Positions 1 to 9,981 of a DNA stretch of 9,981 nt are shown here, piece after piece. The position numbers and the translations under genes are program-made. Where the stretch lies: the IMG/VR virus record IMGVR_UViG_2541047944_000001; one strand, given 5' to 3'. Positions within the stretch are counted from its first letter, which is position 1, and every line of letters starts with the position of its first letter. The notes below the pieces were generated by a model. The model was not told where the DNA came from. It did not search any database and saw nothing but the letters and a program-made list of their open reading frames with translations. The stretch comes from a virus. Lineage: Duplodnaviria; Heunggongvirae; Uroviricota; Caudoviricetes.

Positions 1-288
1 CTACCGCCGCAACCGTTTCGGCTTCTTCCACTGGTAAGTATTTTTCGCGCTCTCCCTCCGTTGTTGAGAACGGCGACGGTATGCCAGCAACTCAAGAACT
101 CTGGTTCGTATGTTGCGCATATCCACGCCGTTAAGCTCAATACCGTCACGGCGCATCACATCAGCCACCACACGCGCGTAATTTTCAGCGGTGACGGTAT
201 CCGGCTGCTTGGCCTGTTCGTCAGCCAGCTGGCTGATTCCACCAGCACGGCGGATTAATCGCAGTATTTCAGATTCAGTCATTATCAT
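1..288 (-). CDS. Hypothetical small protein (95 aa) with a strongly basic C-terminal tail; downstream of and translationally coupled to the small terminase gene
   Basis: Complete ORF (ATG at 288, TAG at 1..3). Its start overlaps the stop of the upstream gene (285..287). C-terminus RRRSQQRRESAKNTYQWKKPKRLRR is Arg/Lys-rich. No recognisable catalytic motif. Confidence 0.45.
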   Translation of the reverse strand: MIMTESEILRLIRRAGGISQLADEQAKQPDTVTAENYARVVADVMRRDGIELNGVDMRNIRTRVLELLAYRRRSQQRRESAKNTYQWKKPKRLRR

Positions 289-770
289 GCCTGTTTTGCG
301 ACCTCATTCACTACGTCATTTTTTACCATCCGGCTGATAATCTGATTACACAAATCGTCAATAATTGACTGCACTCTGTTTACTGCCATCGGTTTAAGCC
401 CGGCATCACGTGCCAGAATATTGGGGAGTTTTGCCAGTTCCTCGCTTACGATTTCCCCCCATATAGCCATCTCTTTTCGCACATCATCGGCGGGTATGAG
501 TTGCGCCGTTTCCTGTTCGAACTTGAGGCGCTCACGTTCGGACTGATACCAGGCCTTACGGTCATGTGGCTCCATTTCTTCCAGTGATGCCGGAACGGGA
601 AGATCAAGAAAACAGGTCAGAATGTCAGTCACCCGATAGAGTTTCAGCTTGTCATGCCCTCCGGCTGGCTGGATGTTTTTCAGCCTTGCCGCCGCAGTCT
701 GACGACATATTCCCGCTATCGCCGCCAGTTGATTAATGTTCAGCATCAGATTTTTCAGTTCTCGATCCAT
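285..770 (-). CDS. Terminase small subunit, Nu1-like (N-terminal HTH DNA-binding domain), 161 aa
   Basis: The ORF track gives 285..857, but the ATG at 770 is preceded by GGAG (ctGGAGcgggtATG), so I trim to 770. The N-terminus LNINQLAAIAGICRQTAAARL is a helix-turn-helix followed by an acidic/coiled region, the same layout as lambda Nu1-type small terminases. Position next to the capsid gene fits a packaging module. Confidence 0.55.
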   Translation of the reverse strand: MDRELKNLMLNINQLAAIAGICRQTAAARLKNIQPAGGHDKLKLYRVTDILTCFLDLPVPASLEEMEPHDRKAWYQSERERLKFEQETAQLIPADDVRKEMAIWGEIVSEELAKLPNILARDAGLKPMAVNRVQSIIDDLCNQIISRMVKNDVVNEVAKQA

Positions 771-923
771 ACCCGCTCCAGAATGTTTTAAACATGCATC
801 TTGCGAACAACTTTCAGAAGAGGTCAAAAAATGCGCTATATGTTGAGCATAAAACAAGCAAAATTAACATACTAAAAATAAAAACACTTAAAATTCAATA
901 TCATAGAAAGATGATGATGACGA

Positions 924-1008
924 ATGAAAATGCAAAAACTAGCCTTTTTCCGCGCCGCTCCCGCCCCGTGGCAGACCACTCCACCGGGAGGACCCGTAAA
1001 AAAGGCGG
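924..1008. repeat. 85-bp direct repeat, copy A (84/85 identical to copy B at 3459..3543), between the capsid stop and the terminase start
   Basis: Direct comparison of the two stretches ATGAAAATGCAAAAAC(T/C)AGCCTTTTTCCGCGCCGCTCCCGCCCCGTGGCAGACCACTCCACCGGGAGGACCCGTAAAAAAGGCGG. Contains nested dyad symmetry (GCCTTTTT...AAAAAGGC; CTCCCG-cccc-GTGG-cagaccact-CCAC-CGGGAG). Confidence 0.9.
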
Positions 1009-1026
1009 CTGTCGCCGCCCTTGTTG

Positions 1027-2940
1027 TCATGCTCCACTCGATTTCAGTAATCCGCGATAATCGAGGGCCGCGACACCTGCATCTATGCGTACTTTCCAGG
1101 CGACACCATCAACAGTAAAGCCCACCTGCTCCTCAAGATATGGCGTATCCATCCCATCAAGATAAGCGACTTCTATTGTGTCCATCCCCTTAGCTGCGGC
1201 TACATACCATTCCTTGCTATTGGCCTTATCAAGACGTGGCTCAACAATTACTTCTGCCATATCTTTCACCACGTTAATGATGCCGGGGTTCTGATTGATA
1301 GTGCTCTCATCACCAACCGGAAAGACTGATGACGATGACAAAATGGCGCGACGCGCGGCAGATTCCAGCGCGGCAGGGACCAGAACAAAAGCAGGGGTAA
1401 TATTCAGGGAGTCGCCGTTAGCATCCTCCTGGAGGCGCATCCGCTTACGGGCTTCATCAAGCCCCACCATGTCCATATCCTTCGCAATAAGATTTTTATG
1501 ATCGGCATGGAATAACGCTTTACCATCCGTAAACTTGCCGTTGCTGGTTAACAGGAGATAAACCAGATTGCCAACTGTTCTGGCGGCTGCGCGTCCCATC
1601 GCCATGGGGATTGTAGTTAACTGGGTCAGGTCATCGTTGATAATGGCCTGACGGGTAACGGAAAAAATATTCCCGTACGTGGCCAGCGCAATAGGTACAC
1701 CTTTATCGCTGGTGGTGATGTATTTATATTCCGCACCTTCCGGTACTTTATCCAGCTTTGAAAAACCATTCAGACCAACGCGCTTTGCTTCATGAAAGTT
1801 TGAAAGCGAACCGGTACGCGTCCATTTCTGGAACGTTTCGCCGCTGTCCTGCCAGCCTTTCAGTACAGATTTTTCAGCCCCACCAGCCAGAATATGAGAA
1901 AAATCACTGCTGCTGTGTGTAAAAGCCGCATTAACAACCTGCGAGCGATTAATAAAACCGCTCACAGTGATACCACGATCAACCAGTGATGCCTGGGCCA
2001 TTTCAAAAAGGCTCATCATCGCGTAAGGGTTGCCTCGTTCAGGGCGTTCATACCCAAGACGGGAATAAAGCCCCTGACGAATTGCATCACCTGTTATGTT
2101 TCCGTTTCCGGCATAGATATGAGGCGGGGTATTTTTATTGGATGGCGTGGACTCGCGCCCCAGCTCGTTCAACAGCTTTTCACGGGCCATTTCCGGTGTA
2201 CATGATGCATCTTCCAGACACGCCATTTTGATCCCGTCGTAACGACTGCCGAACAGGCTAAACACTTCACTTATTCCATTGATGCGCTTCTGTTCATTAC
2301 CAGCAATATTTGCCGCTCCCTGTGGCGGTGTAATCATTCCTTTAATGGTTTCCGGCATATGTAAAAAATCTCCTGTGCGTTTCGATTCAATTCGCGCCAT
2401 TGCTCTGACGGATGGCAACAATTCATCAGCAAAACCGTGCTTAAGGCATTCTTTCCCATCCATCCAGGTTTCATCCTCCAGCATGGCGGTAATTTCCTGT
2501 GCTGATTTGCCCGTTTTTCTGGCATAAGCAGGGATTAACACGGTTTCCACCTTATCCAGCAAATCAGCATAATCACGCATATCGCCAGCATTTCCGCCAG
2601 AGATCCCCCACGGTTTATGGATCATCATCATGGCGTTCTCCGGCATCACTACACGATCGCCAGCCATTGCGACCACCGAAGCCATTGAAGCCGCAACACC
2701 ATCGATATAAACCGTAATGTCTGCCGGATGATTCCGTAGCAGGTTATAGATGGCGATGCCTTCAAACACATCACCACCTGGTGAATGGATCCTCAGATTG
2801 ATATGTGAAACATCGCCAAGGGCTTTCAGGTCTTCCGCGAACTGCTTTGCAGTAACACCGAAGCCGCCAATCTCCTCATAGATAGATATATCCGCCGCTC
2901 CACGAACATCCGCCGCCTTAATGGTGTACCAGCGATTCAT
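1027..2940 (-). CDS. Fused prohead (ClpP/S14-like) maturation protease and HK97-fold major capsid protein, 637 aa
   Basis: N-terminal ~190 aa carry the ClpP-like prohead protease signature (IHSPGGDVFEGIAIYNLL...VYIDGVAASMASVVAMAGDRVVMPENAMMMIHKPWG). The C-terminal ~400 aa resemble HK97-family major capsid proteins (...ATYGNIFSVTRQAIINDDLTQLTTIPMAMGRAAARTVGNLVYLLL...). Long uninterrupted ORF with ATG at 2940. Confidence 0.85.
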   Translation of the reverse strand: MNRWYTIKAADVRGAADISIYEEIGGFGVTAKQFAEDLKALGDVSHINLRIHSPGGDVFEGIAIYNLLRNHPADITVYIDGVAASMASVVAMAGDRVVMPENAMMMIHKPWGISGGNAGDMRDYADLLDKVETVLIPAYARKTGKSAQEITAMLEDETWMDGKECLKHGFADELLPSVRAMARIESKRTGDFLHMPETIKGMITPPQGAANIAGNEQKRINGISEVFSLFGSRYDGIKMACLEDASCTPEMAREKLLNELGRESTPSNKNTPPHIYAGNGNITGDAIRQGLYSRLGYERPERGNPYAMMSLFEMAQASLVDRGITVSGFINRSQVVNAAFTHSSSDFSHILAGGAEKSVLKGWQDSGETFQKWTRTGSLSNFHEAKRVGLNGFSKLDKVPEGAEYKYITTSDKGVPIALATYGNIFSVTRQAIINDDLTQLTTIPMAMGRAAARTVGNLVYLLLTSNGKFTDGKALFHADHKNLIAKDMDMVGLDEARKRMRLQEDANGDSLNITPAFVLVPAALESAARRAILSSSSVFPVGDESTINQNPGIINVVKDMAEVIVEPRLDKANSKEWYVAAAKGMDTIEVAYLDGMDTPYLEEQVGFTVDGVAWKVRIDAGVAALDYRGLLKSSGA

Positions 2941-3146
2941 TATTCCCCCACCGATGCAAAACCATTCTGATTAAGCCAGGTGTTTACGGCATGTCTGACA
3001 ATCTGCGCCACACCTGGTAATGGTTTGTCAGGATGATGATTTATATGGTCGATCCTGTACTGCTTAAGGCGCATAACGGTCTGCGCATCCAGATGAACGG
3101 AACCACCCCTGATATCGCCCGTGTTCAGGTCATTAATACAACTCAC
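2940..3146 (-). CDS. Hypothetical small protein (68 aa), first gene of the capsid operon; possibly a ribbon-helix-helix-like regulator
   Basis: GTG start at 3146 preceded by AGAGGAAG at good spacing. Its stop overlaps the capsid ATG at 2940. The beta-strand/helix pattern (SVHLDAQTVMRLKQY ... VAQIVRHAVNTWL) is compatible with a small DNA-binding fold, but this is weak. Confidence 0.4.
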   Translation of the reverse strand: MSCINDLNTGDIRGGSVHLDAQTVMRLKQYRIDHINHHPDKPLPGVAQIVRHAVNTWLNQNGFASVGE

Positions 3147-3247
3147 AGTAACTTCCTCTTACTGACTAAACTGTGCACATTATTGATCGATAAAAGTGGT
3201 AGATAAACATATTTCTATCACAAAAATAGATTAATGAGATTCAGACA

Positions 3248-3271
3248 CAAAAAAGCCGGAGAAAATCCGGC
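3248..3271 (-). terminator. Putative intrinsic terminator (minus-strand orientation) between the replication module and the capsid operon
   Basis: Stem GCCGGA (3255..3260) / TCCGGC (3266..3271) with a 5-nt loop. On the minus strand the stem is followed by a run of T (plus-strand A-run 3248..3254). Confidence 0.4.
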
Positions 3272-3458
3272 ATAAATATCCCGCCATCTGAACACGTTTT
3301 GACACAGGCAACTCCACCTGGCAGGTGAAAAACAGATTTATTTATATATTTCAATTAATTGCAAACTGGTCTAATGACAGGGAGAAAAAAATATTGTACA
3401 GGTGAAAACAGAAATAACTTTTAATTATCAATAAATTATCACACATGCTGCCGCCGCC

Positions 3459-3543
3459 ATGAAAATGCAAAAACCAGCCTTTTTCCGCGCCGCTCCCGCC
3501 CCGTGGCAGACCACTCCACCGGGAGGACCCGTAAAAAAGGCGG
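3459..3543. repeat. 85-bp direct repeat, copy B (84/85 identical to copy A at 924..1008), between the iteron region and the capsid operon
   Basis: Same sequence as copy A with one mismatch (C vs T at repeat position 17). Flanking sequence diverges immediately on both sides. Confidence 0.9.
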
Positions 3544-3691
3544 ATTGCTCCGGCTTCTGTTACTCGTTGCTTAAAACGGTATGTTATCCCCGTACGGATC
3601 ATCATTCCCCGCCTGTTGTTTTGGTGTGCTTCGCTGTCATAGGCTTTATCTCACAGCAGTAAATTAAAATTTTTGCGTTTTAACCCTTCAC

Positions 3692-3914
3692 CTGTTCACC
3701 TTTTGATATTTTCTCTTTTAATTCATAATGTTAAGGGGTGAACAGTTTCACAAAAACTATTCACCAACTGTTCACCACTGTTCACCCTTGAAGCTCAATA
3801 AACAATCAAAAAGGTGAACAGTGAATAGTTTGGTGAACAGTTCATAAATAACTGTTCACCCTATAATATACTGATATAAAAGATATTTATGACAGGGTGA
3901 ACAGTGGTGAACAG
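3692..3914. repeat. Iteron array: nine perfect copies of CTGTTCACC / GGTGAACAG in both orientations plus degenerate copies; putative P4-type replication origin (ori or crr-like) with an AT-rich spacer
   Basis: Forward copies at 3692, 3768, 3778, 3852; reverse copies at 3737, 3813, 3832, 3896, 3906; a degenerate ATTCACC at 3759. An AT-rich stretch at 3861..3892 could be an unwinding element. To my recollection TGTTCACC is the octamer bound by phage P4 alpha protein at ori and crr. The array lies immediately downstream of the alpha-like gene. Confidence 0.75.
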
Positions 3915-3927
3915 TTATTCCATAAGT

Positions 3928-5745
3928 TTAATTTTTGCTATCGTCATTAGTGACCGATACACATGATGGCATCCAGTCTTCTGATTCCTCCGTCAGTGTC
4001 ACGTTTGAACGCAAACCGTGCTTCGTTTTCCGTTTCATATACTCCCTGCCATATTCCGCCATTGCCCCCGGCATATCTTTACCGAAGCGCGTCAGTGTTA
4101 CAGGTTTACCAAACCCATGTGCCCTCATATAAGCCAGATAGGCATGATAGAGATACCTGCGTGGGCTGAATGGCACAATTTCAGCATTACCCACTAACAG
4201 GCCATCACACATTACCGACGCCATGAGATAGCCGCAGAAGTCCACCAGCGAATCCCCCTCTCGCTTTATCGCCAGTGCTTCTTCAGATTTCTGCTGCTCA
4301 TATAACAGGCGTCTGGCTTCGTCCTGGTCAGCAAACCGTGTAAGCAGATGGCGAATCACTACCGCCAGCTCACCTTCTATTTTTTCCGCCAGCATTGGAT
4401 CGCGTTCGTTCTCCGGTACAACTTCCGAAAAATTGAATATCACCCGACGACGTGAGATCCCCCCGCTGCGGTCACTGAATGACATGGCGTTATTGTTAAC
4501 CGCCAGCACTACTGCCGGAATACGCGTTGAGTAGGGGGCTTTGTGTTTCGGGTCAATTGCCACCTTGTCACCGCCTGTAATGGCCTTAATCCCTGCCCCA
4601 TCACCAGCGTAGCGGGTCATATCCGGCATGATAATCAGCGAAAAGCCAACCACTAACGCGCGTTCCCTTGCATCTTCCAGCGCCTTCATGCTTGCCGATA
4701 CTGTGTTGGCCTTACCCGCCAGCATGGTGCAAATCTCCGCCATCACGCTTTTACCACTTCCCCCTGGACCTGTTACCTCAATGAATAACTGCCAGTCGTA
4801 CCGGTTCGCCAGCACCATGAATAAGGCAGCCAGTACGCGATCCGCCTTGCGGTCATTCTCAGCCACCGAACGGCGTAACCACTTCCAGAAATTCGGCGCA
4901 TGTGTTGCCAGCGTTTCCCCCTCTGCTGGTGGGCTGAAAGGTAATTCACTGGCAATTAACAACCAGTCGTTTTTGTTATGCTCCCGAAAATTACCTGTTC
5001 TGGTATCAAATACCCCGTTACTGAATCCAATCAGGTTACGGGCTGTATTCCCCATTACAGGCAAACTTAACTTCATGGTATCGACCGCCGATTTAATGGC
5101 GTTCTGCGAATAGCTGATCTCCGCATCAATGAAAATCTGCGCCATAGCACGCTGTAACTCTTTATCCTGAACCGGCTCCCATACAATGCCGTTGTAATGG
5201 TGAACAGTGTCAGAGTCGGCATGAATCGCCAGTTCACCGCCATAATGTGCCAGGAGAACTTCGCCGCGTTGACTTGCTCCCATCTGGTTAAGCGCCAGTG
5301 ATGAAGCGTTATCGTCTTTTACCCGCTCTTTTTTCTTTACAGGCAGTTCAACTACCTTTTTCTTTTCCGCCAGCTCTCCCCGCTCACGTTCCAGATATTC
5401 GCGCCAGTTCTCCCGTTTCTGGCTGTGCATTCCTTCAGGATAATAATCAGCATCCCTGACACCTGCCGCTGCCAGTTTCTGCCCGATGGTATTAACAAGC
5501 CCCGGACGCAATAACCCCGCCTGGTAGAGACGCACGCGATAGCGTCCGTCCGGTACGATTTGCAGGTTGTCCAGTTCGGCAAGTTGTTGCTCTCCAAGCC
5601 AGACAGGTGGCACGTTATCGCCAGCCAGTCGCCCGTCCTGTTCCTGCCACTGCTTCGCATGTGCCCACGCATCACTACCCGCAAAAATGATGACTTCCGT
5701 CATTTTGTCACGCGGCTGGTGTTTTAAATTTGGCGCTTTTTTCAT
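3928..5745 (-). CDS. Replication initiator, P4 alpha-like primase/helicase (SF3 helicase domain with Walker A GPGGSGKS), about 605 aa
   Basis: Long ORF with Walker A motif (VTGPGGSGKSV) in the second half, typical of the P4-family phage/plasmid primase C-terminal domain. The first ATG at 5745 is preceded by GGAGAG and overlaps the stop of the upstream ORF (ATGA); the track's start at 5760 is a GTG. Adjacent TGTTCACC iterons support the call. It is shorter than P4 alpha (777 aa, from memory), so the N-terminal primase domain may be reduced or different. Confidence 0.85.
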   Translation of the reverse strand: MKKAPNLKHQPRDKMTEVIIFAGSDAWAHAKQWQEQDGRLAGDNVPPVWLGEQQLAELDNLQIVPDGRYRVRLYQAGLLRPGLVNTIGQKLAAAGVRDADYYPEGMHSQKRENWREYLERERGELAEKKKVVELPVKKKERVKDDNASSLALNQMGASQRGEVLLAHYGGELAIHADSDTVHHYNGIVWEPVQDKELQRAMAQIFIDAEISYSQNAIKSAVDTMKLSLPVMGNTARNLIGFSNGVFDTRTGNFREHNKNDWLLIASELPFSPPAEGETLATHAPNFWKWLRRSVAENDRKADRVLAALFMVLANRYDWQLFIEVTGPGGSGKSVMAEICTMLAGKANTVSASMKALEDARERALVVGFSLIIMPDMTRYAGDGAGIKAITGGDKVAIDPKHKAPYSTRIPAVVLAVNNNAMSFSDRSGGISRRRVIFNFSEVVPENERDPMLAEKIEGELAVVIRHLLTRFADQDEARRLLYEQQKSEEALAIKREGDSLVDFCGYLMASVMCDGLLVGNAEIVPFSPRRYLYHAYLAYMRAHGFGKPVTLTRFGKDMPGAMAEYGREYMKRKTKHGLRSNVTLTEESEDWMPSCVSVTNDDSKN

Positions 5746-6041
5746 TTCTGCTCTCTCCACGCGGCAATCATGTTTTTCAGTTCCTGTAGTTTTTTATCCA
5801 CATCCACACGTGACACATGGTTATTTCTGGAAGTCGGGATTTCCCGCCGGAATCTGCAAATAAAGATCTCCACGTTCAGCGAACTAAGAAATGAATATCC
5901 ATCACGGATAAAATAAACACGGTCAAACATCAGTTCTTTTACCGTTACTCTGTTACCGTTCTTATCCAGATAAATAGCGCCGGGGATAATTTTGTGGTGT
6001 GCATAACCGCTGGCAGTCAAGCCAGATAAATATGTTCTCAT
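5742..6041 (-). CDS. Hypothetical protein (99 aa), translationally coupled to the primase gene
   Basis: ATG at 6041 with GGGGA upstream; stop overlaps the primase start (ATGA). AT-rich relative to the primase. No recognisable motif. Confidence 0.5.
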   Translation of the reverse strand: MRTYLSGLTASGYAHHKIIPGAIYLDKNGNRVTVKELMFDRVYFIRDGYSFLSSLNVEIFICRFRREIPTSRNNHVSRVDVDKKLQELKNMIAAWREQK

Positions 6042-6047
6042 GATTAT

Positions 6048-6368
6048 TTATCCCCGATTTGAATCAGTATTCGCTTTCTTTATGGCATTTAATGCATCTG
6101 TGGCATTTTCAATGGTGCACCGTAACGAAATATCAAACTGCCCAAGCATTGCCAGTAACAAACCGATATTACCCATATCAATGCGCATGGCCTTTTCGTC
6201 ATAGTCCTCATTTTCTGACGCATGCCACATCAGGCTACCAATTGACGCAATACCCATTGATATATTGTCAGTAGCCCCATCCGCAGCGGAATAAACCTTT
6301 TTAGCAATATCATGCTCACAGTTAAAATGCGGATTAATCAGGTACTGGTAATTTGACATATCAGGCAT
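6048..6368 (-). CDS. Hypothetical protein (106 aa), in an operon with the HNH gene and the primase
   Basis: ATG at 6368 overlaps the HNH stop (6361..6363) by 8 nt. AT-rich. No recognisable motif. Confidence 0.5.
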   Translation of the reverse strand: MPDMSNYQYLINPHFNCEHDIAKKVYSAADGATDNISMGIASIGSLMWHASENEDYDEKAMRIDMGNIGLLLAMLGQFDISLRCTIENATDALNAIKKANTDSNRG

Positions 6369-7038
6369 GGCACACCCCCTGACGAATACGGGCGGCGAAT
6401 ACCATCACGCAGCCAGCCGGAGATTGCTGGCGTGCTTCCTGTTCGCTGGTGGCCTCAATGGTAATCACGCGCGGTTGTGCCGTGCTCAGGGCGATAAAAC
6501 GCCAGATATATTTATTCAGGTTGTGCGATTGCCCATTTCCTTCCCCGTGATTAGCAAATTTACCGTGATGCTGCTCGCGAAATTGTTTTACTACTTGTTC
6601 GGCCTCACAAATATCCGCAAATAGGCCTAGTCGATGGTTTTTTCCGTTAACACGACATTGGGCGCGCCATTTTTTATGCTGCTTACTCCAAGTAACTCCC
6701 TTGACTCCCGATGTATTATTTTTTGCCTTTAATATGTTGTATTGATTTTCTGCGCTCGTTGCTTCGCGGAGGTTAGTAATACGATTATCACTGCGTACCC
6801 CGTTGATGTGATCAATTAAATTTGTAGGCCATTTGCCATAAACATAAAGCCATGCAAGTCGGTGCGCTGCATAAAGCCTGTTTTTAACCCCAATCTGAAT
6901 ATAACCATGACTGGTAAGACACCCAGCAACACTACCATTTTTAACGTTTCTGGCTGGTGGAACTCTCCATGTAAAAACGCCTGTTTCAGGGTCGTAATGC
7001 AGGGTTTCACGTAAGTATTTTTGGGTTAGTTCAGCCAT
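6361..7038 (-). CDS. HNH endonuclease with AP2 DNA-binding domain (homing-endonuclease-like), 225 aa
   Basis: HNH_3-type motif (AHRLAWLYVYGKWPTNLIDHINGVRSDNRITNLREATSAENQYN) followed by an AP2-like domain (SGVKGVTWSKQHKKWRAQCRVNGKNHRLGLFADICEAEQVVKQFREQHHGKFA). ATG at 7038 preceded by GGAGG at 7-nt spacing. Confidence 0.8.
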   Translation of the reverse strand: MAELTQKYLRETLHYDPETGVFTWRVPPARNVKNGSVAGCLTSHGYIQIGVKNRLYAAHRLAWLYVYGKWPTNLIDHINGVRSDNRITNLREATSAENQYNILKAKNNTSGVKGVTWSKQHKKWRAQCRVNGKNHRLGLFADICEAEQVVKQFREQHHGKFANHGEGNGQSHNLNKYIWRFIALSTAQPRVITIEATSEQEARQQSPAGCVMVFAARIRQGVCHA

Positions 7039-7135
7039 GACACGCCTCCAATGTGGAGATACTGGAATAGTCAGGGTGAGTTTGGGTATGCTGTGTTCCA
7101 GCCATAATCGTTACTCCTGTTAACGGTTTGGTTAG

Positions 7136-7179
7136 ACGCCCCGTTACTGCTCCTACAGTGCGGGGCGTTGTTTTTTGTG
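7136..7179 (+). terminator. Putative intrinsic terminator in plus-strand orientation with no obvious upstream plus-strand gene
   Basis: Perfect 8-bp stem ACGCCCCG (7136..7143) / CGGGGCGT (7161..7168) with a 17-nt loop, followed by TGTTTTTTGTG. It lies in the divergent intergenic region between the HNH gene and the RHH gene. Confidence 0.45.
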
Positions 7180-7195
7180 TAATGGTAAGTACAAT

Positions 7196-7235
7196 GGTAA
7201 TTACCATGTAACTATAGTAATCAAGGGTAATTACC
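7196..7235. promoter_or_regulatory. Two copies of the perfect palindrome GGTAATTACC (within a 14-bp direct repeat GGTAATTACCATGT), candidate operator sites overlapping the RHH gene start and the divergent promoter region
   Basis: Palindromes at 7196..7205 and 7226..7235, centre-to-centre 30 bp (about three helical turns). A TATAGT -10-like hexamer (7213..7218) lies between them. The second palindrome abuts the ATG at 7236. Confidence 0.5.
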
Positions 7236-7409
7236 ATGTCAACACCATTAGAGAAACGATCGCCACCATACCAAATGCGACTACCAGAAGAATTTAGAGC
7301 GCAACTTGAGGAGGCAGCCAAGGCAGACGGCGACACCTCATTAGCTACTTGGATTAAACGAATACTCCGCAAAGAATTACAACAGCGCGGTATCGAGCCC
7401 AAAGGCTGA
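7236..7409 (+). CDS. Ribbon-helix-helix (Arc/MetJ-like) DNA-binding protein, 57 aa; candidate repressor; not in the supplied ORF track
   Basis: Translation: MSTPLEKRSPPYQMRLPEEFRAQLEEAAKADGDTSLATWIKRILRKELQQRGIEPKG. The segment YQMRLPEEFRAQLEEAAKADG...SLATWIKRIL matches the Arc-family beta-strand/helix/helix pattern. A strong terminator follows at 7504..7536, and palindromic operators sit at the start codon. Only a weak SD (AAGGG). Confidence 0.6.
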   Translation: MSTPLEKRSPPYQMRLPEEFRAQLEEAAKADGDTSLATWIKRILRKELQQRGIEPKG

Positions 7410-7503
7410 CAGCCAACCAGCAAGCCAGCACACTGATCACATTGCCCACCAGCCGCAAATGTGGCATTGTTGGTGATGCGTTCAAGTTTAGTGTGTATCC
7501 ATT

Positions 7504-7536
7504 GGCGACCGCCCCCGGTCGCCTTTGTTTTATGTG
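7504..7536 (+). terminator. Intrinsic terminator for the RHH transcript (plus-strand orientation), located between the convergent RHH and AlpA-like genes
   Basis: Perfect 8-bp GC-rich stem GGCGACCG (7504..7511) / CGGTCGCC (7516..7523) with loop CCCC, followed by TTTGTTTTATGTG. Confidence 0.6.
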
Positions 7537-7550
7537 CCATCACTCCCCCC

Positions 7551-7739
7551 TTACACCGTCTGCGTTCTGCGAGTGGATGCAAGATAAGCATCGAGATCAG
7601 TGCGCATATACAGCACTTTGCGCCCCAGCTTATGAAAAGGGATTTTTACCTTGCCAGTACACGCCCAGTTAGCAAGAGTCTGGACACTTACCCCCAAATG
7701 CTCGGCAGCTTCTTTGCGGGTCATCTTTTCTAAATGCAT
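7551..7739 (-). CDS. alpA: AlpA / excisionase-family helix-turn-helix DNA-binding protein (MerR-like HTH_17), about 62 aa
   Basis: MTRKEAAEHLGVSVQTLANWACTGKVKIPFHKLGRKVLYMRTDLDAYL is a typical excisionase/AlpA winged-HTH. The ATG at 7739 has GGTGA 5 nt upstream; the track's start at 7748 is a GTG. Position between integrase and replication genes is typical of P4-like and PICI elements. Symbol given by family resemblance only. Confidence 0.7.
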   Translation of the reverse strand: MHLEKMTRKEAAEHLGVSVQTLANWACTGKVKIPFHKLGRKVLYMRTDLDAYLASTRRTQTV

Positions 7740-7811
7740 GAGTATCACCGTATACTTCTGATTAAGAACAGGTATACGTTATTTAGCGATGGGGAAGTCT
7801 TGAAGACAGGA

Positions 7812-7841
7812 AAACCAGATACAAAATCGCATATCTGGTTT
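7812..7841. promoter_or_regulatory. Perfect 10-bp inverted repeat AAACCAGATA-N10-TATCTGGTTT upstream of the AlpA-like gene, followed by two CTGGATT direct repeats at 20-bp spacing; candidate operator or recombinase arm-type sites
   Basis: Arms at 7812..7821 and 7832..7841. CTGGTTT at 7835 and CTGGATT at 7855 and 7875, each 20 bp apart. About 70-100 bp upstream of the alpA start. Confidence 0.35.
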
Positions 7842-7880
7842 ACATGGCTGAAATCTGGATTACAGAGGATAAAACTGGAT

Positions 7881-8567
7881 TTATTCTTTGTCTCCAATAA
7901 CTAACTTAAAATCCCTGTTTTTTTGCGGGGATTTTGGATTCATCCCCGACTCCTTAAGCCATCTCTCTATAGTCCCAACTACAGGGACATCATTCCATTT
8001 ATTGCGTAAGTGCGCGTATATCTCTGCGGATAGCCCGGGTAAACTGGCATTAGGGTATTTTTTCCAAGTGTTACAAGCTATAGATAACGCTGTTGATTTA
8101 TGCCTGTTTGTTTTTCCTTTCTTTGCTTTACTACGGTCTTCACTGATAATTTTCTTTACATTAGCTATATCACGTACTGATTTTAATAAATTCTCCGACA
8201 CTAAAATCGCATATCTTTCACGTAACTGATCTGCAAGTCTGTTGAAACCAAGAACTTCAAATATAATGGCAGCTTTCAAAATATCATTGAATTCTGAATA
8301 TGCACTATTAAATTTTTTATCAAAATCATCTCCATACCCGGCACATACAGAAATATTAACCTTTAAATCCTTATTTTCTATCTCTGACGATAATGATAAT
8401 CTCTCCTCCAGAGACATTTTAGATGGTGTGATATTTGCCATATCGCATATCGTTTTTTTTACAAAAGAAGACGCCAGTTCATATCTAATATAATCTGCAA
8501 TAGTATTCATATCCTTCGCATCATTATGGTCAAATTCTATTGCAGCAATGATTTTATTTTCTGACAT
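7881..8567 (-). CDS. Hypothetical protein (228 aa), AT-rich cargo gene immediately downstream of and overlapping the integrase gene
   Basis: ATG at 8567 preceded by GGTGG; overlaps the integrase stop by 14 nt. By eye roughly 35% GC against roughly 50% for neighbours. No recognisable catalytic motif. Confidence 0.7.
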   Translation of the reverse strand: MSENKIIAAIEFDHNDAKDMNTIADYIRYELASSFVKKTICDMANITPSKMSLEERLSLSSEIENKDLKVNISVCAGYGDDFDKKFNSAYSEFNDILKAAIIFEVLGFNRLADQLRERYAILVSENLLKSVRDIANVKKIISEDRSKAKKGKTNRHKSTALSIACNTWKKYPNASLPGLSAEIYAHLRNKWNDVPVVGTIERWLKESGMNPKSPQKNRDFKLVIGDKE

Positions 8568-9981
8568 TCAAACCACCATTTGAATTAACGATACTAAATA
8601 GTAATGCGCGTTTCTCACTGTCACTCATACTCTCCAGTGCGGAAAGCAATTGCGCATCGATAGATTTTTTACTCTCCACCAGCCCGGCATGTTCCAGAAT
8701 TGCCCGTTCTATCCGTGACGCTGGCTCCAGCAGTTCATCAGCACCAAAATGTAAATACCCCTGCGTTACGTCAGCACTTCGCATAGTACGGTGATTCATC
8801 AGGCGCTTGAGGATGTAATTGCCCACGCCCACCAGTTCGGCAACCGTTCCGAACGTCCGGCGTGCATCGTGCCATTTGAATGGTACAGGGGAGAGCATTT
8901 CATCGTTCGACTCTGGAACAGTAGCCGCGCTTATCCGGTCTATGATGTGCCGTGTTTCCTGAATCACTCCCTTCACACCAGGAAACACCAGAACATCATC
9001 AGCGTTTTTTATTTTCAGTCGGCGGTGGAACATTTCCCGCAACGTATCAGTAATCGGTAATTCGAGCGGATCCCCGTTTTTCGTGGTGTCTATCCAGAAA
9101 AAACGACCGCCCATATTCACGCGATCCCACGTAAGGCCAAAAATTTCTGATTTCCTCAGTCCGGTAAAAAGCGCCATTTCCACGGCATCGCATACCGTCA
9201 CCGCTATATCATCCCTTTCCTGTTCGCCCTGGTCGCGCACAGCAGCTACAGCAGCAAACCAGCGGGGAAAATCATGCAGGCGGATACGTTCCGTTTTTCT
9301 TACCGTTCCGTGCCACTGGCGCTTGGTGCTCAGTACCAGAGTCGGCGGATCCGGTAAAAGAGTATTACCCGCATCATCACGGTAATGATCATGCGCAAAC
9401 CGACACACAGCACGTAGCGCACGCGCCCATAAATCGGCCTGTGCCTTGCTTCCTGTACCAACCCCAGCCCGTAACGTGGTTTTATCAGCACCGAACCATA
9501 CAGCCCCATCAGTGATGGCCTTATGCCGTTGTTCCACCCGTTCGCGGGAAATACTGGCGAGGGTATGGGCCATCCAGTCACCGGAATAATTCTGTAATAT
9601 GCTGCGGTACTGTTTTTCTGTGGCGGGTTTCAGGCGGTGGCCACGATTTTTTACGTAGGCGTCAATCGCCTCACTCAGCGTTATCATGGCCTTGTTGTTA
9701 GTGCGCTTTGCTATGTTCGGATTTATCCCCGTTGTGGCGACTTCGCCAAGGAGTTCCATAGCTTTAGCCCGGGCATTATCCACGCTCAGATCAGGAAAAC
9801 GCCCCAGCGTTGCACGAATAAATTTTCCGTTACGCTTACGGGAAATGCAGAAACTTTTCACACCAGACGAACCTACACGGACACGCAGCCCGTTAACCTC
9901 CGTATCACCATATTCGACCTGTCCATGTTCCGGCGTTGGCAGTTCTGCAATTTTTACTTTAGAGAATCTGAATAATTTCAC
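8554..9981 (-). CDS. int: Tyrosine recombinase / integrase, P4-type (N-terminal arm-binding domain plus C-terminal catalytic domain); 5' end at the window edge
   Basis: N-terminus (...GLRVRVGSSGVKSFCISRKRNGKFIRATLGRFPDLSVDNARAKA...) matches the P4-integrase arm-binding domain pattern. The C-terminus carries a catalytic-type HxxR motif (WHDARRTF) and a candidate Tyr (QGYLH). The ORF reaches position 9981 with a GTG as its first codon, so the true start may be here or just beyond the window. Confidence 0.9.
   Translation of the reverse strand: MKLFRFSKVKIAELPTPEHGQVEYGDTEVNGLRVRVGSSGVKSFCISRKRNGKFIRATLGRFPDLSVDNARAKAMELLGEVATTGINPNIAKRTNNKAMITLSEAIDAYVKNRGHRLKPATEKQYRSILQNYSGDWMAHTLASISRERVEQRHKAITDGAVWFGADKTTLRAGVGTGSKAQADLWARALRAVCRFAHDHYRDDAGNTLLPDPPTLVLSTKRQWHGTVRKTERIRLHDFPRWFAAVAAVRDQGEQERDDIAVTVCDAVEMALFTGLRKSEIFGLTWDRVNMGGRFFWIDTTKNGDPLELPITDTLREMFHRRLKIKNADDVLVFPGVKGVIQETRHIIDRISAATVPESNDEMLSPVPFKWHDARRTFGTVAELVGVGNYILKRLMNHRTMRSADVTQGYLHFGADELLEPASRIERAILEHAGLVESKKSIDAQLLSALESMSDSEKRALLFSIVNSNGGLNVRK

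Follow-up and report, generated by a model that had tools for sequence, protein, structure and literature searches.

The 9,981-nt window, i.e., the whole stretch of DNA analyzed here, is nearly the whole of an ~11-kb Escherichia coli PICI, and every gene of the element lies inside it. The element is very probably a classical Gram-negative PICI that joins the backbone of EcCICFT073 to a hijacking cassette for mEp460-type lambdoid helpers; the rest of its virion must come from a lambda-like helper phage. The gene content described in the initial annotation (a P4-type integrase, P4-type replication, a fused ClpP-like protease and capsid, and a small terminase) is confirmed by profile matches, and all of these genes are intact and on the minus strand. 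Its interpretation is partly supported. As it had also stated, the P4 genes sid, psu, and delta are not recognizable: no ORF of the window matched Psu, Sid, or Delta in Pfam and PHROG profile searches.

A locus that matches the window at 100.000% identity (L021) gives the flanks. Its gene order is nfeF, int, ..., orf93, tRNA(CAT), mug, rpoD, and the element measures 11,042 bp between att repeats. The element is integrated at the 3' end of ileX, which encodes tRNA-Ile2 (anticodon CAT), and is flanked by mug and nfeF; a relative, L001, has a perfect 49-bp att repeat at a spacing of 11,094 bp. In both loci the integrase gene adjoins the att repeat and nfeF, and the integrase is specific for this tRNA-Ile2 site. 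Between the att repeats of L021 there is no TerL, portal, connector, tail, or lysis gene, and a head-tail adaptor and packaging HNH are also missing. The proposal that this is a PICI-like phage satellite rather than a prophage or classical P4 is borne out. The flanks speak against the suggested likeness to capsid-forming PICIs (cf-PICIs), which are self-sufficient for capsids and need a helper for tails alone: where large terminase, portal, and connector genes had been suspected, host genes lie directly outside the att repeats.

Features of the element, in window coordinates (strand "." where none applies)
Feature	Position	Strand	Evidence or remark
Terminal ORF, 93-95 aa (orf93), backbone gene	1..288	-	phrog_1561
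Small-terminase homologue (DUF1441), 161 aa, mosaic	285..770	-	PHROG 141 "terminase small subunit" 2e-57
cos1, directly upstream of terS	771..997	-	alignment to lambda and PhiR47_1 cos; cosQ from 997, predicted cosN core GGGCGGGAGCGG 966-955, cosB 954-771
ClpP-like prohead protease::linker/scaffold::HK97-fold major capsid protein, 637 aa	1027..2940	-	
68-aa ORF translationally coupled to the capsid gene	2940..3146	-	phrog_4934
cos2, second cosQ-cosN core copy without phage-like cosB	3459..3552	-	repeat search
Replication origin, at least 8 direct and inverted GGTGAACAGT iterons	3714..3929	.	repeat search
Primase/SF3-helicase replication protein (pri-rep)	3928..5760	-	D5_N, DUF5906, Pox_D5
DUF4222 protein, backbone gene	5742..6041	-	PF13973
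106-aa conserved ORF	6048..6368	-	phrog_15327 1.4e-71, function unknown family
HNH_3/AP2 homing-endonuclease domain fused in frame to Icd-like cell-division inhibitor	6361..7038	-	
Palindromic 18-nt motif CAATGGTAATTACCATGT, three copies	7180..7239	.	repeat search
Divergent Arc-like (YlcI/YnfO) small repressor	7236..7409	+	phrog_228 Arc-like repressor 3e-7; Pfam Arc 0.0057
AlpA-position HTH regulator/excisionase, 65 aa	7551..7748	-	HTH_17 1.3e-12; TIGR01764 excisionase; phrog_66
228-aa low-GC ORF, accessory-gene position between int and regulator	7881..8567	-	
Tyrosine integrase, 475 aa, P4-type domain layout	8554..9981	-	Arm-DNA-bind_3 and Phage_integrase; phrog_1 integrase

In its backbone the element agrees with EcCICFT073, the Gram-negative model PICI (Fillol-Salom et al. 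2018, 2019; PMC6092414, PMC6739421), which is likewise ~11 kb. Both elements run int, HTH regulator, divergent YlcI/Arc-like gene, Icd-like gene, small ORFs, and DUF4222, and then primase, ori, 68-aa ORF, capsid gene, cos1, packaging-specificity gene, and 93-aa ORF, and each has two cos sites. Identity to EcCICFT073 is 90% for Icd, 73% for orf93 (the last gene), 49% for the primase, and 34% for the DUF4222 protein, while the 68-aa ORFs in equivalent positions are unrelated. The integrases and att sites differ (ileX in the window, ycfD-phoQ in EcCICFT073). So do the regulators: EcCICFT073 has alpA (Phage_AlpA profile) at the position where the window regulator matched only HTH_17 and excisionase profiles. 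The cassettes differ as well, since EcCICFT073 carries a lambda gpE-type capsid gene, a gpD-type decoration protein, a 137-aa ORF, RppA, and the lambda cosN GGGCGGCGACCT, whereas the window has the ClpP::MCP fusion, a full-length DUF1441 TerS homologue, and the GGGCGGGAGCGG core.

Several backbone genes deserve comment. The primase scored 95 bits against TIGR01613 (“primase, P4 family”), under the cutoff of 108.7. YlcI/YnfO is the RefSeq label of the opposite-strand gene in relatives and in EcCICFT073; judging by their position between this divergent regulator and the leftward operon, the CAATGGTAATTACCATGT copies are probably a candidate operator. The HNH-Icd fusion matched HNH_3 in Pfam (1.3e-17), phrog_99 over aa 3-175, phrog_6196 over aa 163-224, and the Icd-like NF033153 over aa 177-220. 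Relatives carry just a 67-aa Icd without the HNH part, and they have an SSB module that is missing from the window; the window copy shows no HE-PICI invasion. The 228-aa ORF, in a region with a GC fraction of 0.34 (8001-8500), is kept in L001, L002, L021, and L022 and had no match in Pfam, PHROG, NCBIfam, or PADLOC. For orf93, dN/dS is 0.1-0.5.

The capsid fusion matched CLP_protease (1.7e-35) and Phage_capsid_4 (3.6e-53) in Pfam. In NCBIfam it scored 898.6 bits (cutoff 475) with NF045540 (“ClpP-like prohead protease/major capsid protein fusion”), and it retains the Ser/His/Asp motifs of ClpP. It is 93% identical to other satellite copies and 56-57% identical to phage homologues, and no satellite-type capsid above 57% identity was present among 50,697 phage records. 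By these comparisons the protein appears to be an old, exclusive, satellite-specific lineage. Relative to phage proteins it has a 7-aa N-terminal extension, a 7-aa insertion, and a 29-aa deletion between protease and capsid, in a linker with a possible influence on assembly. The gene is not degraded: all six copies compared are intact, with dN/dS of 0.03-0.12, as are all six copies of terS (0.05-0.09), and strong purifying selection acts on both genes. In every relative at 90% identity or more, the 68-aa ORF lies 206 nt upstream of the start of the capsid gene. The protease-capsid fusion had been called unusual, as had the capsid-before-terminase order, but mEp460-type phages normally carry the fusion as their head gene, and in E. 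coli PICIs and in proteobacterial cf-PICIs the capsid gene normally precedes terS.

The small terminase is a mosaic. The 5' half of its gene (770-501) encodes the DNA-binding winged HTH shared with phages, and the 3' half (500-288) is satellite-specific, being 59% identical to phage sequences at the nucleotide level, while the phages are 99% identical among themselves. Overall, TerS is 53-71% identical to phage proteins. This pattern suggests that cosB and the DNA-binding half have been exchanged with phages while the C-terminal half stayed with the satellites. The mosaic is possibly a new detail; no analysis of it or of the cos sites of the cassette was found in the available parts of PMC10111431 and PMC10085698. 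All phage homologues have an acidic C-terminal tail that the satellite TerS lacks, and direct TerL binding is therefore not assured. The earlier label “Nu1-like” holds by position, by PHROG name, and by the N-terminal domain, a predicted MerR-like winged HTH, but not by sequence: hhalign against lambda Nu1 gave a probability of 0.9%.

The cos sites have a lambda-type layout, ACGGGTCCTTTCCGGTGATCCGACAGGTTACG/GGGCGGCGACCT in lambda and ACGGGTCCTCCCGGTGGAGTGGTCTGCCACG/GGGCGGGAGCGG in the window, and the window cos is nearly identical to those of PhiR47_1 and prophage L013. The cosQ-cosN core is 93-95% identical to mEp460/PhiR47_1-type phages, and the linear record of mEp460_4F5 begins 5 nt before the cosN core. 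The cosB of cos1 is 96.2% identical to that of prophage L013 and 74% identical to those of PhiR47_1 and satellite L016. cos2 is a 94-nt repeat, 95% identical to cos1, that departs from both the phage and the cos1 sequence right after the core. It lies between the origin and the capsid gene. The GGTGAACAGT iterons start directly after the primase stop codon, and PICI origins are located 3' of pri-rep (PMC6092414).

The cassette and cos type are those of the lambdoid lineage of mEp460, PhiR47_1, mEp043/213, Gifsy/Fels (including Gifsy-2/Fels-1), and many Stx phages; the DUF1441 TerS, ClpP::MCP fusion, and cos architecture are also common to cdtI. In these phages the module runs cos, TerS, GpA TerL, gpW-like, portal, ClpP::MCP, cement, and tails; of these, the TerL, gpW-like, portal, cement, and tail genes are missing from the window. 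In locus L023, a PICI of this type is inserted in the TerL gene of a prophage, flanked by TerL residues 1-333 and 326-700, and this embedded layout recurs in five other loci (L031, L037, L042, L046, and L075). Such copies within TerL of mEp460-like prophages point to the helper lineage. In all three embedded pairs with both TerS visible, the N-terminal half of the satellite TerS is of the window type, while that of the prophage is of the mEp460 type in L023 and L031 and of another type in L037. We take these pairs as sequence-based evidence for a putative satellite-specific packaging signal.

For elements with a ClpP::capsid cassette, we infer the course of induction, the helper, and the packaging. 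A helper of the mEp460 lineage would induce the island, which would excise and replicate as concatemers. The satellite TerS would bind the satellite-specific cosB of cos1 via its N-terminal winged HTH and recruit the GpA-type TerL of the helper, which would cut at the common cosN. The DNA would enter heads that need the helper portal and completion proteins, and helper tails would be added afterwards. In the least certain step, the most likely role of the capsid fusion is in assembling the shell (by redirecting size or as the shell itself), in interfering with helper head assembly, or in both. According to PMC6092414 and the available part of PMC10111431, the lambda-type capsid gene of EcCICFT073 is not needed for interference or transfer, and the island is found in full-size heads; a structural role of the window fusion is therefore only putative.

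That precedent, in which the decoration gene is dispensable as well, lends some weight to the idea that the fusion is mainly an interference weapon that co-assembles with helper procapsids and poisons them, or is dispensable, with the island packaged as multimers in full-size heads; we hold this to be possible but doubtful. A tetramer of the 11.04-kb island would measure 44.2 kb, near the 43.0-44.5 kb of the PhiR47_1 and mEp460 records. Strong purifying selection across 637 aa, including the protease triad, argues against this idea, as do the age and exclusiveness of the satellite lineage, the linker deletion, and the small heads made via capsid homologues elsewhere (SaPIbov5 Ccm, probably PmCI172). 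Several points count against our preferred reading of an EcCICFT073-type PICI with a hijacking cassette: the regulator has no Phage_AlpA match, the acidic tail is missing from the satellite TerS, the capsid gene of EcCICFT073 is reported to be dispensable, and packaging terminated at cos2 would give genomes without the capsid gene. A further reading, which we consider unlikely, concerns the DUF1441 protein, which without a TerL-binding tail might not be an autonomous small terminase and might act like Rpp, forming mixed complexes with the helper TerS that keep the helper from being packaged and steer its terminase to the satellite cosB. It occupies the exact Rpp slot downstream of cos1 on the EcCICFT073 backbone, the C-terminal half of every satellite copy lacks the acidic tail, the central helix KAWYQSERERLKFEQETAQLIPA is invariant between satellites and phages and could mediate hetero-oligomers, and TerS is the presumed ancestor of Rpps (PMC6739421). 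Yet neither RppA (hhalign probability 0.2%) nor the solved RppC resembles it detectably in sequence, it is collinear with phage TerS over its full length, and EcCIIHE3034 has a gene annotated as a full small terminase in the equivalent slot. Residues 97-145 are ~60% identical to the phage protein, so the TerL contact could be retained.

The remaining readings fare far worse. That the element is a cf-PICI, with its own complete capsids and terminase and only tails taken from the helper, is refuted by the flanks and is very improbable, although its capsid gene includes a protease, it also has a gene for a small terminase, and L020, a true cf-PICI, encodes an identical HNH-Icd protein. L020 further carries Phage_capsid, Peptidase_S78, portal, HNH, Terminase_4, and TerL, and the portal, adaptor/connector, TerL, and packaging HNH that mark cf-PICIs off from PICIs are absent here. 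Even less credible is a decaying lambdoid prophage remnant that kept a few head genes by chance. Lambdoid phages do have homologues of its capsid, TerS, and cos, but this reading is contradicted by the recurrence of the compact architecture at three or more sites with different integrases, by intact genes under purifying selection, and by precise att repeats; the replicon and origin are non-lambdoid, and the satellite lineages of capsid and TerS C-half are missing from phages. A P4-like satellite exploiting P2-type helpers is just as hard to credit. The integrase layout, the weak match of the primase to the P4-family C-terminal domain, the AlpA-position regulator, and the Icd-like gene would suit it, but Psu, Delta, and Sid homologues are missing, the cos and cassette match lambdoid siphophages and not P2, and the backbone is that of EcCICFT073.

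Comparison with other satellites places the element among described types. cf-PICIs such as EcCIEDL933 (10.1101/2022.09.08.507074) have the left-hand backbone, a satellite HK97 capsid with protease, terS, and a morphogenesis gene before terS in common with the window. They are, however, ~15 kb, and their capsid and protease genes are separate (as in L020) instead of fused. The proposed TerS logic is like that of SaPIs, in which the helper TerL is used by a satellite-encoded TerS homologue that has a DNA specificity of its own, and SaPIbov5 similarly combines a helper-type cos cleavage site with the satellite capsid homologue Ccm. SaPI proteins, from Gram-positive hosts, are unrelated to those of the window, which unites the TerS and capsid devices in a cos system and whose capsid is a protease-scaffold-capsid polyprotein. 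The architecture, including the tRNA-Ile2/CLP_protease genotype, is already documented in published surveys. As far as the accessible text of PMC10085698 goes, the core of SatelliteFinder Type A (int, alpA-type regulator, pri-rep, capsid-morphogenesis gene, and terS) is common to the window, and 97% of Type A elements are in E. coli. The accessible text of PMC10111431 (Williams lab) describes PICIs at tRNA-Ile2 with a distinctive integrase and a CLP_protease-containing capsid gene and says that this genotype “lacks alpA.” The window regulator, too, is without a profile-detectable alpA, and the window looks like the same genotype.

Neither a portal nor TerL was found inside the element in any of the 27 IMG/VR loci with a capsid of at least 90% identity, and PICI backbone genes stand beside that capsid in 23 of them. 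Six compact chromosomal copies at three sites likewise lack portal, adaptor/connector, TerL, and packaging HNH. Compact elements of 10-11 kb with the cassette occur at ileX-nfeF, clpS-cspD, and smrA-abgR, and the capsid gene is present in 195 of 5,426 complete E. coli genomes (~3.6%).

The element carried by the window is a satellite, a PICI integrated in the Escherichia coli tRNA-Ile2 gene (ileX), but not a capsid-forming one (cf-PICI). An exact-protein look-up with the HNH-Icd open reading frame (ORF) retrieved a contig (L021) that matches the window at 100.000% over all 9,981 bases and provides its true flanks. On this contig nfeF precedes the integrase, while the terminal ORF is followed by ~1 kb of sequence and then by a tRNA with a CAT anticodon, mug, and rpoD. 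RefSeq annotates this tRNA as tRNA-Ile, i.e., ileX or tRNA-Ile2; ARAGORN calls it Met, owing to the CAT anticodon. Imperfect att repeats of 65 nt (L021 6813-6877 and 17855-17919; 82% identical) include the tRNA 3′ end, and their spacing of 11,042 bp gives the size of the element. The copy in strain E10 (L001; 98% identical to the window) has a perfect 49-bp att repeat with a spacing of 11,094 bp. Where the L021 repeats differ, the changes affect bases that pair in the tRNA T-stem (CTGGAC/CCAGC versus TTGGGT/CCAAC); the functional 3′ end of the tRNA and the fragment that was displaced are thus two distinct alleles. Since host genes lie just outside the att repeats, the window holds every gene of the element. 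The initial annotation had proposed a search for att sites and a flanking tRNA, which were found as repeats overlapping the tRNA(CAT), and for large terminase (TerL), portal, and connector genes left of the window, where L021 shows host genes (tRNA, mug, and rpoD) instead. On neither side of the window does the L021 element contain a TerL, portal, connector, tail, or lysis gene.

For the class assignment we applied the SatelliteFinder model (PMC10085698) and Fillol-Salom 2018, with a size range of ~8 to 15 kb. [quoted passage not shown] The latter have also been described as additionally encoding portal, head-tail connectors, HNH, and TerL (10.1101/2022.09.08.507074). Our element has a terminal integrase with att repeats, a primase-replicase followed by iterons, a capsid-morphogenesis gene, and a small-terminase gene; at 11,042 bp it lies in the size range, and a scan of all ORFs revealed no tail, holin, portal, or connector genes. 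The regulator next to int occupies the alpA position and has an HTH_17/excisionase match over 65 aa, with no match to Phage_AlpA (PF05930); the tRNA-Ile2/CLP_protease PICI genotype has been described as lacking alpA, and a capsid gene is present in 21 of 29 reference Gram-negative PICIs (PMC10111431). That genotype description fits the element, so its architecture is already documented.

One cf-PICI feature is present, namely its own major capsid protein (MCP) and head-maturation protease, encoded as one fused gene. The discriminating genes are portal, connectors, and TerL. No portal gene was detected in the window (Pfam, PHROGs), between the L021 att repeats, or inside the elements of a tblastn census; no head-tail adaptor or connector family was matched in the window (Pfam, PHROGs, NCBIfam), the 68-aa ORF matching neither gpW nor any Pfam family; and the element contains no TerL. 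The sole HNH, a homing-type HNH_3/AP2 domain, forms a fusion with icd and belongs to the regulatory region, outside the packaging module. A capsid gene and a small-terminase gene (terS) on a small island therefore do not make a capsid-forming PICI, a tempting misclassification that is corrected here. The gene inventory of the initial annotation (P4-type integrase, replication gene, protease-capsid fusion, and small terminase) is confirmed by profile matches, as is its remark that sid, psu, and delta are not recognizable, since neither Pfam nor PHROGs gives a Psu, Sid, or Delta match for any ORF of the window. Its interpretation stands only in part, because the element is a satellite, whereas the proposed resemblance to capsid-forming PICIs fails on the missing portal, connectors, and TerL and on the host flanks. 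The integrase has a P4-type domain layout, and the primase scores 95.1 bits on TIGR01613 (“primase, P4 family”), below the cutoff of 108.7, with no N-terminal primase domain detected.

Features of the window in the direction of transcription (9981 to 1); the minus strand carries all substantial ORFs
Feature	Window coordinates	Strand	Family or remark
Tyrosine integrase, 475 aa		-	Arm-DNA-bind_3 + Phage_integrase
Low-GC ORF, 228 aa	7881-8567	-	without database match
Regulator, 65 aa		-	HTH_17/excisionase family
Palindromic motif CAATGGTAATTACCATGT, three copies	7180-7239		immediately upstream of Arc-like gene
Arc-like gene, 57 aa		opposite to other ORFs	
HNH_3/AP2 endonuclease fused to Icd-like cell-division inhibitor, 225 aa	6361-7038	-	
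ORF, 106 aa		-	
DUF4222 protein		-	follows 106-aa ORF
Primase-helicase, 610 aa		-	D5_N/DUF5906/Pox_D5
GGTGAACAGT iterons	3714-3929		directly after primase stop codon; predicted origin
cos2 (94-nt repeat)	3459-3552		between origin and 68-aa ORF
ORF, 68 aa		-	upstream of capsid gene
ClpP-protease::capsid fusion, 637 aa		-	NCBIfam NF045540
cos1 (94-nt repeat)	924-1017		directly upstream of DUF1441 gene, as lambda cos to Nu1
DUF1441 protein (TerS), 161 aa		-	phrog_141 “terminase small subunit”; homologous to phage TerS
Terminal ORF, 93-95 aa		-	

The iteron block takes the position of the PICI origin (PMC6092414). The 228-aa ORF (GC 0.34) had no match in Pfam, PHROGs, NCBIfam, or PADLOC; its location, flanked by int and the regulator, is the one where PICIs usually carry accessory or defense genes, and a PADLOC scan of the unknown ORFs for defense genes yielded nothing except a weak homing-endonuclease match for the HNH ORF. 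The palindromic motif lies between divergent transcription units and is likely an operator of the island's switch. Two predicted ORFs were treated as spurious, one of 186 aa on the minus strand (7031-7591) that overlaps the conserved Arc-like gene and one of 84 aa that spans and overlaps the cos2 repeat. The 68-aa ORF was also considered as a gpW head-completion protein and rejected, as it matches no Pfam family and does not resemble its 68-aa counterpart in EcCICFT073.

EcCICFT073, the model Gram-negative PICI, has the same gene order: int, HTH regulator, divergent YlcI/Arc-like gene, Icd-like gene, small ORFs, DUF4222, primase, 68-aa ORF, capsid gene, packaging-specificity gene, and 93-aa ORF. 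Its identity to the window is 90% for Icd, 73% for the terminal ORF, 49% for the primase, and 34% for DUF4222, whereas there is no similarity in the capsid gene or in the gene at the Rpp position. EcCICFT073 has its own cassette of lambda gpE-type capsid, gpD-type decoration protein, RppA, and lambda cosN, which matches its lambda and phi80 helpers. E. coli PICIs thus keep one backbone and exchange a helper-matched cassette, lambda-type in EcCICFT073 and mEp460/Gifsy-type (ClpP::MCP, DUF1441 TerS, and cos) in the window; the element is a documented E. coli PICI genotype with a hijacking cassette matched to lambdoid phages of the latter type. In the 2018 PICI catalogue, EcCIIHE3034 and EcCI042 were checked and both have a lambda-type cassette; no listed element is at ileX. 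EcCIIHE3034 (L018 9645-10187) carries lambda-type capsid and decoration genes, but a 180-aa “terminase small subunit” where EcCICFT073 has RppA, and therefore the Rpp slot is filled by different solutions on otherwise similar islands.

The window cassette belongs to a phage lineage different from that of the EcCICFT073 cassette. Its capsid fusion shares 56 to 57% identity with the protein named “head maturation protease” or “protease/scaffold” in mEp460, mEp043, mEp213, PhiR47_1, VT1-Sakai, and many Stx2 phages; the DUF1441 protein is 53 to 71% identical to the annotated small terminase of mEp460/PhiR47_1/Stx-type phages, and cos1 is 81 to 87% identical to the region upstream of their small-terminase gene. 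The phage gene order is cos, DUF1441 TerS, GpA-type TerL, gpW-like, portal, ClpP::MCP, cement, and tails. As mEp460-type phages have no separate capsid gene, the ClpP::MCP fusion, which the initial annotation called unusual, is their normal head protein and not a satellite invention. The satellite version scores 898.6 bits on NF045540 (“ClpP-like prohead protease/major capsid protein fusion”; cutoff, 475) and keeps the ClpP Ser, His, and Asp motifs.

The satellite capsid genes form a lineage of their own. Capsid identity is 93% among satellites and 99% among phages but only 57% between the two, and compared with the phage protein, that of satellites lacks 29 residues of the linker that follows the protease, has 7 extra residues within the capsid domain, and is extended by 7 residues at its N terminus. 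None of 50,697 phage genome records contains a satellite-type capsid, while a full-length satellite-type gene is present in 195 of 5,426 complete E. coli genomes (about 3.6%), so this satellite lineage is a common player in phage-mediated gene transfer. An IMG/VR census of 79 loci found PICI backbone genes beside the capsid gene in 23 of the 27 loci with at least 90% capsid identity, none of the 27 having a portal or TerL inside the element. In six copies from four kinds of context (the ileX-nfeF, clpS-cspD, and smrA-abgR chromosomal sites, and the window) the 637-aa and 161-aa genes are all intact, and with dN/dS values of 0.03 to 0.12 (capsid) and 0.05 to 0.09 (terS) both are under strong purifying selection.

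Further PICI lineages with ClpP::MCP fusions are found in IMG/VR, with capsids 71 to 79% (L048-L081) or 62% (L083-L102) identical. The 77 to 79% tier is without the DUF1441 terS, and on large contigs its neighbors are the portal and cement genes of a prophage, within whose own ClpP::capsid gene it apparently lies. In the 62% tier the capsid gene leads directly to the terminal ORF, again without terS, and some copies are embedded in TerL. In some copies (L002 16080-16810; L008 9270-9970; L024; L025) the capsid gene and cos1/terS are separated by ~800 bp of inserted sequence (terS offset, +2955/+2985 in L024 and L025 instead of +2171), annotated as “tail assembly protein” and truncated “phage tail protein,” an odd cargo for a PICI.

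The two copies of the 94-nt direct repeat are 95% identical. On the minus strand the repeat reads TTTACGGGTCCTCCCGGTGGAGTGGTCTGCCACG/GGGCGGGAGCGGCGCGG, compared with TTTACGGGTCCTTTCCGGTGATCCGACAGGTTACG/GGGCGGCGACCTCGCGGG at the real lambda junction; both copies therefore have a lambda-type layout, with cosQ correctly spaced from a cosN-like core, although the core itself differs. The predicted 12-nt cohesive end is GGGCGGGAGCGG, and one linear phage record starts 5 nt before the GGGCGGGAGCG core. Two cos sites have also been reported in EcCICFT073, where the site beside rppA is the only one required (PMC6739421). In the window, cos1 and cos2 are 2,535 bp apart, with precisely the 68-aa ORF and the capsid gene between them; if packaging from cos1 ended at cos2, the product would be an 8.5-kb genome without the capsid gene.

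The DUF1441 protein has the features of the small terminases of lambda-like cos phages in position and predicted fold. In phages its homologues are encoded directly downstream of cos and upstream of a GpA-type TerL, while no TerL follows the satellite gene. An AlphaFold model (pLDDT, 79.5) has an N-terminal winged helix-turn-helix (wHTH; residues 1 to 55), whose best Foldseek matches are MerR-family wHTH proteins, at weak E values of 0.09 to 0.4; a MerR-like wHTH is the class reported for Nu1 and RppC. Assignment by sequence to either family was rejected. With a shallow four-sequence profile, hhalign gave a probability of 0.9% against Nu1, and hence the label “Nu1-like” in the initial annotation does not hold at the level of significant homology; against RppA it gave 0.2% with an equally shallow profile, and BLASTP gave no match to RppA. 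The protein had no sequence match in the PDB, although the RppC structure has been solved, and its likeness to RppA/B/C is confined to the general MerR-like wHTH class.

An alignment of 32 DUF1441 proteins revealed that satellite copies share a C-terminal half without the acidic tail that is present in all phage homologues, while their N-terminal halves are of several types common to phages. Nucleotide identity of the window to a prophage (L013) is 96.2% in cosB, 98.5% in the 5′ half of terS, and 59.2% in the 3′ half, versus 73.9, 75.1, and 97.7%, respectively, to another satellite (L016). Between two phage sequences, L013 and PhiR47_1, the pattern is the converse, the 5′ half being 77% identical and the 3′ half 98.6%. 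The switch point is an invariant KAWYQSERERLKFEQETAQLIPA segment, placed in the AlphaFold model between helices 68-87 and 94-113. From the segment identities and the model, cosB together with the DNA-binding domain behaves like a specificity cassette that phages and satellites exchange, and the C-terminal half is specific to the satellite lineage. This mosaic is possibly a new detail relative to published descriptions of this PICI type and offers a concrete handle for experiments on packaging specificity. L016 and L017 (GCA_031665325.1, 277-317 kb) apparently hold at least three tandem PICI copies with the same cassette (int to terminal ORF, repeated), each with an mEp460-type TerS N-terminal half.

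Experiments aside, the helper lineage is best indicated by several relatives with a different integrase, which are inserted in the TerL gene of lambdoid prophages of exactly the head type described above for mEp460 and related phages. In L023, TerL residues 1 to 333 and 326 to 700 flank the island, and L031, L037, L042, L046, and L075 have the same layout. [quoted passage not shown] The 96 to 98.5% identity to L013 in cosB and the terS 5′ half suggested that the satellite copies its helper's packaging specificity. The embedded pairs led us to reject this as a general rule, since the TerS N-terminal halves of satellite and embedding prophage differ in all three pairs, of which L023 and L031 may not be independent: in these two the satellite has the window type and the prophage the mEp460 type, and in L037 the prophage has yet another type. 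The pairs favor the usual logic of piracy, in which a satellite-specific cosB/TerS pair diverts the helper TerL, with the common cosQ-cosN core as the site for the helper nuclease. Under such a scheme, the island would be induced by an mEp460/Gifsy-type helper, cos1 would be recognized by the satellite TerS, and the helper's TerL, portal, completion proteins, and tails would be used. Here the tail-less satellite TerS may either contact TerL itself or, in the manner of Rpp, work by way of the helper TerS.

The role of the capsid gene bears on a bolder reading. In EcCICFT073 this gene is reported to be dispensable and the island fills full-size heads (PMC6092414, PMC10111431), yet here it is under strong purifying selection, and the long-term maintenance of a polyprotein that combines protease, scaffold, and capsid and processes itself is compatible with a structural role, e.g., a small satellite shell on a helper portal. 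It could be supposed that the subfamily stands midway between classical PICIs and cf-PICIs as a minimal “shell-forming” type, in which the single protease::scaffold::capsid polyprotein assembles the satellite's own shell, probably a smaller one, on a portal stolen from the helper. TerS would then be a two-part device, its cosB-plus-wHTH half determining packaging specificity and recombining among phages and satellites, and its tail-less, satellite-specific C-terminal half handling the helper TerL or TerS. The capsid and the TerS C-terminal half, as old, satellite-only lineages under strong purifying selection, are the basis for this proposal, which we consider rather unlikely.

Most relatives and EcCICFT073 carry an SSB gene and an adjacent small ORF between the origin and cos2, both absent from the window (3146-3928 versus L001 18146-19523). 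The endonuclease is fused in frame to the Icd-like N terminus in the window, while close relatives have a 67-aa Icd only. The identical 225-aa HNH-Icd protein is indexed in 187 collection blocks, and the elements that encode it include L021, which is a classical PICI, L020, which is a true cf-PICI, and L023, which is embedded in a prophage. Hence the protein either moves along with the regulatory backbone that these PICIs share or homes into it.

Follow-up and report, generated by a model that had tools for sequence, protein, structure and literature searches.

The window analysed here, a 9,981-nt stretch of viral DNA, contains an 85-bp sequence twice in nearly the same form, and the question raised by this locus is which function, if any, the repeat has. 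By direct count, copy A (924-1008) and copy B (3459-3543) were identical at 84 of 85 positions, as the initial annotation had reported; the sole mismatch was T at 940 versus C at 3475 (plus strand). A repeat search of the window returned a single family (924-1017 versus 3459-3552, spacing 2535), and the next-longest direct repeats were 15-33 nt long with 62-87% identity. The length and near-perfection of such a repeat, 85 bp in 10 kb of sequence, far exceed chance expectation. The bases at 923/3458 and at 1009/3544 are unlike, so that identity does end abruptly on both sides. All long ORFs of the window are on the minus strand and the repeat has to be read on this strand; read in this way, the coordinates given earlier were correct. 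Plus-strand ORFs starting with MKMQK are present at both copies (924-1118 and 3459-3662), but they diverge at the repeat end and are antisense to all genes; the initial annotation had judged them non-coding.

The capsid operon (1027-3146, minus strand) lies between the two copies and consists of orf68 (3146->2940; PHROG 4934, function unknown according to PHROG) and a ClpP-protease/major-capsid fusion gene (2940->1027; Pfam CLP_protease and Phage_capsid_4). Copy A is placed between the stop of the capsid fusion and the start of a small-terminase (TerS) homologue (770->285), and copy B between the iterons (about 3690-3920) and orf68 with the capsid gene. Both placements are as stated in the initial annotation.

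The TerS homologue (285-770, minus strand; 161 aa) carries Pfam DUF1441 and shares 71% identity with the protein annotated as TerS in phage 606R10; its PHROG match is family 141 ('terminase small subunit', E 7e-57). We considered an Rpp identity for this neighbour of copy A. BLAST found no similarity to RppA (c1503), and a sequence search against PDB chains, aimed at a link to RppC (for which a published crystal structure exists), gave no relevant match. The Rpp identity was therefore dropped in favour of a PHROG 141 TerS. A literature search for DUF1441 returned nothing relevant.

Structurally, we defined a PICI by an integrase, an AlpA-type regulator, a primase with an iteron origin, a size of ~10-20 kb without lysis or tail genes, and att sites of its own. 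The island encodes an integrase, an HTH_17 regulator, a D5_N/Pox_D5 primase and a capsid gene and has iterons; its att sites are 49-nt repeats, 11,382 bp apart, at tRNA-Ile. By this gene content, the window appears to represent a PICI-type phage satellite of E. coli of about 11.3 kb. The complete island (L008) contains exactly two copies of the repeat.

Homology of the repeat to phage cos regions

When read on the minus strand, the repeat can be matched base by base to the lambda cosQ-cosN core (...TTTACGGGTCCT.CCGGTG...ACG/GGGCGG....../CGCGG...). It is ~95% identical to the cos region of mEp460/606R10-type lambdoid phages, located between the lysis genes and terS, and 37 lambdoid phage records match it. 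In phage vB_EcoS-606R10 the match (1095-1200) is situated between Rz and terS (terS at 1315), and in prophage L080 between the lysis genes and a DUF1441-terL-portal-capsid fusion block.

Copy A comprises cosQ, a spacer, cosN and 31 bp past the cohesive-end segment. The cosQ-like heptamer GGGTCCT is found at 989-995 in copy A and at 3524-3530 in copy B (minus strand), in both copies 23 nt before the first cohesive-end base (24 nt in lambda), and is conserved in 12 of 13 aligned cos cores including those of lambda and EcCICFT073 cos1 and cos2. The predicted 12-nt cohesive-end segment of cosN, at 955-966 in copy A and 3490-3501 in copy B (minus strand), corresponds position for position to lambda bases 1-12. 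Its flanks, ACG and CGCGG, are conserved as well, and the island's ACG/GGGCGGGAGCGG/CGCGG stands column for column against ACG/GGGCGGCGACCT/CGCGG of lambda; at the sequence level, the 12-bp segment and the conserved flanks of a lambda-type cosN are thus present. By homology with lambda, the large terminase of the helper would nick the strands 12 nt apart at cosN, leaving the cohesive end GGGCGGGAGCGG (966->955 and 3501->3490), and cosQ, upstream of cosN, would be needed for the termination of packaging.

The resemblance to lambda also covers how cosQ, cosN and the beginning of cosB are ordered and spaced, with the shared blocks GGGTCCT, ACG/GGGCGG and CGCGG (PMC9026076). The lambda cos site is located directly upstream of the small-terminase gene, and so is copy A, with terS starting 153 bp past the core; for copy B, adjacency to terS holds in the homologous prophage L080, and in the island only a terS remnant is found. 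The differences concern 6 of the 12 cohesive-end bases, the small terminase (Nu1 in lambda, DUF1441/PHROG 141 in the island) and the cosB sequences, those of the island being unrelated to R3-I1-R2-R1 of lambda. In a search of phage records, none was found to end at the predicted cohesive end; the mEp460 record continues for ~160 bp after the start of cosN. A literature search for the cosN 12-mer gave nothing relevant.

On the strength of this homology, we consider it highly probable that both copies are cos sites. The initial annotation had offered a packaging-related signal, a late promoter or activator site and a structured RNA as options. The first of these was right, because the repeat corresponds to the cosQ-cosN core of a lambda-type cos site; the other two did not hold up (see below).

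Two cosB types and the standing of copy B

Identity between the copies ends 43 bp from the first cohesive-end base, and R3 of lambda cosB is located at bp 50-65 from the cohesive-end start (PMC9026076). The end of identity would thus be the cosN/cosB junction. The repeat ends were also considered as the edges of a mobile repeat, which was rejected: a conserved core meets two unrelated cosB flanks and two different upstream contexts. As lambda-type cosB we regarded TerS-binding R elements with an IHF site that begin some 48-65 bp from the first base of the cohesive end. The flank of copy A, between the core and the terS start (771-923, minus strand; type A), is collinear with 606R10 and mEp460 from cos to the terS ATG, and among its conserved blocks is TCATCATCATC (910-920), which lies at bp 47-57, where lambda has R3. 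The flank of copy B (3306-3458, minus strand; type B) runs collinear with prophage L080 over the whole interval between cos and the terS ATG of the prophage, at ~92% identity. Within this flank, CTGTTTT(T)CACCTG occurs twice as an R-like direct repeat (core 8-mers at 3399-3406 and 3322-3329), and positions 3426-3438 match the IHF consensus. After these 153 bp of type-B cosB, homology to L080 stops in the region of the terS start (3272-3305, minus strand), where a remnant of the first type-B terS codons is left (ATG -> GTG) and the ORF is not maintained; the remnant is frameshifted in islands L084 and L085.

The phages with the two cosB types are otherwise closely similar. Type A (606R10/mEp460) and type B (L080) share the cos core, 87% identity in TerL and 98.9% in the capsid fusion (which in these cos-matching phages shows 57% identity to that of the island), but they differ in cosB and in the N-terminal region of TerS, their TerS proteins being only 42% identical with different HTH regions. 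Lambda and phage 21 provide a parallel: as established by the Feiss laboratory, their packaging specificities combine one cosN with different cosB sequences and different TerS DNA-binding domains. Unlike in that pair, both specificity elements are here joined in one small satellite, with the specificities deduced from sequence.

Taken together, these data are best explained by a direct, twofold lambda-type cosQ-cosN core in a PICI-type satellite, combined with two types of cosB, with both sites likely active; we hold this explanation to be probable. Each copy would represent the conserved portion of a complete cos region, with cosB, the specificity element, differing between them. Copy A, followed by type-A cosB and the TerS homologue of the island, would retain the cos-terS order of the phages. 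After copy B comes a type-B cosB that was presumably copied from a second phage lineage, with nearly the same head genes and TerL and a different TerS DNA-binding region, whose terS the island lacks. Most likely, copy A would be used through the island TerS or by type-A helpers, type-B helpers would recognize copy B directly through their own TerS, and either copy could act as a termination site. The sequences themselves show homology, collinearity, synteny, conservation and distribution; from these we infer cleavage, the pairing of terminase with cosB and the effect on helper range. That copy B is functional with a different specificity has, in our estimate, slightly less than an even chance.

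The main competing explanation accepts that both copies are cos-derived and takes copy B as a non-functional scar. An ancestral cos-B with terS-B would have followed the replication module, the capture of a block 'capsid operon - cos-A - terS-A' would have removed terS-B, and the leftover cos-B would persist through hitch-hiking. Satellites commonly capture late-gene blocks from helpers (bioRxiv 10.1101/2022.07.18.500453), and the reduction of terS-B to a few codons, with its altered start codon and the frameshifts in two islands, fits such a history. Moreover, copy B is missing from several islands: a clean 272-bp indel accounts for its loss in L082, its place in L081 is taken by a HEPN gene, and the Kluyvera island L009 has the copy A position only. 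Copy B is therefore dispensable for island survival, and cos2 of EcCICFT073 was likewise dispensable for transfer (PMC6092414).

Against a scar stands the conservation of the non-coding cosB-B, in which 7 of 153 columns (4.6%) vary versus 129 of 798 third codon positions (16.2%; P=5×10−5) in a test on six related, not independent, islands; cosB-A varies at 15.7%. The R-like repeats of cosB-B are intact. Furthermore, at least 155 E. coli genomes carry the two-cos module versus 195 with the same capsid allele, i.e. copy B is kept in roughly 80% of these islands. The distant island L086 also has a cos copy at each of the two positions, although its copies have diverged. In favour of our main explanation, islands with the two-cos module were found at three chromosomal sites and with different integrases. 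A useless direct repeat of 85 bp around 2.5 kb should, in addition, be lost easily. We therefore regard a scar as unlikely, though it deserves to be taken seriously.

In the six islands, cosB-A is no more conserved than third codon positions. Copy A is supposedly the main site, and its lack of excess conservation counts against our explanation.

The near-identity of the two copies had been taken to imply function. It does not indicate a general constraint, as copies A and B of sister islands differ at 6-7 of 85 positions. Because of this difference, the 84/85 identity probably reflects recent gene conversion in the island's own lineage. L086 is embedded in a type-B prophage and neither of its cos sites carries type-B cosB, so that in this case there is no support for a satellite copying the cosB of its helper. 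A cross-species survey via the primase covered 71 loci, of which only two had a lambda-type cos (one copy each); most relatives in Xenorhabdus, Photorhabdus, Proteus and Serratia were without a cos detectable by the profile used. The survey therefore says little about the two-cos state, and the informative comparisons are those among E. coli genomes.

Transcription signals and RNA structure near the repeat

Hairpins followed by T-runs are located close to both copies. A GC hairpin (GGCGGC-GACA-GCCGCC; 1004-1019, minus strand; terminator scan and folding) with T6 at 998-1003 lies directly 5' of cosQ in copy A and is likely the terminator of the capsid gene. At copy B, a weak hairpin (CGGA-GCAA-TCCG; 3541-3552, minus strand) with T6 at 3533-3538 precedes cosQ; it comes after an ssb gene remnant and is homologous to the hairpin of EcCICFT073 cos1. 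The same combination of hairpin and T-run is present 5' of cosQ at EcCICFT073 cos1 and at both L086 copies, and is absent in phages. Another intrinsic-terminator-like hairpin, GCCGGATTTTCTCCGGC with T6 (3255-3271, minus strand; terminator scan), is situated between copy B and the capsid operon and also forms one end of the indel that removed copy B in L082.

Both copies are located upstream of a morphogenesis gene on the gene strand, and a helper-activated late promoter or activator-binding site had been suggested for them. The nested dyad symmetry on which protein binding had been proposed is indeed present in the repeat and is typical of protein-binding sites; it is, however, not conserved in homologous cos sites. 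In phages, the same sequence is the cos region, which is no known promoter position, and a scan for sigma-70-like sites with -35 and -10 hexamers, which covers activator-independent promoters, found none on the minus strand between 700 and 4000, where the repeat lies. Transcription from copy B would also meet the terminator at 3271-3255 ahead of orf68. The motif that is conserved across genera upstream of orf68 is a different one (3178-3202) and was not found upstream of terS. These observations make a late promoter very improbable.

Even less probable, in our view, is a structured RNA in the form of a long hairpin or small RNA. Single-sequence folds were somewhat more stable than shuffled sequences (z=-1.7 to -2.8), but this stability derives in part from the neighbouring terminator hairpin. 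The Rfam scan of the window gave sub-threshold matches only (eukaryotic lncRNA, plant miRNA, PK-repBA), which we took as chance, and the best match overlapping the repeat reached 25.6 bits versus a gathering score of 50. Folding and covariation analysis (RNAalifold) of 13 homologous cos cores, which had been recommended for the hairpin, gave no conserved structure (-4.1 kcal/mol, covariation -0.23, one compensatory change only); the conservation across these cores sits in blocks of primary sequence.

A generic dispersed element (REP/BIME, MITE or IS end), to which sharp boundaries and internal dyads would also fit, can practically be dismissed, since carrier genomes have the sequence at a median of one place, the inspected matches in related genomes were prophage or phage cos regions or satellite islands and not the unrelated contexts expected of a common repeat, and neither target duplications nor a transposase was found.

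Comparison with known satellites and significance

Two cos sites in one satellite are a known kind of feature, already shown for the related island EcCICFT073, and it is the arrangement that is unusual here; the finding opens no new element class. The two cos sites of EcCICFT073 each have a phage-like cosQ and cosN and were functional in experiments (PMC6092414, PMC6739421); we located them at L007 25559(+) and 26309(-). Deletion of cos2 in that island raised transfer instead of lowering it (PMC6092414), which counts against our explanation. Cleavage by terminase and the sufficiency of cos for packaging have been shown only for the EcCICFT073 and lambda homologues (PMC6092414). Both islands share a backbone (primase 49%, last ORF 73% identical) and have two cos sites near capsid and packaging genes. 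However, the cosN sites of EcCICFT073 are inverted and flank rppA, whereas the present island has them in direct orientation at a distance of 2535 bp, on either side of the capsid operon. The cosN 12-mers also differ (GGGCGGGAGCGG here, GGGCGGCGACCT in EcCICFT073). EcCICFT073 has Rpp, in contrast to the TerS homologue without Rpp found here, and its cosB is unlike any phage cosB, whereas both flanks of the present island are collinear with phage cosB.

Other satellites use one of two strategies. P4 and cos-type SaPIs such as SaPIbov5 carry the cos of the helper, and pac-type SaPIs encode their own TerS (bioRxiv 10.1101/2022.09.08.507074); two putative cos sites have been reported for SaPIbov4 (PMC6092414). 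Copy B resembles the helper-cos strategy of P4 and SaPIbov5, and copy A with terS resembles the own-TerS strategy of pac-type SaPIs. Unlike in those elements, both strategies would be found in one element, with the TerS strategy directed at cos instead of pac. A shared nicking core with different cosB elements suggests that one satellite may combine two hijack strategies, i.e. its own TerS with the cognate cosB (copy A) and exact mimicry of the cos of a second helper lineage (copy B), a tentative proposal that we think rather less likely to be true than false.

If it is true, the satellite could be packaged by two terminase specificities of otherwise near-identical helpers. The direct layout would add termination points and divide the 11.3-kb unit into segments of ~8.8 kb and 2.5 kb. 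Three units plus an A-to-B segment would amount to ~43 kb, which is close to the 42-45 kb of the helper genomes. Concatemers could thus fit helper-sized heads more easily, and capsid-less deletion derivatives would be predicted.

Our findings allow the repeat to be annotated confidently as a packaging signal of this satellite family, which fixes the predicted ends of the virion DNA. They also identify lambdoid phages that encode a DUF1441 TerS and a ClpP-capsid fusion as the likely helpers. The layout departs from that of the one studied PICI model. It indicates that a TerS of phage origin and a phage-like cosB can occur together in enterobacterial satellites, which can also retain a further cos site with cosB from another phage lineage. 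Should copy B be active, the range of helpers would depend on cosB modules that act in cis and recombine at the conserved cosQ-cosN core. This would bear on predictions of which islands, with their cargo, are mobilized by which phages, and on the engineering of PICI-based delivery particles.

Island context and sequence of the repeat

The gene content and gene order of the window are those of a Gram-negative PICI. On the minus strand, domain searches placed an integrase (9981 to 8554), an AlpA-like HTH regulator (7748 to 7551), an HNH_3 nuclease fused to an AP2 domain (6361-7038), a DUF4222 protein, a D5-type primase (5760 to 3928), a ClpP-protease/major-capsid fusion (2940 to 1027) and a DUF1441 protein, the island TerS (770 to 285). 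Two further minus-strand genes, orf68 (3146 to 2940; PHROG 4934) and orf95 (288 to 1; PHROG 1561), encode conserved satellite/phage proteins. The window matches E. coli chromosomal islands that have a tRNA-Ile gene on one side and nfeF on the other. Perfect 49-nt direct repeats, 11,382 bp apart and including the tRNA 3' end, flank the island of strain HS13-1; relative to that island, and allowing for two indels, the version in the window is ~11.3 kb long. The model PICI EcCICFT073 (locus L007, 15931-26655) has a backbone in common with the window, with 49% identity in the primase and 73% between its last ORF and orf95.

Directly downstream of the primase gene, and before orf68, lies an iteron array (3690-3920) with dense GGTGAACAG copies in both orientations, forming direct and inverted repeat families; it is the expected PICI replication origin. 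Compared with the sister islands of E10 and HS13-1, the window lacks ~584 bp at about 3619-3630, comprising a hypothetical gene and most of ssb, of which only the last 60 or so bp persist upstream of copy B. The HNH_3-AP2 ORF stands in place of an Icd-like gene of the sister islands; a satellite protein from the 'Bro network' is reported to combine the same two domains (bioRxiv 10.1101/2022.07.18.500453). The divergent region that separates the leftward operon from a 57-aa plus-strand ORF (7236-7409) holds, at 7180-7239, (C)AATGGTAATTACCATGT in three direct copies; each includes the palindrome GGTAATTACC, and they look like operators for the island regulator.

The initial annotation had described an 85-bp repeat with sharp ends, and both points were confirmed. 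Copy A (924-1008, between the capsid fusion gene and terS) and copy B (3459-3543, between the iterons and orf68) are identical at 84 of 85 positions, with the sole mismatch at 940/3475, and identity stops at either side of both copies. A repeat search across the whole window found no comparable second repeat. Every long ORF runs on the minus strand, so the repeat is properly read in reverse complement, TTTTTTACGGGTCCTCCCGGTGGAGTGGTCTGCCACG GGGCGGGAGCGG CGCGGAAAAAGGCT.GTTTTTGCATTTTCAT. When the right end of lambda is joined to the left, the sequence is TTTACGGGTCCTTTCCGGTGATCCGACAGGTTACG GGGCGGCGACCT CGCGGGTTTTCGCTATTTATGAAAATTTTCC; it aligns with the repeat over cosQ (GGGTCCT), over the bases on either side of the nick sites and over the segment past cosN. 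Lambdoid phages of the mEp460 type contain sequence ~95% identical to the repeat. In phage vB_EcoS-606R10 the match lies between Rz and the small-terminase gene, and in prophage L080 it separates the lysis genes from a DUF1441-terL-portal-ClpP/capsid gene string; lambdoid phages have their cos in this place. The earlier option of a packaging-related signal is thus borne out by the lambda cos alignment and by the position of the phage matches, and the literature on EcCICFT073 settles the predicted category as a cos site.

Near-identity had also been taken as a sign of function, which is only partly meaningful. The sister islands of HS13-1, E10, A1_181 and WCHEC035148 show 6-7 differences between their two cores (89% identity over 94 nt in HS13-1). 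In the window lineage, the cosQ-to-cosN part of copy B is now identical to copy A, while a B-specific G (minus strand) is kept at 3475, a pattern typical of a recent gene-conversion tract.

cosB flanks and TerS types

Identity between the copies ends 43 bp beyond the base at which the predicted cohesive end begins. Lambda cosB, to which TerS binds and which sets specificity, has its R3 element at bp 50-65 (PMC9026076). Past bp 43 the copies run into unrelated flanks. Each is collinear with the cos-to-terS interval of a phage: that of copy A with 606R10/mEp460, conserved blocks included, and that of copy B with L080, to which it is ~92% identical over ~240 bp, as far as the L080 terS ATG. The L080-type interval is present in hundreds of E. 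coli genomes. At the expected terS-B start the island has GTG for ATG; a few codons remain before a terminator-like hairpin (3271-3255), behind which comes the capsid operon. The motif CTACCACTTTTATCGATCAATAATG upstream of orf68 (3178-3202, minus strand) is conserved as TTACCACTTTTAGTGATCAATTATTG in the Kluyvera island L009 and as TATTACTTTTATCGATCAATAATG in island L086, and is absent upstream of terS; it is probably the real promoter/operator of the capsid operon.

The type-A and type-B phage lineages are 98.9% identical in the capsid fusion and 87% in TerL, but only 42% in TerS, where the N-terminal HTH region differs. They would represent two packaging specificities sharing one nicking core, as lambda and phage 21 likewise do. 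The island DUF1441 protein (285-770) is 71% identical to 606R10 TerS and belongs to PHROG 141, 'terminase small subunit'; judged from its sequence, it is a predicted type A TerS. Its identification as Rpp was rejected by sequence searches, including comparison with the Rpp of EcCICFT073. It matches phage TerS in its N-terminal and central parts and differs in its tail (...SRMVKNDVVNEVAKQA versus acidic ...EE in both phage types). If, as in lambda, the tail makes contact with TerL, the island TerS may act via mixed oligomers with helper TerS, not alone.

Distribution and upkeep of the two-cos layout

The main alternative is that copy B is a scar, which we consider possible but rather unlikely. 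The gaps in its distribution favour this alternative, pointing against maintenance of the two-cos layout: a clean 272-bp indel, bounded by two CCGSCTTTTTT motifs, leaves L082 without copy B (lost or never gained), L081 has a HEPN gene at this position, and the Kluyvera island has the downstream site only. On the other side, three chromosomal sites, with integrases that differ between them, carry the order ssb - copy B - orf68 - capsid - copy A - terS - orf95, in one case accompanied by a different primase. Among complete E. coli genomes, this capsid allele occurs in ~195 and the copy B arrangement in at least 155. In six two-cos islands the non-coding cosB-B varied at 7/153 columns, versus 129/798 third codon positions of capsid and terS (Fisher p = 5e-5); cosB-A varied at 24/153. 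The more distant island L086 (capsid gene with ~68% nucleotide identity) carries two cos-like sites, in direct orientation and at the positions of copies A and B; they have diverged from each other, but each retains hairpin and T-run, cosQ and cosN.

The same-backbone satellite of L086 (E. coli O121:H19 16-9255) and L087 is inserted inside a prophage terL gene; helper-embedded satellites of this kind have been described (bioRxiv 10.1101/2022.07.18.500453). It has neither terS nor rpp, and its cos-like sites have differing 12-mers, GGGCGGAGGGGC and GGGCGGGCGGCG, which would give mutually incompatible ends. In L082 (strain FDAARGOS_1259; 7157-7168, 9398-10187), ~790 bp with tail-protein gene fragments are inserted precisely where the hairpin stands 5' of copy A; recombination appears to be concentrated at hairpin/T-run junctions.

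The scans and homologue comparisons contradict the remaining alternatives, namely the initially proposed late promoter or activator site (very improbable) and structured RNA (still more so), as well as a generic repeat, which is hardly credible given that the genome survey spoke against a common repeat in unrelated contexts.

Predicted packaging and comparison with EcCICFT073

In lambda, initiation requires cosN and TerS-bound cosB, packaging proceeds from cosN towards terS, and termination requires cosQ and cosN at the cos reached next and works poorly before the head is almost filled. Part of this background is covered by PMC9026076. With both copies read as cos sites, packaging from copy A would run through terS, orf95, the att junction, int and the replication genes, meeting copy B after ~8.8 kb and copy A again after ~11.3 kb; from copy B, copy A would be met after 2.5 kb. 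Copy A would be served by the island TerS, alone or mixed with helper TerS, with helper TerL then recruited, and copy B would be recognized directly by a type-B helper TerS. With cosQ and cosN present in both, either site should be able to terminate packaging.

The closest known case is EcCICFT073, whose cos1 and cos2 each confer transduction on a plasmid and whose double deletion abolishes transfer (PMC6092414, PMC6739421). There, the sites are inverted and flank rppA, whereas those of the window are direct and bracket the capsid operon; the protein beside cos is Rpp in the former and a TerS homologue in the latter. The cosB of EcCICFT073 is unlike phage cosB, whereas the window island has two phage-like cosB of different type. 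No description of a direct two-cos arrangement around the capsid operon was found in the literature examined; the underlying element is an ordinary one of an already known kind. Deletion of cos2 raised transfer of EcCICFT073 (PMC6092414), a caution that an additional cos may have no effect or even carry a cost.

Follow-up and report, generated by a model that had tools for sequence, protein, structure and literature searches.

A P4-type iteron array as the probable replication origin of an Escherichia coli PICI

Closest described systems and the host island

The alpha protein of phage P4 was reportedly found by Ziegelin et al. in 1993 to bind type 1 repeats. The P4 record (NC_001609) labels the octamer TGTTCACC 'ori type 1 repeat' and annotates six such repeats in ori (9310-9413) and ten in crr (4291-4590), with crr beginning 46 bp beyond the end of the alpha gene. 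Alpha is composed of a DnaG-type primase, an SF3 helicase and a C-terminal winged helix (PDB code 1KA8) (PMC2777425). For the PICI EcCICFT073, a plasmid with pri-rep and ori was maintained in DH5alpha and rep or ori mutants were not (PMC6092414). SaPI origins and iteron plasmids have proteins and repeats unrelated to those of the locus described here. The helicase of iteron plasmids is a protein other than the initiator.

The window (the whole stretch of DNA analyzed, 9,981 bp) matches E. coli chromosomes, and the island in strain E10 spans ~10.8 kb between tRNA-Ile and nfeF. Among 5,426 complete E. coli genomes, 3,036 match parts of the window and 27 hold 80% or more of it. The island genes encode an integrase, an HTH_17 regulator, an Icd-like protein, a DUF4222 protein and the alpha-like protein, after which comes the array and, beyond it, a ClpP-protease/major-capsid fusion and a DUF1441 protein (PHROG 'terminase small subunit'). 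PICIs are marked by a size of ~8-12 kb, an integrase, an AlpA-type HTH protein, pri-rep, unidirectional transcription, a cos site and the absence of tail and lysis genes, and the island agrees with this context in its length, its integrase, HTH_17 regulator, small terminase and capsid fusion, and its cos-like repeats. Portal, large terminase and tail genes are missing from the E10 island copy, and the hallmarks of cf-PICIs (portal, head-tail adaptor/connector and large terminase) are neither annotated in the complete E10 island nor found in the window. No Cnr homologue was found, the 106-aa ORF of the window having no similarity to P4 ORF106, and Pfam and PHROGs scans of 14 window ORFs gave no match to the sid, psu or delta families. 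The element is an EcCICFT073-type PICI of E. coli, ~10.8 kb in size, and not a P4-like satellite. The tRNA-Ile/nfeF island and its insertion site are absent from Table S1 of PMC6092414 (Fillol-Salom et al. 2018).

The correspondence with EcCICFT073 extends from the gene order (int, HTH, Icd-like, DUF4222, pri-rep, ori, capsid-like module) to the origin itself, which lies immediately 3' of pri-rep in both islands. In both islands iteron groups flank AT-rich spacers in the order >> AT < >>> ... <<< > AT <<, and the three-domain Rep proteins are 49% identical, the N-terminal domain included. Since the gene order, the layout and the tested ori correspond, the array in the window is the counterpart of a validated origin. 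The differences lie in the iteron, which is of the TGTCTACC / CTGTCTACC type in EcCICFT073 and TGTTCACC here, and in the C-terminal segment of Rep, which reads TRKVKGVTQTN there and KRKTKHGLRSN here. The modules beyond the array also differ, with capsid and decoration genes in EcCICFT073 and the ClpP-protease/capsid fusion with the DUF1441 small terminase in the window. In the cf-PICI-like vB_KppS-Ant (LR881103) and a locus of Klebsiella pneumoniae ATCC 13883 (L012), Rep is 77% identical and a colinear array holds eight perfect copies of TGTTCACC, but a full capsid module with portal and head-tail connector genes is present.

The likeness to P4 is seen in the identical octamer, often extended to the 10-mer ACTGTTCACC, in the 10-11-bp iteron spacing and in the homology of two parts of the protein, the SF3 helicase and the winged-helix origin-binding domain. 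Like crr in P4, the array comes just after the 3' end of the alpha-type gene, and its rep-proximal unit has the layout of P4 ori. In noticeable differences, a single composite array is present here whereas P4 ori and crr are about 4.7 kb apart, the P4 type II repeat GCTTTAAGTG has no match in the window at one mismatch or fewer, and the protein is without the Zn-ribbon/TOPRIM primase domain. The initial annotation had taken the core octamer for the P4 alpha iteron, in agreement with the type 1 repeats of NC_001609, and the alignment to P4 ori and crr that it proposed, run by BLAST, matches parts of the array to both. Its link to P4-type replication is supported by the homology to the alpha helicase and origin-binding domain and by the tested ori of EcCICFT073, and is to be refined in that the P4 primase domain, the separate ori and crr and the type II repeats have no counterpart here and the element is a PICI. 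Calling the 3928-5745 product a 'primase' is a matter of labeling, as no primase domain is detectable.

The ClpP-protease/major-capsid fusion is full-length (1027-2940, minus strand) and is accompanied by the DUF1441 small-terminase homologue (285-857, minus strand) without a portal or large terminase; in APEC E16002 tail-gene fragments are inserted between these two genes. A 94-nt direct repeat (924-1017 and 3459-3552, 95% identical) flanks the protease/capsid gene, and read on the other strand (…ACGGGGCGGGAGCGGCGCGG…) it is similar to the lambda-type cosQ-cosN sequence of EcCICFT073 (PMC6092414 supplement). From this resemblance the repeats would represent two cos-like sites in a single island, and both copies also occur in strains E10 and APEC E16002. 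An HNH_3/AP2 endonuclease ORF (6361-7038, minus strand) forms an in-frame fusion with the Icd-like gene, and at the same site E10 and APEC E16002 have only a 204-nt Icd-like gene; the window therefore bears an insertion of ~860 bp (about 6528-7389), which looks like a homing endonuclease. At about 3570-3630 the window lacks ~584 bp with an SSB gene and a small ORF that are present in E10 and EcCICFT073, so that the SSB gene is reduced to its 3' end, and APEC E16002 has the same deletion.

Iteron array and alpha-like protein

The whole array, the proposed ori, lies at 3692..3914 (no strand assigned) and contains nine perfect copies of the 9-mer CTGTTCACC. Four are on the plus strand (3692..3700, 3768..3776, 3778..3786 and 3852..3860) and five on the minus strand (3737..3745, 3813..3821, 3832..3840, 3896..3904 and 3906..3914), the last of these being 14 bp from the rep stop codon. 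The array also holds at least three degenerate iterons. Degenerate copies are located at 3757..3765 (plus strand, CTATTCACC), at about 3820..3828 (minus strand, the plus strand reading AGTGAATAG), where aligned relatives have a full iteron, and at 3684..3691 (plus strand, CCTTCACC), which aligns to the full second iteron of relatives. Neighboring iterons of the same orientation are spaced by 10-11 bp. The overall arrangement is an imperfect palindrome of ~220 bp made of two mutually inverted P4-ori-like units, L (3692-3786) and R (3813-3914), and the rep-proximal half read in the rep direction has the order >> (35-bp AT) < (13 bp) >>>.

With at most one mismatch allowed, CTGTTCACC has 14 matches in the 9,981-bp window and 10 of the 14 fall inside the array, whereas 200 dinucleotide-preserving shuffles of the window averaged 1.78 matches and never exceeded 7, a comparison that rules out a chance origin of the array. 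A CRISPR is excluded by the short repeat units (8-9 bp) and their presence on both strands. Neither the window nor the complete island of strain E10 contains a second iteron cluster. The sole other perfect copy in the window is at 5199 inside the rep gene, in keeping with chance since ~0.3 exact octamers are expected per 10 kb, and belongs to an iteron-like inverted pair, GGTGAACAG … CAGTTCACC (5199-5238). This pair encodes a conserved GGEL…TVHH motif and is probably a coding coincidence, since no extra TGTTCACC was counted outside the array in L007, L008, L010 or L012; it was rejected as a second origin element.

Three AT-rich spacers without strand assignment separate the iteron groups, and their GC contents of 19-27% compare with 47% for the whole window. 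Spacer 1 (3701..3736, 19% GC) is a candidate unwinding element, the central spacer (3787..3812, 27% GC) holds the dyad center, and spacer 3 (3861..3895, 20% GC) contains the least stable 30-bp duplex of all 9,981 bp (3861-3890, nearest-neighbor dG -28.5 against a window mean of -41.6, sd 3.8). The last of these is the most likely melting site. The nine perfect 9-mers in both orientations, the degenerate copies, the AT-rich stretch at 3861..3892 and the verdict against a CRISPR had all been put forward in the initial annotation, and the positions, composition and stability given above uphold them. At the distal edge of the array is a conserved AT-rich motif (3655..3683, no strand assigned) that reads CTTAAACGCATATTTTTTAATTTTAT in relatives and is kept at the same position across genera (L007, L008, L010-L013, L015 and L016). 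No DnaA-box or IHF consensus occurs within 3500-4000, and no Rfam family was matched. Only one terminator-like hairpin, at 3255-3271 (minus strand), separates the rep gene from the capsid module, and transcription of the rep operon would therefore traverse the whole origin. The SSB gene adjoins ori in strain E10 and EcCICFT073, and because two iterons have decayed and the SSB gene beside ori is missing, the origin copy in the window could be weakened.

The alpha-like initiator/helicase, 'pri-rep', is encoded on the minus strand at 3928..5745 (605 aa from the ATG) and contains the Pfam domains D5_N, DUF5906 (SF3 helicase) and a C-terminal Pox_D5, with the Walker A sequence GPGGSGKS in the DUF5906 helicase. 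It is 48% identical to residues 290-771 of P4 alpha, which cover the helicase and the C-terminal origin-binding domain. The winged-helix origin-binding domain (residues ~497-598, 3952..4257, minus strand) matches PDB code 1KA8 with E=1.8e-24 and is 48.5% identical to that of alpha. Within it, residues 570-581 (MKRKTKHGLRSN, 4003..4038, minus strand) covary with the iteron class and form the predicted wing. An AlphaFold model of the C-terminal domain has a pLDDT of 42 and is unusable for checking the wing. At the other end of the protein a 125-aa α/β-domain (5371..5745, minus strand) takes the place of the Zn-ribbon and TOPRIM primase domain of P4 alpha. These N-terminal 125 residues have no Pfam match and no Zn-ribbon or TOPRIM signature; the fold is weakly TOPRIM-like, and profile-profile comparison with the N termini of P4-like alphas gave no similarity (Prob 0.4%). 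A second homologue search with the N-terminal domain returned mainly gene fragments. The functional EcCICFT073 pri-rep has the same N-terminal domain as the 'DNA primase family protein' here.

Iteron class and the C-terminal segment of the initiator

A scan of one genome per species gave 80 loci with alpha-like genes, and 83 alpha-like genes were compared. An iteron array lies just 3' of the gene in nearly all of the 83, and in 58 of the 74 loci of sufficient length the most repeat-rich 300-bp interval of the ~9.5-kb locus is directly 3' of the gene. Six iteron variants falling into five classes are seen. The TGTTCAC class has 65 cases and includes the window, P4, vB_KppS-Ant and the ~800-aa alphas of Xenorhabdus and Photorhabdus, and the other classes are TCTCCAC (9 cases), TGTCTAC (4), TGTCCGC/TGTCCAC (3) and TATCTAC (2). 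Among Xenorhabdus ehlersii (L041, L044, L047, L048 and L079) and other Xenorhabdus genomes, up to five alpha-like loci of the TGTTCACC class lie in a single genome, so that a shared iteron specificity does not bar the co-residence of integrated elements.

Wherever the segment that follows EYGxxY in the C-terminal domain is readable (81 of 83 proteins), its sequence and length match the iteron class in every case, a covariation that represents about five lineage-level switches and not statistically independent cases. The TGTTCAC class pairs with the segment [KR]x[KR][TS]KxG[ILM]R[ST]N, the TGTCTAC class with an inserted GPDKGR and the TCTCCAC class with KKSTKGN[MI]RSN. The stretch preceding the variable segment, PVSLTRFGTDMPGAMAEYG, is nearly constant between classes. 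From the topology of winged-helix domains the variable segment is inferred to be the β-hairpin wing. Iteron class is not predicted by overall relatedness, as the helicase domain of L009 is 93% identical to that of the window yet its iteron is TGTCTACC, and the helicase domain of P4 alpha is 52% identical yet its iteron is TGTTCACC. The proteins of L084 and L028, from one Enterobacterales metagenome assembly, are 95.7% identical overall, with most of their differences in the ~13 residues that follow EYGxxY; the array of L084 is built from CTCTCCAC and that of L028 from TGTTCACC. Judged from these sequences the pair appears to be a natural specificity swap within a single assembly.

Ten arrays of the TGTTCACC class from seven genera (E. 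coli, Klebsiella, Citrobacter, Raoultella, Pluralibacter, Kluyvera and Pectobacterium) are colinear when aligned. Identity to the window is 88.9% in the iteron columns and 53.1% in the spacer columns (Mann-Whitney p=1.6e-12).

Probable origin function and its meaning

The array, already taken for a probable origin in the initial annotation, is very probably the vegetative replication origin of the PICI, and the P4 iteron, the homology to alpha and the tested counterpart in EcCICFT073 speak for that assignment. The observed base comprises the repeat array with its P4 type I iteron sequence, the homology of the protein to the alpha helicase and origin-binding domain, the covariation and conservation among relatives and the equivalence in position and layout to the EcCICFT073 ori. 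If the protein acts like P4 alpha and the Rep proteins of PICIs and SaPIs, induction would lead to binding of the TGTTCACC iterons by the 605-aa alpha-like protein encoded immediately upstream, acting through its C-terminal winged-helix domain. The iterons are 10-11 bp apart in convergent groups, and the bound protein would therefore surround the AT-rich spacers of ~35 bp. One spacer, most likely 3861-3895, would then melt, and the SF3 helicase domain of the same protein may load there and unwind the DNA. Primers would come from a host primase, probably DnaG, because no primase domain is recognizable in the 605-aa protein. The two inverted P4-ori-like units are suggested to do the work that P4 splits between ori and crr.

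Plasmid iterons often serve both replication and regulation, which lends some weight to an array that is mainly regulatory, whether for autoregulation of rep, for control of capsid or packaging genes or as copy-number 'handcuffing' sites. Transcription of rep enters the array with no terminator between the two, and the conserved motif beyond the array would fit such a function as well. A mainly regulatory array is nevertheless unlikely, since no promoter-like site is present within 2900-4000, iteron groups around AT-rich spacers are typical of an origin, and the homologous region of EcCICFT073 is needed for replication (PMC6092414); regulation would in any case be compatible with an origin and is not a truly exclusive reading.

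The position directly 3' of the alpha gene is that of P4 crr, and the partial alignment to crr likewise suggests a cis-acting enhancer at which the initiator is bound while initiation occurs elsewhere. That the array is only such an enhancer is improbable given that neither the window nor the E10 island has another iteron cluster, that the rep-proximal half is laid out like P4 ori itself, and that pri-rep with the adjacent region sufficed for replication in EcCICFT073 (PMC6092414). Repeats in both orientations also occur at cosB/pac sites and in attP arms, but a packaging signal or integrase arm-type sites are a very improbable explanation, as about 4-6 kb separate the array from each end of the island, the cos-like sequences are elsewhere (924-1017 and 3459-3552) and the iteron class follows the C-terminal domain of Rep.

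As a replication origin the array is of an already known kind, both as a PICI ori and as a P4 iteron, and the current view of such origins is unchanged. The observations go modestly beyond the routine in an iteron common to a PICI, a cf-PICI-like element and P4, in an iteron class that tracks a segment of ~12 residues and in an initiator without a recognizable primase. The origin and likely initiator are fixed for this PICI lineage, and this PICI is seen to share its initiator-binding repeat with P4.

A more tentative possibility is that the initiator and iteron constitute an exchangeable specificity module of P4-like elements, PICIs and cf-PICIs, in which residues 570-581 may read the iteron center and the iteron classes may be compatibility groups. 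If so, these residues would read the variable center of the iteron T-N-T-N-N-R-C-C. TGTTCACC is the iteron of the PICI, of P4 and also of the cf-PICI-like element from Klebsiella, and one initiator could therefore fire or titrate the origin of another; co-resident satellites might escape this cross-talk by a joint swap of segment and iteron, as the L084/L028 pair suggests. That a segment of ~12 residues sets the iteron specificity is a simple testable hypothesis, and such a specificity segment, if confirmed, would aid the prediction of origins, the replicon grouping of satellites and questions of replication interference between them.

Follow-up and report, generated by a model that had tools for sequence, protein, structure and literature searches.

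A predicted SymR-like antisense RNA opposite the replication operon of an Escherichia coli phage satellite

The window analysed here, a stretch of 9,981 nucleotides, comes from a PICI-type phage satellite of E. coli. A hairpin in its divergent control region is likely to be the terminator and second stem-loop (SL2) of a constitutive RNA of about 77 nt, a cis-antisense RNA of the SymR type that would block the first open reading frame (ORF) of the operon; the predicted RNA probably keeps the satellite replication operon silent. SymR (RyjC) is the antisense RNA that serves as antitoxin in symE/symR, a type I toxin-antitoxin locus of E. coli K-12 (PMC1891008), and the RNA of the window is best described, from its sequence and predicted fold, as an antisense RNA of the SymR type that has diverged and occupies a new setting. 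A preliminary description of this DNA had suggested a short plus-strand antisense transcript starting between 7040 and 7135, and comparative sequence evidence supports this: the RNA would run from A7100 to about 7176, over the Shine-Dalgarno sequence (SD) and AUG of the opposing ORF.

The hairpin is located between the gene of a 57-aa Arc-like protein, the sole convincing plus-strand gene in the region, and the minus-strand replication operon (Table 1). The earlier statement that the upstream genes are on the opposite strand also holds, as the convincing ORFs to the left of the hairpin (the HNH ORF, the ORF behind it, the DUF4222 gene and the primase gene) are all encoded on the minus strand. 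The Arc-like protein matches the PHROG 228 Arc-like repressor family (3e-7) and, below the cut-off, Pfam Arc (0.0057) and NCBIfam YlcI/YnfO_N (0.001). The first ORF of the operon (7105-7031; MAGTQHTQTHPDYSSISTLEACHG) is the leftover of an Icd-like N-terminus, and the intact 121-aa Icd-like protein of a related island (L002) begins with the same N-terminus. Its stop overlaps the start codon of the HNH ORF (ATGGCTGA), which matches Pfam HNH_3 (1.3e-17) and PHROG 99 HNH and carries an Icd-like segment at residues 176-219 (NCBIfam NF033153, 66.8 bits). In the relatives, the first ORF is Icd-like (NF033153); small ORFs in tight overlap come next, ahead of a DUF4222 protein and a primase. No tRNA or tmRNA was found in the window.

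Table 1 Features of the control region and its surroundings, in window coordinates
Feature	Position	Strand	Details or basis
Predicted SymR-like cis-antisense sRNA, ~77 nt	7100-7176	plus	Covariance model R1, fold, alignment with symR
Stem-loop 1 (SL1)	7100-7133	plus	Fold; covariation of helix 1
Stem-loop 2 (SL2)	7135-7169	plus	Core arms 7136-7143/7161-7168, loop 7150-7155
U-tract of predicted intrinsic terminator	7171-7176	plus	G then six U after the stem
-10 hexamer of the sRNA, TATGCT	7087-7092	plus	Inside codons 5-7 of the minus-strand ORF
Target ORF, 24 codons	7031-7118	minus	SD AGGAG 7118-7114, AUG 7105-7103; translation
Operon sigma-70 promoter	7214-7242	minus	TTGACA 7242-7237, 17-nt spacer, TACTAT 7219-7214
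Operator repeats CAAtGGTAATTACCATGT	7192-7209, 7222-7239		Weaker copy 7180-7197
Arc-like ribbon-helix-helix protein, 57 aa	7236-7409	plus	Presumed repressor of the operon promoter
Intrinsic terminator after ribbon-helix-helix gene	7504-7533	plus	Top scan site, 8 pairs, 7 GC, tail TTTGTTTTAT
AlpA-like HTH gene	7551-7748	minus	
228-aa gene, function not assigned	Between integrase and AlpA-like gene in gene list	minus	
Integrase	8554-9981	minus	
Early/replication operon	Starts 7105, runs down through DUF4222 gene and primase	minus	
HNH endonuclease fused in frame to Icd-like C-terminal domain	6361-7038	minus	Operon ORF 2
ORF	6048-6368	minus	
DUF4222 gene	5742-6041	minus	
Primase	3928-5760	minus	
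Protease-capsid fusion	1027-2940	minus	

The inverted repeat noted in the preliminary description is present, with arms ACGCCCCG and CGGGGCGT that are 100% complementary. As RNA, the plus strand folds here into a 14-bp stem with one bulged U and a 6-nt loop (CUCCUA), followed by GUUUUUU, so that the sequence has the G+C-rich stem-loop and U-tract of a Rho-independent terminator. A terminator-pattern scan of the window returned 13 sites, where shuffles gave 9.1 +/- 2.8, and it recognised this hairpin only in part; because such sites are not above chance in the scan, the pattern by itself proves nothing. The fold and its conservation carry more information. Plus-strand positions 7100-7179 (80 nt) reach -34.7 kcal/mol (z = -5.25), a value equalled by none of 200 shuffles. 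At least four U residues lie within 7 nt 3' of SL2 in 40 of 43 distinct homologues, whereas the opposite flank of the stem has 1 A in 7, which argues for a terminator that works one way, rightward. With its U-tract, SL2 is thereby a predicted intrinsic terminator pointing rightward. A direct repeat (CGTTACTCCT at 7109-7118 and CGTTACTGCT at 7142-7151), seen only in the window and in one relative (L044), places a second CUCCU anti-SD motif in the loop of the terminator hairpin.

The first stem-loop of the predicted RNA is antisense to both the SD and the start codon of the first minus-strand ORF: its 5' arm contains CAU (7103-7105), the complement of the start codon, and its apical part carries CUCCU (7114-7118), the complement of the SD. 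A covariance model of the RNA, R1, scores 86.8 bits at 7100-7176, its sole match in the window, and position 1 of the model aligns with the annotated 5' end of K-12 symR. We infer A7100 as the 5' end and place the 3' end to within +/- 3 nt. A -10 hexamer lies 7 nt upstream of this predicted start. Its columns T25, A26 and T30 are invariant in 41 of 41 distinct sequences, which use nine different hexamers, all of the form TAnnnT, and a near-invariant A follows at a fixed distance of 7 nt. At codon 6 of the opposing ORF, the encoded residue varies among H, S, T, Y, C and F while the wobble base stays T, indicating selection on the DNA rather than on the protein. The TG of an extended -10 is present in 14 of the 41 sequences. 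The -35 of the window is weak (TGGAAT, 7063-7068), too weak for a simple promoter scan to have listed the sRNA promoter.

To place the hairpin among homologous islands, relatives were gathered with the Arc-like protein as bait, which made the search blind to the hairpin itself. This gave 48 loci in Enterobacterales, Pasteurellaceae and one Oceanisphaera metagenome-assembled genome; searches of E. coli added further islands, including ones whose divergent regulator is a YlcI/YnfO-type protein. In nearly all relatives, the 130 nt left of the regulator gene share a common layout, consisting of TAnnnT, 7 nt, A-G-Y-C-A-U, hairpin 1, UGGUYAGA, a G+C-rich hairpin 2 and a U-rich tail; as in the window, the CAU mirrors the start codon of the first minus-strand ORF and the apex of hairpin 1 mirrors its SD. 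Each island has a single R1 match, which invariably faces the start of the operon's first gene. A single-query tblastn search for the Icd-like domain missed many of these first genes, but an NCBIfam scan identified most of them as diverged Icd-like proteins. The alignment to R1 comprises 56 matches, 43 of them distinct; standard pairs fill 91.4% of its pair cells, and in 16 of the 26 pairs both partners have changed. The observed values were not reached in any of 500 column shuffles, and sliding the partners by 1-3 columns lowered pairing to 35-50%. Helix 1 has double-sided changes in 7 of its 12 pairs (for example CGUUA/UAACG, CAUUA/UAAUG and CUUA/UAAG) and many G-U pairs, which exist only on the plus strand; helix 2 has them in 9 of 14 pairs, with 93.7% of its cells pairing. 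The hairpin is thus conserved across the homologous islands and both helices covary in the 43 distinct sequences, the outcome for which the preliminary description had proposed a covariation analysis. The loops of the RNA vary freely between islands.

Kinship with SymR rests on R1, on a second model, R2, and on two sub-threshold Rfam matches. The comparison with E. coli K-12 was prompted by a Limnobaculum island (L041, 2347-2432) in which the cassette of Arc-like gene and SymR-like RNA heads a SymE-like gene (NF010128, E 1.9e-9, 37.4 bits, below the equivalog cut-off of 132); no other relative has a SymE-like first gene. R1 matches K-12 symR at 3836-3916 of the K-12 locus (L059), where symR is annotated at 3836-3912, with 38.7 bits (E 3.5e-8); the annotated start is matched and the 3' end agrees within 4 nt. 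R2, built from 30 sequences without the SymE-linked Limnobaculum locus and without any AGUCAU variant, still finds K-12 symR at 33.3 bits (E 3e-6) in a search of 84 kb on both strands with filters off, in which the next unrelated matches score at most 15 bits. The Rfam symR model (RF01809), whose consensus structure consists of the same two hairpins as the predicted sRNA, has no match in the whole window at E <= 1, nor in 651 nt of it at E <= 10. Among 15 relatives scanned, it gives full-length matches in two, at the R1 coordinates (L058, 8660-8732, 34.8 bits; L009, 139-211, 33.2 bits), below its gathering score of 61 bits; K-12 symR itself scores 95.3 bits. In K-12, TAGAAT is followed after 7 nt by the annotated A start of symR, a -10/+1 spacing equal to that of the predicted sRNA. 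The Limnobaculum locus thus appears, from these sequence comparisons, to link the satellite cassette to the K-12 symE/symR locus.

What is established for K-12 SymR extends to the RNA of the window by homology only. There, two silent changes in the -10 hexamer (CATTCT to CACTCC) abolished the symR promoter (Kawano, Aravind and Storz 2007; PMC1891008). SymR is a stable RNA of 77 nt, present in roughly tenfold excess over the symE mRNA, and represses SymE mainly at translation, needing neither Hfq nor RNase III (PMC1891008).

In the window, the predicted RNA opposes an operon that seems set for double control. The operon promoter tops the promoter matches of the window (10/12), and transcription from it would start near 7207. 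Relatives conserve its TTGACA, which falls within the opening codons of the plus-strand gene. The transcript would begin with a leader of some 100 nt, of which positions 7176-7100 are complementary to the sRNA. The 18-bp operator repeats flank or overlap both divergent promoters and bracket that of the operon, and in relatives a different type of divergent regulator comes with a different operator sequence. For the Arc-like gene, the likely -10 is TACAAT (7190-7195). The TTGTTT of the terminator lies 16 nt upstream of it (window 7168-7195), with similar spacing in Yersinia and Xenorhabdus relatives, and the U-tract of the sRNA may therefore double as the -35 of the Arc-like promoter.

Under the mechanism that we propose, transcription of the sRNA would start at the complement of coding nucleotide +6, from a promoter inside the first codons of the opposed gene, and the RNA would read back over the start codon, the SD and some 70 nt of 5' leader in the early/replication operon, which would encode, in order, an Icd-like protein (HNH-interrupted here), a DUF4222/RgdR-like protein and the primase. 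Pairing with the leader would keep ribosomes off the first ORF and might also cost some of the mRNA. Through the tight overlap of the ORFs, such a block would reduce output from the downstream genes as well. What the RNA would oppose directly in the window is the 24-codon remnant ORF, and any downstream effect would depend on the predicted coupling. The antisense RNA would act as a second lock, the first being the divergent Arc-like repressor with its operators covering the operon promoter.

Alternatives to this mechanism differ in the strand and in the mode of action that they assume. As the preliminary description had allowed, the structure could work in the minus-strand mRNA leader, as a stabilising 5' hairpin, by sequestering the ribosome-binding site or as an attenuator, with the terminator-like look of the plus strand being incidental. 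Mirror hairpins can form in the leader (-25.7 kcal/mol, z = -3.64), where the AUG is partly paired to a conserved ACCA, but the target of any antisense pair always carries the mirror fold. A full-length match to the repBA-type leader pseudoknot (RF01089) on the minus strand (7063-7169) is weak, at 20.7 bits against a gathering score of 45; we rejected it as a resemblance in layout only, and apart from it Rfam scans of the window and of the 651-nt region, by gathering score and by E-value, returned only noise. In the covariation alignment, 78% of cells pair in the mirror structure against 91% on the plus strand, a comparison somewhat favoured by the fitting of the alignment to the plus-strand model, and G-U cells number 164 against 19 A-C cells, the would-be G-U pairs of the minus strand. 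Per-sequence energies and a MAFFT-based RNAalifold analysis, both independent of that fit, agree with the plus-strand structure. All 39 of 39 distinct sequences form the same two plus-strand hairpins, starting at nt 1-2, and in all 39 the plus strand is the more stable (mean minimum free energy -32.4 kcal/mol, against -22.2 for the reverse complement); in the window, the fold has z = -5.25 on the plus strand and -3.64 on the minus strand. The excess of G-U over A-C cells, together with a plus strand that is some 10 kcal/mol better in every sequence, indicates that the structure was selected on the plus strand. The minus-strand hairpin, moreover, has no U-tract at its 3' side, and a role in the leader leaves unexplained both the invariant TAnnnT at a fixed distance and the match to symR. 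We regard a leader element as very improbable.

A plus-strand transcript might instead act through its transcription, by collision, by occlusion or through a terminator that insulates the repressor promoter from antisense read-through. The sRNA and operon promoters do face each other about 100 bp apart, and the terminator ends some 20 bp before the likely -10 of the repressor gene, with its U-tract overlapping the possible -35. Yet selection at the RNA level acts on both helices, SL1 among them, for which a mere insulator would have no use, and SymR represses in trans when supplied from a plasmid and is counteracted by an anti-SymR RNA, which restores expression (PMC1891008); interference by transcription is accordingly improbable as the main function. 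The preliminary description had pointed to phage P4, and an immunity RNA of the P1 C4/P4 CI type, or a trans-acting sRNA aimed at host or helper-phage messages, would fit the Icd-like downstream gene, since icd of P1 is under C4 RNA control (PMC8198154); in Pasteurellaceae relatives, the same operon contains Rfam C4 and isrK elements, and CUCCU, a generic anti-SD sequence, occurs in both sRNA loops of the window. The window itself, however, has no match to Rfam C4, c4-a1b1 or isrK, even when 651 nt of it are searched at E <= 10. Unlike C4 and CI, which are excised from the sense transcript, this RNA lies on the opposite strand with its own predicted promoter, and freely varying loops fit a cis pair rather than a conserved trans target. 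This last reading is scarcely credible, and the analogy with P4 CI does not apply, given that Rfam C4/CI is not detected in the window and that the RNA is related to SymR. A C4/CI-type RNA in the minus-strand leader, a candidate suggested by the ACCA after the stem, which resembles an RNase P substrate, was likewise rejected because the window lacks a C4 match and the strand asymmetry favours the plus strand.

The SymR-type antisense RNA remains our preferred reading, and several relatives show how its module has been rearranged. In Photorhabdus (L021-L025), two copies of the module (around 1132-1212 and 2353-2428) lie 1.2 kb apart with a HigB/HigA-like pair between them. The copy beside an intact Icd-like gene keeps an intact SL2, whereas SL2 has decayed in the copy whose operon was replaced by the HigBA-like pair, a sequence comparison that supports a link between RNA and target. 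In two Pasteurellaceae islands, elements on the operon strand score above the Rfam gathering score for C4 (RF01695, clan CL00128; L018 2007-2236 and L039 2010-2241, 66-67 bits), which has no match upstream of icd on that strand of the window. Both islands also carry isrK elements above the gathering score (55-61 bits), and L018 has a sub-threshold c4-a1b1 match (36.6 bits). The C4 and isrK elements lie between the target of the SymR-like RNA and the Icd-like domain, and from the position of C4 these islands combine a P1-type c4-icd module with a SymR-like RNA; their long 'first ORFs' are probably not real. In Xenorhabdus (L005 and L007), the conserved first 13 or so codons (MADTQHNQTRPKF) run straight into a primase, in an ORF longer than 780 aa that starts near 2365 on the minus strand, and in Pectobacterium and Erwinia the first gene encodes an unrelated protein of 113-116 aa. 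The control cassette seems portable.

The island in the window is itself, by sequence comparison, a mosaic. Window positions 7073-7450 are 100% identical to an island in strain 20 that lies inside a prophage terminase gene (a helper-embedded PICI), and the remainder has 98% identity to an island of strain E10 that adjoins a tRNA-Ile gene and has a YlcI/YnfO-type regulator and different operators. An endonuclease gene of the HNH_3/AP2 type sits in frame within the Icd-like gene (6361-7105, minus), an arrangement that looks like a homing-endonuclease insertion; only 2 of 5,426 genomes match at least 80% of 6900-7450, and a further one does so in two pieces. The AT-rich gap just downstream of the primase gene (3690-3925) holds ten or more copies of GGTGAACAGT, in both orientations, which are probably iterons of the satellite replication origin; an Rfam MIR1508 match on these repeats is spurious.

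Sequence similar to 7073-7185 occurs in 1,217 of 5,426 complete E. coli genomes (~22%), and R1 also matches the prototype island EcCICFT073 (L057, 10774-10852, minus) and prophage Sp7 (OI-51) of O157 Sakai (L055, 9429-9506, minus). These place the predicted RNA at complement 1380773-1380851 of NC_004431 in CFT073 and at complement 1597428-1597505 of NC_002695 in Sakai. Our literature search, covering EcCIMP1, GN-PICI, HE-PICI, RgdR, the EDL933 transcriptome and Hfq-CRAC, returned no description of the RNA, nor of SymR in satellites. Hfq-CRAC mapped 64 Hfq-bound orphan sRNAs in O157 Sakai; the sRNA is not among them, and none of them lies in Sp7. Because SymR is Hfq-independent, this absence is weak counter-evidence. 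One Sakai RNA, EcOnc33 (71 nt, with a terminator), was ruled out as this sRNA, being located in Sp6 within a nanS-like gene. The Sp7 operon encodes the virulence regulator RgdR (PMC3378721). RgdR (ECs1581), which regulates type III secretion and motility in O157, is of the same family as the DUF4222 gene of the window and occupies the same operon position in Sp7; the antisense RNA might on that account affect virulence regulation indirectly.

Gram-negative PICIs are widespread, and the predicted RNA gene has so far been left unannotated in many genomes. In their 2018 description, AlpA was the activator and a global repressor was not identified (PMC6092414); over-expression of AlpA led to uncontrolled and harmful replication (PMC6092414). 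A conserved antisense RNA combined with a small, presumed operator-binding repressor, both at the head of the replication operon, offers a testable candidate for negative control of these elements. The finding would also extend the SymR family well beyond its current Rfam boundary and suggests an origin for the K-12 symE/symR locus. More tentatively, and with rather less confidence than we place in the antisense RNA itself, promoter, operators, leader, sRNA and the first ten or so codons might together form a portable control cassette of Gram-negative phage satellites, one found fused to Icd-like genes, to a primase, to a 113-aa protein and to a SymE-like gene. If so, the K-12 symE/symR 'toxin-antitoxin' locus would be the remnant of a domesticated cassette, the antisense RNA and its Arc/YlcI-type repressor would be the negative regulator so far lacking for Gram-negative PICIs, of whose control only the activator AlpA is known, and the freely varying loops may set immunity or incompatibility classes among co-resident satellites.

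The arrangement resembles plasmid copy control, in which a small constitutive antisense RNA opposes the leader and ribosome-binding site of a short first ORF in a replication operon, the leader ORF overlaps the next start codon, and the antisense RNA is paired with a small DNA-binding protein that represses the same promoter. Such pairs of repressor and countertranscript include CopB with CopA in R1, and IncB RNAI with the repBA leader (Rfam PK-repBA). Another is found in pMV158, which pairs the ribbon-helix-helix protein CopG with the RNAII countertranscript (PMC4485353). The likeness does not extend to membership by sequence or model, and the element here is an integrated satellite rather than a plasmid. 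P1 immI offers a second parallel, with double control by the C1 protein repressor and the C4 RNA (PMC8198154): in P1 and P7, C4 blocks an icd-type first gene and the genes behind it, atop a protein repressor (PMC8198154), and the Pasteurellaceae relatives of the island carry a true C4 upstream of the Icd-like domain. C4 and CI differ, however, in being processed from the sense transcript and in pairing through short loops, whereas the RNA of the window is fully complementary to its target, lies on the opposite strand, has its own predicted promoter and terminator, and has no Rfam C4 match.

SymR is the closest known relative. Homology in sequence and structure is found with R1 and R2, although the window RNA has no Rfam match and two relatives reach only 33-35 bits, short of the gathering score of 61. 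Both RNAs, that of the window as predicted, are about 77 nt long and form two hairpins, the first of which starts at nt 1 and closes the 5' end. Each has its -10 among the early codons of the target ORF and, 7 nt further on, an A start complementary to coding nucleotide +6, and each covers, by complementarity, the AUG, SD and leader of its target. They share the sequence blocks AGYCAU, UG(G/A)UUAG and GUG..CAC, and in both settings a transcriptional repressor forms the first lock, although not the same one: LexA in K-12 and, as predicted, the Arc-like protein here. The RNA of the window has a predicted terminator with a canonical U-tract, whereas K-12 SymR has no U-tract, so that the 3' end may form differently. 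The targets differ as well. SymR opposes SymE, an AbrB-fold toxin, whereas in the window an Icd-like remnant, followed by the HNH::Icd-like ORF, heads the primase operon of a satellite; toxicity of the blocked protein is hinted at only by the family name 'host cell division inhibitor Icd-like' (NF033153), for a gene that is split here by the HNH insertion.

Follow-up and report, generated by a model that had tools for sequence, protein, structure and literature searches.

A predicted ribbon-helix-helix repressor, its putative operators and a candidate antisense RNA at the head of a satellite replication operon

A 57-aa protein with a predicted ribbon-helix-helix (RHH) fold probably represses its own synthesis and shuts the divergent operon that runs from an icd-like gene to a primase gene, and a predicted antisense RNA would provide a second lock on the same operon. 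The gene lies in the window, the whole 9,981-nt stretch of DNA that was analyzed (IMG/VR record IMGVR_UViG_2541047944_000001). The window is a phage satellite, and the element contains an integrase, an alpA-like regulator, a D5-type primase-helicase, a ClpP-capsid fusion, and a DUF1441/TerS-like protein. An earlier sequence-only reading of this DNA had proposed an autoregulated repressor that gates the replication module. That layout stood, and the analysis showed in addition that the operators lie on the promoter and covary with the protein; the repression and autoregulation themselves, together with DNA binding, RNA expression, and the transcription starts, are what we infer from sequence.

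The genes concerned, and the origin repeats, are the following.
6361..7038, minus strand: HNH_3/AP2 endonuclease gene (Pfam), an in-frame insertion in the icd-like gene
7030..7105, minus strand: icd-like first gene, a 24-codon stub with the Shine-Dalgarno sequence AGGAG at 7118-7114; its stop codon overlaps the HNH start (ATGGCTGA)
7236..7409, plus strand: 57-aa Arc-like RHH gene with an ATG start (ORF call)
7551..7748, minus strand: alpA-like regulator of the HTH_17/excisionase family (Pfam HTH_17, 1.3e-12; TIGR01764)
3714-3929: iterons of the origin, GGTGAACAGTT repeats, downstream of the primase gene

The plus-strand ORF, with its ATG, was found where it had been reported. As the sequence-only reading had described, it is transcribed away from the HNH/primase genes and toward the alpA-like gene. 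The integrase and alpA genes are co-oriented with the leftward operon and opposite to the RHH gene. The leftward operon is ordered icd-like::HNH, orf106, DUF4222, and primase. The last ~60 residues of the HNH protein correspond to the C-terminus of an icd-like protein, with PHROG 99 matching residues 3-175 and PHROG 6196 matching residues 163-224, and alignment with a related locus (L002) revealed an intact 67-aa icd-like gene that lacks the HNH insert. By these alignments, the HNH gene is an insertion into the icd-like first gene of the operon.

We examined the fold of the 57-aa protein, which had been called Arc/MetJ-like with the expectation that structure prediction would return an RHH protein. 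The protein matched PHROG 228 ("Arc-like repressor") over residues 6-55 with an E-value of 3e-7. The predicted elements are a strand at residues ~11-16 and helices at residues 18-31 and 36-50. The AlphaFold2 (AF2) monomer model (pLDDT 78) consists of an extended N-terminus followed by two helices, in the beta-alpha-alpha order (~45 residues) of the RHH fold, with the beta-strand unformed in this monomer. RHH proteins are obligate dimers in which the two strands pair and contact the major groove at a symmetric site; the palindromes described below, which covary with the strand residues, lend indirect support to such recognition. In a Foldseek search of the PDB, the top neighbors were nearly all RHH proteins (NikR, AmrZ, Arc, CopG, ORF56, VapB, and ParD), with an rmsd of 0.8-1.5 Å over 35-38 residues and, owing to the short length of the protein, E-values above 1. 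The Pfam Arc model (PF03869) gave 16.9 bits (E=0.0057) against a curated cutoff of 20.4 bits, and 15 of 40 homologues matched it at E<=0.1 (best 2.5e-4). PDB sequence searches, run with the single protein as well as with the family profile, gave AmrZ at E ~0.5-0.7, otherwise spurious designed helical repeats, and no significant match to Arc or Mnt. The protein is a single 57-residue RHH domain, with no second or sensor domain and no match to an HTH family in Pfam. Taken together, the PHROG match, the predicted structure, and the Foldseek neighbors support the Arc/MetJ-like assignment, and the predicted fold is RHH-like and Arc-type.

Approximately 108 homologues of the protein were found in Enterobacterales, Pasteurellaceae, and Aeromonadales, with 63-95% identity across bacterial orders (Escherichia to Pasteurella and Oceanimonas) and 15 invariant columns in their alignment. 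The dN/dS ratio of the ORF was ~0.09 with saturated dS, which marks it as a real gene on which purifying selection is strong. Since synonymous sites are saturated, the intergenic motifs described below have been kept beyond neutral expectation. Conservation of the ORF and the palindromes in related islands had been proposed as a check, and the architecture of the locus is conserved in 60 loci from ~25 genera. When the window's own proteins were used for tblastn synteny, few neighbors were recovered in related loci because non-homologous analogues have taken the place of the flanking genes. ORF maps of these loci showed that neighbors on the alpA side of the RHH gene vary and that the operon side is constant. 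Furthermore, the module at 7108-7542 shares 97-99% identity among satellites with differing flanks. As judged from these comparisons, the RHH module is a cassette common to several satellite types.

At least 377 of 5,426 complete E. coli genomes carry the module, O157:H7, O111, and O145 strains among them, and in many of the carriers the RHH gene is unannotated. The earlier description of the gene as unannotated is correct for genomes such as E. coli O157:H7 G5295, in which the intact ORF is uncalled and its place in the annotation is taken by a spurious pseudogene on the antisense strand, but not for others, in which the identical protein is called as RefSeq WP_000106746.1 ("hypothetical protein"). 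In the phage collection, a relative is encoded in only four records, all satellites or remnants; by this count the gene is atypical for phages. Plasmid matches were found in 120 records. The one plasmid copy inspected, on an IncR plasmid, is a fragment flanked by IS26/IS903 and thus sheds no light on function.

The predicted operators and an additional copy are located immediately upstream of the RHH gene.
7194..7207: predicted operator O1, ATGGTAATTACCAT, a 14-bp perfect palindrome with the core GGTAATTACC at 7196-7205
7226..7235: predicted operator O2, GGTAATTACC, which overlaps the Shine-Dalgarno region of the RHH gene and abuts its ATG
7180..7197: third copy resembling an operator, degenerate (78% to the repeat unit)

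The two palindromes had been noticed previously at 7196-7205 and 7226-7235, the second abutting the ATG, and proved to be exact at both positions. The repeat unit is longer than was then described, with 18 nt at 7192-7209 and 7222-7239. With at most one mismatch, the window contains three matches to the core where 0.23 would be expected, and none of 200 shuffles reached three. At the position of the third copy, relatives carry an intact TGTAATTACA or GGTCGTTACC site. The centers of O1 and O2 are 30 bp apart and therefore lie on approximately the same face of the helix. Across lineages, the sequence class of both operator copies changes together with the beta-strand of the RHH protein, as follows.
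Strand (P/Q)(Y/F)QMRL: operators of the GGTAATTACC type
Strand QYQ(I/L)RL: operators TGTAATTACA
Strand QFPMRL: operators GGTATATACC
Strand PFQFRL: operators GTGTAATTACAC
The exceptions are one mixed locus (L031) and two loci that lack clear palindromes (L052 and L056). Part of this covariation could stem from common descent and not from separate events. These computations support the view that the palindromes behave as operators of the RHH protein. A role of the palindromes as iterons of the origin was rejected, as the iteron array is located at 3714-3929.

The predicted transcription signals around the RHH gene are listed below.
7214..7242, minus strand: predicted sigma-70 promoter of the leftward operon, with -35 TTGACA at 7242-7237 and -10 TACTAT at 7219-7214
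7168..7195, plus strand: candidate promoter of the RHH gene, with -35 TTGTTT at 7168-7173, a 16-nt spacer, and -10 TACAAT at 7190-7195
7504..7533, plus strand: intrinsic terminator of the RHH transcript, with a stem of 8 pairs (7 G-C) at 7504-7523 followed by TTTGTTTT

The leftward promoter has a 17-nt spacer, matches the consensus at 10 of 12 positions, and has a predicted start at ~7207. TTGACA-17/18-TAnnnT was observed at fixed geometry, with 9-11 matches out of 12, in nearly all distinct related loci. O1 covers +1 to +14 of this promoter and O2 lies in its spacer, so that the two operators flank the -10 box, a geometry kept in almost all of the ~50 distinct loci. The -35 TTGACA overlaps the conserved Met-Ser codons of the RHH gene, and coding constraint could account for part of its conservation; the hexamer is nevertheless still present beside O2 in loci with a displaced RHH start codon (L032 and L034b). 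The candidate promoter of the RHH gene would start at ~7202, inside O1, and O2 overlaps the RHH 5' untranslated region (5'UTR). TAnnnT ends at -41/-42 from the RHH gene in 25 of 48 distinct loci, and in loci of the TGTAATTACA class the left half of O1 serves, by eye, as the RHH -10. This assignment is weak and ambiguous in position, and it is less certain than that of the leftward promoter.

The strong terminator reported after the RHH gene was confirmed. It begins 94 nt past the stop codon and has a folding energy of -17.5 kcal/mol (z -5.5). As a feature of the RHH family, the terminator was rejected, because only 11 of 61 relatives carry one by a strict rule; it is real in the window and lineage-specific. 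On the minus strand, the hairpin at 7504-7523 is not followed by a U-run, so alpA transcripts may pass through it.

To the left of these signals, on the plus strand, a further transcript is predicted.
7099..7176, plus strand: predicted antisense RNA of ~78 nt with a conserved structure
7110-7125, plus strand: hairpin 1 of this RNA, with the anti-Shine-Dalgarno loop CUCCUGU
7135-7169, plus strand: terminator hairpin of this RNA, with a U-run to 7176
7087..7092, plus strand: predicted -10 box of its promoter, TATGCT

RNAalifold and pair counts gave 96% pairing with 15 pairs showing compensatory changes, which none of 500 shuffles reached. Wobble pairs numbered 103 on the plus strand versus 12 on the minus strand, and the RNA folds with -34.8 kcal/mol (z -5.9). 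A covariance model matched the window at 7098-7179 with 88 bits. In all 46 distinct loci, TAnnnT, represented by nine hexamers, ends 8 nt before AGCCAT, compared with at most 11 of 46 at other offsets. This -10 is kept across differing protein-coding contexts on the opposite strand; the -35 is poor in the window. The predicted RNA is complementary to the 5'UTR, the Shine-Dalgarno sequence AGGAG (7118-7114), and the ATG (7105-7103) of the first leftward gene. When the entire window was scanned against Rfam 15 at E<=1, no plus-strand match was obtained at 7099-7176, including to C4 and isrK, and the sole nearby match was PK-repBA on the minus strand (20.7 bits versus a gathering score of 45). 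With structure on one strand, a -10 box, a terminator, and complementarity to a translation initiation region, this segment has at the sequence level the properties of a cis-antisense RNA, and by these measures 7099-7176 encodes a conserved, structured plus-strand RNA. This predicted antisense RNA is previously undescribed; a literature search did not find a paper describing it or the RHH gene in Gram-negative phage-inducible chromosomal islands (PICIs), and immunity RNAs have been noted in some of these islands (PMC10111431). The hairpin at 7135-7176, at the left edge of the interval considered by the sequence-only reading, is the terminator of this separate conserved RNA. That reading did not include the antisense RNA, the HNH insertion in the icd-like gene, or the fact that the cassette is shared.

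From these features we propose the following mechanism. Dimers of the RHH protein would bind the palindromes O1 and O2. Because the operators sit within the near-consensus leftward promoter, occupancy of O2 in the spacer and of O1 at +1 to +14 should shut the operon. As O1 also covers the start region of the RHH gene's own weak promoter and O2 covers the 5'UTR of the gene, the protein would be expected to restrain its own production. The predicted ~78-nt antisense RNA would block translation of leftward transcripts that escape repression. Release would most likely occur via the AlpA pathway induced by a helper rather than by direct inactivation of the repressor. As a speculation, alpA transcription could read past the hairpin at 7504-7523, which lacks a U-run on the minus strand, and continue over the RHH gene until it reaches the operon. 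The RHH protein is probably a repressor of Gram-negative phage-inducible islands.

The predicted layout closely matches that of the immunity I region of phage P22. In P22, a strong promoter (Pant) carries the operator inside it or on its start, and the repressor's own weak promoter (Pmnt) faces it. The I region comprises Mnt, Arc, and the sar antisense RNA (PMC2629481) and shares with the window a small RHH repressor, an operator on a strong promoter, and an antisense RNA directed at a ribosome-binding site. By contrast, P22 controls an antirepressor with two repressors, whereas a single repressor in a satellite would here control an icd-like gene and a replication module; in addition, Mnt has a C-terminal tetramerization domain that the 57-aa protein lacks. 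The P1 immI region (c4 RNA-icd-ant) and the P4 CI RNA likewise place an RNA regulator on an operon whose first gene is an icd-type leader. However, those are sense-strand RNAs of the same transcript that pair with repeated target sites, whereas the RNA predicted here is cis-antisense with its own promoter.

A comparable arrangement was found in the prototype island EcCICFT073. Its YlcI/YnfO gene (NF041551), encoding 59 aa, fills the corresponding slot, with alpA on one side and the icd-like gene on the other, points away from the operon, and is accompanied by its own upstream repeat pair (AGGTGTGGCCCAC, twice) and the same antisense-RNA motif; the operator sequence differs. The YlcI_YnfO_N model matched the RHH protein of the window with 19.1 bits (E=0.001), below its 30-bit cutoff, hhalign between the RHH family and the CFT073 YlcI/YnfO protein gave no significant alignment (probability below 1%), and a Pfam search of YlcI gave no match. 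By these searches, the RHH protein is at most a distant relative of YlcI/YnfO in the same genomic slot, and we do not claim YlcI as an RHH protein.

The sequence-only reading had likened the protein to Stl, so that the RHH protein alone would silence the island and a helper-phage protein would have to bind and inactivate it. Stl carries an HTH DNA-binding domain and a C-terminal domain that binds the helper protein, and Stl repressors diverge to fit differing phage proteins. The RHH gene is indeed divergent from the replication operon, with operators overlapping the operon's strong promoter, and its proposed role of repressing that operon from a divergent position would be shared with SaPI Stl and Gram-positive PICI Rpr (PMC6092414); alternative alleles in the same slot (the RHH classes and YlcI/YnfO) resemble immunity types. 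In addition, when AlpA was tested as a repressor, it was found to be an activator, and the global repressor of Gram-negative PICIs was left "unclear" (PMC6092414). However, the RHH protein has no homology to Stl and neither its architecture nor a sensor domain, and its 63-95% identity from Escherichia to Pasteurella and Oceanimonas is unlike that of a hypervariable sensor coevolving with diverse phage proteins. Moreover, int and alpA are here co-oriented with the operon and not with the repressor. Induction of EcCICFT073 and EcCIEDL933 requires AlpA, overexpression of AlpA alone suffices for uncontrolled replication, and helpers raise alpA transcription (PMC6092414; cf-PICI preprint). The Stl analogy and a need for the helper to inactivate the protein are therefore unsupported, and we consider it unlikely that the island is controlled in this way.

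It is also improbable that the same binding sets the primase rate or copy number after induction or entry, rather than quiescence. Such a role is suggested by pMV158 (CopG and RNAII) and R1 (CopB and CopA), in which a small repressor, an RHH protein in pMV158, is combined with a countertranscript RNA (PMC4485353, PMC5717011); here, too, the predicted RNA is aimed at the leader of the replication operon, and the position of O1 predicts negative autoregulation. In those plasmids, however, cop is co-transcribed with rep, whereas the RHH gene is divergent. The replicon here is a D5-type primase-helicase with iterons at 3714-3929, the RNA targets the leader gene and not rep itself, and the operon begins with an icd-like gene and is not confined to replication genes. 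An integrated satellite needs silencing anyway, and both roles are compatible.

There is very little chance that the protein has no part in controlling the operon and is instead an orphan RHH antitoxin or binds a centromere as ParG/partition-type proteins do: some sources name homologues "HicB family antitoxin," RHH partition proteins give weak PHROG matches (E ~6e-4 to 9e-4), and Photorhabdus copies adjoin HigB/HigA-like pairs, but the transcription unit contains no toxin or ParA partner and is followed by a terminator and flanked by genes on the opposite strand, only the operon side of the locus is constant, and the sites form part of a promoter and not of a centromere-like array. A toxin-antitoxin reading was rejected since the RHH gene is monocistronic, lacks a partner gene, and has variable neighbors.

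Returning to repression by the RHH protein with an antisense RNA as the second lock, it is conceivable, though we hold this only tentatively, that a so far unrecognized two-layer immunity cassette of divergent repressor, operator pair, and cis-antisense RNA heads the replication operons of Gram-negative satellites in general. It might extend to classical PICIs including EcCICFT073, capsid-forming PICIs, and elements with P4-type primases. Its small RHH-type repressor, of the family described here or YlcI/YnfO, might then be the "missing" global PICI repressor, the protein/operator classes might constitute satellite immunity groups, and helpers might override the cassette via AlpA-driven transcription.

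The conserved putative repressor, the operator pair on a consensus promoter of the replication genes, and the predicted antisense RNA offer a concrete and cheaply testable answer to how Gram-negative islands stay silent. If confirmed, island induction would be modeled as an activator overriding a repressor, rather than as an activator alone. The orthogonal RHH/operator pairs would also be available as parts, and the cassette would provide a handle for PICI-based delivery vehicles.

An ORF scan confirmed the 57-codon ORF that the sequence-only reading had placed on the plus strand at 7236-7409. A search of 5.8 billion proteins returned 108 relatives with 63-95% identity, distributed among Escherichia, Salmonella, Klebsiella, Yersinia, Xenorhabdus, Photorhabdus, Pectobacterium, Pantoea, Gilliamella, Pasteurella, Aeromonas, and Oceanimonas, and the C-terminal half is near-invariant in this family. 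Among 25 distinct 57-codon alleles, the median dN/dS was 0.09 (dN 0.1-0.3, with synonymous sites mostly saturated). Judged from these sequences, the ORF is a genuine gene. Coverage of 7095-7440 reaches 80% or more in at least 377 of 5,426 complete E. coli genomes. The identical protein is a "hypothetical protein" in RefSeq in some E. coli genomes, and the intact ORF is uncalled in others such as O157:H7 G5295. In the latter (locus L065, 9126-9299), the gene is 95% identical and PGAP calls a 594-nt antisense "Icd-like pseudogene" in its place; it is likewise unannotated in many other STEC RefSeq genomes. Photorhabdus loci L034-L038 contain two copies of the gene, at about 4773 and 6001 and thus 1.2 kb apart, each adjoining a HigB/HigA-like pair, and one of the two copies apparently starts with TTG.

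The fold of the protein was examined by profile and structure comparison. The Pfam Arc score was 16.9 bits, just under the 20.4-bit cutoff, and 15 of 40 homologues matched this family at E≤0.1. PHROG 228 ("Arc-like repressor") matched over almost the full length (E=3e-7). In the AlphaFold model (pLDDT 78), an extended N-terminus precedes helices at residues 18-31 and 36-50, and the PDB neighbors of this model are nearly all ribbon-helix-helix (RHH) proteins (NikR, AmrZ, Arc, CopG, ORF56, VapB, and ParD), superposing at ~1 Å over 36 residues with E-values that are non-significant for so short a chain. In a by-eye alignment with Arc, residues 11, 13, and 15 (P/Q, Q, and R) would face the DNA.

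Twin palindromes had been claimed upstream of this gene, and the window indeed has exactly two copies of GGTAATTACC (7196-7205 and 7226-7235), the second of which touches the ATG. Both sites were present as claimed, but both are longer than had been described. With one mismatch allowed, the window contains three matches against 0.23 expected, a number reached in 0 of 200 shuffles. Each repeat unit spans 18 nt, with a third, decayed copy at 7180-7197. A promoter scan of 6900-7900 identified only one sigma-70-like site, on the minus strand. The elements of this region are as follows.

7194-7207: putative operator O1, a perfect 14-mer palindrome, ATGGTAATTACCAT
7242-7237 and 7219-7214, minus strand: leftward sigma-70-like promoter (promoter scan), TTGACA and TACTAT separated by 17 nt
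7190-7195, plus strand: -10 of a weaker candidate rightward promoter, TTGTTT-16-TACAAT, abutting O1

The second putative operator, O2, fills the spacer of the leftward promoter, and positions of about +1 to +14 fall within O1. In nearly all distinct loci among 60 related loci fetched for comparison, TTGACA-17/18-TAnnnT (scores of 9-11 out of 12) lies at an identical distance from the RHH start codon. The -35 hexamer still adjoins O2 in L032 and L034b, two loci in which the RHH start codon has shifted; its conservation is therefore not explained only by its coding for Met-Ser. The O1 and O2 sequences vary together between lineages and track the beta-strand of the protein, with the following pairings.

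Beta-strand (P/Q)(Y/F)QMRL: operator of the GGTAATTACC type
Beta-strand QYQ(I/L)RL: operator TGTAATTACA
Beta-strand QFPMRL: operator GGTATATACC
Beta-strand PFQFRL: operator GTGTAATTACAC

The exceptions are one mixed locus (L031) and two decayed loci (L052 and L056). The operators are 30-35 bp apart, center to center, across loci, and in the TGTAATTACA class the rightward -10 coincides with the left half of O1. This layout has the geometry of a repressor that would close a strong divergent promoter and limit its own synthesis.

A hairpin at 7135-7169 with a following U-run was retained in all loci. RNAalifold analysis of 35 distinct sequences gave a 5-bp hairpin with CUCC in its loop, a 13-bp terminator hairpin, and a 4-bp closing helix. 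This structure was 96% paired with compensatory changes at 15 pairs, and 0 of 500 shuffles reached any of these measures; slid-control alignments were 35-48% paired. Strand-specific wobble pairs favored the plus strand (103 plus-only cells vs 12 minus), as did folding (-34.8 kcal/mol, z -5.9, vs -25.7 kcal/mol, z -3.4). Furthermore, all 46 distinct loci have a TAnnnT hexamer whose end lies 8 nt ahead of a conserved AGCCAT (≤11 of 46 at other offsets); it occurs as nine sequences, and the opposite strand encodes differing protein N-termini. On the basis of the conserved structure, the strand bias, and the TAnnnT box, we predict a plus-strand RNA of ~78 nt (7099-7176) antisense to the start of the first gene of the leftward operon, with two targets assigned by complementarity.

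7118-7114, minus strand: Shine-Dalgarno sequence
7105-7103, minus strand: start codon

No Rfam family matched the predicted RNA. From the 35-sequence alignment we built a covariance model, and outside its training set it recognized the motif in EcCICFT073, the prototype island (59 bits, E=8e-10), in a fragment of an IncR plasmid, in an island of O157:H7, and in three deposited phage records. In phages mEp460_ev081 (L068, 2525-2700) and IME1369_01 (Morganella, L069), the motif precedes a 449-aa moron-like ORF; in mEp460, the phage record read in detail, it is followed only by a C-terminal RHH remnant (…WIKELVRTELKTKGITPKG). Hits were obtained in about 120 plasmid records in all. In the one inspected, the K. 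pneumoniae IncR multiresistance plasmid p56661-46.1 (L066, 4833-5150), the motif and a 59-aa repressor relative lie between IS26 and IS903B, and the fragment is apparently a satellite remnant captured by the plasmid.

The leftward operon opens with an icd-like gene (NF033153), which is split in the window.

7105-7030, minus strand: icd-like stub of 24 codons, with a stop codon overlapping the HNH start (ATGGCTGA)

An uninterrupted 67-aa icd-like gene is found in the related island L002; in the window, the icd-like C-terminus forms the final ~60 residues of the HNH protein. Within 6361-7105 (minus strand), the HNH_3/AP2 homing-endonuclease-like gene is thus an in-frame insertion into the icd-like gene. 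Downstream are orf106, DUF4222, and the primase-helicase gene. Immediately after the last, 3714-3929 contains dense direct and inverted GGTGAACAGTT repeats (iterons), most likely the satellite replication origin. A G+C-rich 94-nt direct repeat with internal hairpins (95% identical) occurs after the ClpP-capsid gene (924-1017) and between the primase gene and orf68 (3459-3552) and could be a terminator or regulatory cassette.

The claimed strong terminator and gene orientations were also borne out. On the plus strand, a hairpin at 7504-7523 and the TTTGTTTT that follows it form a good intrinsic terminator, and the RHH gene is divergent from the HNH/primase operon and convergent with alpA; the integrase, a 228-aa ORF, the alpA-like HTH_17 gene, the HNH_3 gene, DUF4222, and the D5-type primase-helicase gene are all on the minus strand. 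On that strand the hairpin lacks a U-run, and therefore alpA-side transcripts may cross the RHH gene antisense into the operon, a possible bypass of repression.

Islands that differ in their flanks share the segment 7108-7542 with 97-99% identity; among them are a capsid-forming PICI (phage-inducible chromosomal island) with an ORF6N/HTH pair replacing alpA and another of the ClpP-capsid type seen in the window. In many genomes with the alpA allele of the window, a YlcI/YnfO gene adjoins alpA instead of the RHH gene. EcCICFT073 has a 59-aa YlcI/YnfO gene in the equivalent divergent slot, with two upstream AGGTGTGGCCCAC copies and the antisense-RNA motif.

L064 10243-10860 (NC_004431.1, about 1380242-1380860), E. 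coli CFT073: EcCICFT073 slot

There the YlcI/YnfO-family gene is followed by a 57-aa basic ORF, a pair seemingly not discussed in the searchable literature. The YlcI_YnfO_N model matched the RHH protein of the window weakly (19.1 bits; cutoff, 30).

The analogy with Stl, the SaPI master repressor, breaks down on three counts, namely architecture, conservation, and the known AlpA route, and the suggestion that the repressor is what a helper must inactivate is not well supported by the comparative evidence. AlpA is an activator, its over-expression induces the island, and helpers raise alpA transcription (Fillol-Salom et al., PMC6092414). The AlpA requirement was confirmed by cf-PICI work. Between alpA and the replication genes, a survey of Gram-negative PICI organization mentions C4/isrK immunity RNAs and proteins of the Bro type but no RHH protein, and our literature search found no paper on the RHH gene or the antisense RNA. 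What the analysis most usefully adds to the sequence-only reading is the predicted antisense RNA, a target promoter close to consensus, specificity classes that pair operator with protein, and the equivalent slot in EcCICFT073. The proposal of an autoregulated repressor gating the replication module is well supported by the comparative evidence, and we infer from sequence its functional steps, namely binding, repression, and RNA expression. The known systems nearest in design are P22 immunity I (Mnt and Arc together with sar RNA), whose layout resembles the one predicted for the RHH gene and antisense RNA, and the plasmid Cop systems (CopG with RNAII and CopB with CopA).

Follow-up and report, generated by a model that had tools for sequence, protein, structure and literature searches.

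Introduction

Stl, the master repressor of the SaPIs, is modular: a conserved part contacts the DNA, a diversified part senses helper-phage proteins, and its operator, which lies between stl and str, has dyad symmetry. Arrays of repeated binding sites are also familiar from OmpR, with F1-F3 at ompF, and from the PhoB boxes, in which tandem half-sites lie about 10 bp apart inside units of about 20 bp. Small repeated sites serve regulation as well as excision in the case of lambda Xis, P2 Cox, 186 Apl, and P4 Vis. Sites of RDFs take the form of direct repeats at a spacing of roughly one helical turn and also occur beside the att core (PMC7498355). In the Gram-negative PICIs, alpA acts as activator of the island cycle; AlpA stimulates its own promoter, which also responds to the helper via an unidentified factor (PMC6092414, PMC11773190). 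No repressor, operator, or inducer of alpA is defined in this literature (PMC6092414, PMC11773190), and how a helper phage switches on alpA has been an open question since Gram-negative islands were first described (PMC6092414).

We followed up a group of short repeats upstream of an alpA-like gene in a window of 9,981 nucleotides, by which we mean the whole stretch of DNA analyzed. The comparison of related islands yields a precise, conserved cis element before alpA in one widespread island family. We moderately favor the reading, drawn from sequence comparison, that the 70-bp segment in the window is the core of an operator array at the alpA promoter and is probably bound by the product of the gene directly upstream, a 228-aa protein.

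Genomic context of the array

The window belongs to a P4/PICI-like phage satellite of E. coli located at tRNA-Ile. In CP031134, the whole element spans 11 kb between two copies of a 49-bp direct repeat, the 3' end of a tRNA-Ile gene. The layout is that of Gram-negative PICIs, with int, a co-directional HTH_17 gene, a primase, and a specific tRNA site. The tyrosine integrase gene (8554-9981, minus strand), whose product carries Arm-DNA-bind_3 and Phage_integrase domains, is the first gene of a pair with the 228-aa ORF (7881-8567, minus strand), which overlaps the int stop by 14 nt and encodes the proposed array binder. The next gene on the same strand encodes an AlpA-like HTH_17 protein of 62-65 aa (7551-7739, or to 7748) and is presumably the regulated gene. 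Its likely start is the ATG at 7737-7739 (minus strand), which is preceded by GGTGAT at 7744-7749. Further downstream follow an HNH-AP2 gene, DUF4222, a D5-type primase, a ClpP-capsid fusion, and a small terminase, and an RHH (YlcI/YnfO-like) gene is located at 7236-7409 on the plus strand. The features described below fill the intergenic stretch that separates the alpA ATG from the stop of the 228-aa ORF (7881-7883, minus strand), and no known RNA family was detected there.

The AlpA-like protein matched HTH_17 in Pfam (PF12728, E=1.3e-12) and otherwise only generic HTH families; there was no match to Phage_AlpA (PF05930) and no alignment with AlpA of E. coli K-12. The gene matches the PHROG 'excisionase and transcriptional regulator'. 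In the CP4-57 element of E. coli K-12, yfjH occupies the position between intA and alpA, and no relation between its product and the 228-aa protein was detectable.

A phased array of four sites

Direct reading of the plus strand places AAACCAGATA at 7812-7821, the 10-nt spacer caaaatcgca at 7822-7831, and TATCTGGTTT at 7832-7841. The two 10-nt arms are perfectly complementary and form an inverted pair, so that the perfect 10-bp inverted repeat with an N10 spacer described in the first-pass annotation is confirmed at 7812-7841. The same annotation had pointed to two CTGGATT copies at 20-bp phasing, which are indeed present on the plus strand at 7855-7861 and 7875-7881; its count was incomplete, as the right arm contains a further direct copy in the form CTGGTTT (7835-7841). 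Direct copies of CTGG(A/T)TT thus start at 7835, 7855, and 7875, in exact 20-bp steps, and with the inverted copy at 7812-7818 the segment holds three direct copies and one inverted copy. The likeness between neighboring units extends to a 12-mer, ATCTGGWTTACA, which occurs exactly at 7833 and 7853.

On the minus strand, which is the sense strand of int, the 228-aa ORF, and alpA, the segment resolves into four sites. Site 1, the distal direct repeat (7873-7882), reads AAATCCAGTT and abuts the stop codon of the 228-aa ORF; its CTGGATT, the third direct copy, abuts or overlaps that codon (7881-7883). Site 2, likewise a direct repeat with CTGGATT on the plus strand (7853-7862), reads TAATCCAGAT. 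Site 3 (7832-7841) is the distal arm of the inverted pair and reads AAACCAGATA on the sense strand, and site 4 (7812-7821), the promoter-proximal arm, reads TATCTGGTTT. The spacer between the arms (7822-7831) is fixed in length and free in sequence.

The repeat cluster is real and far from chance. Four of the seven copies of CTGGWTT in the 9981-nt window fall within the 70-bp segment, and none of 400 first-order Markov simulations produced at least three copies within 70 bp. A perfect inverted repeat of at least 10 bp with a spacer of at most 20 is expected 0.28 times per window, so that the palindrome by itself is mildly unusual and not compelling; its significance derives from the conservation of the array in relatives.

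Conservation and register among related islands

Loci for comparison were collected from genomes, viral contigs, and metagenomes and by exact-protein look-up; they carry lineage labels of the form L0xx, with L001 being the full element. A scan of species-representative genomes alone gave two loci, and the diversity was supplied by the metagenome, viral, and exact-protein look-ups. Every fetched locus has the order int, 228-aa homologue, intergenic region, HTH gene.

The first-pass annotation had named absence of the motifs from related elements among the findings that would refute its reading. The four-site array is kept, in a rigid 20-nt register, in 19 diverged lineages from E. coli, Pectobacterium, Klebsiella, Citrobacter, and others. 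Across these 19 lineages, site 1 has the consensus AAATCtaGTTTT and lies exactly 40 nt upstream of the distal arm, and the conserved position of site 2, with the consensus taAtCt.Gatat, lies exactly 20 nt upstream of it. The arm consensus is AACCAGATAT, and comparison of the two direct repeats with it gives A.C..G.T.T as the skeleton common to all four sites. Only the lineage of the window has AATCCAG in the upstream repeats; the CTGGATT copies that attracted attention there are therefore a local variant, unusually similar to the arms, of a general feature.

In 11 lineages the distance from the stop of the 228-aa gene to the start of alpA is exactly 147 nt, which permits an ungapped comparison. 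Mean pairwise identity in this set was 0.86 and 0.95 for the two arms (0.95 for the proximal one), as against 0.50-0.62 in the spacer between the arms and 0.45 in the upstream flank. The core AACCAG is invariant in 18 of the 19 lineages with the canonical array, and in L013 both arms are altered in concert, by two base pairs. The gap between the 10-nt arms is 8 nt across 22 lineages, save for 28 nt in the Salmonella loci. From the end of the proximal arm to the end of the alpA start codon, the distance is 76 nt in 19 of 22 lineages and 80 nt in the three Salmonella loci, which have a longer spacer between Shine-Dalgarno sequence and ATG. Within E. coli, the intergenic region is identical in 58 complete genomes, and every intergenic substitution found in variants falls outside the four sites. 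The pattern is that of operators: the sites are conserved while spacers and flanks have diverged, and the register to the alpA gene is fixed.

The additional 20 nt between the arms of the Salmonella lineage (28-nt versus 8-nt gap) carry a further half-site, AACTAGATAA, which makes five sites at steps of about 20-22 nt, with the phasing roughly kept. More distant homologues keep the architecture and change the recognition word. L067 and L021 have five copies of AGTACT, at 2, 22, 42, 62, and 82 after the stop codon; L020 has four copies of TAAGTA(C/G)T in steps of about 20 nt; L005 has three copies of CCAGGG; and the word in L006 and L068 is ARCYGGYT. Judged by these sequences, the conserved entity is an array of three to five sites about 19-22 nt apart (exactly 20 in the canonical group), rather than any one word. 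The array begins where the upstream gene stops, and its other end is at a fixed distance from alpA.

Position relative to the putative alpA promoter

The hexamer TAACGT at 7776-7781 (minus strand), which is TAAAGT in relatives, is a putative -10 element of the alpA promoter. A scan with a consensus promoter did not call it. All lineages, even the ones whose arrays differ, conserve the block with this -10-like hexamer, and the proximal arm ends 30 nt upstream of the hexamer. A weak -35 element, TTCAAG, is found at about 7799-7804. If TAACGT is the -10 element, the center of the dyad would be near -57 and the array would extend from about -43 to -112. All sites would then lie wholly upstream of the -35 element, an arrangement that suits an activator better than a repressor, and such a layout is typical of activator-dependent promoters; the bound protein may activate, or may block an activator or RNA polymerase. 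The array is adjoined by an inverted repeat in the leader (7749-7778, minus strand; CGTATAC-N16-GTATACG) that is not part of it; the corresponding repeat in relatives, TATCACC-N18-GGTGATA, covers the Shine-Dalgarno sequence.

The 228-aa protein as candidate binder

The 228-aa protein belongs to no Pfam or PHROG family and has 86 homologues in Enterobacterales. Its N-terminal domain is helical and variable, its C-terminal domain (about 90 aa) conserved. With a profile of the latter, 137 clusters at 50% identity were retrieved. The proteins are about 190-350 aa long, with the domain nearly always C-terminal, and Pfam matched none of those that were scanned. A tblastn search of GenBank phages with the 228-aa protein gave nothing. 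AlphaFold models the C-terminal domain as a basic helix followed by a three-helix bundle (pLDDT 85-93), preceded by a helix of 47 residues. Pfam matches to HTH_32 (E=4.6e-4, for the L005 homologue) and HTH_Tnp_Tc3_2 (E=0.077) stayed below the gathering thresholds. The top Foldseek match of the C-terminal domain was a Pax paired domain at E>2, a fold search of the PDB with the full-length and C-terminal models gave no significant match, and a sequence-profile search of the PDB reached E values of about 0.7-1 at best. These hints, all below significance, are suggestive of an HTH-like DNA-binding fold in the modeled C-terminal domain.

As a separate observation, the last 25 residues of the protein show a weak local likeness to lambda Xis (E about 0.7).

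Three comparisons connect the protein with the array. Firstly, it is the clade of the C-terminal domain that the recognition word follows, not AlpA, the integrase, or the RHH protein. L006 and L068, for instance, have the C-terminal clade (49% identity) and the word in common, while they differ in the families of their integrases and AlpA proteins, and the rest of their intergenic regions cannot be aligned. Secondly, islands that are otherwise identical can have exchanged the N-terminal domain: the window and L002, which have both the C-terminal domain and the array in common, differ in this part, the window having the 228-aa type and L002 a 266-aa type. Thirdly, all satellite-borne copies of the palindrome in IMG/VR are situated between a homologue of the 228-aa gene and alpA. 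Since the word tracks the C-terminal clade and the palindromes adjoin the gene, we take the 228-aa protein, which the first-pass annotation had not considered, as the most likely binder; it is probably the protein that reads the array. The array adjoins the 3' end of the 228-aa gene, and co-inheritance of domain and array could therefore also be plain linkage. L013, with two base pairs changed in both arms and little change in the domain, departs from the pattern.

A mechanism consistent with these comparisons could be as follows. The array would consist of four sites of about 10 bp, with AACCAGATAT as the high-affinity form and the two distal sites as weaker direct copies. A spacing of 20 bp corresponds to two helical turns, so that all sites would be on one face of the DNA, and the two promoter-proximal sites, being inverted to each other, would produce the palindrome. 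The binder would be the 228-aa protein, made in translational coupling with the integrase. Its C-terminal three-helix, HTH-like domain would read the sites, the long helix and the N-terminal domain would oligomerize the protein across the array, and the swapped N-terminal domain could serve as the input, or sensor, module. Whether alpA is on or off, and hence whether the satellite excises and replicates, would then depend on how far the array is occupied.

Alternative explanations

The alternative hypothesis that the array is the landing site of a factor encoded elsewhere, either a transcription factor of the helper phage or a host protein, has arguments in its favor, and yet we consider it unlikely. 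Under this hypothesis, a helper would switch on alpA directly, and the satellite lineages would mimic the operators of different helpers. This would agree with the induction of alpA in Gram-negative PICIs by helpers via an unidentified factor (PMC6092414, PMC11773190) and with the location of the sites upstream of a promoter with a weak -35 element, as expected for an activator. It would also agree with the altered arms of L013, which differ from those of L029 with almost no change in the proteins of the island itself: the C-terminal domains of L013 and of L029, which has canonical arms, differ at 11 of 95 residues, none of them in the third helix. An exact search of 2.9 million viral contigs (IMG/VR) argues in the opposite direction, as the palindrome was found only in satellites beside the 228-aa gene or in unrelated, terminator-like hairpins of AT-rich phages. 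Mimicry of a helper-phage operator was rejected on the outcome of this search and of the tblastn search of GenBank phages. A site of the Ogr/Delta type, which in P2/P4 late promoters is a TGT-N12-ACA dyad centered near -55, had no match in 7740-7900. Moreover, integrase and AlpA backgrounds differ while the word stays with the clade of a domain that the island itself encodes.

The first-pass annotation had interpreted the repeats as protein-binding regulatory sites in the alpA promoter region, with the AlpA-like protein, the RHH protein, or a recombinase or excisionase as possible binders. The first part is well supported by the conservation, phasing, and fixed register described above; the named binders did not find support. 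As specificity determinants, AlpA, the N-domain of the integrase, and the RHH protein were all rejected, as either the protein is shared without the array or the array occurs without the protein.

AlpA could bind the array either for positive autoregulation or at RDF sites such as those of P4 Vis at PLL. AlpA activates its own promoter in EcCICFT073 (PMC6092414), HTH_17/excisionase-type proteins bind repeat arrays (PMC7498355), and the PHROG assignment of the gene, given above, also counts in favor. We nonetheless regard AlpA sites as improbable. AlpA of the window and AlpA of L005 are 88% identical overall and identical in the HTH segment, while the array word of L005 is unrelated, and every lineage conserves the recognition region QTLANWA.TGK, among them L005, L006, L020, and L021 with their unrelated array words. 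An identical AlpA HTH beside different arrays cannot be what distinguishes the arrays. The 20-bp spacing also departs from the one-turn spacing typical of RDFs, and copies of the motif are not clustered at either end of the element, where the first-pass annotation had suggested looking for them: attL (3658-3706) and attR (14623-14671) of L001 contain no motif cluster, and the single 8-of-9 match there is the CCA end of the tRNA. Any AlpA site would be sought with better reason in the universally conserved -10/leader part of the region. Upstream of int, no sites specific to the type of 228-aa protein were found, and islands whose arrays differ have this region in common.

As a further alternative, the inverted pair could act as an RNA hairpin in the sense strand that terminates, at least in part, transcripts of the int-228aa pair and thereby insulates alpA, the phasing being incidental. 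The hairpin, co-directional with alpA, begins 40 nt past the point where the upstream operon stops and has a predicted stability of -10 to -17 kcal/mol in most lineages. Its loop is variable, and four of its pairs are changed on both sides. The Salmonella insertion brings in a GC-rich inner palindrome, and the same 28-mer pattern forms terminator-like hairpins in unrelated phages. The stem, however, is AU-rich, with G-C pairs at 3 of 10 positions, and its U-tail of 2-4 U varies between lineages. The combination of a G+C-rich stem with a U-tract of at least 5 U in 8 nt was not found, nor was the hairpin called by a terminator scan. Sense and antisense folds are equally stable (-13.1 versus -13.2 kcal/mol), and the hairpins of L060 (-5.9) and L063 (-8.5) are weak even though their AACCAG cores are kept. 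Six core pairs are conserved as sequence, four of them invariant and two with a single departure each, which argues against a purely structural element, as such an element needs no constancy of sequence. The AGTACT and TAAGTA clades have a phased array without a long hairpin. A terminator has no need of a fixed 76-nt distance to the start codon, and an insulating role leaves phasing and fixed register unexplained. We therefore find termination hard to credit as the main function, about as hard as AlpA binding, and insulation is possible as a secondary role of the hairpin.

That the array consists of arm-type sites of the integrase or an operator of the RHH protein is highly improbable, for despite the Arm-DNA-bind_3 domain of the integrase and the proximity of the RHH gene, 340 bp away, distinct arm-type repeats, (CC)AGGATAC(C/T), flank the att core on both sides within about 180 bp, the array is 2.3 kb from attR, the window, L005, and L006 have identical integrase N-domains despite their different arrays, and the RHH gene has a repeat of its own, GGTAATTACCATGT, twice at the gene start, while many lineages with the canonical array lack an RHH homologue and L006, with a different array, has one.

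Comparison with known systems

With the obvious binders excluded and one concrete candidate protein named, the operator reading with the 228-aa protein as binder can be set beside described systems. The two-turn phasing of the array is unusual for an operator and is here tied to an uncharacterized protein family. It is intriguing, if doubtful, that the 228-aa family could supply, for a large group of Gram-negative P4/PICI-like satellites, the master regulator that senses the helper and has so far been missing. By analogy, an interchangeable N-terminus combined with a constant contact domain and operator would be the pattern expected of a helper-phage sensor, and we put this forward as a hypothesis. 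If it is true, the N-terminal domain would recognize a helper-phage protein and the C-terminal domain would oligomerize on the array and gate alpA, which would make the protein a functional analogue of SaPI Stl from an unrelated fold. Should the candidate be wrong, the array can still be used as bait for the true factor.

The likeness to a rho-independent terminator is limited to a hairpin with A-tract and U-tract that closely follows the end of an operon's coding sequence; the AU-rich stem, the short and non-conserved U-tail, the conservation at sequence level, and the fixed distance to the start codon set the element apart. Unlike RDF arrays, the array has a 20-bp spacing, an inverted proximal pair, and no att-proximal cluster. 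It is more similar to the arrays of OmpR and PhoB in that sites of about 10 bp are phased over about -40 to -110 in front of a poor -35 element, but single sites are 20 bp apart here, the proximal two are inverted, and the candidate binder is of another protein family and has no response-regulator receiver domain.

SaPI Stl offers a parallel in gene order and architecture, as a modular regulator encoded between int and a lytic-type operon, with dyad-symmetric operators. There is no sequence relation and no detectable fold relation between the two proteins, the regulator gene of the present satellites is co-directional with its target and not divergent, and the sites lie upstream of the -35 element with two-turn phasing; repression is hypothetical here. 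A further close system is the Gram-negative PICI module (Fillol-Salom et al. 2018, PMC6092414), with which the window has int, alpA, and replication genes in the same order and direction and a tRNA site in common, as well as an HTH regulator that heads the operon behind a promoter that looks activator-dependent. The window departs from this module, for which neither a cis element nor an additional regulator has been described, in that its 'AlpA' is an HTH_17 protein and not Phage_AlpA, and in that it has an extra conserved gene between int and alpA together with a defined array of four sites.

Leader and start codon of the AlpA-like gene

The leader of the AlpA-like gene (window 7744-7781) combines a conserved -10-like hexamer (TAAAGT or TAACGT) with an inverted repeat. 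In the window the repeat reads CGTATAC-N16-GTATACG; its form in relatives, TATCACC-N18-GGTGATA, covers the Shine-Dalgarno sequence GGTGAT. This block is kept also in islands whose arrays of phased ~10-bp sites differ, a pattern of conservation that points to the leader as the more probable site at which AlpA or translational control acts. Conservation of GGTGAT(N3-4)ATG further suggests that the true start of the gene is the ATG at 7739 rather than the RefSeq-annotated GTG at 7748.

Repeats and half-sites related to the array

An exact 14-nt direct repeat, AAAATCGCATATCT, is found at window 7823-7836, where it spans the spacer and an arm of the array palindrome, and at 8203-8216 within the coding region of the 228-aa protein. 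As the spacer copy is not kept in the related locus L002, the duplication is probably due to chance. In Salmonella intergenic regions (L056, L064, L066) the gap between the arms is 28 nt as compared to 8; the extra DNA contributes an added half-site, flanked by the GC-rich palindrome CCCCGTAG...CTACGGGG, with the phasing of sites roughly kept and the potential hairpin longer.

About 95 nt upstream of int, four loci (L056, L058, L063, L065) carry a near-consensus promoter, TTGACA-N17-AATACT, with the half-site-like AACCAGAAAT inside its spacer. The window lineage (L001) lacks this promoter with AACCAGAAAT; in the four loci the half-site could mediate autoregulation of the operon of int and the 228-aa protein homologue. 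The family of the 228-aa protein (window 7881-8567) comprises 137 clusters at 50% identity, belongs to no Pfam or PHROG family and joins one conserved C-terminal domain to at least three to four unrelated N-terminal domains. At every examined locus its gene lies between int and the HTH gene and is translationally coupled to int.

Further elements of the island

The att core of L001, the full element in E. coli CP031134, is a 49-bp repeat identical to the tRNA-Ile 3' end (3658-3706 and 14623-14671). Integrase arm-type repeats, (CC)AGGATAC(C/T), lie at 14455-14520 and 3740-3775 of L001, with three copies between int and attR and two adjoining attL. The integrase coding region of the window itself contains a perfect inverted repeat whose 10-bp arms are 17 nt apart (8952-8988).

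Two copies of GGTAATTACCATGT, palindromic in itself, lie 30 bp apart (window 7196-7209 and 7226-7239), the second overlapping the start codon of the plus-strand RHH (YlcI/YnfO-like) gene; the sequence looks like an operator of the RHH protein itself. A terminator-like hairpin (7504-7523) is located 3' of this gene, and the 186-aa ORF listed at 7031-7591 is probably not a gene. Close relatives (L001-L004) have an Icd-like gene or pseudogene in the place of the window's HNH_3-AP2 endonuclease-like gene (6361-7038), apparently a mobile insertion or replacement within the variable 'Bro' zone.

Directly 3' of the primase gene end, about 12 copies of the P4-type iteron GGTGAACAG(T) are clustered at window 3690-3915. 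These iterons, which occur in both orientations, explain why perfect inverted repeats are seen at 3737/3767 and 3832/3851, and the cluster is presumably the replication origin.

Follow-up and report, generated by a model that had tools for sequence, protein, structure and literature searches.

ORF228, a candidate modular regulator encoded between the integrase and AlpA-like genes of a tRNA-Ile2-type phage satellite

Introduction

In characterised Gram-negative PICIs, activation of alpA starts the whole of the induced cycle (PMC6092414; PMC11773190). AlpA is the only activator known in these satellites; the literature describes a global repressor as 'unclear' and the helper inducer of alpA as not yet identified (PMC6092414). 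The divergent module of Stl binds different helper-phage proteins (PMC6092414; PMC9638917). PICIs of the tRNA-Ile2 type carry a CLP_protease gene and a distinctive integrase, and have no match to Phage_AlpA (PMC10111431).

The window analysed here is a stretch of 9,981 nucleotides (IMG/VR record IMGVR_UViG_2541047944_000001), in which a gene of 228 codons, ORF228, lies between an integrase gene and an AlpA-like gene. We take ORF228 to represent a new family of modular proteins, probably regulators, which is core to one PICI lineage. The family is a concrete candidate for the helper-sensing switch of Gram-negative PICIs.

Genetic organization of the satellite

All of the major genes of the window lie on the minus strand, the exception being a small divergent ORF at 7236-7409 on the plus strand. 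The order along the direction of transcription is int, ORF228, an AlpA-like HTH_17 gene, the divergent Arc/YlcI-like ORF (+) and an HNH/Icd-like ORF, followed by phrog_15327, DUF4222, a D5-type primase, a fusion of a ClpP protease to a major capsid protein, and a DUF1441 protein. The tyrosine integrase gene (8554-9981, minus strand; 475 aa) has Pfam Arm-DNA-bind_3 and Phage_integrase domains; it is situated upstream of ORF228, which it overlaps. The AlpA-like gene (7551-7748, minus strand) matches Pfam HTH_17 with an E-value of 1.3e-12, its likely start being the ATG at 7739, and is presumed to be the target of regulation by ORF228.

In related loci, a 3' fragment of tRNA-Ile2, representing att, is found some 200 nt upstream of the int start. 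The window displays the features of a tRNA-Ile2-type Gram-negative PICI, namely an inward-facing integrase beside a tRNA-Ile2 att, an HTH_17 rather than a Phage_AlpA gene, a CLP_protease–capsid gene and a primase, and it is a satellite of this type. The first-pass annotation had referred to P4-like satellites and PICIs together. The element is not P4-like: it has the ClpP–capsid fusion, the D5 primase and the DUF1441 protein, and in a Pfam scan of the window's major ORFs psu, delta and sid were not seen. P4-type CI RNA immunity was likewise ruled out, there being no match to the C4/isrK immunity RNA in Rfam. In E. coli 1EC213, the int–ORF228–HTH_17 block is located between tRNA-Ile (ileX) and nfeF, where it is joined to other replication and capsid modules.

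Several other features of the satellite and its relatives were recorded. In two related loci (L001, 16383-16662, and L014, 4034-4400), upstream of int and outside the window, GGATACC and AAGTATC repeats come before the tRNA-Ile2 3' fragment (…GGTTCAAGTCCAGCAGGGGCCACCA); fragment and repeats probably correspond to the att core and integrase arm-type sites. Directly downstream of the primase stop codon, at 3714-3929, is a cluster of GGTGAACAG/TGTTCACC repeats in a long inverted arrangement, which is probably the satellite replication origin. A 94-nt direct repeat with 95% identity (924-1017 and 3459-3552) brackets the capsid–protease module, and could be either a regulatory element present in duplicate or the scar of a recombination event. 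The HNH ORF (6361-7038, minus strand; 225 aa) combines an HNH_3/AP2 homing-endonuclease-like N-terminal part (phrog_99, 9e-78) with an Icd-like/phrog_6196 C-terminal part. About 860 bp (6529-7388) are without counterpart in four related E. coli islands, and the best whole-window matches in E. coli reach only 91% coverage; from these alignments, the 6529-7388 region looks like an HNH endonuclease insertion particular to the window's island variant. The ORF at 7236-7409 (+), between the AlpA-like and Icd-like genes, has weak Arc-like and YlcI/YnfO similarity and terminator-like hairpins on its flanks, and could encode a second island regulator.

In E. coli A33 (NZ_CP028742.1), five separate places match the int–ORF228 block while E. 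coli has two tRNA-Ile2 genes only; these could be tandem arrays or secondary sites. Two islands bearing the int–slot–HTH_17 block with the Klebsiella-type protein P0044 adjoin prophage genes, in one case P2-like tail genes and ogr (L005) and in the other a lysis/terminase cluster (L006), which hints at integration beside or within prophages.

The ORF228 gene

ORF228 occupies 7881-8567 on the minus strand, from an ATG at 8567-8565 to a TAA at 7883-7881. The ATG falls within the integrase ORF, which ends at 8554, so that the two genes overlap by 14 nt, and an SD-like GGTGG is found 5 nt 5' of it. Presumably int and ORF228 form one operon. The arrangement of the two genes is maintained across the family, in which the start overlaps the int stop by 4, 8, 14 or 29 nt, with a 2-nt gap in a single case.

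The base composition of the gene sets it apart. Its GC content is 0.344, where int has 0.508, the alpA-like gene 0.485 and the whole window 0.471; its GC3 of 0.293 compares with 0.489 in int and 0.515 in the alpA-like gene. Within ORF228 the GC content is 0.312 in the N-terminal part and 0.392 in the C-terminal part.

A search of a collection of 5.8 billion proteins returned 86 homologues at E<=1e-3, of which those with names are without exception 'hypothetical' and from Enterobacterales. Clustered at 50% identity, the superfamily is small, with 155 clusters in a set of 1.84 billion representatives, and just three loci were found in the species-representative genomes scanned. In a stretch of 65 codons of the C-terminal domain, the window and Klebsiella sequences differ by 30 synonymous and 21 non-synonymous codon changes. 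On these comparisons ORF228 is a genuine gene.

ORF228 has no match in Pfam, NCBIfam, PHROGs or PADLOC, the last even at E<=1, and the same family scans with ten distant relatives were also without a match. The family gave no tblastn match in 50,697 phage genomes, and no description of it was found in the literature. The first-pass annotation had reported the 14-nt overlap, the markedly low GC content and the lack of a recognizable motif; the coordinates, the base composition (0.34 against about 0.50 in the neighbours) and the four blank databases bear out each of these. Its further proposal, that ORF228 is translationally coupled to int, is made plausible by the overlap and the SD-like sequence.

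Domain architecture of ORF228

The protein is composed of two modules. The N-terminal module (aa 1-138; 8154-8567, minus strand) is acidic, all-helical, hypervariable and swappable. The C-terminal module (aa 139-228; 7881-8153, minus strand) consists of a basic arm, KAKKGKTNRH, and a three-helix domain which is predicted to be winged-helix-like. In alignments, the signature of the C-domain is the basic arm together with TW-x-KYP-x-AS ... W-[LI]-K ... P ... F-x-LV; the domain is preceded by a long helix, and this in turn by the hypervariable N-terminal part.

The two modules have very different conservation. Within the window's class the mean pairwise identity is 19% for aa 1-90, 28% for aa 91-138 and 65% for aa 139-228, residues ~91-138 being a helical and slightly more conserved portion of the N-module. 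One class of C-domain carries N-terminal parts from six or more clusters, among which no similarity could be detected. The reverse mix is seen in the protein P0098, where an N-module resembling that of the window is joined to a C-domain like those of class II. The modules also differ in charge. The N-terminal part has a pI of 4.4-6.3 in nine of ten alleles (4.8 in the window) and of 8.5 in the other, from L015, while the C-terminal part is strongly basic, with a pI of 9.4-10.1 and a net charge of +3 to +11.

An AlphaFold2 model of ORF228 is all-helical with a mean pLDDT of 79, and its C-terminal helices, at 157-170, 176-190 and 197-206, have a pLDDT around 90. The fold of the C-terminal domain is predicted to be winged-helix-like, though the evidence for the fold is weak. 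Scans of the C-domains at E<=10 produced only the sub-threshold matches HTH_Tnp_Tc3_2 (0.082) and HTH_WhiA (0.011). A PDB sequence-profile search with ORF228 gave nothing below E=1.9, and Foldseek gave no significant match against the PDB.

Occupancy of the slot between int and the AlpA-like gene

Carriers of the integrase were counted at a threshold of at least 95% identity among 5,426 complete E. coli genomes, giving 85 genomes. The slot between int and the AlpA-like gene is held by the window-type allele in 54 of these, by a 238-aa allele in 24, by a 206-aa allele in three and by a 266-aa allele in four, which together make up the entire 85. All four alleles align across their C-terminal ~90 residues. 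Homologues traced to contigs with flanking sequence always lie between an integrase of ~470-487 aa with the same architecture and an HTH_17 gene, the int–slot–HTH_17 loci sampled being from Klebsiella-type, E. coli, Salmonella, Pectobacterium and Rouxiella sources and from one metagenomic contig. A very distant member of 323 aa is followed by a Phage_AlpA gene, on a short contig which has no upstream flank. Judged by this pattern of occupancy, ORF228 is probably a core gene of one E. coli phage-satellite lineage rather than interchangeable cargo.

These observations bear directly on the suggestion that ORF228 is anti-phage or interference cargo, for example a single-gene Abi or exclusion protein, whose N-module would target phage proteins and whose HTH would serve for autoregulation only. 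The slot always holds the same superfamily, and for this reason a defence hotspot is disfavoured; no unrelated gene was seen there in the 85 E. coli islands, nor in any other genus that was sampled. The protein lacks a PADLOC match as well as any domain of an enzymatic, toxin or membrane kind. The element is not of the P4 type, and the array of sites described below faces the alpA-like gene and not ORF228's own promoter. We consider a role as defence cargo very unlikely, though the variable N-module may have some side-function in defence or interference. The first-pass annotation had proposed accessory or defence cargo as a candidate function, integrase-proximal positions being hotspots for such genes. 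Given the lack of a PADLOC match, the lack of an enzymatic or toxin-like domain and the core-like occupancy, this interpretation is largely unsupported: every island examined with the window's integrase holds the one superfamily, and comparison across related islands finds the slot gene to be essentially core in all of them. Were ORF228 defence cargo after all, it would constitute a new single-gene system with an unusual architecture.

A phased repeat array downstream of ORF228

Directly after the ORF228 stop codon is an array of four AWCCAGWT sites with an exact spacing of 20 bp (7813-7880, minus strand). Three of the sites (7880-7873, 7860-7853 and 7840-7833) read directly along the minus strand; the fourth (7813-7820) is inverted and combines with site 3 into the inverted repeat AACCAGATA-N-TATCTGGTT. 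In the window as a whole AWCCAGWT has eight matches against an expected 1.34, and none of 200 shuffles reached eight. The array ends ~70 nt upstream of the alpA ATG.

The repeats fall into three classes, each with its own class of C-domain. C-domains of class I are paired with AACCAGAT/ATCTGGTT repeats. In an alignment of eight class I loci from at least five genera (E. coli, two Pectobacterium, one Klebsiella-type, two Salmonella, one Rouxiella and one MAG), the blocks AACCAGA-A and T--CTGGTT are invariant and the upstream AATC-AG copies largely conserved, while the spacers diverge. In class II, that of the E. coli 238-aa allele, four TAGCTGGCTA-like direct repeats are in exact 21-bp phase, and between strains the spacers differ while the repeats are kept. 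In class III, that of the 206-aa allele, the repeats are AGCCAGGG, CCCTGGCT and CCCTGGGA, at ~20 bp. The class of the C-domain predicts the class of repeat in all 19 of the 19 loci which can be assigned to the three classes, a co-inheritance which is partly mere linkage, the two being adjacent and the independent swap events sampled being few. Clear phased repeats were not seen at one class II-like locus, L021. A CCAG/CTGG core is common to the three repeat classes, which would agree with recognition domains that are homologous but have come to differ in specificity.

The class I inverted repeat can also fold as an RNA hairpin, with a predicted free energy of -14.5 to -18.5 kcal/mol, which is followed by a U-rich tract; it could be a weak terminator instead of, or besides, an operator. 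Taken further, the array might comprise a terminator and sequence that is there by chance or linkage, with ORF228 having a role other than DNA binding. The hairpin and U-rich tract are what such a terminator would look like, and adjacency alone accounts for the co-inheritance of C-domain and repeats. Against this, the phasing at 20 or 21 bp is exact, with three to four copies, and recurs in three different classes. The direct-repeat copies cannot pair, and it is sequence, not just pairing, which is conserved across genera; furthermore, the neighbouring C-domain is basic and HTH-like. Little probability therefore attaches to a terminator as the whole explanation.

A second inverted repeat, CGTATAC-N16-GTATACG (7749-7778, minus strand), lies over the RBS and start of the alpA-like gene. 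Its place is taken by TATCACC-N19-GGTGATA in loci of Klebsiella, Salmonella and Pectobacterium and in those of class II from E. coli. This proximal repeat may be a site of AlpA autoregulation or a hairpin which sequesters the SD sequence.

Cassette exchange

Comparison of the alleles by blastn reveals what is exchanged between islands. The 238-aa allele has no homology to window positions 7683-8587, the ORF, the repeats and the first codons of the HTH gene all being replaced. The 206-aa allele has none to 7732-8601, ORF and repeats being replaced, and in the 266-aa allele (L017) the non-homologous segment is 8154-8578, such that the N-module alone is replaced. On either side of every swap int and the alpA-like gene are 94-97% identical. 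The breakpoints are located either at the junction of the N- and C-modules or outside the unit formed by the C-domain and the repeats; none falls between C-domain and repeats. The separate acquisition proposed in the first-pass annotation is thus real in the form of cassette exchange, in which the N-domain alone, or the ORF with its repeats, is swapped between near-identical neighbours.

The neighbouring genes do not vary in this manner. The AlpA-like proteins are nearly identical across loci: only the N-terminal ~25 residues show differences, and the HTH region is for the most part unchanged. Each of their two N-terminal alleles is found together with more than one repeat class. Upstream of int, the segment which contains the tRNA fragment and arm-like repeats does not differ between the two slot classes compared, apart from one mismatch in the tRNA fragment.

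Other owners for the repeats were considered. Because Int and AlpA are near-constant while the repeats change, the repeats are not Int arm sites or AlpA sites: they lie about 2.3 kb from att, Int and the arm regions are identical across repeat classes, and AlpA, as a candidate for autoregulation through these sites, is nearly invariant. Replication iterons were also ruled out, since a separate TGTTCACC iteron cluster exists downstream of the primase.

A related suggestion is that ORF228 is itself an accessory or architectural factor for the integrase, acting as a recombination directionality factor or as a partner of the C-terminal extension of this integrase clade. ORF228 is strictly tied to one integrase clade and is plausibly coupled to it in translation. 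Factors of the lambda Xis type are winged-helix proteins which bind phased direct repeats, and so provide a precedent. The repeats of the satellite are however far beyond any att arm at about 2.3 kb, the arm-like repeats near att are the same between classes while the repeats linked to ORF228 differ, and an HTH_17 excisionase-type gene is already present. An integrase factor of this kind seems to us decidedly improbable.

A proposed role in satellite control

The reading we put forward is that ORF228 is the satellite's own sequence-specific DNA-binding regulator, which forms a cassette with its operators, represses the alpA-like gene and senses the helper through its N-module. We give this combined proposal about an even chance of being correct; within it, we infer the binding of ORF228 to the array, the sign of the regulation and the sensing of a helper. 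ORF228 would be produced from the integrase transcript, and its basic, winged-helix-like C-domain would bind the four 20-bp-phased AWCCAGWT sites ahead of the alpA-like gene. Repression is the most likely mode: bound ORF228 would block read-through from the int operon, a weak alpA promoter, or both, and the island would be kept quiescent. The acidic, swappable N-module would mediate oligomerisation and act as the sensor, being engaged by a helper-phage protein so as to release repression. Derepression by a helper protein is suggested only by the hypervariability and shuffling of the N-module sequences.

Repression is favoured because ORF228 is co-expressed with int, and because the array, which begins at the stop codon, contains an inverted repeat capable of forming a hairpin, so that bound ORF228 could block read-through and a weak promoter alike. 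A further reason is that the interval from ORF228 to the alpA-like gene yielded no consensus sigma-70 promoter. The same finding makes a repressor and an activator indistinguishable, and the opposite sign has accordingly to be weighed. ORF228 could be a helper-responsive activator or anti-terminator, acting at the phased sites just ahead of a weak promoter to switch on the alpA-like gene. Sites ending ~70 nt upstream of the alpA ATG are suited to class I/II activation, a consensus promoter near them was not detected, and Gram-negative PICIs are switched on via activation of alpA (PMC6092414). However, co-expression with int would imply, by analogy with EcCICFT073, a constitutive or lysogenic operon, and an ever-present activator would need some further signal; an array which runs from the stop codon and contains a hairpin-forming inverted repeat is better suited to roadblock or termination control. 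Activation is in our view unlikely.

It is attractive to consider a wider role, which we regard as possible but rather doubtful, in which the ORF228 family are the missing master repressors of this Gram-negative PICI lineage, the C-module and array conferring 'immunity' specificity and each N-module answering to a different helper protein. If this were so, exchanging the ~400-bp N-module would redirect the satellite towards another helper, and the inducers which helpers encode would be revealed directly through the family. Should the proposal put forward above be right, pull-downs with N-modules would offer a way of finding such inducers, and the family would help in predicting satellite–helper pairings from sequence and in building orthogonal pairs of regulators and operators.

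Comparison with known systems

Two genes in comparable positions are set apart from ORF228. YfjH, located between intA and alpA in the CP4-57 element of K-12, shows no relationship that could be detected (hhalign probability 0.3%; BLASTP E>2). The small ORF EcCIMP1_002, which in EcCIMP1 separates int from alpA, encodes according to its published description a different and much smaller protein.

The defence hotspot of P4, which lies between int and psu-delta-sid, resembles the ORF228 slot in being an int-proximal site for an AT-rich, variable gene in an enterobacterial satellite (PMC13586616). The ORF228 slot, by contrast, lies between int and an AlpA-like gene and holds one superfamily with no match to a defence model, and psu, sid and delta are absent. 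AlpA, Vis and Xis (HTH_17, Phage_AlpA) are HTH-type DNA-binding proteins encoded in the 'integration zone' of Gram-negative PICIs (PMC10111431), as ORF228 is predicted to be. ORF228 differs from them in that it is three times larger, has two modules and lacks a match to HTH_17 or Phage_AlpA, the true HTH_17 gene being its downstream neighbour. Nor does it resemble an excisionase or RDF, a small winged-helix protein with sites in the att arms, having 228 aa and sites ~2.3 kb from the att fragment.

Closer parallels can be drawn with the immunity cassettes of phages, such as the lambdoid imm regions and the repressor–int operons of P2/186. In these, as in ORF228, a specificity module and its sites are swapped together between near-identical flanks, and in the P2/186-type cassettes the regulator is likewise co-transcribed with int. 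The cassettes nevertheless belong to another protein family and fold context, and have compact palindromic operators in place of 8-10-bp repeats phased at 20-21 bp. Furthermore, ORF228 has an additional breakpoint inside the gene, which allows its N-module to be swapped independently.

Stl/Rpr, of the SaPIs and Gram-positive PICIs, are like ORF228 in being satellite-encoded, transcribed with int and positioned just before the gene which starts the satellite cycle (PMC6092414), and in combining a DNA-binding module, putative in the case of ORF228, with a highly divergent one. There is no sequence relationship between them, and ORF228 has no match to HTH_3 or any other Pfam family. The HTH of Stl is N-terminal and of the XRE type, whereas the predicted HTH of ORF228 is C-terminal and winged-helix-like; and stl and str are laid out divergently, while ORF228 is downstream of int and co-directional with its alpA-like target. 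Despite this, ORF228 may be regarded as functionally analogous to Stl/Rpr, with putative roles in repression and in the sensing of the helper.
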